From Callorhinchus milii (lineage: Eukaryota), in contig NW_024704742.1 in assembly GCF_018977255.1 (NCBI RefSeq), forward strand, positions 69,504,001 through 69,568,000: 64,000 bases of DNA. Direction: 5' to 3'. This document shows, in pieces, positions 1 to 64,000 of the stretch; position 1 is the stretch's first letter, and every line of letters starts with the position of its first letter. Position numbers and translations under genes: made by a program. Below the pieces are notes generated by a model. It did not search any database, had not been told where the DNA came from, and was given only the letters and a program-made list of their open reading frames with translations.

Positions 1-1020
1 CTGATATTAGGCTGACTGGCCTGTAGTTCCCGGGTTTATCCTTCTGTCCCTTCTGTACAGGGGAGTAACATTTGCAACCCTCCAGTCCTCTGGCAACACC
101 ACGGTGTCCAAGGAAGATTGAAAGATTGTGGCCAGAGCCTCCGCTATTTCCACCCTTCCCTCAGTAACCGAGGATGCATCCTGTCTGGACCGGGTGACTT
201 ATCTACCTTGAGCACCGTCAACCTTTTTAGTACCTCTCTATTTATTCTTATCTTATCCAATTGCTCTATCCTCTCCTATACTGTGGCATTGGCTGCATCC
301 TCTTTTTTTGTGAAGACAGATGCAAAGTACCCATTCAGTACGTCAACCATGCCCTCTGCCTCCACAAGAAGATTTCCTCTTTGGTCCTTAATTGGCCCCA
401 CCCTACCTTTGACTAACCTTTTATTCTTTATATGCTTATAAAATACCTTAGCCTTTTGTGTTACCAGCTAATCTTTTCTCAAACAATCTCTTTGCCCCTC
501 TTATTTTCTTTTTCACTTCTCTGTACTTTCTATTTCTATTTGATTATCTTCTGTATATAGGACCTGAAATTTATCATAAACCTTCTTATTCTGTTTTATT
601 TTAATCCCAATTTCCTTATTCATCCAGGGATGTTTGGATGCCCTATTTTTCCCCTTTGAGGGAATGTATTTGTTCTGTCCCCGAACTATCTCCTTCTTGA
701 AGGCTTCCCATCGCTCGTTAGCTGTTTTACCTGCCAATCTTTCTTTCCAGTCCACCATGGCTCGGTCCCTTTTTTAACTCACTGAAATTTGCCCACTTCC
801 AGTTGAGTATCTTCACCTTTGATTGTTACTTGTCCCTTTCCATAAGTACTCTAAACCTAATGATGTTGTGATCACTGTTGTCCAGATGCTCTCCTCCTGA
901 AACCTGCTCCACTTGCCCCACTTCATTCCTCCAAACTAGATCTAGCACTGCTTCCTTTGTCATTGGGCTGGAAACATACTGATCCAGAAAGTTATCCTGC
1001 ACAGATTTCAGGAATCCTCC
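1..1020 (-). mobile_element. CR1-clade LINE ORF2 fragment (end of endonuclease and linker), degenerate, runs off the window start
   Basis: Minus-strand ORFs 826..1110 (FLKSVQDNFLDQYVSSP..EAVLDLV..HLDNSDHNIIRF) and 513..758 (VDWKERLAGK..WEAFKKEI..PWMNKEI) show typical CR1 ORF2 motifs, broken by frameshifts. Confidence 0.85.
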
Positions 1021-1221
1021 CCCCACCTTTTCCTTCCTTATCCCTCCTGAATGCATTGGATATGTGTTTGCATCATGGAGAAGGTTGATCGGAGACTGAA
1101 CCAAGAACACAGTGTTCTTAGGCTTGGTACAATGACTGTATCACACCATTGTTTATGTAGCACAACTCAGGGCTGATCTCCACCTCTCTGTGAACTAGTC
1201 ATAGCTGTTCTGTGCTTTGTG

Positions 1222-1566
1222 CAGTTAACCCTTCAATCCAAAGCCTTAACGGGTAGCTGGACAAGCAGTGAGAAAGCTTCCCAGACAACGATATCAATGA
1301 CAAGCTATGTGGTTTTAGCTGGTTAGATTCCAGCACACTCTGGGGTCTCCAAGCCTTGGCTCTTGCTAAACTGTGCCTAATACTTTTCGGAATTGGGTAA
1401 TCAGGATGTGTCCCTCCAGGGAGAGAGTGCACATTCCATTCCAACAAATCTATCTCTGGGATTTCCGTGTGTAGGTCGGATGCATGGAATTCTCAGTTTG
1501 GCTTGGATACTCTTAAGCACGGTGATGGCTTTCCACATGTGTCAGACACCCAGCTGACCCCAAAAG
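1222..1566 (+). mobile_element. Unclassified ~550-bp SINE-like family ('family X', LF-SINE-like), 3' part
   Basis: Aligns by eye with 55140-55490, 58255-58485 and the reverse complements of 42236-42580 and 50968-51340 (shared AAGCAGTGRGAAAGCTT, CCAAGCCTTGGCTCTTG, GGATACTCTTAAGCA). Ends in CCCCAAAAG. Confidence 0.7.
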
Positions 1567-1731
1567 AATCTTTGCTCTGTGTAGAACCGACCAGTTTCAC
1601 GTGATTGGGCAAGTAAATCTTCATCATGTTGAAATGTCTCAAAGCACAGGTAATTGCCATCGAGTGTAGTGACTGTTGGTTTTAGCAGGCACATGCAGTA
1701 GTCAATGTGATGCAACTAGGTCCCATTGTGT

Positions 1732-2161
1732 GTTAGCCTGGCTCAGTGGTATCACTCATGCCTCAGAGTCAAAAGGTTGTGGGTTCAAGCCTCACATTTC
1801 AATTTGGAATCACATTTTAAGCAGAACTCCAATGCAGTGCTGGGCCATGTTACATTGTCGGAGATGCCGTCCTTTGATGAGTCGTTAAACTGAGGTTGTG
1901 TCTGCTTGTTCAGGTGAATGTTAAAGATCCCATGGCACTATTCAAAAAGAGAAGGGAGTTTCTCCCGGTGTCCTGGTTAACAATCCCTCAAATTTGGTCA
2001 CTCACTTCATGACTGTTTGTGGGACATTGCTGTGTACAACTGGCTGACGTGTTTCGTCCACAAAATACACAGTCACTACATTTTAGAGTATATCCTGTGA
2101 ATCACTTTGAGACATCTCAGTGATAAGGTAGTGTATGAAATACAAGAATTATTATTATTAT
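1732..2161 (+). mobile_element. tRNA-derived Deu-domain SINE (SacSINE1/AmnSINE1-like), near full length
   Basis: A box (TGGCTCAGTGG) and B box (GGGTTCAAGC), a Deu-like core (GATGAG..GTTAAACTGAGG..AAAGATCCCATGGCACTATT..CCCGGTGTCCTGG), an L2-like tail and an (ATT)n end. Confidence 0.8.
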
Positions 2162-2380
2162 CCTCCCTCGCACTCCTTTTCCTCCCCCTTCTTTCTTACT
2201 CCTTCCACCATTGCACTCTCGCTCCCCGCTTCCTTCATTGTTCCTTCCTCCCTCCCTTTCTCCTTTTTCTTTCCTCCCACCCTTGCATTCATCCTCCCTC
2301 CCTCCCCTCCCCGTCTCTCCTCCCTCCCCCACCTCCCTTCTCTTCTCAGCAGATTGATTTCTTTTCCTCCCTCTCTCCTA
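2160..2380. repeat. CT-rich low-complexity tract
   Basis: Nearly pure pyrimidine sequence on the + strand. Confidence 0.85.
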
Positions 2381-2699
2381 AGGTTGCAACACGTCCACAC
2401 TTCTGAAAAGCAAAGCTCCTGTGGTCTTCCATCAGATACGTCTCATTACTAATGGAGCAGTTTACAGTGAGTGACACCGGAGATAAAGAAAGGTTTATTA
2501 CTGTCAATAATCTGCAGGTTGATCCCGCTGCGCACACAGTGACACAGCCTGAACCTATACCCGGTGGGAGCGAAATAAATAGCCCTTCGTAGGAGGCCAG
2601 CTGTTTCTCTCTGATACAGTACAAACAGACAATTGTATCCTCTCCCCCACCCTCTCCAAAAAAAAAGCCAACCCTCACATCTCCTAGGATTTCACTTTT

Positions 2700-3095
2700 G
2701 GTCAGTCATGCTCTCGTCTCAGAGTCAAAAGGTTGTGGGTTTAAGCCTCACGTCAGGACTTGGAACTCAAGTACGCCAATGCAATGCCAGGGGTGTGCTG
2801 CATTGTGGAGGTGCCGGCCTTCGGAAGAAACATTAAACCAAGGTCTTGTCTGCCTGTCCAGGTGGATGTTACAAAAACAACAACAACAACAAAATTACAT
2901 TTATAGAGCGCCTTTCACTTCGGGAGGACGTCCCAAAGTGCTGAACAGTCAGGTGTCAGGGCCCGAGCATGGGGGTGGGGTGGTATAGGGGTGAGGGAAG
3001 GTGGAGAGGTGGGAGGGAGCCAAAGGCACAGTCGAAGAGAAAGATTTCATGGCACTGTTTGGAAAGAGAAGGGACTTTCTCTCCCAGAGTCCTCG
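2700..3095 (+). mobile_element. Deu-SINE interrupted at ~2870-3042 by an antisense L2 3' end
   Basis: The Deu core stops at GGTGGATGTTA and resumes at AAGATTTCATGGCACTG. Between them lie (AAC)n and the reverse complement of an L2 tail. Confidence 0.65.
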
Positions 3096-3244
3096 CCAAC
3101 AAATGGTCATTTGGACCTCGGTTTATCGTCTCATCCAAAGGCACCTCCAACAATGCAACAAACCCCCCCCACCCCCTCCAGCAAGCATTGGAGTGTTAGC
3201 GTAGACTGTGTGAGTTCCACATCCACACTGAGGTTTGAACCCTC

Positions 3245-3570
3245 AACAACAACAACAAATCTCATTTATATATTGCCTTTCACATCAGGAGGACATCCCC
3301 AGGCGCTGGACAGTCAAGGGTTTACACCCAAGCTGGAGTTTGGAGTCAAGAGGGGTGGGGGGCAAGGGTGGTGGGAAGATGACTAAAAGCGCAGTTGAAG
3401 AGGAAGATCTTGAGGTGGGCCTTGAAGGATGCAAGTGAGGGTGCAAGGCTGAGGGGCTCCGGAGTTCCAGAGGGTGAGGGCAGAAGGGCCGAAGGCCTGA
3501 CCGCCAATGGTGGGTTGGGCAGGGCGGGAGAACGTGGAGCAAGCCTGTGCCACCAAGTAGAAGGCACGAG
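3245..3570 (-). mobile_element. L2 LINE 3' fragment
   Basis: Translation includes PTIGGQAF..LWNS..SLASFKAHLKIFLFNCAF, followed by an L2 tail and (GTT)n. Confidence 0.75.
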
Positions 3571-3582
3571 CAGGTTGGTAAC

Positions 3583-4245
3583 CAGGGCTCCCTTTGCCTC
3601 TTTGTCCTCCTGGATCTCTCTGCCGTGTTCGACAAAGTCGACATGCCATCCTCCTCCACTGCCTCTTCTCCCTCATTCACATTAGTGGGACCGCACTCGC
3701 ATAGTTCGAGACATATTTAACCAACCACCTCCATTTCATCTCGCCAAATGGATTTTCCTCTGCTGCCCGCATACTTACCCAGTCCAAATTCGTACCCCCA
3801 TCTCACTGTTTCTGGCCAGGCTCCATTGGTTTCCTATCACTGAACAGATTAACTTCAAGATCCTCACACTCTTGTTCAAATTGTTTCATTCCCTGGCACC
3901 TTCCTACTTCTCTGACCTCCTCACTCCCAAATGCACCACCACCACCTGGCGCCTCCGCTCAACTGGCACCAGCCTCCTGCTTGTCCCTTGCACCCTTCGC
4001 TCCACCATTGGAGGTCACGCTTTCAGCCACTACACCCCGAAACTTTGGAACACTCTCCCTCAACCTTCCATCTTGAGCCCTCTCTCCCCTTTTTCAACTC
4101 CCGCTTTAAGACCTTCCTCATCAAACGTGCTTACGGTCAGCTCCCCCTAACCCTCCACCCAACTCGAAATCAGGATCCGTCATTATTAAGCAGTCTGAGA
4201 CACTGCCCTGCGAGGAGGGCGCTATATAAATGCAAGTTGTCGTTA
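3583..4245 (+). mobile_element. L2 LINE fragment(s) with internal deletion
   Basis: RT segment ([16 protein letters not shown]) followed by a C-terminal segment (LFHSLAPSYFSDLL..STIGGHAFSHYTPKLWNTLP) and the tail GGGCGCTATATAAATGCAAGTTGT. Confidence 0.75.
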
Positions 4246-5832
4246 AGGTTTTAAGGATCACAAAGATAGGGCGGAGAAAGACTGTGGAGGGCTTTAAAGG
4301 TGAGAAATAGGATAATCTTCTAACTCATAGACGACAGTGCTACCAACTGAGCCAGGCCTATAATAGAGAGAGAGATGATTTTGAATCCTACAATTTATGA
4401 AAAGTGGACATTCCATTCCTGACACAGACACAGGTAAATGTGTAGGTCGTGCATACATGTGAATGTTGGCCTACAAAACGCAGTCACTGCACATCGCAGT
4501 AAATCCTGTAGATCATTTTGAGACTGATGTGAAAATAATGTAGGGATTATTATATTGTTATTATATGTGGAACTCTCAGTCTGGTTTGGAGACTCTTAAG
4601 CAAGATTTAGGGTGCATCGAAGAGAGCAAGGCGGAGGGATTGAGGAAGAGTGTTCAAGAGTTTTGGGGCATAGCAGAGGTGGGTCAGATCTGGCTGACAA
4701 ATGACCAATAAATCATTGAGCGGTGGACATCTTCGCCGATGGTTGAATGGAGGGCAGAAGGGCCAAGACCAGAGCCAGTCAAGTCGAGGCGTCGGGTTGT
4801 GGGTTGGGGGTAAGCAGGTGAGAGAGGTAGGGGGGTGCCAGGGCATGAAGAGATTTGAAAACGTGTGAGGATCTTGAATTCGATCTATTCGGTGATAGGG
4901 AGACAGTGGAGCCTGGCTAGAACTTGTGTGATGGGGTACCGAGTTTAGAGCTGGTGAGTATGTGGGCGGCAGAGTTCTGCATCAACTGAATTTTTACTGT
5001 AAAGTGTAGTGACTGTGTACTTGTAGGTGAAAGCGTCCGGCAGCCGATTTGCGCGCAGTGACGTTCCGCAAACAGCTGTGAAGTGATTGATTAATTTTTA
5101 TTTGGTGGGGATTGAGCTGTTGACCAGGATACCAGGGAGAAACTCTTTTCTCTTTTCAAATAGAAAAACCTTAACCCACCCCCACCAAGGACAGGAAGGC
5201 AGACGTCTTGTCTTGAGCAACTTCAACAACAACAACAAATGATTTCTGTATAATGCCTTTCACATAGAGAGGATGTCCCAAGGAGCTGGACAGTCAGAGA
5301 TTTGAATCATACCCTTCCCCTGCAAGAGTGATTTATGATAGAGAGTGGAACAAATACAGCTCATTATCAGTGGAATATTTATTGGCCCGGTGACCTTCAG
5401 CAAGACTGTTTCTATTTAATGCTTAAGCCCCACAGGAAACGACCCAGTGCTCTGAAAGCCATAAAGCCAGTGGAAAGTCATCTTAAGTGCTCTTTTCTGC
5501 TGCTTTTATGTCCCTTCTAGTTTCGATGAACAGGTGCAAGTGTTAGTGTTACGTGCCCTGAGCCGCACACTCTGAGAGTTAACAATGGACAACAGTGAGG
5601 AAGGCACCGAGGCTTGAAATTCCACCTGGTCTTAAATTGAAACTTCACCTTGTCTTAGTCCCCACATCATTAGTAATAATAATTGCATTGATATAGCGCC
5701 TTATCACGTCGTTCAGACATCTTAAAGCGGTTCAAAGAATATACTGTCAAGTGGATTGACTGAATATTTTGTGGGTAAACAAATGCATACAGCAGTGTCT
5801 TACAAACAGTGGTGGATTGAGTGACCAAATTA

Positions 5833-7306
5833 CAACAACAAGATTTCATTTATAGCGCGCCTTTCACATCGGGAGGATGTCCCAAAGCGCTGGACAGTTG
5901 GGTCGGGACCCGAGCGGGGGGGGGGAAAATGGTCAGGGTGAGGGAAGGGAGGGAGCGAGGAGGGGGTAGAGAGTCGAGAGGGGAGCTGAAGGCACGGTCA
6001 AAGAGAAAGGTCTTGAGACCGGCCTTGAAGGAGGAAAGGGAGGAGGCGGCGAAGGCACTGGGGGATAGAGTTCCAGAGCCTCGGGGCTGAGAGGCTGAAG
6101 GCCCGGCCACCAATGGTAGGGCGGTTAGGGCGGGGGATGTGGAGCAGACAGGAGCCAGAGGAACGGAGGGTACGGGCTGGTAAGTAGGGGGATAGTAGGT
6201 CAGAGAGGTAGGAGGGAGCAAGGCTGTGAATGGCCTTGTAGGTGAGAATGAGGATCTTGAATTCGATCCTCTGGGGGATGGGGAGCCAGTGGAGGCGAGC
6301 GAGGGTGGGAGTGATGTGGTCCCGAAGCCTGGTGCGGGACAGTACACGAGCTGCAGAGTTCTGAATGACCTGCAGTGTGGAGGGAGGTGCCGGGAAGGCC
6401 GGCGAGGAGAGAGTTCCCATAGTCCAGCCTTGAGGTGATAAAGGCGTGGACCAGGGTTTCAGCAGCGTGAGGGGTGAGGTAGTGCCGTAGTCTGGCGATA
6501 TTCCGGAGGTGATGGAAGGCGGTGCCAGTTGTGGCGCGGATATGAGGAAGAAAGGACAGCTCAGGGTCGAACAGAACCCCGAGGTTCCTGACCGGCTTTG
6601 AGAGGTGGAGAGTGCAGCCTTGGATGCTGATGCTGTCAGCGCCTGAGGTGCGGAGGCGCTGACGTGAGCCAATCAGGAGGGCCTCAGTTTTGCGCACGTT
6701 GAGCTGAAGAAAGTTGTCTCTCGTCCAGGACTCGATGTCGGACAGGCAGTCTGTCAGGACATCGGGGGTCGTGGAGTTGAGGGTAGAGGAGGAAAGGTAG
6801 AGTTGGGTGTCATCCGTATACATGTGGAAGTTAGCCCCATGTCTGCGGATGATGTCACCACAGGGGGAGCATATAGAGGGTGAAGAGGAGGGGACCGAGG
6901 ACAGAGCTCTGAGGGACACCACACAAGACAGTGCGGGGGCCGGAGGAAAAGCCGTTTGAAACAAAACGAAGACGGTGGGAGAGGTACGACCTGAACCACT
7001 CAAGGAAAGGGCCTTGGAGGTTGAGGTGGGAGGACAAGCAGTGGAGGAGGATAGCGTGGTCGACCGTATCGAATACTGCCGATAGGTCGAGGAGGACGAG
7101 GAGGCAGAGGGAGCCCTGGTCGCAGATGGGAGGCGACAACTCTTTCAAGGACCTTGGACAGGAAGGGGAGGTTGGAGATGGGCCGGTAGCTTGATAGCTG
7201 CGACGCATCAAGGGAGGGTTTTTTCAAAGTGGGAGTGATGGTGGCAGTTTTTAGGGGAATGGGAATAGAGCCAGAGGAGAGGGACAGGTTGATGATGTCT
7301 GTGAGA
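5833..7306 (-). mobile_element. Young 5'-truncated L2 LINE (RT to 3' end), inserted into a tRNA-Ala SINE
   Basis: [83 protein letters not shown], then a (GTT)n tail. Flanked by AAATTA at 5827-5832 and 7307-7312. Host SINE halves lie at ~5675-5832 and ~7307-7520. Confidence 0.92.
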
Positions 7307-8446
7307 AAATTATTTACTTGTTTAAATTACTTTTTAAGGGGATTATTACCCCCGGAAAGTGATCCACCAGTCGACTAACAACCGGGTTCCTACTTGCTGC
7401 TAGGTAAATAAAGGTGTGTGGAGTAAGGAAAATTTACCTAAGGTTTCATCCCGCCCGGGAATTTAAGCCAGATCCTCTCACTTGGAGGCGAGTGCTCTAT
7501 CCAATATGTTACAGGGCTCTAAATTGGGACTCAGATTCGCAAATAATAATAATACTTGCATTTGATATAGCGCCTTATCACGTCTTTGAGATGTCTCAAT
7601 ATACTGTAAAGTGAATTGACTATATTTTAGGGTGAAAGGCGGCAGCCAATTACGCAGAGCAGTGACCCACAGACCATGCTGACACTCCAGTGCAGGACTG
7701 AGAGGTGAGCTGCATTGTCAGCGATGCCGTCCTTCAGAAGGGATAATAAACCAAGGACCCATCTGTGCCTGTTCAGGTGCAGGTTAAAGAGCCTGCAAAA
7801 AGCATAGGATGTTTCTACCTGCATCCCAGCGTGCAATCCTCCAGATACAATTCACATCTGTTTGAGGGATATTGTTGTATGGAAATTGGCTGCCGGTTTT
7901 CACCCACAAAACACACAATCAATCCACATTCTAGTATAACCTGTGAAATACTTTGAGGTGTCGAAGACATGTTAAGGCATTATATCAAATGCAAGGATTA
8001 TTTATAGTAAAATCCTGTGAAGTGCTTTCAGATGATACCCTATGTCAAATACAAAGATTATTATTATTATTAATAAGGATTATTATTTTATTATTAGGCA
8101 GCGAGTGCACAAATTATCTTTTCGCATTTGCAATTTGACCACAACGCAATGCAGTATTGTTGGATTGAATCTTGCTCTCTCTCTCATTATCATTAGTTCA
8201 ATTTCCATCACCTGGCGGATTAAATGCCAGGGGAACAGATGTGCTTTATTCATGGCCCACACGCTGGGCTGGGGCACACATTTCAAGTAAACCATTTATT
8301 ATTTAATGCAGATTTCCAGCACGAATAATAATCTAAAATATAATCTTTGCATTTGAAACAGTGTCTTTCACTGGGAGGATGTCTCAAAATGCTTCACATG
8401 ATTTTACTGTGAAGTGTAATGACTGGGTATTTTGTAGGCGACTGTG

Positions 8447-8818
8447 TGGAGGCCCCAAGCGTAGTGCTTAGAGTGGCTCGCCTTGCAAGCGAGAGGACCC
8501 GGGTTTGATTCCCAGGCGGGGCAAAACCTTCGACACGTTTCCACACGCCTCTGGTTATCTAGCTGTAAGTACGAACCCGGTTGTTAGTCGATTAGCAGAT
8601 TGCTTTCCAGGAGTAATAATCCCTCCCTCTAAAAAAAACAATAATTTGGTCATTCACTCCATGCCTGTTTGTGGGACACTACTGTGTGCAATTGGTTGCT
8701 GTGTTTCACCAACAAAATACACAGTCAATTCACTTTGCAATACTTTCTGTGAAGTGCTTTGAGACAGCTCACCAATGCAATAAGGTGCTATATCAAATGC
8801 AAGGATTATTATTATTTT
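8447..8818 (+). mobile_element. tRNA-Ala-derived SINE (family A), full length
   Basis: Head with anticodon arm CTCGC-CTTGCAA-GCGAG and B box GGGTTTGATTCC. Body AGTACGAACCCGGTTGTTAGTCGATT. L2-like tail ending AAATGCAAGGATTATTATT. Confidence 0.85.
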
Positions 8819-10671
8819 TATTTGTTGGTGAAAGTGGCAGCCGAATTGCAAAGAATGATACCCCACAGCAAATGAAGTGAGTGACTGATTTTATCTGAGA
8901 AGATTATCAGCCAGGACACCGGGTGGGAAAAACTCCCTTCCCTTTTTTGAATAGCACCGTGGGATCTTTGACATTTATCTGAATAGGACAGAGACGGGGA
9001 GCTCAGTTTAATGTCTCATCTGAAGCACGGTGCCTCCGACATTGCGACGCTCACCCTAGCACTGCGCTGCTGGTATTATATTGTAGCGTCAGCCTTGATT
9101 GAGCAAATTCAAAATCCTTGTCATGACACTGTGTGTAAAAAAAAACGTGAGTTGTTAATCTCAACTGGGATATGACGCTATATTGAAATAACTGAAAAGA
9201 AATTAATTATAAGAGGCAGTGAACGTCCCCGCCAACATCACCAATAATGCTAATTACACCCCGTCCCCTATAATTACAAACGCCACATCTTAATCCACCT
9301 GGATCTCATTTCCATAACACTAATTCCTGGAGGAGGCCTGGGATATCTAATTACATGCAGCATTGTTGTTTATGCTTTCAGCCAACGCACGGCTCCCTCC
9401 GCAGTCGTGAAGAGAATCGCTTGCTCTGTCAGTTCCGGGTCACCCTCTGCCTCTCGCCTGGATTTTCCTGGCTTCGTCCCGTCCTAAGGATGAGACGTTA
9501 AACCGTGGACTGATCTGTGCGCTGTAAAGGTAGATGCTAAAGATCCCACAGAGTTATTGAAAAAAGAGAAGTTACTCTCTTCCGGTGTCCTGGCCGACAA
9601 GCTCCCAAATAAAATTGGTCACTGTTTGTGGGACACCGCTGTGTGCAACTGGCTGCCATGTTTCCCCCACAAAATACACAGTCATTGCACTTTACAGTGG
9701 AGTATATCCTATGAAGCACTTTGAGTTGTCTCATTGATGTGATAACAACAACAACCACAAAATTACAATGTATAGCACCTTTCACGTTGGGAGGATGTTC
9801 CAAAGCGCTGAACAGTTAGGTGTCAGAGCCCGGCACCTCTTGTGTCCAAAAGTGCTTCACACAATTTACTATAAAGTGTGGTGCCTGTGCATTTCGACTC
9901 GGTGTCGTGCTCCACCACCGTCAGGCGTTCTGTGACATTACCCCGCATGAGGCGCGCAATATGAATGCAAGTTGTTATTGTTGAGTTTGGAATTGTTCTG
10001 TGTAAACTGGCTGCCTACAATTACACAGTCACTACACTTGACAGCAACAACCTTCATGCAGCGTTGCATCTTTGAAGTGTTTTGACTCAAAGATCATTAA
10101 TATAAGTCCTCTCTGCTTCCTGATGGACTAGTGCCTCTCTAAACAACAATCTGCACATTTTATTTGTGGTATATCAAGGACTAGTTATCTTGCCCGCATT
10201 TAAGCCAGGCTGTGGGCTGATACAGAGATGGAGACGCAATGGCAAACACGGGCTGAGGGCCTCTCTATGGGGCTTTGCAGTAATGTATGGAGGCTTTAAT
10301 GGCCAAAGGCACTTTATGGGCAGTGATCCATCCATCACAGATGGGCTCCGCTCTCCCCAATATGTAACCAGGGCAGGTCGAGTGTGCACAGATGGTTTTT
10401 AACTGTCTGCTGATTAAACAGGCTGCACTCCAGAGAGATGGGGTAGGATGAGGTTGGTGGGTTTTTGGCGAAGAACTTTGTTTATATCTAGCAGTAAGTA
10501 GGAACCTGAATATTGGTCGATTGACGGATTGCTTGTTGGGGTAGTAGTCCCTTAAAAAAAATAATAATTTGGTCACTCAATCCACGACTGTTTGTGGGAC
10601 ACTGTTGTGTGCAATTGGCTGCTGCGTTTTGCCCACAAAATATACAGTCACTGCACTGTACAGCATATACA

Positions 10672-11700
10672 ATACAATACTAAATTACATTTATATAGCA
10701 CCTTTCATATCAGGAGGATGTCCCAAGGTACTCGACAGTGAAGGATTTGGGGAGGCTGAAGGGAAAGGAGGGTAGGAGGGTGGCCAAAGACTCGATTGAA
10801 GAGGAGGATTTTGAAACGCATCTTGAAGGAGGGAAGGGAGGGAGTGAGGTAAAGGGAATGTGAGATGGAGTTCCATAGGGTTGAAGCAGAAAGCCTGGAG
10901 GCCCGACAACTGATGGTGGGGCAGGCTGAGCGTGTGACTTGGAGCAGGCCACAGCCTGCTGAGCGGAGGGTGCGATAGGTTGATATGGAGTCATCAGGTC
11001 GCAGAGATAGGAAGGAGCAAGGCCATGGAGGGCCTTGAAAGTGAGGATGAGGATTTTGAACTCTATCCTCTGGGGAATGGGGAGACAGTGTAGCCGGGCG
11101 AGGATGGGGGTGATGGGGTCATGGAACTTGGTGCGGAAGAGGACATGAGCTGCAGAGTTTTGGATGATCTGCAGCCTACGGAGCGAAGAGTTGGGAAGGC
11201 CGACAAACAGGGAGTTAGCGTAGTCAAGCCTCGATGTAATGAAAGCATGGATGAGAGATTTGGTGGCCTGCGGTGTGAGACAGTGGTGGAGCTGGGGGAT
11301 GTTGCGGAGGTGGGGGAAGCCAGACAGGTTATGGCATGGATGTAGGGTAGAAAGGATAATTGAGGGTCAAAAGATGCCAAGGTTCTGGACTAGCTTAGTA
11401 AGGTGTAGTGTGCACCCATGGATGGTGATGCTGTCAGCGCCTGAGATGTGAAAGTGTTGACGGGAGCCCATCAGGAGAGCCTCGGTCTTGTTGACCTTCA
11501 ACCAAAGAAAGTTCGCTCTCATCCAGGATTTGATGTCTGACCGACATTCTGTCAGGACAGCAGTGGTCCTGGAATCAAGGAGAGGTAGAGTTGGGTGTCA
11601 TTTGCATACATGTCTGCTGATGATGTCACCAAGACGGAGCGTATAGATATTGAAGAGGAGGGGACCAAAGACAGAGCCCTGAGGAACGCAGCATGAGACA
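10672..11700 (-). mobile_element. L2 LINE, older and degenerate
   Basis: Minus strand encodes CCVPQGSVFGPLLFNIY, FDPQLSFLPYIH and later C-terminal motifs. Tail near 10690-10735. Confidence 0.85.
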
Positions 11701-12808
11701 GTTTGACGAGATATTCCGTGAAGCGCTTTGAGATATCTCAACGATGTGATAAGGCACTGTGTCAAATGCATTCTTTGGGTGCAGGAGCTTGTCTGCACAG
11801 AGGGTAAACTCGTCTGAAAAGTGCAAATAGAAATGGGTCGTGGCAGTCTAATGGAAAGTCCCATTACAATTCTGCCCAGAATCAAACTGTGAAATTGCCT
11901 TAAAGTTAAAAATTTGTGTAAAATTCCGACTCGAATTGGAAGTCACAGTTTTACAGTTTGCTCAAGAAGCTGGACCAGAACAGGCCCAGGCTGGGAACTT
12001 GGTTCAAATTCTCCTGCACATCTCGGAGCACTGATCATTGGTGGAGTTTGGCGCTGAGTCAGACAATATGGGGAGGTGACTATGTGCACCGTTGAAGATG
12101 AAAATCTTCAAGTAAAATGGGAATAAGGATTGAGGCAGGGAGTTCCATAGGTTCGGGCCATAGAGACTGAAGGCACAGCCACTGATATTGAGCAGAGGGG
12201 TTGTGGATGCTCAGAAAGCCTATGGCAGGTTAGAGAAGTGGGAATGTGTGAGTTGGTTTAGAGAGATGGGAGGTGCCTGGTAATGGCGTGATTTGTATGT
12301 GAGTGTGAGGATAATGAACTCGATCCATTCTGAGGCAGGGAGCCAGTAAAGCCTGGGGAGATGGGGTAAGCAGTTTGGTACATGTTTGATGTTCTATCAT
12401 GCAGAGTGCATACTGTTTTATAACAACCAATGAGCTTGTTACACTCATTAAAGAGATGAAATGAACAGCTGCTATGACAGATACAGAGGGGAGACAGATC
12501 AGTGAGTGGAATTTCACCAGGCCACTAAGATTACATGAAATTTTCACACACATGTTATCTCTTGTGCTTCTGAGGGAATAAAAAAACTAATTCTCCACCA
12601 AGGGATTTTCTTCTCCCCAGTTCAAATATTTTCCCCGGATGTGCCCGTGGGAATCATTACACACTACCTTTTGTTCCGTGGGATGTTGATGATTTTTATG
12701 TTACATTTACGCAACATATAGTAAGGTTTCCTTCCCCCCAGCTCCTTTCCCTCTTTCTCCCCCAACTCACTCCCCTCACCACTCTCCTCGACCATTCACA
12801 CCCCAAGG

Positions 12809-13188
12809 AATAATAATAATAATCCTTGCATTTGATATTGTGCCTTATCACATCTTTGAGATGTCCCAAAGAGCTTCACAGAATGTATTGTAAAGTGAAT
12901 TGACTGTATATTTTGTGGGTAAAGAACAGCAGCCAATTGTGCACAGCAATTTCCCACAAATGGTCGTGGATTGAATGACCAATTTTTTAAATTATTTTCT
13001 TCTTTGAAGGGATTATTACCCTGAGAAAAGCAATCCGCAATCACCTAATAACCAGCTTCCTCCATACTGCTAGATAAACATAGACGTGTGGAATAAGGAA
13101 ACTTGCCTGAGGTTTTGCCTTGCTTGGGAATTGAACCTAAGTCCTCTCACTTGCGAGGTGAGTGCTCTAACCACTAAGCTACAGGACT
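12809..13188 (-). mobile_element. tRNA-Ala SINE (family A)
   Basis: Reverse complement of the head/body/tail layout seen at 8447-8818. Confidence 0.85.
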
Positions 13189-13852
13189 TGACAAGAAAGG
13201 AAGTCTCAAAGAGCTTCATGGTATAAAGTATTGTGACTCTATTTTGGAGATGAATGTTGGGTTCAATGGAGCCCACTTTACCAAGTGGCTGATAACCATC
13301 ATTTTAACTGTGATTTTGGTCACCTAGTGCTCTGGGACGCTACCCCACGTTAAGGGCTCTGTATAAATACAAATTTTTGTTGTTGTTATCTATCCCCTCC
13401 CCACTCCCCTCAGCTCCCACCCCCAGCTCAGGCACCAAGTCAGAATTATTTAGATCCTTGGGATGTCCTCCGGCTGTAAATGTAAATTTCTATTGTATTG
13501 TGATTTTTGCATTAAGTGTACAGTTACCGACTAATTTTTCCTGGTTTTCCCTCATTGTAAGTGCCCAGTTGTTCTTTATCTCAGGAGTAGAGCCAGTGTA
13601 AATAGTGCATTGCAAGCTCCCATCTCTGTCCTGCAGACTATTCACTGCACAATTAGAAAGTACAGCACAGAAGGTGGCAATTCACCCATGTCTGTGTTGG
13701 TGCTCGCACCCCCACTGGCACTCTCTACTCTAATCCCATTCCCTGCTCTCTCCCCCATTGTGTCTGTGCTGGTGCTCACAGGCACCACTGATGAGTTGGG
13801 AGATGGGCAAGAGGGGGTCTGTGGGTGCCAAGGGTTGGGGCTGCTCGTAGAA

Positions 13853-14085
13853 CTTTGACCGTGCCTTCAGCTCCCCTCTCGACTCGACTCTCTTCCCCCT
13901 CCTCGCTCCCTCCCTTCCCTCCCCTCACCCTGACCATTTCCCCCCTCCTTGCTCCCTCCCTTCCCTCACCCTGACCATTTCCCCCCTGCTCGGGTCATGA
14001 CCCAACTGTACAGCGCCTTGGGACGTCCTCCTGACGTGAAAGGCGCTTTATAAATGGAATCTTGTTGTTGTTGTTGTTGTTGTTG
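13853..14085 (+). mobile_element. Young L2 3' UTR and tail
   Basis: Near-identical to 43865-44136. Ends AGCGCCTTGGGACGTCCTCCTGACGTGAAAGGCGCTTTATAAATGGAATC(TTG)n. Confidence 0.85.
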
Positions 14086-14974
14086 TAGTCCTCCTCAGGG
14101 CTTTCTCCCCTTGCAGCTTCCCTTAAAGCTGTGAAGTGGAGTGACTGTGCTCTATTTTGGATGGACTCAGCAGCCAATTTGTGTACAGCAAAGTCCCACT
14201 GTAAAGCAAATGACCAATTTTATTTTGGTCGTGGGGGTGGGATTATTGGACAGGACTCCAGCAAAGAAACTCCCTTGTCTTTTCAAATAGTGCCACTGGA
14301 TCTTTAACAGGCACAGATGGGACCTCAGTTTAATGTCTCATCTGAAGAGCGGCAACTCCAACAATGCAATGCTGCCCACCCCCCAGCACAGCACAAGAGT
14401 ATCATCCTAGATTGTGAGCTCAAAGTCTTGAATGTGTGGCCTTTGAATTCACAACCTTTGGACTCAGAGCTGATCGAGCCAGGCTGACACCTAATAGTCA
14501 ATCTGACCAAGCCAGGCAGACACCTAATAGTCAATCCATTTCTCCAATAGGACTGTAAAATAAAGGTATGGTTTTAAGAATTGTTTCAGCATAAGTGGAA
14601 GAGACACTAAGGGAAAATTCTGTACAGCAACTTAATAGAATTTTTTACACTGGTATCAAAATGCATTACAGAGATTGGCAGCTGAGCAGGAATGGGTGGC
14701 GAACATTCACTCTGAAACAAGGTCAATTTTTGTAACGATAATGAGTAATTAATTGGGCTTTAGCCAGTCTAAATTGGAAACTTAATATGAGAATGCCTCT
14801 GAATTTTCCATGATTCTGCAGTATCCTGATTTTTAAGACATGGTCTCAAGGCTAAGACCTTTCAGAGAGATAGTGTTTATACTCTATATGGGATTCCCCT
14901 GACCCCTCCTATTCCCTTCACATTTATCCAGCTATCCCTTCTCTCTCACATTCTCTTAATAATAATATTCCTTC

Positions 14975-15298
14975 TCTTTAATGTAGTGTCTTATCACATC
15001 TTCAAAACATCTCAAAGAGCTTCACACAACATACTGTAAAGTTAGTTGACTGTATATCATGTGGGCAAAACACACAGCAGTATCCCACAAACAGTCGCGA
15101 ATTGTGTGACCAATTTTTTTTAAGGGATTATTATCCCCCAGAAAGTATTCTGCCAATTGACTGACAACCGGTTCCTACTTACTGCTAAGTAAAAAAAAGT
15201 GGTTTGTGGACTAAGGAAACTTGCCTACGTTTTCATCCCGTCCGCGAATCGAACCCAGGTCCTCTTGCTTGTGAACGAGCACTCTAACTAACTGCTAC
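14975..15298 (-). mobile_element. tRNA-Ala SINE (family A)
   Basis: Reverse-complement family A motifs (GGAAACTTGCCT, GAATCGAACCCAGGTCCTCT). Confidence 0.75.
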
Positions 15299-16126
15299 AT
15301 TAAATTTATTGGCTGAAGAAAGCCTGCATGTTTTTTCTAACTCTTCTTGTATATCAGCCTGGTTCAGTCCATTGCGCTTTTGCTTCTGAATTAAAAGTTT
15401 GTGGGTTCAATCCCCACGTCGGGAGTTTGAGCTCCCACTCTAGATTGTTACTAGGGTGGAACATTGCACATCTGAATCTGCTGTCCATCAGAGGAGATGT
15501 TGAACTGAGGTCCTGGTTTTTGTTTAGTCAGCCGTGTGTCTGACACACGCAGAAAACCATCGGCGTGTTTAACAGTCTCCAAACCAGACTGAGAGTTCCA
15601 CAAATATATGCCGTATCGCATATGGAAATGTAACTTATTTTAGAATGAAATGCGCACCCTCTTCTGAGGAAAGCATCCTGTTTATCTCATCCCAGGGAAT
15701 ATTAAAATAATCTAGCTGAGTTTCAAGGTCTGACGTGGGACTTGAACCCACAACCTTCTGACTCACAGGCATGGGCACTACCAACCTAGCCAGTCTGACA
15801 CTCTCAGAGTTTTGGACAAAACATGCAAGTTTCTTCAGTCAATGTGTTTAAGAAAAATTTTGACTCATACGTGAGAGAGACGGGAATAGATGGCTCTACT
15901 GACCAGGCTGACACACAATGACAGCTTGTTCCTTACGCAAGATTGGAGTCAATGAGTTGACGGGGATGATGCATCCCAACGTTTAGACCTGATACTCACA
16001 GTGATTCAAAGAATTTACAAAGAATGTACAGCACAGAAACAGGCCACTCGCCCAAACAGTCTGTGCTGGTGTTTTTACTCCATTCCTTTCTCCTTCTCAT
16101 ATCCTTCCATTCCCCTCTCCCTCATG

Positions 16127-16490
16127 CATCCTGTAGTGTAGTGGTTAGAGCCTTTGCCTCAAAGCGAGAGGGCCCAGGTTTGATTCCCAGGCAAGGCAAA
16201 CGCTTAGCCAAGTTTCCGTATTTTAAAAACCTCTGTTTGCCTAGCAGTAAGTAGGAATCGGTTGTTAGTCGATTGGTGGATCGCTTTCTGGGGGTAATAA
16301 TCCCTCAATAAAAAAATAATAATTTGGTCAATCAATCCACAACTGTTTGTGGGACACTGCTGTGCGCAATTGACTGCCGCGTTTCACCCACAAAATATAC
16401 AGTCAATTCACTTAACAATATATCCTGTGAAGCACTTTGCGACATCTCAACGACATGATAAGGCGCTATATCAATACAAGGATAATTATA
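16127..16490 (+). mobile_element. tRNA-Ala SINE (family A), full length
   Basis: TCCTGTAGTGTAGTGGTTAGAGC head, family A body and tail. Confidence 0.85.
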
Positions 16491-16675
16491 CAATACAAAA
16501 TACAATACAAAATTACATTTGTATAGCGCCTTTCACGTCGGGAGGACATCCCAAGGTGCTGAACAGTCAGGGATTTGGAGCCAGTGTGGGCAGCACGAAA
16601 ACCCAATTGGATTATAGGATTATTATGTGAAGGTTCAGCTTCCTCTTGAATGCATCTATACGTAAACATCACGCT

Positions 16676-17098
16676 TGGTCTTTCAGTCCACAGTCGATAC
16701 CCTGCATTATTTATTCTGCTGCGATCACAGATCCATCCCAGCTGCCTGCCACTAGTACCTTTCCTCAAGTCCTTATCTCTTGGGCAAACAAATAGGTACG
16801 AGCAATGTTCCCAAAGCAGGAGGCTTTACGGGTTCAATCTCCATCCGGTGCATAGTGTGGTGTATCTGTGTGTGTTTGTGTGCTCAGCATTAGGTCAACC
16901 AACGTGGCGGGAACTCAGGCCGGGTCGAGTGTTGCAAAAGTTACCGCAGTGAATCAATATCGTCCCCCAACCCCAAACACTCCCCCCTCCCCACACCCAT
17001 TAGACTCAGTCAGCCACACTTCCTGTTATTGATTTCCAGAAACAAGAGGCCAAAGAAACCCAATGGTCAGATGGCCTTGTGAGGAACGCTCTCAGGTA
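16676..17098 (+). repeat. Locally repeated unit, copy 1 (strand arbitrary)
   Basis: Core CCACAGTCGATACCCTGCATTATTT..CAGATCCATCCCAGCTGCCTGCCACTAG..CTCAAGTCCTTATCT. Reverse complements occur at 17310-17568, 20361-20700 and 22040-22580. Confidence 0.85.
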
Positions 17099-17309
17099 GG
17101 AGCCCCTCCCAGAGCCCTATCTCTCCCTCACCGCTCCCTGTCTGAAATGAAGCTCAAATAATACGCACCTTTCTCTTCTTTCCCAATGTTTACTAAGTCC
17201 TTTCAGTGCGTCAATAACCTCCCATCCATCCTCCCACACTGTCCTCCCTGGAGGCAGAGATACATCACACCAGGTCACTGCAACTTCCTTTGGTGTAGTA
17301 AACAACACA

Positions 17310-17568
17310 TTACAACACTCAACCTGTCTATCTGTATTCTCTGGCCAGGTTGCTTGACCTAATGCTGAGCACACACACTCCATGCATCACACCGGACAGA
17401 GTTTGAACTCATGAAGTCTCCTGTGTTGGGAATATTGTTAGTGCCTGTCTGTTTGCTCAGTAGATAAGGACTTGAGGAGAGGTGCTAGTGGCAGGCAGCT
17501 AAGATGGATCTGTGATCGCAGCAGAACAAATAATGCAAGGTATCGACTGTGGACGGAAAGACGGAGAG
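17310..17568 (-). repeat. Locally repeated unit, copy 2
   Basis: AGATAAGGACTTGAGGAGAGGTGCTAGTGGCAGGCAGCTAAGATGGATCTGTGATCGCAGCAGAACAAATAATGCAAGGTATCGACTGTGG is the reverse complement of the copy 1 core. Confidence 0.85.
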
Positions 17569-17569
17569 A

Positions 17570-17920
17570 AAATAATCTTTACATTTGATGTAGCGCCTTA
17601 TCAGTTCTCCGAGATGTCTCAAGTGCTTCACAGAATATACTATAAAGTGAATTGACTCATATTTTGTGGACAAAACTTGACAGGCAATTGTGCACAGCAG
17701 TGTTCCATAAACAGTCGTGGATTGAGTGACTTTTTTTTTACTTTGGAAGGGATTATTACCCCCGGAAAAGCGATCCGACTAACAGACGGGTTCCTGCTTA
17801 CTGCTAGCTAAGAGGTTTGTGCAGTAAGAAATTTGCCTAACGCTTCAACCTGCCCGGGAATCAAACCCAAGTCCACTCATTTGCAAGGCGAGTGCTCTAG
17901 CCACTAAGCTACAGGACTCC
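17570..17920 (-). mobile_element. tRNA-Ala SINE (family A)
   Basis: Complete reverse-complement copy ending CTACAGGACTCC. Confidence 0.85.
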
Positions 17921-17997
17921 ATAAAATGCATTTAATAGCACCTGATCGCATCGAAGAACGCTTCATGACAGTAATAGTTATCAAGCGCAAGAAATGG

Positions 17998-19020
17998 ATG
18001 TGGATTCAGTATTGGCTGAAGGGAAGGAAGCAGAGGATCTTTGTTAGTGGAGCTGGATCACAATGGGTAAAGGTATTAAACAGTTGCCTCTGGGGTCTGT
18101 AATGGGACCCCTTCTGTTCTCCCGTACATATTACTGACCTGGGTTCACAGACCCAGGGCAGGATAGTTATATTTGCGGATGTCACCAAATTCGGGCAACA
18201 GATGAGCAGGCAAAGGTCCTAGAAAGAGAGCTTGATAGGGTAGGGTTGGTATATGGGCGGATAACTGGCAAATTACGTTTAATACTGGTAAATGCAAGGT
18301 ATTACATATAGGATCCAAGAATAGGAAACACAAGTACTCTATGAATGTGCTGAACTTGCCAAATGGGAAGCTGAAAGATAGTTGTTAGTAAGTGTTAGTT
18401 GACTCATCACTCATTGTGTCAACAGTGTGAAGTAGAAACAAACAAGGTAAACAGGATGCTGGGCTATGTTGCTAAATCACTTGAATTTAGATCTCCCAGA
18501 AATCACACTCGGGCTGTACAGGGCTCTTATCAGACCACACATTGAATACTGTGTATAGTTCTGATCACCATGACCTAAGGCCCTTGAGGCAGTGCAGAGG
18601 AGAGCAATGAGGATGATCCCCAGTGTTAAGAGGTTTGAGCAATGACTAGACCAGCTCGGGCCCTTCACTCTTGAGCGAAGACAACTTAGAGGGGACTTCA
18701 TAGAGGTGTATAAAATTTTAAATGAGATTCAAAAAGTAAATCTAGATCAGTACTTTAGTATGTATCATTGACAGTAGAGCAATAGAACACAGGTTTAGAG
18801 TTGTAAAGAATAATTTCAGGACAGGCACCAGGAAGTTTTCTTTACACAGGGGCTAATTAACAAATAGAATCTGTTGCCAGAAAGGTGTTAGAGGCCAGGA
18901 CAGTGGGACTCGTTTAAAAAGCAGCTTAATGTAGCGATGGGTGCCCGATAAAGTGGGTGTTCTGGAGGGATGAGATAGATTGAGCCGAAGGGCCTTCTTC
19001 ATCCAGAACAATCTTGTGTT
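17998..19020 (+). mobile_element. CR1 LINE, RT to 3' end, degenerate
   Basis: Plus strand gives WLKGRKQR, GSVMGPLLF, IFADVTK, LYRALIRPHIEYCV*F*SP, LEAVQRRAMRMIP and LRGDFIEVYKIL. Confidence 0.85.
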
Positions 19021-20165
19021 TTGTGTGACTGGGAGAAATTCCCTTCTCTTTTCCAATAGAGCCACATGATTTTTAACGTCCATCTGAACATGCAGAGAGG
19101 ACCTTAGTATAACATCTAATCTGAAGGATGCCACCTCCAACAGTGCAGTGTGGCCTCCCCCATCACCCCCCAGCACTGCACTGGAGTACCAGCCTAATTC
19201 CATGATCTCATCCGAAGGTCGGCACCTCTGACAACGCAATACTCCCTCCAAGTATTGCATTGGAGTGTCAGCTTAGACTATGTGAGTTCCAGTCGTGACG
19301 TGGGGCTTGAACCCACAACCTTCTGAGTCAGTGGTGAGAATGCTACCTACTGAGAGAGAGTTAGGGGGAGAGATTCCTCTCTGAGAGTGTTCCTCGCTAG
19401 GAGCATAGGAACATAGTAACAGGAGTAGGTCATTCAGTCCCTCGAGCCTGCTCCTCCAATCTATAATAAATAATCCTTGCATTTGATATAGTGCTTTTCA
19501 CGTCTTCTAGACGTCCCAAAGCGCTTCACAGAATACACTGTAAAGTGAATTGACTGTATATTTGTGGGCGAACGCGGCAGTCAATTGCGCACAGCAATGT
19601 CCCACAAACAGTCGTAGATTGAAAATGACCAATTTATTATTGTTTTGTTTATCAGATTATGGCTGACCTATACCTCTACTCCAACACCTTTGCCCCATAT
19701 CCTTAATACACTTACCTAACAGAAATCTATCCACCTCAGTCTTTAAAATTTGAATGGATCCAGCATCACAGCCTTTCTGGGGGAAAGAGCTCCAGATTTC
19801 CACTACACACTTTTAGAATTGTAAAGAGCAATTTCAGAACAGACACCAGGAAGTTTTTTTTTACCCAGAGGATAATTAATAATCATAATAATAATAATCC
19901 TTGCATTTGATATAGCACCTTATATCATTGAGACGTCTCAAAGTAATTCACAGAATATATTATAAAATGAATTGACTATACATTTTGTGTGTCAAACGGC
20001 TGAAACAGTCCTTTCACATTGGTAGGACATCCCAGTGCCTTGGGACATCCTCTCGATGTGAAAGAAGCTATACAAATGTAATTTTGATGTTGTTGTTGAT
20101 GCTGGAACAGATTGCCAGGAAAGATGTAAGAAGCCAAAGCACTAGACTCATTTTTATTTAGAAAC

Positions 20166-20345
20166 CAAAAGCAGAAGTAGCTGGGAACACTCAGCAAGTC
20201 AGGCAGCATCTATGGAGAAAGGAAAGTGAGTCAATGCTTCGGGTCCACGACCCTTCGTCAGACCCTTCATCTGACCTGCTGAGTGTTCCCAGCTACTTCT
20301 GCTTTTGTTTTCAGATTTACAGCATCTGCAGTTCTTTGTGTTTTG
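20166..20345. mobile_element. Penelope-like (PLE) terminal-repeat relic: inverted repeat enclosing a degenerate hammerhead core
   Basis: 37-bp inverted repeat (20166-20202 and 20271-20307, one mismatch). Minus strand 20261-20233 reads CTGACGA-A-GGGTC-GTG-GACCC-GAAGCATT. Resembles the recalled chondrichthyan Penelope terminal repeats. Confidence 0.7.
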
Positions 20346-20360
20346 TTTCATTTTTATTTA

Positions 20361-20700
20361 GTCTCTTCTCTTTGGAAATTGCTTGAGCCAACAGGAAGGA
20401 TGGCTGAGGGTGGGGGTGGTGGCGCTTTCTATGTTCTCTTGCCACTTTGCTTGATCTCATGCTGAGCACACACATTCACACATGCACATACAGACAGATA
20501 CACACCACCACCCGACTCTCCAGACGGAGATTGAACTTATGAAGCCTCCCGGGTTGGGAACATCGCTAGTGCCTGTCTGTTTGCTCAGGAGATAATGACT
20601 TCAGGAGCAGTGCTAGTGGGAGGCAGCTAGGATGGATCTGTATTGCAGCAGAACAAATAGTGCAGGGTATTGACTGTAGACGGAAAGACGAACGGAAAGT
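20361..20700 (-). repeat. Locally repeated unit, copy 3
   Basis: GTGCTAGTGGGAGGCAGCTAGGATGGATCTGTATTGCAGCAGAACAAATAGTGCAGGGTATTGACTGTAG matches copies 1, 2 and 4. Confidence 0.85.
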
Positions 20701-20849
20701 GCATTTAATATTGTAGCACCTTATTGCATTGAAGAACGCTTCATGGTAGGTAATATCAAGTGAAGCGACTGAATTTTTGTGGGCAACCGTTTTGCACACA
20801 GTAAAGTCTCACGTATAGTGATTTAGTGAATCAGGGAGTGGAAATTGTT

Positions 20850-21350
20850 GGATTCAAACACAAGCACTCCATGAATTGCCGAGGGGGAAGCTGAAAGATC
20901 TAGGGGTGTTAGTTTGCTCTTCACTCACTTTGTCAAAACAGGGTTAGGCAGAAACAAACAAGGCAAACAGCTGGACAAGACCAACCTTTTCTGAATCCCG
21001 TTGTTCACACCTTGAATATTGTGTACAGTTCTGTTCACTGTAGTGTGTACAGTTCTGGTCACCATAACATAAGGACTGTAGAGACAGTGCAGAAGAGAGA
21101 ACTAGAATGATTTCTAGTGTTAGAGGAATGAGCGGTGAGCAACGATTAAACAAGCTCAGGCTCTTCAGTCTTGAGAGAAGATGATTTAGAGGGAACCTTA
21201 TAGAGATATAAACAATTTTAAATGGGATTGAAAATGTAAACCCAGATGAATACACTAGGATGTATCCTGACAGTGGAACAAGAGGACCCAGGTTTAGAGT
21301 TGCAAATGGCAATTTCAGCTCAGACATCAGGAAGTTTTTCTTTACATGGA
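20850..21350 (+). mobile_element. CR1 LINE 3' fragment, paralogous to 17998-18850
   Basis: CACCTTGAATATTGTGTACAGTTCTG, LNKLRLFSLERR*FRGNLIEI and CAGGAAGTTTTTCTTTACA. Confidence 0.8.
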
Positions 21351-21359
21351 GGCAACACG

Positions 21360-22000
21360 TACCTGCAACCTGAGGGAGTGGAGAGTTGCTGGTGTACCGG
21401 GGGAGTTGTGGGAATAGGAAGTGGTGTGGGAAGTGATGGGGGCAAGGGTGTCAAGGATACCAGTGAGTGAGTTATGAAGGAGGGTGACTGACGAGGTAAG
21501 GTTCTTGCAGGAAGAGACCCAGATGGATAGGAGTTCAGATGATTTGAGGGCTGCAGTGGGGGGTGATTTTTTTCCTCAAGCGGAAGGAGATGGCAGTTAA
21601 AAGAGATGAAAAGCTGATCTGAAATGGCTTTATCTATGGTGGTGATGTCTGAGATGGCGTAATCACCATAATCACCAGGATAACAACAACAACTTGCATT
21701 TATATAGCGCCCCTCACGCAGGGTAGCGTCCCAGAATCACCAGGTCAAGGGGGTTGACTATGGATGTGATTGGTAGAGTAAATGCGGAGGGAGAGGTGGA
21801 GAGAAATCAGCAGAGATGGAGCAAGAGGGGAGTGAAGTGAATGAAGTTGCCCAAGATGAGGAGGCACTTAGAGCAGAGGCTGAGGGAAGATAGAATGGAA
21901 GACATATCGAAGAGGAAACTGATGGAGGCAACTTTGTTTGGACAGGTAACCCATGTTAGCAAATACTGGGGGAGTAAAGGAGAGGAAGGAGCTTTATTTA
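21360..22000 (-). mobile_element. Old L2-like LINE endonuclease-region fragment
   Basis: Purine-rich + strand. The minus strand gives LLILGNF (compare GDFN) near 21850 and an HIHSQP/LDLVI-like motif (compare TH..G..LDL) near 21740-21770. Confidence 0.5.
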
Positions 22001-22039
22001 GGGGTCATTACAGGGAGTGGTGTGGAGGGAGTGTCTCCT

Positions 22040-22580
22040 TTCTGAGAGAGCTCCTCATAAGACCATCTGTCGGCCTCGGGTTTATTTACCTCTTCTCTTT
22101 GGAAATTGCTTTGGACAACGATAATAGGAAGGATGGGTGAGGGTGGTGGTGGGGGAAAGGAGTGAGTGTTTGGGTGAGGGTGGTGTTATTGATGCACTGT
22201 GATAACCTTTGTAACACTCGACCCTGCATGTGTTTGTGCACACACACACCACACTACACCAACACATACACACACGAGCACACACACAACACAACACACA
22301 TATAGACACACATACACACTCCACGCAAAATACACACACACATAGACAATGACACACTCTCCACACACATCACGTACACACATGCACGCACACACACACC
22401 AGACGGAGATTGAATTCATGAAGTCTGCTGTGTTGGGAACATCATTGGTGCCAGTCTAATTGTTCAGTAGATAAGGACTTGAGGAGAGGTGCTAGTGGCA
22501 GGCAGCTAGGATGGATCTGTGGGCCTAGCAGAACAAATAGTGCAGGATATCGACTGTGGCCAAAAAGGACAGAAAATGCT
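22040..22580 (-). repeat. Locally repeated unit, copy 4, with an internal (CA)n expansion at ~22236-22398
   Basis: The core matches the other copies. 22040-22225 also matches the reverse complement of 16920-17098. Confidence 0.85.
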
Positions 22581-22948
22581 TTTAACAAAAATAACAAGTT
22601 GCATTTATACAGCGGACCTCATGCGGGGCAGTGTCTTGGAGCACTTAACAGTGGCAGAGCTTAATGCCGAGCTGTGGAGAGAGAGGAGATGCCAATAGGT
22701 ACGGTCAAAGGGGAAGATCTTCAGGTGAGATCTGAAGACAAGTAAGGCGGGAGTAAGGAAAGGGACTGAGATAGAGAGTTCCACAATTTAAGGGAGTAGT
22801 AGCCAAAGGACCGCACCTCTGATAAAGAAATGCCCCCCCCACTCCACCCAGCACTGGAGCATCAATCTAAATTCCATAGCTGTTGGTTAGCACGCTTGCC
22901 TCACAAGCGAGAGGAGTTTCCTTACTCCACAAGCCTCTGTTTACTTAG

Positions 22949-23602
22949 CAACAACAACAACAACAACAAGATTCCATTTATAAAGCGCCTTTCACGTCAG
23001 GAGGACGTCCCAAGGCGCTGCACAGTTGGGTCATGATCTGAGCAGGGGGGAAATGGTCAGGGTGAGGAAAGGGAGGGAGCAAGGAGGGGAGAAATGGTCA
23101 GGGTGAGGGGAGGGAAGGGAGGGAGCGAGGAGGGGGAAGAGAGTCAAGAGGGGAGCTGAAGGCACGGTCAAAGAGAAAGGTTTTGAGACCGGCCTTGAAG
23201 GAGGAAAGGGAGGAAGCAAGGCGAAGGCATTGGGGGATGGAGTTCCAGAGCCTGGGGGCTGAGAGGCTGAAGGCCCGACCACCGATGGTAGGGCGGTTGG
23301 GGCGGGGGACGTGGAGCAGACCAGAGCCAGAGGAACGGAGGGTACGGGCAGGTAGGTAGGGGGATAGTAGGTTGGAGAGGTAGGAGGGAGCAAGGCCGTA
23401 AATGGCCTTGTAGGTGAGGATGAGGATCTTGAAATCAATCCTCTGGGGATGGGGAGCCAGTGGAGGCGAGCGAGGGTGGGAGTGATGTGGTCCCGAAGCC
23501 TGGTGCGGGACAGTACACGAGCTGCAGAGTTCTGAATGACCTGCAGCTTGTGGAGGGAGGTGGCGGGAAGGCCGGCGAGGAGAGAGTTCCCATAGTCCAG
23601 CC
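22949..23602 (-). mobile_element. Young L2 3' portion nested in a + strand family A SINE (22883-23850)
   Basis: QRIDFKILILTYKAIYGLAPSYLSNLL..SFKAGLKTFLFDRAF. The host SINE breaks at TGTTTACTTAGCA and resumes at AGCAGTAAGTAGGAACCCGG. Confidence 0.9.
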
Positions 23603-24712
23603 TTACGAGCAGTAAGTAGGAACCCGGTTGTTAGTCTATTCGTGGATCGTTTTCCGGGGTAATAATCCCTCCATAGAAAAAACTTGTTCACTCAATCTGC
23701 GACTATTTGTGGGACTTCTGTGTGTAATTGGCTGCCGCATTATGCCCACAAACACAGTCAATTCACTTTACAATTTATTTTGTGAAGCGCTTTGAGACTC
23801 TCAATAACATGTTAAGGTCCTCTATCAAATGCAAGGATTATTATTGTTATTAATGTCACAATCTCAAATGTCATGAATTCAAAGTCCTGATGTAGGAGTT
23901 TGAACGCACAACCTTCTGACTCAGACGCAAGTGTGCTACCGACTGAGCCAGGCTGAGACGCTCCGAGACGCTCAATCCAAGTGAAATGCGCCATGTGAGA
24001 CAAGTCTCTTTATATAGCAGCTGTTACCGAGACTGACAGTGTTAGACTGCGTCAATATAACAAGCGACAACCTCATTGCGTTGATTGATCCAAATGCCGG
24101 CATCGACAATGCTGTCCGTCTTGTGCTGCGGCTGATTGATGGCCCATGAAATGCCAAGCTTTGTAAGTTCCGGGGACTGATTCTCTCACTGTGTCTTACA
24201 GTATTAAGTTGCACCAGCCAGGGATCAACAGTTACAGGCTAAATCGTGAGACTGGATTTCTCACCACCTATTTCACCTCATCCTACTCCCCCCACTCTCT
24301 CTCTCTCTCTCACGCTTTCACTTTCTCTCCTGCACTTGGGAGGGATCGTCGTGAGTGTCCCTTGGATGTGAGTCACGCTATGTAATCTGTTAGGGATGAC
24401 AGCTATGATTACAGTAATCATTGCCCTGTCACTAGCAGACCCTTGTTCATGGCTTTGTGAAGAGAACAGAACTCAGCGCAGCCCCACACAGTCACGTCGC
24501 CTATCACAGCCTCTGGGTACAAGCCTGTCTGAGCCAACAATCCCACACTTCCAGACAAAATCTCTCACTTATTTCATGGCTGTTTGCGGCACATTGATGT
24601 GTGCAAACTAGCTGCAAAATTCACAGTCACTGTACTTTACAGCACGTATGACAGCACACAGCTTCCTTCACGTAAGATCACATCTCGGAGGGTTGTGTTC
24701 TTTATAGTGTGT

Positions 24713-25135
24713 GTCAAACTGGCTCAGTTGGTAGTGTCTCGCTTCTGAGTCACAAGGTTGTGGGTTCAAGACCACATTAGGACTTTGAGTTCACACAGTC
24801 TAGGCTGACACTCCAGTGCAGTGCTGGGGGAGCGCTGAGATAGCATAGATGCCGTCCTTCACATGAGAGGTTAAACTGAAGTCCCATCTATGCCTGTTCA
24901 AGTGGACGTTAACAATCCTGTGGTGCAGTTGGAAAAGTGAAAGGAGTTTCTCCCAGTGTCCTGGCTGACAAGCCCCAGAAAAAATCTGATCATTTGGTTC
25001 AAAGCTGTTTTGGGGACATTGTTGTGCACAAAATGGCTGCCACGTTCACCCACAATAAACAATAATGACATATGGCAATATGTGAATTACTGTGAAGCAC
25101 TTTGAGATGTTTAGGTGTGATAAAGTGCCACAAAA
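24713..25135 (+). mobile_element. Deu-domain SINE, near full length
   Basis: TGGCTCAGTTGGTAG head, GGGTTCAAGAC B box, Deu core and tail. Confidence 0.8.
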
Positions 25136-25379
25136 AGCTGGATGGTCTTTTTTACGTATATTGAGGTCTGTGTGTTCATTCTATTGTGAATTCACGAACA
25201 AATGTTTCCTCAGGGTCAGTTCAGTGCCAGACTTAAGTCTCTGCTAAGATTGCCAGGATGTACTTTGCATTTCCAGTGAATTGTGTTTCACCTGCTACGT
25301 TCTGAAACCTGTTTAGAATGTCAATGTGTGTGTTCTCCACTCATTGTGTTCATGGCATTGCTGGTAGCAATTAACTTGC

Positions 25380-25682
25380 AGGCACACGGACACGCATAGA
25401 CACACACACGTGCACATTCGCACACACAAACAAAGGCATGTGCACATGTACACCAACACATACATATGCACACTTACATATACACTCACAAAAACACGCA
25501 TGTGTGCATACATGCATAAACATACATTCAACAACTATGCAACAACAACTACTTGCATTTATATTGCATACATAATAATAAATTATATTGCATTATATAT
25601 ACATATATATGACATGCACATGCACTCTCACATACAAACATACACACGCACAAATTTGCATGTACACATGTGCGCGCACACC
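25380..25682. repeat. Degenerate (CA/TA)n microsatellite
   Basis: CA-rich alternating purine-pyrimidine tract. Confidence 0.85.
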
Positions 25683-26035
25683 GTGATCAGGGAGATAGAT
25701 AATCATTTGCAGCTGAAAATGGCAAGTCAAGTGCTTATGAATCGTTTCTTTTAGAGCGTGATTATAAAAATCACTTCTACTTCTCCAATGTGGTATCTCT
25801 GTAATTAGTGACTGATAAAAGCGTCTGTCACTGTGAAAAGATTTCACGTGACTGAACACGTGAGTGTGTAGTGGAGGTCAGCTACCTCTGGTCAATGGGA
25901 TGAAACTGTGATCTTTATTCTCAGCCTCCATTATTATCCCACAACGAACAAATTTAAATAAATCACATAAAAAGGTGGAATTGGCAAATTAGCAATTGGT
26001 TTCAGATGATTGTTGAACACGCTATCATATTGAAC

Positions 26036-26430
26036 ATGTATGTGTGTGTGTGTGTATGTATGTATGGGTATACGTACGTGTATTAGGGCTCCGGGAAACT
26101 ACCCCACGTGAAGGGCGCTATATAAATACAAGTTATTGTTTTTGTTGTTATCTGTGTGTGTGGGTACACACAAACATGAACACAAACACACATATGTAAA
26201 CACATGCGTGCATACACACCTATACACCGATACACACATACACATAAATATACATAAACACACATACATACACAACTACACACAGACAAACACATACATA
26301 CAAATACACACACATATGCATATATATACAAATATACATACACATATACATATACACACACATATACACACAAATACACACATTTGTATGTCTGTGCATG
26401 TAAATGTGCAGCTACACACACACTTGCGCA
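26036..26430. repeat. (TG)n then degenerate (CA/TA)n microsatellite, with a short L2 tail at ~26085-26150
   Basis: Direct inspection. Confidence 0.85.
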
Positions 26431-27755
26431 CTCTGCATAGTTTGATTACCGTGCTATAGTGAGGTATACAAAGCACACAGTCACTACACTTCACAGTATA
26501 TCCTGTGAAGAAACAGCTTGAGACATCACCCCTATGTGAAAGGCACTAAACCAAATATATTATTATTTACACCTCCACGTATACGCACACACATACAGGC
26601 AGATACACATTTGTGTTTTGTGTTAAAGTGAGGTATCGAGCTCCATTAGGTTCCAGGGAAGAGAAAGATTGTCTGATGTCTGACCCTGACTTATGCTAAG
26701 TGACGAATGGTATCAATCGCAGTCGGCCACTCTAACTTGGTGTGTCAGACACAGAGTGTTTAATTATATGCATTGTCACATAGTTTTCTGTGTTGGTTCT
26801 GTTATTAACCAAAAAGACAGCGAAACAAAAAGGTTCAGAGACAGACAAAGAGAGCCAGAGAGACGTATTTTGTGTGCGTTCATATTGAAATCATTTGTGA
26901 AGGAGAGAGAAGGATGAGGTTCTTTTTATTTATTACCCTCGCCTCCTGCACTCTCATCTGATAAGATTCATCAGGGAAGATGATATATTTGTCACAGAGG
27001 CGGGCAGGGGAGGGCAGTGGAGGGATTTGCTGACTGTCTGATAGAAAGCGATAAGTAATATCTTAAATCATCATTGCAGCAGGTATCAGCCTAGCTCAGT
27101 GAATAGTGCTCTCGCTTCAGAGTCAGAAGGTTGTGGGTTGAAGACCCCATGTCGGGACTTGGAACCCACAGTCTCAGGCGAAACTCTAATAATCCCCCAG
27201 ATAATAATCCAGCGACTTGGGATGTCCTCCCGACATGAAAGGCGCTATACAAATGTAGTACTGTATTGTAATTCAGCCCTACAGGTGCTGACTTTGGATG
27301 AAACGTTAAACTCGGGTTCTGTTAAAGAACTTGCGGAAAGAGAAGGGAACTCCCGGTGTCCTGGGCAACAATCCTCCAGATAATAATCCTTGCATTTGAT
27401 ATAGCACCATATCACATTTCTAAGACATCTCCAAGAACTTCACAGGATATACTGTGAAGTGGATTGACTGTGCATTTTGTGGGTGAAACACAGCAGTTCA
27501 CAGCAATAACCCACAAATAGCCATGAACTGAGGGACCAATTTTATTTGGGGGATTGTGGCCAAGACACTGCGAGAGAGAAACTTCCCTTCTCTTTGTCGA
27601 TTTTTGTCATTGACTTCATGGCTGTTTGTGGGACATTGCCAATTGTGCGCTCATGTGTTCGAACAGTCACGCCACTTGGCAGTAAATCTTGTGAAGCGCT
27701 CCACGACGCCTGAAGAACGCGTTGCATTTCAAATTGAAACCGCAGCACGCTTTAC

Positions 27756-27985
27756 TGATGTCACTTCCTGTGTGCTGCGCGCGCACCGGAAGCACGTCTG
27801 GTGTCACTTCCTGCGCCCTGGGCATTTGAGCTTTGTGCAGGAAGTGACCTCATCATTCAAGCCCTGCGCAGGAAGTGGCTGTGATGTCACTTTGCGTTAT
27901 AATGAGGTATCGAGTACCAGTTCAGTACCAGAAAATAGATTATCTGACGGAAAGGGAGAGAGGTGGAGCGGTGAACAAGGTGAGT
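27756..27985 (+). promoter_or_regulatory. Putative promoter/enhancer: ETS motif cluster followed by a consensus splice donor
   Basis: GTCACTTCCTG at 27760 and 27803, CCGGAAGC at 27786, CAGGAAGTGAC at 27838, CAGGAAGTGG at 27869, TGCGCGCGCA at 27776. Donor AAG|GTGAGT with GT at 27980-27981. Confidence 0.5.
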
Positions 27986-29769
27986 GTGGGTAAGGCCTTT
28001 ACATTGTTTTATATGTACATAAACTTGTAGTATTTTGCAATGATGTCAGTGGTTTAGGATCAGTATTGGAGCACTAAAGCTGCTGAGGGCAAGGAATACC
28101 CTTATCACTGTGATATTATGATTGCAAGTGTGTGAGCTGAAACTGTACAGAAGCAGCCAGCCCACAGAGACAGGAGTCTCCACAGACCTTGCCCCATGCT
28201 CCGAGGGTTAAAAGACATCAACATTTCTGAAGGACATAAATAATAGAGCATTGCACAATCTGGCGATGTTTAACCTCGCACTCGATCAGTCACTTTAATG
28301 GCAAGAAGCAGATACCTCAGGGACGCAGGGCTGAGCTTGCTTTAGCTTGGTTGGGTCAATAGCACACACGGTTCAGGGTCAGGAGGTTGTGAGTTCAAGT
28401 CCCCATGGGGTGGGGAGTGGGGGGGGGGGTGGCGAAGACATTGAGCTGACAGTGCAGTGCAGTTCTGTTGGGGGTTGAGGGCAAAGCATTACATTAATAA
28501 TAATGATAATAACAATAATTCTTGCATTTGATACAGCGCCTTATCTCCGTCATTAAGACGTCTCAAAGCGCTTCACATAATATACTGTAAAGTCAATTGA
28601 CTGTATGTTTTGTGGGCGAAATTGTTGGTGTTGCCACCTTTTGGATGAGATATTAAATTGGTCAGGTGCTCATTTAAACATCCTGCGATGCTATTTGAAC
28701 AGCAGAAGGGAAAATGGCCGATAATTCCCCCAGAATAAAATTTATATAAAATAGGTTAATATTATCATTAACCTCATGACTTTGTGGGACTTTGCCAAGT
28801 TCAAAATGGCAGCCTTATTTGCCTACAAAAAAACATGGATGCTATTAATTACTGTGACGTACATCAGGACCCCTTAAGAATTTTGGAATGGTGTCCCAGA
28901 GGGTGGAGGAGAAAGACTGAAGGCTTAACCAGCAATGTGTGGGGTGGGCAGGGCAGGGGACGTGGAGCAGGCCAGCACCTGCCAAGCAAAGAGAGCTGAC
29001 AGGTTGGTAAGGTGTTAATAGGTTGTAGAGGTAGGAAGGAGCAAAGCCATGGAGAGCTTTAAGAGTGAGGATGAGGATTTTAAACTCGATGGGTGATGGG
29101 TTCACGGATCTTAGTGCGGGAGAAGATTAATGAAGGGGCATGACCAATCCAGCGCCCTCATCTCCCAATAATATTGGCTTGTCAGTCAAACTCTGATCAC
29201 GTGTGAAAAGACACTGCATTAATTAGATACATCTCAGCACCTATCTCATCATTCAGCTCTCACTCTTTAAACTGTTTCTCTTCCTTAATTGGAATTTGAA
29301 TTTTCAATATTAGCAGATTCACAATCATTCCTCCTGCCTGCGGCTGACAGGTCCGCTCGCTTTTGGCCGTGACTCTGAGATAGCAACGACATGTTGGTTG
29401 GTGGCTACGGCTAGACTTTAATTCTCACTGCAGAGGCGGAAGGTCGTGGGTTCACCCCCAACGTCGTGACAAGGTCCAGGCTGACGCTCCATTGTAGTAG
29501 TGCTACATTGTCAGAGGCGATGTCCAATGCCTTTCTCCCTCTCCCCTCTTTCTCTCCCTTCTCCCCTTCTCCCTTCCCTCTACTTTCTCCCCTCTCCTCC
29601 CCTCCCTTCCCCTCTCCCTCCTCCTATCCCCCTCTCCACTCTCTCCTTAGCGCACAATCGAACCCCATTCTAGTGATTCACTAAGTCATTCCTCTACGTG
29701 AAAGATACTTCTGTATAAATGTAAGTCATTGTTTTGCCTCCCATTCCTCTCTCCTATTCATCTTTCCTA

Positions 29770-30250
29770 GCAGAGCACCAGGCTCCGTAACCCCATCACT
29801 CCCACCCTCGTCCGCCTCCACTGGCTCCCCATCCCCCAGAGGATCGTGTTTAAGATTCTCGTCCTCACCTTCAAGGCCATCCATGGCCTTGACCCCTCCT
29901 ACCTCTCTGACCTGCTGACTCCCTAACAACGAGGAGCTCCGATCTGCTCCATGTCTCCCGTCGACCCACCCTACCATCGGCAGCCGGGCTTTCAGCCTCT
30001 CTGTCCCCACACTCTGGAACTCCATTCCACGGTCCCTTCGCCTCGCTTCTTCCCTTGCCTCCTTCAAGACCGGTCTCAAACCCATCTTTTTGATCGTGCC
30101 TTTGGTCACCCTCCCACTTCTCTGCCTTCCCTACCCCTACACCACCCTCCCCCATGCTCGGGCCCCGACACCTGACTGTTCAGCGCTTTTGGACGTCCTG
30201 TTGACATGAAAGGTGCTCTATAAATGTAATTTTCTTGTTGTTGTTGTTCC
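29770..30250 (+). mobile_element. L2 3' fragment
   Basis: CGCCTCCACTGGCTCCCCATCCCCCAGAGGATC (RLHWLPIPQRI) through to a tail with (GTT)n. Confidence 0.85.
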
Positions 30251-30254
30251 TATT

Positions 30255-30462
30255 ACCCCTCTCACATTCTCCTCTCCCATTCCCTCATTCCTATTCCCCT
30301 CTCCTATTCCCTTCTCCTATTTCCCCTCTCCCATTCTCCTCTCACAATCTCCTCTCCAATTCCCCTCTACCAATCCCCCTTTCCAATCCCCCTCACCTAT
30401 TCCCCTCTTACATTGCCCCTCTCCTATTCCCCCTCTCCTCTTCCCCGTCTCCTATTCTCCTC
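30255..30462. repeat. CT-rich degenerate tandem repeat (CTCTCCTATTCCC-like unit)
   Basis: Repeated CCTATTCCC/CCCATTCCC motifs. Confidence 0.75.
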
Positions 30463-31817
30463 CAAATTATAGCCAATTTAATGAAAGTTTAAAAGAAACT
30501 TGCTTCCAAATTTCTGTGCTACGATTTTAAGACTTGCCTCTGAGTCAGAAGGTTATGGGATCAAACCCCTCAGCAGGATTCTCACAAGGTCGGTTTGAAT
30601 GAAGAATGTTCTTCGGGCCATCCGATCTCAGCCTCCAGAACACCCGCCCAACTGTACCCCCAGCACTGCATCAAGCTGCTTTATAAATCAACCCAGTGCT
30701 CTAGCCTCAACCACCCTTCACGGCAACCCTGTTCCCGACTGTTCAGGAGAGAGACATTTTAGGAGGGGGGTGGGGGGATTATTGGTCAGGACAGCAGGAG
30801 AAGCTCCCTTGTCTTTTTTGAATATTGTCATTGGAACTTTAATGATCGCCTGAACAGGCACAGAGTGTTCCACGACCTCGGTCTAACGTCTTGTACCTCT
30901 GAAAATGTGTGGAACGCCCCCATTCCCCCAGCACTGCACTGGAGTGTCAGCCTGATACTCTGAATCCCGAGGTAGGGGCTCGAACCATGAACCTTCTGAC
31001 TCAGAAGCAAGACTGCTATTGAATGAGCCAGACTGACACCTATTAAATCTAGACCCAGGAGGGAATTTCTTCCCCATTATTTGCTTTCCTAACCACTACC
31101 GCCAAACTTATGGAACCTTGATATGATGATGAACATGATGGATGAAGTCTTGGTGGGATATTTCTGTGGCAATGAACAACATGCTTTTTACACAGTGCCC
31201 CCACGTAGCCGGGAAAAAGAGAGGGGAGGTGATGATAGGCACGGTTGAAGAGGAAAGTCTTCAAGTGCAATCTGAACAGAGGGCACAGCAAACGAAAGCA
31301 AAGCAGACATAGTGCGATGGAGGTAGGCTATTCTGGGATTCCTTGTGAGATCTGGATTGAAACCCAGAGGGTCTTGTGTCATTTTCTTTTCTTTAACCTT
31401 ACTACCACTGACAATCCTCCACTGGCCCCTTCCCCTCAGCTATTTTTTTGTCCCTGTGTTTGTTACGTTTTTCTCTCTCATTCGCTCTCTCTCTTTCTCT
31501 CTTTGGAGAGAGAACAAGGTGACAAAAAAAAACACACCATCTCCTTGGAACTTGTATTGGTTCTGACAGCTGCTCTGTGTATTGTGTGGAATGTAATTCC
31601 TTTGCACTTTGCTGTGGAGATGGCTGGTAATGAACTAGTGTTTGACTGTCGAGTCCCTTCAGAGCTTCCTGCATGGGATCCTTTTGGATGCCATTGTCGT
31701 CAATTGTAGCCAGCCGTGCGCAAAGTTCGCGACGGCGATAGGGGCCTTTTGTGGGGGAGGATTTGACAGTGAGATTATACCAGTGAAATTCACATGCTAG
31801 CCTGGCGTCTCATTGAG

Positions 31818-32235
31818 TGTCAGCCTGCCTCAGTCAGTCTGAGTCAGAAGGTTGCGGGTTCAAGTTCTACGTCGGGACTTGGGATCCCATAGTCTAAGCT
31901 GACTCTCCAGTGTAGTGCTGGGATTGTTGCATGGTCGTTCGGATGAGACATTAAACCAAGGCTCCGTCTGCCTGTTCAGGTGGATGCTGAAGATCCCATG
32001 GCATTATTTGAAAAGAGAAGGGATTTTTTCCCTGTGTCATGGCCAACAATCCCCCAAATAAACTTGCCACTTGCTCAATGGCTGTTTGTGGGACATTGCG
32101 TAGATGATACACTGGTTGCCATGATTCACCTTCAAAATGCAGTCCATTCACTTTACAATATATTCTGTGAAGCGCTTTACGACATCTTAATGATGTGATA
32201 AGGCCCTATATCAAATGCACGGATTATTGTTATTA
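31818..32235 (+). mobile_element. Deu-domain SINE
   Basis: GTCAGCCTGCCTCAG head, CGGATGAGACATTAAACCAAGG..AAGATCCCATGGCA core and tail. Confidence 0.8.
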
Positions 32236-32353
32236 AATCCTGTTACAGGATGGGGTGGGCGGTGAGGAGGGCAGCCACAACGTAGCCTCCAATAGACCAG
32301 AGGCCTCTGCGATGCATCTGAGCATGCATGTCCAACCTCTGGCAAACTAATGA

Positions 32354-32371
32354 CAGCGCCTCCTCGTGGCC
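32354..32371 (-). promoter_or_regulatory. CTCF-like motif
   Basis: Minus strand GGCCACGAGGAGGCGCTG compared with the core consensus GGCCACCAGGGGGCGCT. Confidence 0.45.
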
Positions 32372-32561
32372 CAGGAGGACCAATGGCTAACTCATCACTT
32401 CCGATAACTCATCACTGAGCCCTTATTCCTCAGTGCAACAAGTTATCAGGAGTTTCCTATGTAATTAATTACCATTATTAGTTGGCTCATGAAGACAGAT
32501 GTACAAAGGGCTCGATTTGAACTTGCAAATTTATTTGATTAACATTGTAATTGAAATATAT

Positions 32562-32725
32562 ACATATATTTATTCATTTAAACCGCTGCTTGCTTGGAAT
32601 AAATAATTCTATCTCCTGAAATAATTTTTGGATTCACCTTGCCCACATATATTTATTCATTTAAACTGCTGCTTTCTTGGAAAAATAATTCCATCTCCTG
32701 AAATTATTTTTTGATTTACCTTGCC
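32562..32725. repeat. ~83-bp tandem duplication, two copies
   Basis: ACATATATTTATTCATTTAAAC..CCTTGCC begins at 32562 and again at 32645. Confidence 0.9.
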
Positions 32726-32869
32726 GGAAGGCAGCATTCTTTTGACTCTTGTCAGTCTTTTAGTGTGTGACCTGCACCCTGTACTGCAGTACTCTGTAAG
32801 TCTCCCTCATGTAGACCTTTGGGCCAAGTTAATAATGATAATTCTTGCATTTGATATAGCGTCTTATCA

Positions 32870-33288
32870 ACAGCAACAACTTGCATTTATATAGCACCCT
32901 ACACGCATGGTAGCGTTCGGGAGCGCTTCACAGTGGCGGAGTCTGACACCGAGCCAGGGGAAGAGGGAGGGGGGAGGTGACCATAAGTACAATCAAAAAG
33001 GTAGGTGTTTAGGTGGGATTTGAAGGTGGGGAGTGAGGGAGTAAGGCAGAGAGAATGATGGAGAGAGTTCCAGAGTTTGGGGGCGTAGTGGCTGAAGGCA
33101 CAGCTACTGATGGTGGAACGAAATTTTGTGCAGGTGAGTATCCGGGCGACAGAGTTTTGAATTAATTGGATTTTGTGTATGGTGGAGCTGGAGCGACCTG
33201 CGAGGAAAGCATTGGAATAGTCCAGCTGGGAAGTGACGAAGGTGTAGACGAGGGTTTCAGCTGCGTCGGTTGTGAGTCTTCTCTTCAA
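32870..33288 (-). mobile_element. L2 3' fragment
   Basis: ORF 32899..33288: AAETLVYTFVTSQLDYSNAFLAG..LIQNSVARIL..APKLWNSL. Confidence 0.85.
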
Positions 33289-34061
33289 CCGTGACTTTAG
33301 CTCCCCTCCTCACTCCCTCCCTTTCCTCACCCTGACCATTTCCCCCCTGCTCGGGTCCCGACCCAACTGTCCAGCGCCTTGGGACGTCCTCCCGACGTGA
33401 AAGGCGCTCTATAAATTAAATCCTGTTGTTGTTGTGAGGTAGGGATGGAGGTAGGCAATGTGGCGGAGGTGGAAAAAAATAGTCCTGGTCAGGGAACGGA
33501 TGGGGGAGAAAAGAAAGCTGGGGTTTGAATCTGACATTTAAGCTGCGCACAGATTCAGAGAGTATGAGAGAGAGCCTGGGAAGGTTGAGGAGTTCAGACC
33601 CGCAGGAAAGAAGATGTTTACAGAAGCCAAAGAGTATGACTTCCATCTTGCTGACATTCAGCTGCAGGAAATTTGCACTCATCCAGGCCTTGATGTCCGT
33701 CAAACAAGCTGACAGGAGTAGATGACAGCTGACAGTGCCACCTGTCATTGAGACAGATCATCTGTCATTATCACATCATTGAGATATCTCAAAGTGCTTC
33801 ACAGGATATCCTGTAAAGTGAATTGATTGTATATTTGTGGGTGACACGCAACAGCCAATTGCACACCGCAGTGTCCCACAAATGACTGTGAATTGAGTGA
33901 TCTAATTATTTATTTATTTTTTAAACGGATTATTACCCCCGGAAAGCAATTCGTCAATTGACTAACAACTGGTTTCCTACATACTGCTAGGTAAACAGAG
34001 GTGTGTGTGGGGTGGGGGGGGATTATCGTTCAAGACACCGAGAGAAAGAATTTTTTTNCAT

Positions 34062-34380
34062 GGAGTCCTGTAGCTCAGTGGTTAGAGCACTCGCTTTGCA
34101 AGTGAGAGACCTGAGTTCAATTCCAGGCAGAGGGCGAAACCTTGGGCAAGTTTCCTTACTCCACACAGAGCCTAATAATAATCCCTCCAAAACCAAAAAA
34201 CAATAATAAATTGGTCATTTTCAATCTACGACTGTTTGTGGGACATTGCTGTGCGCAATTGGCTGCCGCATTCGCCCACAAATATACAGTCAATTCACTT
34301 TACAGTATCTTCTGTGAAGCGCTTTGGGACGTCTAGAAGACGTGAAAAGCGCTATAACAAATGCAAGGATTATTATTATT
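34062..34380 (+). mobile_element. Young short tRNA-Ala SINE subfamily (A-short), inserted antisense into a Deu-SINE
   Basis: Near-identical to 50403-50724 (reverse complement) and 58707-59014. Lacks the central block of family A. Confidence 0.9.
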
Positions 34381-34719
34381 TCCGTTCCTTTTTGAAAAAT
34401 GCCGCTGGATGTTTAACGCCCACCTAGGCCGACACGAACTAGACTTCGGTTTAACGTCTCATCTGAGGACGGCACCTCTCCCCCAGCACTGCACTGGAGT
34501 GCCAGCCTAGACTGTATGCATTGAACCCACAACCTTGTACCTCACAGGCGAGCGTGTTGCTGAATGAGCCGCTGACTCACAACAGTGGAGGCAGACAATG
34601 TTGACTTTAAATGGCTCATTTACAAAAACAAATTGCTAGAAACAACAGGAGCTGTGAACATCCTTGGAGGAGAAAGCCAATACATCAGGGAAACATCATC
34701 ATTTGGAATAAGGAAAGAG

Positions 34720-35345
34720 AAGGTGGAGGGAATTCTAGCACTGGGGACATTTTACTAGGATGATGCGAGGCATGAAAGGTTATAGCTATCATTATGTGGA
34801 GAGACTTGAAAAGTTGGGCCTGTTTTCACTGGAGCATGGAAGGTTAATTGAGGATCTAATAGAACTTTTCAAAATGATGAATGGTTTTGATGGGGTAAAT
34901 GAGGAGAGCCTCTTTCTGCCGAGATTTAGTCAAGGAGCATTGTGAGTATAAGACAAAGAAGGGTGAGTACTCTTGCAGAAAGAAATCTACAAACACACAA
35001 GTACGCAGACACACAGATACATGTAGACACACACACACAGACACACACAGCTACGCAGACACACTAACACACAAACACAGACTCACATACAAAGACAGAC
35101 ACACACACACACAGGTATATGTATATACACACACACAGACACACACACACAGGTATATATACACGTAGACACACACAGGTATACATACACACACACACAA
35201 ACAAACACACACAGGTATATATACACATACATAGACAAACACACACAGGTGTATACACACACACAGACACATATACACATAGGTATATATATACACACAC
35301 ACAGAAACACACCCACAGAGTTGACAGAATATGGAATTCTTTATT
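34720..35345 (+). mobile_element. CR1 3' fragment containing a ~320-bp (CA)n-derived microsatellite (34995-35315)
   Basis: YVERLEKLGLFSLEHGRLIEDLIELFKMMNGFD. CR1-like sequence resumes after the microsatellite (CACAGAGTTGACAGAATATGGAATTC). Confidence 0.75.
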
Positions 35346-36487
35346 GTTCTTTCATTTTTAAATGAAATATCTCGAAGGACACATTATAATGGAATTGAGA
35401 AAGTAAACCCAGAACAATAATAATAAATGAATTTGATGTAGTACCTTATCACCTCATTGAGACGTCTTAAAGCACTTCACAGGATCTAATATAAAGTGGA
35501 TTGACTGTATATTTTGTAGGCAAACGCTAATTTGAGTGCAGGCAACCATGAAGTGTGTGACTGATTGCATCTGTGGGGGAGAACTGCTAGCCAGAATACT
35601 GGGAGAAATCCTTTCTCTTTTCAATTAGTGCCACAGGATGTTTAACAGGGAGATAAGACTAGCAAAAACTGGGGTGATCGTCGTGCGGCTTGAATGAGAC
35701 CAACAAACCCAGCATGGACTGGGATTCGAACCAGCAGGGCTGCTGCATTATCTCATGTTATTCCATAACCACCAGGGCTGCTGCATTATCTCATGTTATT
35801 TCAGAGCCTTCCATCTCAGTCAGACTTAACTCAGCGAAGGGGAGTTCAGTGTGCATGGTTAGGAATCATAGCATATTGGTTCGAGCACTCACCTCGGAAG
35901 CGAGAGGACCTGGGCTCGATTCCGAGCAAGGTGAAACCTTAGGCAAGTTTCTTTACTCCACACGCCTCTGTTTAACCATCAAGGTTTATTATTACAAATA
36001 AGCAATAAACATTAGAGGAATTATTATTAACCGAACCTGTGCGTTTCAGTATTTCAGTGATAATCTGGATTCAGCCTAAGGGTGCTATGAAAGGAAAGCA
36101 CCAGGATATTACAGAAAATAGACAATATAAACGTGTTGTAATTGATTCATGGCTGTGTAACCTTCATACTGACATATCGTACATAGAGAAATATGGTGTA
36201 AATTCTCTGGGGTGCCACAGATTTTATCTAAAATAATTAATGTAGCCCTTATAGCAACTGTTACTGCGTTGCACGTGCTGATGTTATTGGCTGTCATGGC
36301 CTCTCACAGGTTCTGAATCAGTTATGTGCTTCACTCACGGCTGAAAAACAGAGAAGTCCTTGACATGATGATTCAGGTGGATTAATAACAAAGATAACAA
36401 GGAAATCACACTTGATGAAGAGGGACATCTGTTGACTGCATATTGCTTGGGCAACGTCAAGTTATTATAATAATAATAATTCTCAGT

Positions 36488-36845
36488 GGAGTCCTGTAGG
36501 GTATTGGTTAGAACACTCGCCTCGCAATCGAGAGGACCCTGGTCCAATTCCCAGACAGGGCAAAACCTTAGGCAAGTTTCCTTACTCCACACGGCTCTGT
36601 TTACCTAGCAGTAAGTAGGAACCCAGTTGTTAGTTGATTGACAGATCACTTTCCAGGGGTAATAATACCCCTAAAATAAATAAATTGGTCAATCAATCCA
36701 CGACTGAGCAATTAATTGGCTGCCACATTTCTCCCACAAAATACAGTCAATTCACTTCACAGTATATTCTGTGAAGCGCTTTGAGACGTCTCAACAACAT
36801 GATAAGGCGCTATTTCAAATGCAAGGATGATTATAATTATTATAG
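36488..36845 (+). mobile_element. tRNA-Ala SINE (family A), full length
   Basis: GGAGTCCTGTAG head, standard body and tail. Confidence 0.88.
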
Positions 36846-39800
36846 GAGTAAATATTGCAAACATTGAGCTATTAATTGTACACTGTTTGTTTATCTAGAT
36901 TGGACTGCTCCCACGAGTGTGATTCACATGATGCTTCTTTCATGCGGACATGAAGCTCTGCCTCTGGAGAGGTTTCGCCCGATCCTGCTGAGTGTCTCGT
37001 TCACTTAATCAGAGTCCCCGCTGTCAAGCCTTGCTCCCCACCCTCCCAGCTGATTGCCTGTGACCCTCGCCATCATCAGCCTTTACTGTCAAGCTCTCCG
37101 GCAGAGATTGGCATTGACAGCCGGTCATCAGGGGCTAATCTGCTCTGTAATTGTACAACGCTGTCGTGGGGAGACCAGAAATCAGCAATTAGCCTTGAAT
37201 TCTCACTGCTCTGGAAGGTTACCACAAACCCAGGTCCCCGTCTGTGCCTGTTTGAGAGGTTACTGACTCAATGGCACTATTTAAAACATGAACCAAATTC
37301 TATAATAATAATAATAATTCTTGCATTTGATATAGTGCTTTATCATGTCATTGAGGCGTCTCAAAGTGCTTCACAGAATATACCGTAAAGTGAATTGACT
37401 ATATATTTTGTGGGCGGAACATGGCAGCTAATTGCACACAGCAGTGTCCCACAAATAATTGTGGATTGAGGGACCAAATTATTGCTATTTTAAAAAGGGA
37501 TTATTACCCCCAGAAAGCAATCCACCAATTGACTAACAACTGTTTTTTCTAAGAATCCTGGCTGATAAAATTAGTCTTTGTGACTTGTCTGTTTGTAAGG
37601 CCTTGTGGCAAATTGCCAAATTAGGTCACAAATACACCATCACTTAACTTACAGTCTTTATTATAACTAATAATGTTCATTACATTATTGTAGGATTTAA
37701 ATAATGTAGATGGGGTGAGAGGATGAATGCCTTTAAGGGAGCATTGAAAAGGGAAATCAATGAGGTTATATCAGTGGCCAAGCTTTCTACATTAATACCC
37801 TAACCTCTGAACTACCTCCCTCTAACCATTGATCTCTCCCCCTCTCTTTAAATGCTGCATAAAATCCTAACTCTTTGATCCCTCCACTAAGGTTATCTCT
37901 CACTCCCTCCAACTCGCTTGGTGTCCAACCCCCTCATTGTGAAGTGCTCCAAGATGTTATCCCGTGTGACGGGCGTTGTATGTATGCAGGTTTCTGTAGC
38001 TGACGACAAGCGCATGAGTAGGGAGGGTATCAGTCTGTGACCTTCTTAAACCCTCCGGGCCCTAACAACCTGCCAGTTGGGACACACCATCGATGGTTAG
38101 GCGTTCAGCCTATCTGCTCCTACTCTCTGGAGTTCCTTCGCTTTGCGTCTTCCCTTTCCTCCTTCAAGGTCCGTCTTAAGACTTTTCTCTTTAACTGTGT
38201 CTTTGGTCATCTTCCCCTCCACCTATCCCCTTAGACCCCGTGGAATCCAACCTCCAACTCAGGTCCAAACCCTAGGCTGTCCAGCGTCTTGAGAGGTCCA
38301 CTCGACATGAAAGGCCCTATGGGTTGTTGTTGTAGAGGGAACAGAAAAAGGACAAGGAATTGGGATTAGGATAGATAGCTTCTTTGAGGAAACAAACAAA
38401 CCACACCGACTTGGAGAGTGGGAAGGAGGTGGCAGTTGGAAATAAAGAGAAAATCCATGGAATATTGCTTGACTGTCATAATTAAACAGATGTCAGTTAT
38501 TGTACTCTCTGTTCTCATTAGGAACTTACCACAAGGTCAATATATTTACCAACTAGCAGAGTATAAGGATCAGGGGGTGTGAAGGGCAATTTGAGGACAG
38601 ACACCAGGAAATATTTCTTTACCCAGAGGCTAAATAACAGCTGGAACTGGGGGAGGTGTGGTGGAACCGAGAGGATATTTAACATCCACTGAACAGACAG
38701 ACGGGACCTGGGTTTAACATCTCATCTGAAGGATGGCACTTTTGACAATGCATTGCTCCCCCCACCAGAAGTACACTAGAGATTCCCATAACGTAGTGGT
38801 TTGCGCATTCGCCTCACAAGCAAGAGGACCTGAGTTCAATTCCCGAGCGGGGAGAAACTTTAGGTAGCTTTCTTTACTCCACACTCCTCTTTTTACCTAG
38901 CGGTAAGTAGTCAATTGGATGGTCACTTTCTAGGCGTATTACCCCTTAAAAAAAATGGTCACTCGATCACACCTGTTTGTGGGATGCTACTGTGCTGCCA
39001 TTGTTTCACCCACAAAATACAGTCAATCCACTTTACAATGTATACTGTGAAGCACTTTGAGACATTTCAACAATGTGATAAGACTCTATATCAAATGCAA
39101 CCATTATTCAGGCTGTGAGTTCACTGTGAGCTCAAAATTCCACAATAATAGGGGTCTAAATAGCGGTATTTCTTAATCGGAATCTTTCATAAGGAATCAC
39201 GTGATCTTATCACCTGCTACATCAACTAATCCACTCTAACACCTTTTTGGGACCCTGTAGCAAAACTGCTCTCACTGTAAACAATATCAAAGCCTCAATT
39301 CACAATCCATTGGGATTACAGAACTGTTACAGTGAAATTAGCAGCTACTATAAATAAGAATGTCAGTGCTGACCTTCCTATTATTTAGCCTTTCACAAGC
39401 AGCACTTCGCTTCTCACTGATCGATGCCAATCAGCCCTTCACATCACATCACAAAGAGTTCAGCTTCCCACCGCACACTGCCTGAGCCAGCCGCTTAATT
39501 ACATTTTTAAAACCCGTTCATTTCATCTGGGCTACAGGAAGCAGACACACACAGGAAGGTAACCCCCTTGCCCAGCCCCCCGCCCACTGCGGGTTAAATA
39601 TTCAGTTGACATCAGCCGCAGCTTCTCCTCCCACTAACCCTCACTCAAGTTCATCGGGTTCGAAAGAATATTCGGATCTAAGCCAAGAGTGTCACAAGAG
39701 CAGGTTCATCATAGATTCATGGAAATTACAGCACAGAATGATGCCAATCAAGCCAGTGCTGGTGCTTGCTCCCCCAATTGAGCTCTCTACTCTCATCCCA

Positions 39801-40479
39801 TTTTCCTGCTCTTTCCCCATTTTTCTGTAAAACTTCAGTGTGTGTTTGTAGGATAGCTAATTTGTGCACAGCAATGTCCCCAAAACAGCCATGAAGTGAA
39901 TGATCAATTTTATTTGAGGGATTGTTGGCCAGGACAGCCAGAGAAACTCTCCTCTTTTTTCAAATAGTGCCATGGAATCTTTAACATTCACCTGAACAGA
40001 CAAATGGGACCTCAGATTAACATCACATCTGAAGGACGGCATCTCCAATAATGATTCACTCTCTCCCCTCCCACACTGGAACATCAGCCTAGACTGTGAG
40101 CTGAAAGCTAGAGCCCAGAGATTTGGGCTCAAAAGTAATAACTTGCAACCCAGAGGTGAGAGTGCTACCGACTGAGACAGGAAACATAATTTTATGAATC
40201 CAAGAGAGCGTGGGAAGGAACGTGTCTTTGGACTAGTAAACAAAACAACGGTGCATTGGGAGGGGAAATTCCCACTGGAGACATCACAGATGGTTCATCT
40301 TTCTCGGTGTAACCTACACCATCGAACTCTCTTTATATCCTGTGCAAGCTGATTGCAACAGTCAAGGACTAAGGAAGCGTTCAGCTGCATGGTCTGAACC
40401 AGCCAAGAAATGAGGGGAAAGCATTGCTCCACCAAGATGAATTAGATTTATTAGACTTTATTGTCAAATCAGTGGAGTG

Positions 40480-40850
40480 CAGATCCCCAGACGTCACACA
40501 AGCTATATAGTTACACACTCCAACTATATTAGTCAGGCTGCACGTAGAATACTGTTTACAGTTCTGGTTACACAAGGGCTGCCCCGGCCATAGAGGTGGT
40601 GCAGGGAAAGCAACGAGGCTGCTCCCCGGTGTTAGCGGAATGAAATGTGACCAACAATTAGACAAGCTCGGGCTCTTCAGTCTTGAGAGAAGATGGGACC
40701 TTATAGAAATTTGTAACATTTTAAATGGGATTGAAAAAGTAAACCCAGGACAATACTTTATGATGCAGCAAGACACTAGAACAAGAGGACAAGGTTTAGG
40801 GGTAGCAAAGGGGGCAATTTCAGGACAGACACCAGGAAGTTTTTCTCTAC
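40480..40850 (+). mobile_element. CR1 3' fragment
   Basis: QQLDKLGLFSLERRWDLIEICNILNGIEKV..RTRG. Confidence 0.8.
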
Positions 40851-41839
40851 ACCTTCAAAATGTGTGTGTGGGTTAGTGGGATGGGGAGTGGAATAAGACT
40901 AAATATACAGTAACTACACTTCATAGTGAATACTATGAAGTGATTTGAGAATCTATATGAAATAAGAATTATCACTATTATATTCTACATCGCCTTTCAT
41001 GTTGGGAAGCTTCATAGAATTTACTGTTCAGTGTAGGTACCGTGTAATTTACAGATGAACATGACAGCCAATTTGTGCATGGCACTGGACCAATTTTATT
41101 TGGGGGATTGTTGGCTAGGACACCGGGAGAGAAACTCCCTTCTCTTTTTTAATAGTGCTACGGGATCTTTAACGTCCACTGAGTAGGCAGACGGGACCTC
41201 GGTTTAACTTCCGATCTGAACGATGGCACTTCCAACAATGCAACTGGCACTGCATTGGAGTATAGACTGTGTGCATAGACTATGTAATTCCATGTTCCAA
41301 TGTGGGGTTTGAACCCACAACCATCTGACTCAGAGGCGAGAGTGATTCCACTGCGACAAGCTGACATACATGAGCAATTTGAGCATGGAGTGCTCCAAGC
41401 ACAAGCCTTTCGGACGAAATACAATTGAAGCAATGAGCGAGGCGGTCTATAAAATCAGACCAAACCTCCCTGGCGCTCTCTTCAATCAGTTTTAAGTATG
41501 TGACAGAGTATGTAAGCCTGGATCAGGTATGATTGGTGCAGCTGCGCAGGTCATCAGAGATGGATGACAATGATATTTTTAGCTGATATATGCTAAGGAC
41601 AGCAACCAATGGTAATTAGGATTTACGCGGCCGGAGTCTTAAATCTACCTTTGGCTGTCTTAAACAGTACGTCAGGAACCTATTGAAAATCAGCCCTGAT
41701 GACATTGTTTCCCATTAACCCCTTCACTGCCGCCAGGATGAGCAAACATCCACATTCCCCCTTTGGTGTTGATCACCTGGGTGAAAAGCCCGAATAGCCT
41801 CCTAATGTGTGATACTTTTCCACGCTTCTAGTCTTGTAG

Positions 41840-42185
41840 AACCTTGTAGCATATTGGTTAGAGCACTTGCCTTACAAGTGAAAGGACCCGGGTTCGATTT
41901 CCAGGTGGGACAAAACCTTAGGCAAGTTTCCTTATTCCACACATCCTTTCCTAGCAGTAAATAGGAACCTGGTTGTTAGTCAATTGACAGATCTCTCTCC
42001 AGGGCTATAATCGCTTAAAAAAAATAAGGAGAATTTGGTCATTCAATCCATGACTGTTTGCTATGCACAATTGGCTGGTGCATTTCACCCACAAAACATA
42101 CAGTCAATTCACTTTACTATATTCTGTGAAGCACCTTGAGACATATCAACAATGTGATAAGGCATGAATGCAAGGATTGTTAATA
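41840..42185 (+). mobile_element. tRNA-Ala SINE (family A)
   Basis: Head with GGGTTCGATTTCC B box, standard body and tail. Confidence 0.85.
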
Positions 42186-42235
42186 TTATTTTTACTAGTG
42201 TGTATTATAACCCTATTAAAATATACTCCAGATGA

Positions 42236-42760
42236 TTTTTGTTTTCAGCCAGGTATCTGACACATCTGAAGGTGGAAACCCATGACTGTGTTTAAGAGTA
42301 TCCAAACCAGACCATCCCAGCTGTACATGGAAATTCTCATGTATTGGAATGGAGTGCACCCAGTCTCCCTGGAGGGATGCATCCTGCTTACCTTTTCTTC
42401 CAAATACTATCAGGTGCAGGTTGGATAAAGCCAAGGATTAAGGACCCCAAGTATACATTGCTGGAGTCTGACCTGCGAAAACTTCATAGCTTGCCATTGA
42501 GAGCACTATCTAACAAGTTTTCCCGCTACTTATCCAGCTAGGACTGTTAAGGTTTTAGCTTGTCGGGTTACCAGCAGCTGAGTGGAAAGAATCCTTGTCC
42601 CCAGTCTGTTCTTCTAACAAGCCAGGCTGGAATGGTCTATCATCAGCAGCAGCTCTGGAGTTCTGCGGACCCGCCTGCCTCAGGAACTGGACTTCTGAGT
42701 CATACCACTACAGATTGGCTCAATTCCAACATTCGCATCACCTTGGAGCTAATTCAACCT
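42236..42760 (-). mobile_element. Family X (LF-SINE-like), near-complete copy
   Basis: Colinear with 50968-51510 along its length. Confidence 0.7.
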
Positions 42761-42794
42761 CAAGCAAATCCTACTCCCTCCTACTCCCTCCTCC

Positions 42795-44222
42795 CATGAA
42801 GATAATCTCTAAATTGATATAATTTGACATCCGACAAGTGCAGGTTTGAGCCTTCACTTGTTGGATGGCAGGTACCAGAAAATGCTTCAACACACAATGC
42901 TTCAGGTACTTGGATCTGCCTGCAAGCTTCTTGATGGGCAACACAGTGCCGCACTGTCTCATGTGGTGTCCCTCAGGGCTCTGTCCTCGGTCCCCTCCTC
43001 TTCACCCTCTATATGCTCCCCCTCGGTGACATCATCCGCAGACATGGAGTTAACTTCCACATGTATGCGGATGACACCCAACTCTACCTTTCCTCCTCTA
43101 CTCTCAACTCCACGACCACTGATGTCCTGACAGCCTGCCTTGGACGAGAGACAACTTTCTTCAGCTCAACGTGCGAAAAACCGAGGCCCTCCTGATTGGC
43201 TCACGTCAGCGCTTCCGCACCTCAGGCGCCGACACCATCAGCATCCAAGGCTGCACTCTCCACCTCTCAAAGCCATCAGGAACCTCGGCGTTTTGTTCGA
43301 CCCTGAGCTGTCCTTTCTCCCTCACATCCGCACCACAACTGGCACCGCCTTCCATCACCTCCGGAATGTCGCCAGACTACGGCACTACCTCACCCCTCAC
43401 GCTGCTGAAACTCTGGTCCACGCCTTTATCACCTCAAGGCTGGACTATGGGAACTCTCTCCTCGCCGGCCTTCCCGCCACCTCCCTCCACAAGCTGCAGG
43501 TCATTCAGAACTCTGCAGCTCGTGTACTGTCCCGCACCAGGCTTCGGGACCACATCACTCCCACCCTCGCTCGCCTCCACTGGCTCCCCATCCCCCAGAG
43601 GATCGAATTCAAGATCCTCATCCTCACCTACAAGGCCATTCACGGCCTTGCTCCCTCCTACCTCTCCGACCTACTATCCCCCTACCTACCTGCCCGTACC
43701 CTCCGTTCCTCCGGCTCCGGTCTGCTCCACATCCCCCGCCCCAACCGCCCTACCATCGGTGGTCGGGCCTTCAGCCTCTCAGCCCCGAGGCTCTGGAACT
43801 CCATCCCCCAGTGCCTTCGCCGCCTCCTCCCTTTCCTCCTTCAAGGCCGGTCTCAAAACCTTTCTCTTTGACCGAACCTTCAGCTCCCCTCTCGACTCTC
43901 TTCCCCCTCCTCGCTCCCTCCCTTCCCTCCCTTCACCCAGACCATTTCCCCCCTCCTCGCTCCCTCCCTTCCCTCTCCTCACCCTGACCATTTTCCCCCT
44001 CCTCGCTCCCTCCCTTCCCTCCCCTCACCCTGACCATTTCCCCCCTGCTCGGGTCCTGACCCAACTGTGCAGCGCCTTGGGACGTCCTCCCGACGAGAAA
44101 GGTGCTTTATAAATGGAATCTTGTTGTTGTTGTTGTAGTGGAGGATGAAGTGTGTGAGAGCATTGCCACCATCTGCTTACCCACAGCTTGACACAAGTCC
44201 CTTCCCACATTGTGCCATTGTG
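42795..44222 (-). pseudogene. hAT (Buster/Charlie-like) transposase relic split by an L2 insertion; pieces at 44137-44222 and 42795-42948
   Basis: Removing the L2 and one AGTG copy gives [26 protein letters not shown], then frameshifted LKHFLVPAIQQV and LYQFRDYL. This resembles the AM.G...GLV..HCxxHQE..HRQF..FL pattern. Confidence 0.55.
42949..44136 (+). mobile_element. Young 5'-truncated L2 LINE
   Basis: [68 protein letters not shown] and a (TTG)n tail. AGTG occurs on both sides (42945-42948, 44137-44140). Confidence 0.93.
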
Positions 44223-45654
44223 TAATTTATTTTGACGACCACCTGAACATGCAGACGGGTCCTTGATTTAACATTCTCATCAAAAGGTCGGCACCTGCTT
44301 CTAGGAAGTGTTTCACTGCACTATGGAGTCAGCCTAGGTTTCGAACTGAGACTCTTTCCTGTCGGTCTGAAACTGATAGTTTTTTGACCCAGAAGCAAGA
44401 GTCCTATCAACTGAGCCAAGCTGTTGCTCTGGATCAATTCAACAGGACACAGCTAAAGACATAAATATAATAATAATCCTTGCTTTTGATATAGTGCCTC
44501 ATCACGTCGTTGAGATGTCTCAAAGCGCTTCACAGCATATACTATCAAATGGTTTGAATGTGTATTTTGTGGGCGAAACGCGACAACCCATTGCACGCAG
44601 AAAAGTCGCACAGTCGTGGATGGTTCATATAGACAAGGGTAGAGGACAGGGGCATAACTTTTTCTAGCTGAGGTATGATGGAGTACAATAGGGTGGGTTT
44701 TCTGGATGACATCAAATGGCCAAAGGGCTTTTTTCTTCTGAACAATCTGAACAACTGTTTGTGGAAGACTGCTGCGCTCCAGAAAGCTGTAAAAATGGAA
44801 TCAGTAGGCATGTAGAGTTTAGAAAGGGCGAGGATGTGGGCAATGGATAACTAGGGATAATTTAAAAGAGAGATAGACAGAGACTTGGGTAATAGAGGTA
44901 TTAAGTGTTGTGGTACAAGTGCAGGGGCCCTGGGATTTGGTGGAACTGAATTGTTGCCTCCTGTTCCTGTGTGCACAGTCATTGCGGGAAAAGTGGTGAC
45001 AATAAGCACTATATCAAATGCAAGGATTACTATTAATAATATTCTCAGGTTCCCATGAAATTCGAAACTGGATTCCCCAAGAAAAAAAAACACAGCCATC
45101 ATCTTCATTCAGCAACACCTGGGTCTCTCACATGTCTGAGAATTCCTTTCTACCACCATCAGCTGTTCTTTCAGCTTTTAGGCCCATAACCTGCAATTCC
45201 CTGCATCAATCCCTCTTTGTCCATCTGCAGATCCCACCTGAAGACCTTCCTCTTCAACCTACGGTCACCACCCCCCTCTCCCCAGCTCCATGTGAAACTA
45301 TGCCATTGTTAAGCGCTCTGAGACACTATCCCGCCTGCAGGAAGTTATATAAATGCTCCTCCCAGCACTACATTGGAGTGCCAGCTTAGACTGAGAGTTC
45401 AATGCGCAGAAATGGGGCTTCAACCCACAACCTTATGACTCAGAAGCAAGACTGAGCCAAACAATGAGAGAGATAGGGAGGGGCTAGACATGAAGGGATT
45501 TGTCGAGGAGTGTGAGATCGATCCACTTGGAGCCAGGGAGCTAGCGAAGCCTGGCAGGGGCTGGGGGGTAAAAAAATGTGAAGGTTGGTAAGGGTGAGGA
45601 TATGTGAGGACATGGATATGTTCAGGGGTTAGGGGGGAAAGATACTATAATATA

Positions 45655-46018
45655 ATAATAATCCTTGTTTTTGATATAGCGCATTTGATATTCACGCCAT
45701 TGAGACATCTCAAAGCGCCTCACAGAATATACTGTAAAGTGAATTGACTGTATATTTTATGGCGAAACACAGTAGTCAATTATGCACAGCAGTGTCCCAC
45801 AAACAGTAGTGGATTGAGTGACCTAATTATTATTTTTTTTGAAAGGATTATTACCCCCGGAAAGCGATCCACCAATCGACTAACAACCTGTTTACTGTTA
45901 GGTAAACAGAGGCGAGTGGAATAAGGAAACTTGCTTAAGGTTTCACCCTGCCCAAGAATCAAACCCAGGTCCTCTCACTCGTGGGGCGAATGCTCTAACC
46001 AGTACGCTATAGGATTCC
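45655..46018 (-). mobile_element. tRNA-Ala SINE (family A)
   Basis: Complete reverse-complement copy. Confidence 0.85.
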
Positions 46019-48439
46019 AGTAGCAAAGACAGGTGCACTACCAAGACAACCATTTACAATCAAAGGATAAACTTACAAAGGGAAAGACAGGGAGGGTCAG
46101 GCTGATCAAAGCAATTGAGCACAGAGGAAGCAACAGGGGAGGAGATCTTGACAATCAAGGGATTAGTAGCAAGGGGATGAGGGATCAAAAACACCTGTCA
46201 ACAAGCAGGTAAATCAGCCTCTTTACCTTCACTCAGCAGGCTCGGGCCAACTGCACATTCCTCGACCGATCCGTTCCATCATCAGCGGCCATGCTTTCAG
46301 CCACAACACACTGAACCTCAAGAACAACAACAGATTACATTTATATAGAGCCTTTCACGTCAGAAGGATGTCACAAGGTGCTGACAGTTAAGATGAGCTG
46401 GGGGTTGGAATCAAGATGGATGGAGTGTAGGAGTGGGGCCAAAAGCATGATCAAAGAGGATGGTCTTGAGGTGGGCTTAGAAGGAGGCAATGGAGGGGAT
46501 GAGGCAAAGTGATTCTGGAATGGATTTCCAGAGGGTGGGGGTAGAAAGGCCTGACTGCCAATGGTGGAGCGGGTAGGGGATATGAAGCAGACCAGTGTCT
46601 GCTGAGCAGAGGGAATGGACTGGTTGGTATGGTATTAATAGATCATAAGCATTAGACAATGAATTGATTGAGGGATTCAAGAAGATGGCTGGGTACCAGG
46701 GAAGTAGGAATATTAAATGATGTGAAGAGGAGACAGAGAAATGGCAAGAGTAATCCCATGGAATGCCCAATGATGGGCTTCATACAATACACTACTACAT
46801 AAATTTAGATTTATATAGTGCCTTTCACATCGGGAGGATGTCCCAAAGTACTTAACTGCACTGCCTAAGCTGGAGGTGAGAGCTGAGGGGAATGGGGAGG
46901 GGAAAGATGACCAGAAAGTTAGGTCTTGAGACGGAGCTTGAACGAATTGAGGGAGGGAGGGAGCAAGTCAGAGAGAACTCCAGGATGGAGCTCCAGAGAG
47001 TGGGGACAGAAAGACTGAAAGTCCTCATGCCGATGATAGCGCGGGGATATGAAGCAGGCTGGTGCCCGCAGATGATGAAGTTGGTCTTTTGTTTCTACAT
47101 TCAGAGAGTGGGTCTTGGATGAGGTGAGTCCCACAGGTATGGGAGCTGGGTCAATGAACATATGTTGCTGTCTGCTCCTTGTGCCGTGACCTTCTAAGAT
47201 TCTCCTGGCCAGGCGCCGGGTGCTCTCAGTCTCATTCACACTCACTGCCCAACCACTTTGTCAACTCCATAGAAAGACAAGGGATAGTAAACTCAATGCT
47301 GATTCGATGTAACTGTTTGATTCCCGGCAGGAGGAAACGTTGGGCAAGTTTCCTTGAACCCAGTTGTTAGTTGATTGTCGAATCACTTTTCTGGGGTTAA
47401 TAATCCCTTCAAAAAAATAATAATAATTTGGTCACTCAATCCATGGCTGTTTGTGAGACACTGCTGTGTGCAATTGTTTGCTGCGTTTCGCCCACAAGAT
47501 ATACAGTCAATTCATGTTACAATATATTCTGTGAAGCGCTTTGAGACGTCTCGAAGAAGTGATAAGGCGCTATATCAAACGCAAGGATTATATCATAGAG
47601 ATAAGGAGGGGTGAGAGCATGGAGGGTTTATGGTCACCTTTCCTTTCTCTCCAGCTTGGTGTCAGGCCATACCAGTGCTCCGAGACACTGCCCCATGTAA
47701 ACCGAGCTGTATAAATGCAAGTTGTTGTTGTTGTCATTCAAGGTGCTTAACAATCATCCCCTGAAAGCGCGCTTACACCACTGCAATGATTGCTCACTCA
47801 GTCGAGCTTGCTCTACAATTTAAAATGAGTGAATTTTTTTGGAAGGGAAGAAATTCTTAAATTCAGTCTTAACAGCTACATCAAATTACATTTATGTAAT
47901 TCCTTTCATGTTGGGAGAACGTCCAAGACGCTGGACAGTCAAGATTTGGACCTGAGCTGGGGGTTGCGATCAGGGGATTTGGAGGGCAGGCAGGGTAGGG
48001 GTAAAAGGATGATCGAAGGCGTGGTCAAAGAGGAGGGAGATGGGCCTTGAAAGAGGCAAAGCAGGGGATGAGGTAAAGGGACTGTGGCATGGAGTTCTAA
48101 AGGGTGGGGGCAGAGAGGCTGAAGGCCCAACCGGCGACGGTGAAGTGAGCATGGTGGGGACATGGAGCAGGCCAGAGCCTGCGGAGCGGATGGAGCGGAT
48201 AGGTCTATATGGAGATAACAAGTCACAGAGGTAGGGAGGAGCAAGTCTTGATTTCAATCAGTTTTGAGTAGTGTGGAAATAATGGATTCCAAATCAAAGC
48301 TTCCAATTTCAAGAGTTTTCAAAAAGCCGCCTTAAATTTTATAGACCAAATGGTCTTAACAATAATATAATAAAAATTGGTGCACCTCCCACAATGTTTC
48401 AATTGTTTCAATTTCAATTAAATTTCAATTTCAAATCAC

Positions 48440-48710
48440 ACATTAGCGAAAGAACCAGAGGGGAGATGACGAGAATTGTTTTTACGCACCGAGTTGTTAC
48501 GACTTGGAATCCAATGCCTGAAAGGGTGGTGGAAATGTATTTAATAATAACTTTCAAAAAGGAATTGGATATTTACTTGAAAAAAAATTGCAAGACTATG
48601 GAAAAAGAATGGGGGAGTAGGAACATTTGGATAGCTCTTTCAAAGAGCCAGCACAGGCACGATGGGCCGAATGGCCTCTTACTGGGCTATAGGATTCTAT
48701 TATTCAATTC
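48440..48710 (+). mobile_element. CR1 3' end
   Basis: FTHRVVTTWNPMPERVVE..TFKKELDIYL, then GCACGATGGGCCGAATGGCCTCTT..GATTCTAT. Confidence 0.8.
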
Positions 48711-50402
48711 TACTCTATCAAGCGGCACAGCTCTGAGACATTGCATTGGCGCATTAGCTAAGGCAATATGATTCCAAGTCCCGACGTGGGGGCTTGAAAC
48801 CACAACCTTCTGACTCAGAGGCAAATGAGTAACTGACTGAACCAGTCTGTCACATAAAATATCTGTGGTCTCAGCCTTAAGACCATTTTGTCTCACCACT
48901 TGAATCCACAGAGAATTTTTAAATTTCATTTTTGGTTCGGAAGATGAATAATCCATTCGCTCGTGAATTAATTAATCTTAAAAATTGACACCGACGCCGT
49001 TTGATATCTTATTACAGGTCGAGATAAGATAAGTGTGTCAGCCTGGCCCAATGGTATCACTCTCGCCTGAGTCAGAAGCTTGTGGCTTCAAGCCCCCACA
49101 TCGGGACTTGGAATCACATAAACTAAACTGACACTCCAAAGCGGTGCTGGGTGTGCTGCATTTTCAGAAGTGGAGTCGGTCAGATAAGATGTTAACCCAA
49201 TGTCCCGTCTGCCTGTTCAGGTGGATGTTAACAATCCCATGGCAGTTTTTGAAAAGAGAAGGGAATGTCCGGGGACACGGAGCAAGTCCGGGTCAGCCGA
49301 GCAGAGAGAGGACAAACAGAAGAGTAAGCTATGAGAAGATAATAGTAATAATCTTTGCATTTGATATAGCTCCTCGTCACATCTATGAGACGTCTCAAAA
49401 CACTTCACAGAATATACTGTAAAGTGAATTGACTGTATACTTGTGGACGAAACGTGGCAGCCAATTGCGCACAGCAGTGTCCCACAAACATCGTGGATTG
49501 AGTGATCAAATAATTATTTTTTTTGAGGGACTATTACCACAAGAAAGCAATCCTCTAATCAACTAACAACAGTACCTACTTACTGCTAGGTAAACAGAGG
49601 TGTGTGGAATAAGGACACTTGCTTAAATTTTGTTCTCCGACCAACCCCCCCCCCACCCCCCTCAGGAATCGCTTGCGAGGTGAGCATGCTAAGCACAAGG
49701 CTACAGGATTTATGAGTGGAAAGAGAATTATAGGCAAGTGTGAGGACCTTGGAAATTTTTAAGACCTAGATCTGAAAGGACCTGTGAGATTCAAGGTTTT
49801 CAGTCCACCCCCCAATAACTTGTTTGTTTCACAAGGCCAATTACTGTGAAAGCACACAGGGGGCAGAGGGCAGAGTGCTGTGGAGACTGATGGTTATTGG
49901 AACACATCCACAGTGGCATCAGGTGCAAAGGGACAGTAATATCCATAACTCATCCCTGGCTCCCCATCTGTGCCTTTTTATCACAAGCCTTTCAGGTTGA
50001 ACAGGTTGGGTTGTGTTACTTTCTGTTAAATCTTGGTCTCGCCATTTCCTCCAGCTGTATATTAATGTGTTGATACAATAATAATAAAAATAATAATATT
50101 TTGAATAGTTCAAATATACTAAGAAAAGTAGCTTTCAAAAGGAATTGAAGAGGTACTTGAAAATGAAATATTTGCAGATCTATGGGGTAAGAGAGGGACT
50201 GTGGGATTAATTGGTAGCTCTTTCAAAGAGCCAGCATAGGCACGAAAGGCGGAATGATCTGCTTCTGTGCTGTAAAATTCTATGATTCTATGAAAAATAA
50301 CATTGATTCAAGTATAACGTGGCAGTATTATTAGTCTGGCTGACCCTTCACTGAAAACCACTTAGAAACTACCTCTACAGAATGATGGAAACTGCAGTAA
50401 TA

Positions 50403-50724
50403 TAATAATAATAATAATCCTTGCATTTGATATAGTGCTTTTCACGTCGGGAGAACGTCCCAAAGCGCTTCACAGAACACACTGTAAAGTGAATTGACTG
50501 TATATTTGTGGGTGAACGCGGCAGCCAATTGCGCACAGCAATGTCCCACAAACAGTCGTAGATTGAAAATGATCAATTTATTATTGTTTTTGGTTTTGGA
50601 GGGATTATTATTAGGCTCTGTGTGGAGTAAGGAAACTTGCCCAAGGTTTCGCCCTCTGCCTGGAACTGAACTCAGGTCTCTCGCTTGCAAAGCGAGTGCT
50701 CTAACCACTGAGCTACAGGACTCC
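50403..50724 (-). mobile_element. Young A-short SINE
   Basis: Near-identical to 34062-34380. Confidence 0.9.
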
Positions 50725-50967
50725 ACAATTAATAAAGCTATTAATAATTAATAATAATTAATAATAATCCTTATCATTTGGACATCTCAAAGAGCTTACT
50801 GTAAAGTATGGTGACTGTTATAGGTGAACTCAGCATCCAAATTGCACAAAATAATGCCCCTCAAACAGCCATTAAGTAAATGACCAATTTTATCTGGGGA
50901 ATTGTTTTCCAGGACACCGGGAGAGACATTCCCTTCTCTTTTTTCGAGTAGTGCCATTTAAAAAAAT

Positions 50968-51510
50968 GTTTTGGTTAGCCGGGTGCCTGATACATGCGGA
51001 AACTCACCACCATGTTTAAGAGTATCCAAACCAAGCTAAGAATTCCATGCATCCCACCTACACATGGAAATTCCAGAGATAAATTATTGGAATGGAATGC
51101 GCACTCTCTCCCAGGAGGAATGCATCCTGCTTACCTGATTCCGGAAAGTATTAGGAGCAGGTTTGCAAGAGCAAAGGCGTGGGGACACCAGAGGGTGTGT
51201 TAGGTTAACTTTTGGAGTCTAACCAGCTAAATCCACATAGCTTGCCATTGATATTGTTGTCTGGAAAGCTTTCCTGCTGCTTGTCTAGCTAGGATCAACC
51301 TACCCGTTAGGGTTTTGGCTTGCAGGATTAACAGGAGCTGAGTGGGATGACTCCTTCCTCCCAGTGACGGGTCTACCTTTCCAGGTATTGCCAATGAGTC
51401 AGGTTGTGCTGTGTTGTCATCAGCAGCGCCCTGGAGAACTGCGGACCCGCCTGACTAAGGAACTGGACTAGCGAGACTGCCACAGAGGGCTGGATCGATT
51501 CCAACATTCC
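50968..51510 (-). mobile_element. Family X (LF-SINE-like), best-preserved copy, nested in a Deu-SINE
   Basis: The host Deu-SINE breaks at TAGTGCCATT (~50958) and resumes at CCATTGAGATCTTTAACGTC (~51509). Confidence 0.72.
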
Positions 51511-54500
51511 ATTGAGATCTTTAACGTCTACCTAAACTGGCAGGCAGACCCCCAGTTTGACATCTCATCCAAAGGGTCAGTCTAGACTGTGAGTTCAAAG
51601 TCCTGACATGGGGGCTTGAACCCACAACCTTCTAACTGAAAGGCAAGAGTGCTAATGACTGAACCAGGCAGATACCATGTGGCATTCCCATTCTTTTCCC
51701 ATCATTTGTGCTTGCGTCACTAACTGTGGCATGTGGGATTAGCGCAATGTGACCCCACTTTTCCCAGCTGCTGTTGATATTGACTGTCTGTCGATTTCTG
51801 TGTGAACCCTTGCCAAAGTGAAGACTGACACAAACAGCACTGAATCGGGTTCAGGTCAAAGGTTCATCCTAGTCCCCAAGGCGTCTCAGTTGATTCATCG
51901 CTCATCGTGTCAAAACAGTGTGAGACAACAATAAACAAGGAAAACACGGTGATGGACTAAATTGCCAAATTAGTTGAGTTCCAGTCCCCAGGCTCAGGCT
52001 GTACAGTGCTTTGGTTAGACTGCACTTGAATATGGAGTCCTGTAGCACAGCAGATAGAGAGAGGACCTAGTTCAATTTCTGGGCTGGGCGAAACCATAGG
52101 CAAGTTTCCTTACTCCACATTACTCTGAATAGGAATCCGGTTGTTACAATAACAATTTGCAATTTATACGGTGCCCTTCACATGGGGTAGCATCCTGAAG
52201 CACTTTGCAGTGGCGGAGTCTGACAACAAGCCAAGAGGAGAGGGGAGGAGGAGCTGACTGAAAGTACGATCAAAAAGGGTTTTAGGTGGGATGTGAAGGT
52301 GGAGGAGGGAGGGGGCAAGGCGGAGAGATCGAGGGAGAGAGTTCCAGAGTTTCAGGCATAGTGGCTGAAGGTACTGAAGGCTCTCAAAATATACAGTCAA
52401 TTCGCTTCACAATATATTTTGTGAAGCGCTTTGAGACATCTCAGTGAGGTGCTAAGCTGCTGCATCGAATCCAAGGATTATTATTATTATTAATACTGCA
52501 GATAGTTCTGGTCACTGTGACATAAGGGGCTGTCCAGGCCATAGAGGTGGTGCAGAGGAGAGCAATGAAGCTGATCCCCAGTGTTAGAGGAATAAACTAG
52601 CAATAATTTGACAAGCTAGAGGCTTAGTCTTAAGAGGTGACTCAGAGAGGTGCTTATAAATTTTAAATGTGATTGAAAAAGTAAATCCAGAACAATACTT
52701 TAGGATGTCCTAAGATAGTAGAACAAGACACAGGTTTAGAGTTTTCAAAGGGGCAAGGAGTCCTGTAGCTTAATGGTTAGAGCACTTGTCTCGCAAGCGA
52801 GAGGACCTGGGTTCGATTCCTGGGTATGGCGAAACATTGGACAAGTTTCCTTACTCCACATGCTTTGTTTACCTAGCAATACGTAGGAAGCTGGTTGTTC
52901 GTTGATTGGCAGATTGCTTTTCCGGAGGTAATAATCCATTCAAAAAATCTATAATAATAACAATTTGGTCACTCAATCCACAACATTGTATTCTGTGAAG
53001 CGCTTTGAGATGTCTCAATGATATGATAAAGCATTATATCAAATCCAAGAATTATTATTATAGAATACACTTCATGTTTCAAATAGAACCATGGAGTCAG
53101 TCATTAAATATTATTAATTCATGTAATTTGAAGACAGAGACCAGGAAGATTTTCTTTACCCAGAGGGTAATTAACAATTGGAACATGTTGCCAGGAAGGG
53201 TGGTTGAGGTTAGGATACTGGGACTCATTCAATAAACAGCTTGATGCTATGATGGGAGAATGGGTGTTCACTAAATAATTCCACATTGCTCGCCACTGAG
53301 AAAAGTCTCAGAAAGCTTCCAGCTACTAGACCAATTTGTCCCGCATGCCCTCCGTTCCACTATCAGCTGTTGTGCTTTCAGCCACTATGACCCAAAACTC
53401 AGAAACATTATCCCTCATTCCCTCCACCTCGCCACCTCCTATCCCCATTTTCAGGCTATGCCTGAAGATCTTCCACTTCAACTGTACTTACGATCACCTC
53501 CCCACCTCCCTCCTACTTGGCATCGTACTCTGCAATCGTCAAGCGCTCTGGAACACTACCTTGCCCAGCCTGCCCCAACATTGGCGGTCAGGCCTTCAGC
53601 CTCTCTGCCCCCATCCTTTGGAACTGTATTCCACAGTCCCTTCCCCTCGCCCCCTCACTTGCCTCCTTTACAACTCATCTCAAGATCTTCCTCTTCGACC
53701 GCGCCTTTGGTCACCCTCTTATCCCAATCCCCAGCTCGGGTGCACATCCTTGACTGTCGGGCATGATACAAAAGTAATTTGTTGTTGTTGTTGTTGTGAG
53801 GGACGTTAAATAAATACAAGTTGTTCTTATCCTCCACTCATTAAACCTCGGGCTTGCTGTGTTAACAGGAGCTGAGGGGGAACGATCCCAGCTTCCCACT
53901 CCCTCCCAACCCCCACTCTCTGGCTAATAATGAGCCCTTAACAGGCTCACATAGCCAATTTGTCCTGACACTTTGATCATTTTACTGTGGAGATCGTATC
54001 AGACGTTCTTTTCCCCTGCGCTGGTTAAGAGGTGAAAGTCAAATGGAATTTATTCCATGCAACAATGGGACTGGAAGGGAGGGTATAATGTAACCACTGT
54101 ATCATTAGTACAGGAAGCCTCTGATAGCTAAGCAGTGAAAGCCAGCTCCAGACAGTGATGGATACGATGATCGCCACAAGATATACACAGCCATGAAAAT
54201 TTAATGAAAGCTAAATGGTCCTTGGGGACTATCTATCTTACCGTATTTCTTCATGAAGAGAAGTCAGGAAAGCAAACTAGCTGCATTAACATGTTTCAGT
54301 CTAGCTCAGTCAGTAGTACTCTCACCTCCATAATAATAGTAATAATCCTTAATAACTATCCTTATAATGTTGTTGAGATGTCTCAAAGTGCTTCACAGAA
54401 TATATTGTAAAGTAGATTGACTGAATTTTGTGGGTGAAACATGGCAAGCTAATTACTGCTAGGTAAACAGAAGCATGTGGAGTAAGGAAACTTGCCTAAG

Positions 54501-54974
54501 GTTTCACCCCGTCTAGGAATCAAACCCGGACCTCTCACTTGCGAGCCGAGCGCACTAACCTCTAGGCTACAGGACTTCACCTCTGAGCCAAAAGGTTGCG
54601 GGTTCAAGCCCCATATCCTGGAACTCTGTACTCGCATAGTCTAGGCTGACACTCCAATGCATTGCTTAGGGAGAGCGCTGCCTTATTGGAGGAACCATTT
54701 TCCGACGTAATGTTAAACCGCGGTCCCATCTGTCTGTTCAGATGACGTTAAAGATCCCATGGCAATACTCCAAAAGAGAAGGGAGTTTCTCTCTCCCGGT
54801 GTCCTGGTCGACAATCCCCCAGATAAAATCAGTCACTCACTTCATGGCTGTTTGTGGGAGTTGCAGGGAATTCCTGGTACACAGTGAGGGCTCAAACCTA
54901 CATTTGTTAAATGTCAAATGACTAACCAGCTTAGGAAACAAAAGGGAGGCAAGCGGGGTCTCAGTGGAGTGAAC

Positions 54975-55500
54975 TGGCTCCAAATTGATATGCTTGGCAA
55001 ATGTCAAAATGAATCAATCCTCTGTGATGGTCTCTAGTCCAATTCCTGAGCCAGGCAGGTCCACAGTACTCAAGGGCATCTCTGATGACGGCACAGCTAG
55101 CCCGACTCATCAGCAGGACTAGTCACTAGGGGCAGGGATTCTTCTCTCAGCTCTCATTAACCCTACAAGCCAAAGCCCTAACGGGTTGGGTACTCCCAGA
55201 TGGACAAGCAGTGGGAAAGCTTGCCAGACAGTGCTCTCTGTGGCAAGCTATGCGGTTTTAGCTAGTTAGACTCTAGTAGTACAATGCACACTCTGGGGTC
55301 CACCAAGCCTTGGCTCTTGACAATATCTGCATAGTACTTTTTGGAATTAAGTAAGCAGGGTGTGTTGCTTCAAGGAGAGAGAAAGCGCATATTCCATTCT
55401 AGACACAAGGAAATTCCCATGTGTAGGTGGCAGACATATGTGGAACTTTTAGTCTGGTTTGGATACATTTCATACTCTGTCAGCTATTAGCTCACAAAAT
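54975..55500 (+). mobile_element. Family X (LF-SINE-like) copy
   Basis: CTCTGTGATGGTCTCTAGTCCAATTCCTGAGCCAGGCAGGTCCACAG..AAGCAGTGGGAAAGCTTGCC..GTCTGGTTTGGATAC. Confidence 0.7.
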
Positions 55501-57714
55501 GCTGACGTGGGGCTTGAACCCAGAAACCAAAGGTGAGATTACAACCAAGTGAGCCAGGTTGATTGTACTATGAGCTCAATTCCCTTAAAATGGGGTCTTG
55601 AACACACAAACATCTGACCCAAAGGAGGGATCGTTACTAACAGAGCCAAGTCAACACCTCATTTGCGCCTGAAAGGCTTCAATAATTTCTCCCTTGGACA
55701 GTGTCAAATAACGCTGAGCAAAAAACAGTGTCCCAGAGTACTGCATTCACTCGCACGCACGCTGTAGGCCCACATGTAGAACGACCTCTTTATCAGTAAG
55801 TTGAGAAGGTGGTGAATTCTAATGGACCCTCTGGGAGTCTTTGTCACAAAGGCATTTAGATATTTCTTCTCACTGTTACTCTTGGCTGCCTGCACTTGGC
55901 AATTAAGTCTTGTTGCAGGAAAGTGCAGGAGTGTTTAAATAAAGAGCCTTACTAACAAATACAAAGAATATTCCTTACCTTTGATATAGCGCTTTTCATG
56001 CCAGGAGGACGTCTCAAAGTGCTTTACAGGAAACACTGTAAGGTGGAGTGACTGTGGGCAAATGGGACAGTTATTATAACAATAATAATCCTTGGATTTT
56101 GATGACAAAACTAAACAGTCATTACACTTTACGGTGAATAATAATAATCTGATATTGCACCATATAACATCGTTGAGACATCTTAAAGCACCACTGTAAA
56201 GTGAATTGACTGTATATTTTGTGGGTGAAATGTGGCAGCCAATTGAGCACAGCAGTGTTCCACAAACAGTCATGGATTGAGTGACCAAATTATTATTTTT
56301 TAAATCATGTCATTCACTTCAAGGCATTCTCTCATTGTGAAAGGCCCCATATTAAGTGCAAGGATTATTGTTAACGCATTTGATACTGCACCTTATCACA
56401 CAGTTGAACCATCTTAAAGTACCACACAGAATTTATTGTAAAGTGTAGTGACTTTTAGTATTTTTTAGGTGAACACAGCAGTCAATTTGCATTCAACAAT
56501 GTCTCAAAAATAATCATGAGTCAATGATATTAGCTGGGGGATTGTAGCCAAAACAATGGAGGATAAACTACCTTCTCTTTTCTAATAGCACCGGAGGATC
56601 TTAAACATCCACCTGAACTGGCACAAATGGGGTCTTGGTTTAACGTGTCATCCAAAAGACGACACCTCCGACAATGCAGCGCTTCCCCCAGCACTACAAT
56701 GGAGCATCAGCCTCGACTGTGAGCTAAAAGTACTGATGTGGGGCTTGAACCCACAACCTTCATGTTTTAGAGGTGAGAACGATACCAACTGAGTCAGGCT
56801 GTCACAGATCCTGACCCAGTCCCCAGCTTTCAGCAATACCCCACCACGGGCAGAACTATATCTATTTTTTGTTGCAGAAGGTGTCTGATACACTCGGAAT
56901 CCCATCGCCATGTGCGCAATTGGTTAGAGGACTCGCCTCAAGCGAGAGAAACCGGGTTCGATTCCCAAGCAGCAGAGTGAAACTTTAGGCAAGTTACCTT
57001 ACTCCACATGACTCTGTTTCCTAGCAGTAAGTAGGAACCACGTCGATTGGCGAATCGTTTTCCGTGGTTAATGATCCCTGCAAAAAAATATAAGAATAAT
57101 AATTTGGTCACTGAATCAATGACTGTTTGTGAGACACTGCTGTATGCAACTGGTTGCCATGTTTCATCCACAAAATACACAGTCAATTCACGTTACAGTA
57201 TATTCTTTGAAATGTTTTGAGTCGTCTTAACAACATGATAGGGGGCTATATCAATTATTATTATTTTATTATAGGAGTGTCCTAACCAGACTGAGGTTCG
57301 CACCACTTGGAAATTTCTCTTCAGAGAAAGAAAGGACAGAAAGAAGGTTCAGTGTAACGAGAGAGAGAGAGCAGTGGCAAAGGATTGCTCATGAAACAGC
57401 AGGGTTTTGCAAAATGACAGAACAGTTATTGCCGAGCATTCCAGACCCACCGAGAGCAATAAATCTTCGTGAAGGAAGAATGCTTCAATAATGCTGGCAT
57501 GAGACAGATGGCCTTTTTTTTCCATGGGCTTCAAGGCGTTATTGTCCTTTGTGAACTGCGTTTCGCCCTTAACCCTTCGAGCGTCACATGCCCTGAGCTT
57601 AGTCCTGGCCACGAGATGACTTGAGGAATTAATGTAAGTTTGTTTGAGTTTTAGTCTCCAGGGCAGCCCTCCTCATCCCCCCTACCCCCCTCCCTGCCCC
57701 CCCAATGATGTAGT

Positions 57715-58015
57715 GGACAGAGCTGCAGCTTACAGAACAGGAGATCACTGGTTTGAAACCCCGTCCCTGAGTATGTTGGTCTCATCTAGGTCTAGGTCTG
57801 GAGGTTAAATTGGCTCTTGTCTTCCTAGGGTTAGGGAAGGGTAAATCTGTTAGGTTCCTGCTCCTCGTCCCTCTACACCTCTCTTTACTAGCTATACATG
57901 TAAAGCCGGGAGGGAAAAGGTCAGGCTCAGCTGTCGTGGCTTCTATCTTACATTCGAGTGACACTGACAACACTCACTGTCAAGGCTCATTCATGGTGAT
58001 TTGATCAGGTACCGG
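57715..58015 (+). mobile_element. Ancient SINE, AmnSINE2-like, degenerate
   Basis: B-box-like CTGGTTTGAAACCCC, then AATTGGCTCTT..GGGTTAGGGAAGGGTAAATC..GGTTCCTGCTCCT..ACACTCACTGTCAAGGCTCA. Resembles the AmnSINE2 consensus as I recall it. Confidence 0.4.
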
Positions 58016-58254
58016 GTGGTGGGGAATATGGGGAGCGGGGAGACAAGAGAATGGGAATCAATGCCCACAAAATATACAGTCAATTCACTTCACAGAATAT
58101 TCTGTGAAGCACTTTGAGACATCTCAGAGATGTGATAAGGCATTATATCAAATGCAAGCATCAACAGGAAAAGGATTTCTATAAATGCTAATCATTGTTT
58201 AACTTTCAGTAGATAAGGAGAATAGAATAATAATAAAAAATTGTTTGTACCCCA

Positions 58255-58485
58255 ACACACACTCTGAGACCCCTCAAGCCTAGGCTCTTGTTAGCCTGCA
58301 CTTAATACTCCGGAATTAGGTAAACAAGATGCGTCCCTCCAGGGAGAGAGTGCGCAATATATTCCATTCTATAGGGAAGTTTCCATGGTAGGTGGGATGC
58401 ATGGAATTCTCAGATTGGTTCGGATATTCTTAAGCATGTTGATGAGTTTGCCTATGTGACAGATATCTGGTTTGCCAAAACAAAA
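58255..58485 (+). mobile_element. Family X, 3' fragment
   Basis: Matches 1335-1566 (CCCTCCAGGGAGAGAGTGC, GGATGCATGGAATTCTCAG). Ends CCAAAACAAAA. Confidence 0.7.
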
Positions 58486-58706
58486 TTGGATTTGATACAG
58501 CGCCTTTCACGTTGAGAGTCACAGGATTCACTGTAAAGCCTGGTGACCTGTGTGGTTTTGTAAGTGAACGTTTGACAATAAACAGCGAGGAAAGGGAGTG
58601 AGGCGCAGTTCTGAAAAGGTTAATCTTTGCAGCTCTGAGATATGCACTGTAATGGTATTTGATGATATTTACAAACTTCCCAGATTTTAGCCCTCATTAC
58701 CAATGT

Positions 58707-59014
58707 GGAGTCCTGTAGCTCAGTGGTTAGAGCACTCGCTTTGCAAGCGAGAGGCCTGAGTTCAATTCCAGGCAGAGGGCGAAACCTTGGGCAAGTTTCC
58801 TTACTCCACACGCCTAATAATAATCCCTCCAAAACCAAAAGCAATAATAAAAATTGGTCATTTTCAATGTACGACTGTTTGTGGGACATTGCTGTGCGCA
58901 ATTGGCTGCCGCGTTCGCCCACAAATATACAGTCAATTCACTTTACAGTGTGTTCTGTGAAGCGCTTTGGGACGTCCTCCCGACGTGAAAGGCGCTATAT
59001 CAAATGCAAGGATT
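58707..59014 (+). mobile_element. Young A-short SINE with an L2-identical tail stem-loop
   Basis: tRNA-Ala(TGC)-like head CTCGC-TTTGCAA-GCGAG. Tail GGGACGTCCTCCCGACGTGAAAGGCGCT. AATGT occurs on both flanks. Confidence 0.9.
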
Positions 59015-59202
59015 AAATGTCAGACTGATGTGGTGGACAATGTGTAAAATTTAATAAACCATAAAATTCTAATGGTCGAGATTAGCTCACTGATAGTAAG
59101 GGTCAATTTGCATTAATGAGGCACTAAATCACTAAAAGTCTTTGCTTTCCCCATAACAGGATGTAAATATGGCATAATTTCTTCCCATAGCAAAATAGGT
59201 TG

Positions 59203-59553
59203 TGGAATCCCGTAGTGTAGTAGTGGTTGGTGCGCTCACCTCGCAGCGAGAGGATCTGGGTTCGATTCCTGGACAGGGCAAAACTTTAGGCAAGTTTCCT
59301 TACTCCACACACCTCAGTTTACCGAGCAGTAGGTAGGTAAACTGGTTGTTAGTTGATTGGTGGACCGCTTTTCAAGGGTAAAAATCCCTTTTGGTCACTC
59401 AATCCTCACGACTGCTATGCACAATTGGCTGCAGCATTTCACCCACAAAATACACAGTCAATCCACTTTACAATATATTCTATCAAGAGCTTTGAGATGT
59501 CTCAATGATGTGATAAAGCAGTATATATCAAATGCAAAGATTATTATTATTAT
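59203..59553 (+). mobile_element. tRNA-Ala SINE (family A)
   Basis: Standard head, body and tail. Confidence 0.82.
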
Positions 59554-60014
59554 TACATATATCAACCTTGTTCTGAGTTTCTAATGAGAAAAGACAGTAC
59601 AATAACTGACATTCTTTGTTAGAGTGATGAGATACTCTGTGTTTGAGTGATGAGGTACAGTGCGTGTTGAGAGATGAGATGTATTCTGTGTATTAGTGAT
59701 GTCTGTGCCAGCTCCCTCAAAAGCAATCCTTTCAGTCCCCATTTTCCTGCCCCTTCCCCACACCACTGAAGCTGACTGTTTTTAGATAATAATCCTTGCA
59801 TTTGATATAGCGCCTTATCCTTTCGTTGAGACATCTCAAAGCCCTTCACAAAACATACTGTAAAGTGAATGTGTATTTTTTGGGCAAAACAATAGTTGTC
59901 TCCAAGACATGATAAGGCACTAACTCAAATGGAAGGATTATTAATACAGATTCAGCTTCAACCACCACTCCCATCAGGGCATTCCATATCCTAACCACTC
60001 TGTGCGTGAATTCA

Positions 60015-60492
60015 ACTAATTAAAAACTCTGTGGCCTGCATTCTCACCCGCATTAAACTCTGTACCTCCGTTACCCCAGTCCTTGTCAAACTCCATCGGC
60101 TCCCTATCACAGAGCGGATCGATTTCAAGATCCTCACTCTTGTATTTAAATCCCTCCATGGCCTGGCACTTTCCTATCTCTCCAACCTGCTCTCTGCCTA
60201 CACTAGTACCAGCTGCCCTTGCTTGACTGGCTTCGGCTTCCTCCTTGTCCCCAGGACCATTCACCCCATCATCGGTGGTCGTGCTTTCAGCCACTACGTC
60301 CCAAAACTGCGGAACTCTCTCCCTCGCCTTGCCCACTCTCTCCCTATTTTCTGGTCGCGCTTGAAAACCTTCCTGTTCAACCATGCCTACAGTCACCTTC
60401 CCCTCCACCTAGCTCACCATCAGGCTCCACCACTGTTAAGCGCTCTGAGACGCCATCCGGCATGAAGGATACAACAAGTTGTTGATGTTGAA
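60015..60492 (+). mobile_element. L2 3' fragment nested in an antisense CR1 fragment (~59950-60750)
   Basis: ORF 60031..60465: LHRLPITERIDFKILTLVFKSLHGLALSYLSNLL..LKTFLF. The flanks are reverse-complement CR1 (GGCATTCCATATCCTAACCACTCTGTGCGTGAA and ATCACGTCACCCCTCA). Confidence 0.8.
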
Positions 60493-60813
60493 TAAAATTC
60501 TCCTAACCTCTCATTTGCTTGTTTACTAACTATCCTAAATTGATGCCCTCGAGTTACTGACTCACCGACCAGTGGAAATAACTTCTACCAATTGACTCAA
60601 TCAACACCTCTCATCATTTCAAAGACCTCAATCACGTCACCCCTCAAACTCCTTTGTTCCATTTCTTCCAGTCTCTGCTCATAGGCCAAACAACTCAACC
60701 CCGGCGTCATCCTAGTAAACCTCCTCTGCACTGCCCCTGTCTCCTTGAGGTCTTGGGATTGATATCTTGGAGCGATGGGAAACTCTCTGAGTGATCAAGT
60801 GATGGGATATGAG

Positions 60814-61625
60814 CTGGGCTGATACAAATGTGCGGGCGCACTTCCCCTGCATTTTCCATACAACGGCTCCCGCCCGCTACAACAGCCCCTTGGGTACGAA
60901 CCTTTACACACAGTGCACTGGGCCCCAGGCTCCAATCTTGCATGCGAGGCGCGGTGAATTTGGGGATGGCAGGAGCGGCGTGTACAGGAAATGGACTTCG
61001 CTGGTGAATAAACCTCGATAGGAAAAGCAGCTTTGTTCTGGCAGTGCTGGCACAGCCACTGCAGAAAGTTGAGGAGAAGCCTCTTCTTATTGGAGTAGAA
61101 TTCTTGCAGTAAGTCAACCACGCCATTGCGTCGCAAACTCTTAACTGTAAAAATGGTTAACTGTGATAAAGTGCTTGCAGTTGCCATAGACTGTGCAAGC
61201 TACATGATCGAAGCATTTTACACAATTCTGTTTCAAACAATTGTTTCCTTACGCAATACATATTACATGCATTGCCCATCTACTGAACTTGATTTTGGAA
61301 ATTTGGCCTGTTATATTGGAGGACTTAAACACAGTGGTTGCTATGGTCAAGAAAGTCTTCTGCTAAAGTCCAATGCACCAGCATCAGTACTTGGAATTTA
61401 TGGAGACGAAGAATGTAATTAAACCGCAGATGCCGGTCTTTGCTGTTCAGAGGCGTTGGTGCTCCTGGGTGAAGGCTGTTGAATATTTGTATGAGTACTT
61501 GCCTGTCTTGGCAGAATTTGTAGTTTAGCTGCAAAATGCTTCTCTCAATAGAGCCCCCACTGCATTTTTTCTGTAAAATTCAGCAAGCTGCTCCGCAATA
61601 TTTCCGCACGTTTCTATTGGCCCAG
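60814..61625 (+). mobile_element. Internally deleted hAT DNA transposon (812 bp) with TIRs, 8-bp TSD and transposase relic
   Basis: TSD GATATGAG at 60806-60813 and 61626-61633. TIRs CTGGGCTGATACAAATGTGCGG (60814-60835) and CTGGGCCAATAGAAACGTGCGG (reverse complement of 61604-61625), 18/22 identical. Confidence 0.9.
61011..61550 (+). pseudogene. hAT transposase RNase H core fragment (CGGBP1-related/DUF659-like type); two frameshifts and internal stops
   Basis: Three consecutive frames: NLDRKSSFVLAVLAQPLQKVEEKPLLIGVEFLQ*VNHAIASQ / KVLAVAIDCASYMIEAF / QLFPYAIHITCIAHLLNLILE..VAMVKKVFC*SP..PQMPVFAVQRRWCSWVKAVEYLYEYL. These supply the D..YM motif, CxxH and RW. Confidence 0.85.
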
Positions 61626-62431
61626 GATATGAGCTCTCTGTGGAATAACACCTTATAATATAATAATAATAATAATAATAATAATCCTTGCATTTGATAT
61701 GGTACCTTATCACTGAAAATATTGTAAAGTTAATTGATTCTGTATTTTGTGGGCGAAATGTGGCAGTCAATTGCGCAAACAATCATGGATTGAGTGACCA
61801 CATTTTTAAAAATTACTCTTCCCTTATTCCCATCACCTCTAAAAGAAAACCTCAGTGTTGTTTTATAAAGCTTTACGTCTGTCAATTGCTCATTCCTATT
61901 CCTTTCCCTCTCTCTCTTTGCCTTCGCAGTAGCAATCAGGACATCTGCAGTGCAGGCAAGTTCATTTCAGCGGCTTTCTTTTGACTCTTAGGTGGTGACT
62001 GTTTTATATAAAGCGACTCATCAATTTGAAGCAAATCGCAAAGCCTCCCCATTCACTACCCCTTTTATGCCTAGGGAGGAACTGTAACGAGCATTGTAGT
62101 TACAGCTTATTAAATGTCAATTTGTTATCTATCTGCTCGCACAAAGAGAAACCTCTTAAACTGCAAAATATGTATTAATCCTGCAGCTAATGCCAGATAA
62201 TTTGCCTGGGGTATTAAATAATTTAATATGCAAATCTGTGCAAAATTACCATGCTTTGTGTTCAGAATTAATACATTTTACTAATTCCAACAAAAAAAAA
62301 CACCCATAAAGTGTTTAACACATGGTTTCCTATTTCATTTCATATGTGTACACCAGAAACAAAAAAATATTTTATTTTGTTTTTGTATCTCTTAACACAG
62401 AGGTTAGTTTTGAGGACACTTTGAATGGGCA

Positions 62432-62700
62432 AGAATACTGCTGTCTGGCAAGTTTTCCTGCTGATTGTCCAGCTTGGATGGTCCTAACCATTAGGGCTTT
62501 GGCTTTTAGGGCTAACAGGAGCTGAGTGGGAGAATTCCCTATCCCCAGTGACTGGTCTGCCCTTGCAAGTACTGCCGATGAGCTAGGCTGGCTGTAATGT
62601 CATTAGCAGTGCCCTGCAATATTATATTAGAGACCATCACAGAGGGCTGGCTCGATTCCGATATTCCATTGCTAAGCATATCACCTCAGAGCCAGTTCGG
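62432..62700 (-). mobile_element. Family X, 5' half
   Basis: CTGTCTGGCAAGTTTTCC..TTAGGGCTTTGGCTT..AACAGGAGCTGAGTGGG..AGAGACCATCACAGAGGGCTGGCTCGATTCC matches 51255-51510. Confidence 0.7.
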
Positions 62701-63057
62701 ATCCCACTTACCATCACCGCCCCCCCACCCCACCCCCAGGAAGATAGACACTGAAGATGTCTGTCTGGGTTCAGATCTGATTTACTTTTCTCAGCAGCTT
62801 ACAGAATTTGGCAATTGTAGAGTTCAGTCTTACACTTGAAGGTGTTTTTCTGTACTTCTAAAAAGAAACTTGGGGAAAAAAAAGCTTCAGAATTGGCGTT
62901 TCCCAAATTATAGACACTCTGAAAATAATTATACAACAATAATCCTTGCATTCAACATAGTGCCTTATCACACTGACAAATCGTCTCAAAGAGATTTGCA
63001 AGATTTCTACAACCACAAAACTTCATTTTTATACAGCGTCCTTCGTGTAGGATAATG

Positions 63058-63398
63058 TGAAGTCCTGTAGCTTATTTGTTAAAGCACTTGCCTCTCAAGT
63101 AAAAGGTCATGAAGCCGATTCCCGGGGAGGGCAAAAACCTTAGGTAAGTTTCCTTACCTACACACCACTGTTTACCTCGAAGTAAGTAGGAACCCGGTTG
63201 TTAGTTAATTAGCAGATCATTTTCCAGGGGTAAAAAAAATGTTGTCACTCAATCCATAACTGTTTGTGGGACATTGCTGTGGGCAATTGGTTACCGTATT
63301 CGCCCACAAACTATACAGTCATTTCACTGTACAGGAGATTCTGTGAAGTGCTTTGAGACGTCTTGAATACGTAAATGCCAGGATTATTATTATTATTA
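63058..63398 (+). mobile_element. tRNA-Ala SINE (family A)
   Basis: Standard head, body and tail. Confidence 0.82.
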
Positions 63399-64000
63399 AT
63401 GTGTTGCAGAAGGGAGAGGTGACCATAAGCACGGTCAAAAGAGGTAGGCTTTAAAGTGGAATTTAAAGACAGAGAGAGGAGCGAGGCAGACATTTTTTAC
63501 TGTAGAGTGTAGTGACTATGAATTTTGTAGATGAACGCGGCATACATTGACTGCTGTGTTTGTTGACTTGAACACAGTCACTACACTTTATAGTGAATGC
63601 ATACATTTTATCAAATGCAAGGATTATTTTTCTTATTATCTATCTATTTGGAAGGATCACATTACTAGACATCCGGAAAACTTTTTTGACTTAAAAAGTG
63701 TAGCAGCTGTTTTTTATATAAAAAAAAGAAAAATAAATCCAGCAGAATTATTCCAGTGCCTCAGTCAAATGGTGAAGGAAAGGATTGAACAGTTAGGATA
63801 GGAGAGGGAGAGGAGAGGAGCATGGAGAGAGGTGAGAGGAGAGAGAGGGAGATAGGCAGGTAGATGGTATCTCAAACTGAATGGTAAGGACATGTCAGTA
63901 AGCATTCATTTCTGATAACTAGATTAATCAGAAGGGAGCCAGTGGAGGACAAAACCAACTATTTCATCCGCTGCCACACTGACCTGCTCAGATAGATTAT

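What the first reader, a model, noticed from the sequence alone, without database searches (positions are those of the whole stretch)
60806..61633. Complete-ended hAT transposon with CTGGG termini and a CGGBP1/DUF659-type transposase relic
Seen: a perfect 8-bp TSD (GATATGAG) and 22-bp TIRs in which three of the four mismatches are explicable by CpG decay. A transposase core is spread over three frames, so the ORF track shows only a sliver: a decayed first-Asp region near 61004-61020, AIDCASYM, LFPYAIHITCIAHLLNL and P..AVQRRWCSW. The N-terminus and the catalytic-Glu C-terminus are deleted. Established: an 8-bp TSD, CxxH and RW define hAT elements. Notable: both ends start CT rather than the usual CA/TA, and it is the only complete-ended DNA transposon I found in this retroelement-dominated window. 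Inference: a possibly uncatalogued family related to the hATs that gave rise to CGGBP-type genes, and a horizontal-transfer candidate.
Basis: partly seen in the sequence, partly recalled or inferred. Interest (0 to 1): 0.7.

Follow-up and report, generated by a model that had tools for sequence, protein, structure and literature searches.

The report
Dead hAT transposon with CT ends
This is a broken, shortened copy of an old cut-and-paste (hAT) jumping gene of a kind already known to have given rise to the human CGGBP1 gene; its only oddity is that both ends begin with CT instead of the usual CA or TA, and whether its whole family does so could not be checked.

Summary
An 812-bp element (60814-61625) has a perfect 8-bp TSD and 22-bp TIRs (18/22; best of 40 shuffles 16/22). 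It carries residues ~170-343 of a 585-aa hAT transposase in several frames. The DNA-binding N-terminus and the catalytic-Glu/dimerisation C-terminus are gone. Full-length fish relatives carry Dimer_Tnp_hAT and a sub-threshold DUF659 match, and their N-terminus best matches 'CGGBP1-like' proteins. So this is the CGGBP-type (RepeatMasker hAT-19-like) group published by Yellan et al. 2021. Contigs of this organism and a second, related one hold many similar copies, so it is a Ds-like dead derivative of an old multi-copy family. Horizontal transfer is not supported: the nearest named relative is a sturgeon protein (70% over 60 aa), and a species-tree arrangement is not rejected (p-AU 0.26). The CT start breaks the hAT YARNG rule at position 2. 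One fish relative's left end aligns in register and starts CA, so CT is not group-wide. Two independent A-to-T changes are unlikely, so CT was probably present at insertion. No other copy's ends of this family, and neither Repbase nor Dfam, could be examined. Ordinary relic with one small open oddity.

The parts
60806..60813 (+). Left 8-bp target-site duplication GATATGAG
60814..60835 (+). Left 22-bp TIR, starts CTGGG; TG at arm positions 7-8 and 16-17 fits CpG decay
   Evidence: in register with a fish relative's left end, 13/22
60836..60996 (+). GC-rich left subterminal/5' non-coding remnant (59% GC over 60814-60996); the zf-BED/Hermes-type DNA-binding N-terminus (aa ~1-165 of the relative) is missing between here and the catalytic core
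   Evidence: composition; no N-terminal match
60997..61017 (+). Decayed first-Asp motif: F-A-G-E-stop-T-S against L-D-E-T-T-D; Asp position reads Gly, with a frameshift (by eye)
   Evidence: profile match starts at the next D, 61017
61017..61148 (+). Transposase piece 1 (aa ~174-218 of P0152), one internal stop
   Evidence: i-E 2e-7
61150..61230 (+). Transposase piece 2 with the second catalytic Asp (AIDCASYM = VTDSASYM, D232 of P0152)
61241..61540 (+). Transposase piece 3 with CxxH (CIAH) and RW (RRWCSW); stops at 61364 and 61526; ends near aa 343. The catalytic Glu (E549 of P0152) and the dimerisation domain are deleted
   Evidence: (i-E 2e-39)
61541..61603 (-). Right subterminal remnant; a 17-bp motif at the inner TIR edge matches the CCGCGG-rich subterminal motif of a fish relative 15/17
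61604..61625 (-). Right 22-bp TIR, reads CTGGG inward; the last ~26-30 bases are shared with many other contigs in organisms A and B
61626..61633 (+). Right 8-bp target-site duplication GATATGAG

Best explanation
A dead, twice internally deleted (Ds-like) copy of an old multi-copy hAT DNA transposon of the CGGBP-type (hAT-19-like) group. Shown: TIRs, 8-bp TSD and the central part of the transposase. Inferred from hAT biology: an autonomous relative's transposase bound the ends through subterminal CGG-rich motifs, cut the element out and inserted it with an 8-bp stagger. The deletions arose by interrupted gap repair or after insertion, and the copy then decayed neutrally (CpG loss, stops, frameshifts). 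The CT start was probably carried by the parent element, a subfamily variant of the CA start seen in a fish relative; that step is inferred, not shown.
For: TSD/TIR geometry beyond shuffles. 309 relatives at E<=0.001. Of 27 relatives scanned, 15 pass the Pfam cut-off for Dimer_Tnp_hAT. [quoted passage not shown] Many 80-95% similar contigs in both organisms, some internally deleted, and most copies lack the stop at 61364. Subterminal motif shared with a fish relative. Yellan 2021: CGGBP-like hAT domains bind motifs in their own subterminal regions (PMC8097297, main text read).
Against: The relic itself has no Pfam hAT or DUF659 match; membership rests on relatives. Its CGGBP-like part is deleted, so the CGGBP link is indirect. 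DUF659 in P0152 is below the curated cut-off (26.9 vs 34.7). No empty site and no full-length copy from this genome were seen. CT violates the YARNG terminal motif.
Confidence: 0.9

Rival explanations
1. Same element, but the family has ordinary CA...TG ends and this copy acquired T at position 2 of both arms (two substitutions, or one substitution copied between arms).
For: A fish relative starts CAGGC in exact register. All 36 TIRs listed for anole hATs start CA or TA (PMC3014272 Table 1). The copy is old and decayed. The base pair after the right TSD is also CT, so local copying cannot be excluded.
Against: Hand estimate: listed copies differ by about 9-14% pairwise (table 8), so at most ~7% per lineage, and about a fifth of changes at T sites are T/A. 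That gives ~0.015 per arm and ~2e-4 for both. The arms keep four uncorrected mismatches, so they were not homogenised late.
Confidence: 0.15
2. The family entered this lineage by horizontal transfer from a bony fish or an aquatic invertebrate.
For: The relic groups with a sturgeon protein (81/77 support) rather than outside all bony fish. Yellan 2021 suggests horizontal movement for CGGBP-type hATs in general. The closest clade of relatives is fish-rich.
Against: Identity is only 70% over 60 aa to sturgeon and 43-51% to teleost proteins. The AU test does not reject sturgeon plus teleosts as a clade (p 0.258; group named after the first tree was seen). Indexed holders were only organisms A and B, and B shares the host's flanking repeats.
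Confidence: 0.2
3. A domesticated or functional CGGBP-like gene or regulatory element.
For: CGGBP genes arose repeatedly from this hAT group (PMC8097297), and exapted hAT19 fragments are known in amniotes (PMC9004415, passages).
Against: The DNA-binding part that is domesticated in CGGBPs is exactly what is deleted here. The remainder has at least four stops and three frameshifts.
Confidence: 0.02

Closest known systems
CGGBP-like hAT transposons, mainly the RepeatMasker hAT-19 subclass (hAT-19_Crp, hAT-13_LCh, hAT-1_RPr, hAT-4_LMi; Yellan, Yang & Hughes 2021, PMC8097297)
   Same: Its full-length relatives have a CGGBP1-like N-terminus and CGG-rich subterminal motifs. One relative 49% identical to the relic is annotated 'CGG triplet repeat-binding 1' in Labeo rohita (automatic names in that cluster are unreliable).
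   Different: This copy lacks the CGGBP-like part. The paper's Table S1 lists no cartilaginous-fish hAT-19 subfamily in the 2018 library (supplement read). The paper gives no terminal sequences, so CT cannot be compared.
Fish hAT transposases XP_059199577.1 (Centropristis striata, P0152) and MGH0160327.1 (Acipenser sinensis, P0008)
   Same: Same clade (100/99 support for a 10-row clade); 43% over 168 aa and 70% over 60 aa respectively; TIR of a 92%-identical P0152 relative aligns 13/22 in register.
   Different: That relative starts CAGGC, not CTGGG; DNA identity to the relic is only about 61%.
Hermes / Ac-Ds / hobo (hAT superfamily)
   Same: 8-bp TSD, short TIR, DDE core with CxxH and RW; deleted non-autonomous copy like Ds (recalled; PMC3014272 passages for the deletion mechanism).
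   Different: Position 2 of the TIR is T, not the A of YARNG (PMC3014272 section 8).

Membership tests
hAT superfamily | 8-bp target-site duplication | tested here: met
   GATATGAG on both sides
hAT superfamily | Short TIRs (10-25 bp, PMC3942097 passage) | tested here: met
   22 bp, 18/22
hAT superfamily | Terminal motif YARNG (PMC3014272) | tested here: not met
   CTGGG: A at position 2 replaced by T in both arms. This is a consensus, not an absolute rule: hobo_AC TAGGC departs at position 5.
hAT superfamily | DDE transposase with CxxH and RW, homologous to Hermes | tested here: met
   Second D, CIAH and RW present; first D decayed; E deleted. Relative P0152 matches Hermes, E 6e-5.
hAT superfamily | C-terminal dimerisation domain PF05699 | tested here: inconclusive
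   Deleted in the relic; present above cut-off in P0152 and in 15 of 27 relatives scanned.
CGGBP-type / hAT-19 subclass | N-terminal zf-BED plus Hermes DBD recognised as CGGBP1-like | tested here: inconclusive
   Deleted in the relic; the relative's N-terminus best matches a CGGBP1-like cluster, 0.96. The Panther/InterPro model was not available.
CGGBP-type / hAT-19 subclass | Transposase clusters with Repbase hAT-19 entries | not testable with these tools
   No Repbase or Dfam sequences held; the hAT tree supplement of PMC12730594 gave no hit for hAT-19 names.
Non-autonomous (Ds-like) derivative family | Same deletion junctions in several copies | tested here: inconclusive
   Other deletion forms are seen in organism B (for example a skip from 61036 to 61600); no second copy with this exact structure was shown.
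Horizontally transferred TE | DNA identity across distant taxa above that of host genes, and a tree at odds with the species tree | tested here: not met
   No near-identical holder outside organisms A and B; p-AU 0.258. Sampling is thin.

The most novel reading that the evidence does not exclude
A cartilaginous-fish subfamily of CGGBP-type hATs transposed with CT...AG ends, breaking the nearly invariant A at position 2 of hAT termini, while its bony-fish relatives kept CA. Comparing the two transposases would then show which residues read the transposon tip.
Probability: 0.4. Interest if true: 0.42.

Novelty: new member of a known kind. Interest (0 to 1): 0.22.

Why it matters
As it stands it adds one more dead copy to a published hAT group and extends that group to a lineage poor in DNA transposons. 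If sister copies also start CT, it would be a natural exception to the hAT terminal rule. Paired with CA-starting fish relatives, that would allow a test of how hAT transposases recognise base 2, and it would show that termini-based classifiers (Dfam signatures, PMC7805219 passages) can miss such MITEs.

Tried and rejected
No genome is held for this window, so no copy survey or empty-site check was possible. Pfam on the three relic pieces: no hAT family. Word-index protein search with the longest piece: 0 of 37 candidates. Viral contigs: no relative by protein (6 candidates, 0 confirmed) or by TIR pattern. Metagenome scan: 1 of 182 candidates, L001, which holds no element end. GTDB scan: 1 of 35, L002, a eukaryote-type contig in a MAG. 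A second pattern hit, L004, lies in bacterial coding DNA with no transposase and was dropped as chance. The relative's left end was found in 1 of 401 genomes, itself. No RNA holder was listed. Laid contigs could not show the terminal two bases of other copies: no difference or loose end was listed there, and 438 differences and 1060 loose ends were not shown. Organism B has no cover at 60760-60879, which proves nothing. Shifted TSD frames give no symmetric ends. The left end does not fold better than shuffles (z 0.25). Two weak profile hits elsewhere in the window (i-E 0.3 and 0.48) were treated as chance. Paper searches for hAT-19 termini found nothing on CT ends; most subscription papers and Repbase Reports are outside the library. 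Fig S2 and S3 of PMC8097297 are pictures and gave no sequences.

Full report
Observation. The element spans 60814-61625 (812 bp, 46% GC) between two copies of GATATGAG. Its arms are 22 bp and 18/22 complementary; three mismatches are at CpG positions and one is a transversion. In 40 dinucleotide shuffles of the window, the best arm pair abutting an 8-bp repeat was 16/22. In the real window such scans are swamped by inverted SINE copies. After I dropped palindromic repeats and pairs with inverted outer flanks, 4 pairs with an 8-bp repeat remained, and only this one encloses a transposase.

Protein. The longest piece, read through its internal stop, found 309 relatives at E<=0.001 among 1.84 billion representatives. 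I scanned 27 of the 150 listed: 15 pass the Pfam cut-off for the hAT dimerisation domain, and DUF659 is matched in 17, above cut-off in 4. A full-length relative, XP_059199577.1 (P0152, 585 aa, black sea bass), aligns to three frames of the element at aa 180-340 and matches Hermes transposase, E 6e-5. A profile of 54 long relatives places the relic at positions 160-336 of 574. The second Asp, CxxH and RW are kept, the first Asp reads Gly (by eye), and the N-terminal DNA-binding part and the C-terminal third with the catalytic Glu are deleted.

CGGBP link. It is indirect, because the relevant part is missing. The N-terminus of P0152 best matches a CGGBP1-like cluster (0.96). Yellan et al. 2021 (PMC8097297; parts 1-2 of 3 of the text and the supplement text read) report that the CGGBP1 model picks 29 of 824 RepeatMasker hATs, mainly hAT-19, and that these domains bind motifs found in their own subterminal regions. 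Frith 2022 (PMC9004415, passages) reports hAT19 fossils in amniotes. The kind is therefore known.

Family. Contigs from four of the 24 listed runs were laid on 60480-61660 at 80% likeness. Single-copy contigs have depth about 7-10; the transposase region sums to roughly 90-340 in organism A and is also covered in organism B; the bin 61600-61639 sums to 1157-1763. Depth is no copy number, but it fits many ends sharing the last 26-30 bases. Listed copies differ from the window by about 9-14%, and most lack the stop at 61364. The left junction is spanned in two samples of organism A. Organism B shares the flanking host repeats and so is probably a relative (inference). Five earlier AI notes describe other dead CGGBP-type hAT copies in this genome, one 1316 bases beyond the window, and one names the host as elephant shark; I did not check those copies or the species.

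Termini. hAT ends are described as YARNG, and all 36 TIRs listed in Table 1 of PMC3014272 (37 rows, section 8 part 1 read) start CA or TA. A contig 92% identical to P0152 (L002) has, 214 bp upstream of the first matched codon, CAGGCCCGCACGGAATCTGCGG. It aligns 13/22 with both window arms at offset 0 (at most 8 at other offsets) and is the only such site among 9500 positions; a 17-bp subterminal motif matches the window's right end 15/17. This supports the boundary and shows that CT is not a mark of the whole group; it is one end of one rearranged copy, without a TSD. A hand estimate puts two independent A-to-T changes near 2e-4, so the parent probably had CT ends. I saw no other end of this family, and my paper searches found nothing on CT-ended hATs or on hAT-19 termini; Repbase and Dfam were not available.

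Transfer. In a quick tree of 61 rows (the relic plus the 60 best BLAST matches among the stored proteins) and a careful tree of 15 rows, the relic pairs weakly with a sturgeon protein, sister to a teleost clade. Holding sturgeon and the teleost clade together costs 1.07 log units (p-AU 0.258); two rows in that clade are unnamed and assumed teleost, and the sturgeon row is short. Vertical descent is compatible with the data; transfer is neither shown nor excluded.

Verdict. A real, dead, internally deleted hAT of a published group. Mechanism shown: ends, TSD, transposase core. Inferred: mobilisation in trans, gap-repair deletion, CT ends inherited from the parent. Interest is low; the CT start is the one point worth a genome-wide check.

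Noticed in passing
L002 (contig CAMRBZ010000228.1) 1-2560: A eukaryote-type contig in a bacterial MAG carries a fish-type hAT with an internal inversion (aa 120-341 on the opposite strand) and a gap of about 1.17 kb at codon 75 that looks like an intron; likely host contamination of the bin.
   Followed up: partly
window 60805-60815 and 61625-61635: The direct repeat extends to 11 bp (GGATATGAGCT): the target continues CT, the same two bases that start the element. About 1 in 64 by chance; unexplained.
   Followed up: partly
window 61655-61810 and about 40 other places: A SINE-like repeat with a (TAA)n tail sits 20 bp right of the element and recurs throughout the window; inverted pairs of it mimic TIR/TSD structures.
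   Followed up: partly
window 60010-60462 and 60480-60760: LINE-like (L2/CR1-type by recalled motifs) 3' fragments flank the element on the left; highly repeated in both organisms.
   Followed up: no
protein P0048 (2311 aa, unnamed): A SET/AWS-domain protein ends in a near-complete transposase of this group: a possible SETMAR-like fusion or a gene-prediction join.
   Followed up: no
cluster of P0185 (Labeo rohita): Near-identical transposase copies carry unrelated automatic names (E2F6, LGR6, GTF2IRD2, MHC class II), so names in this family are unreliable.
   Followed up: partly
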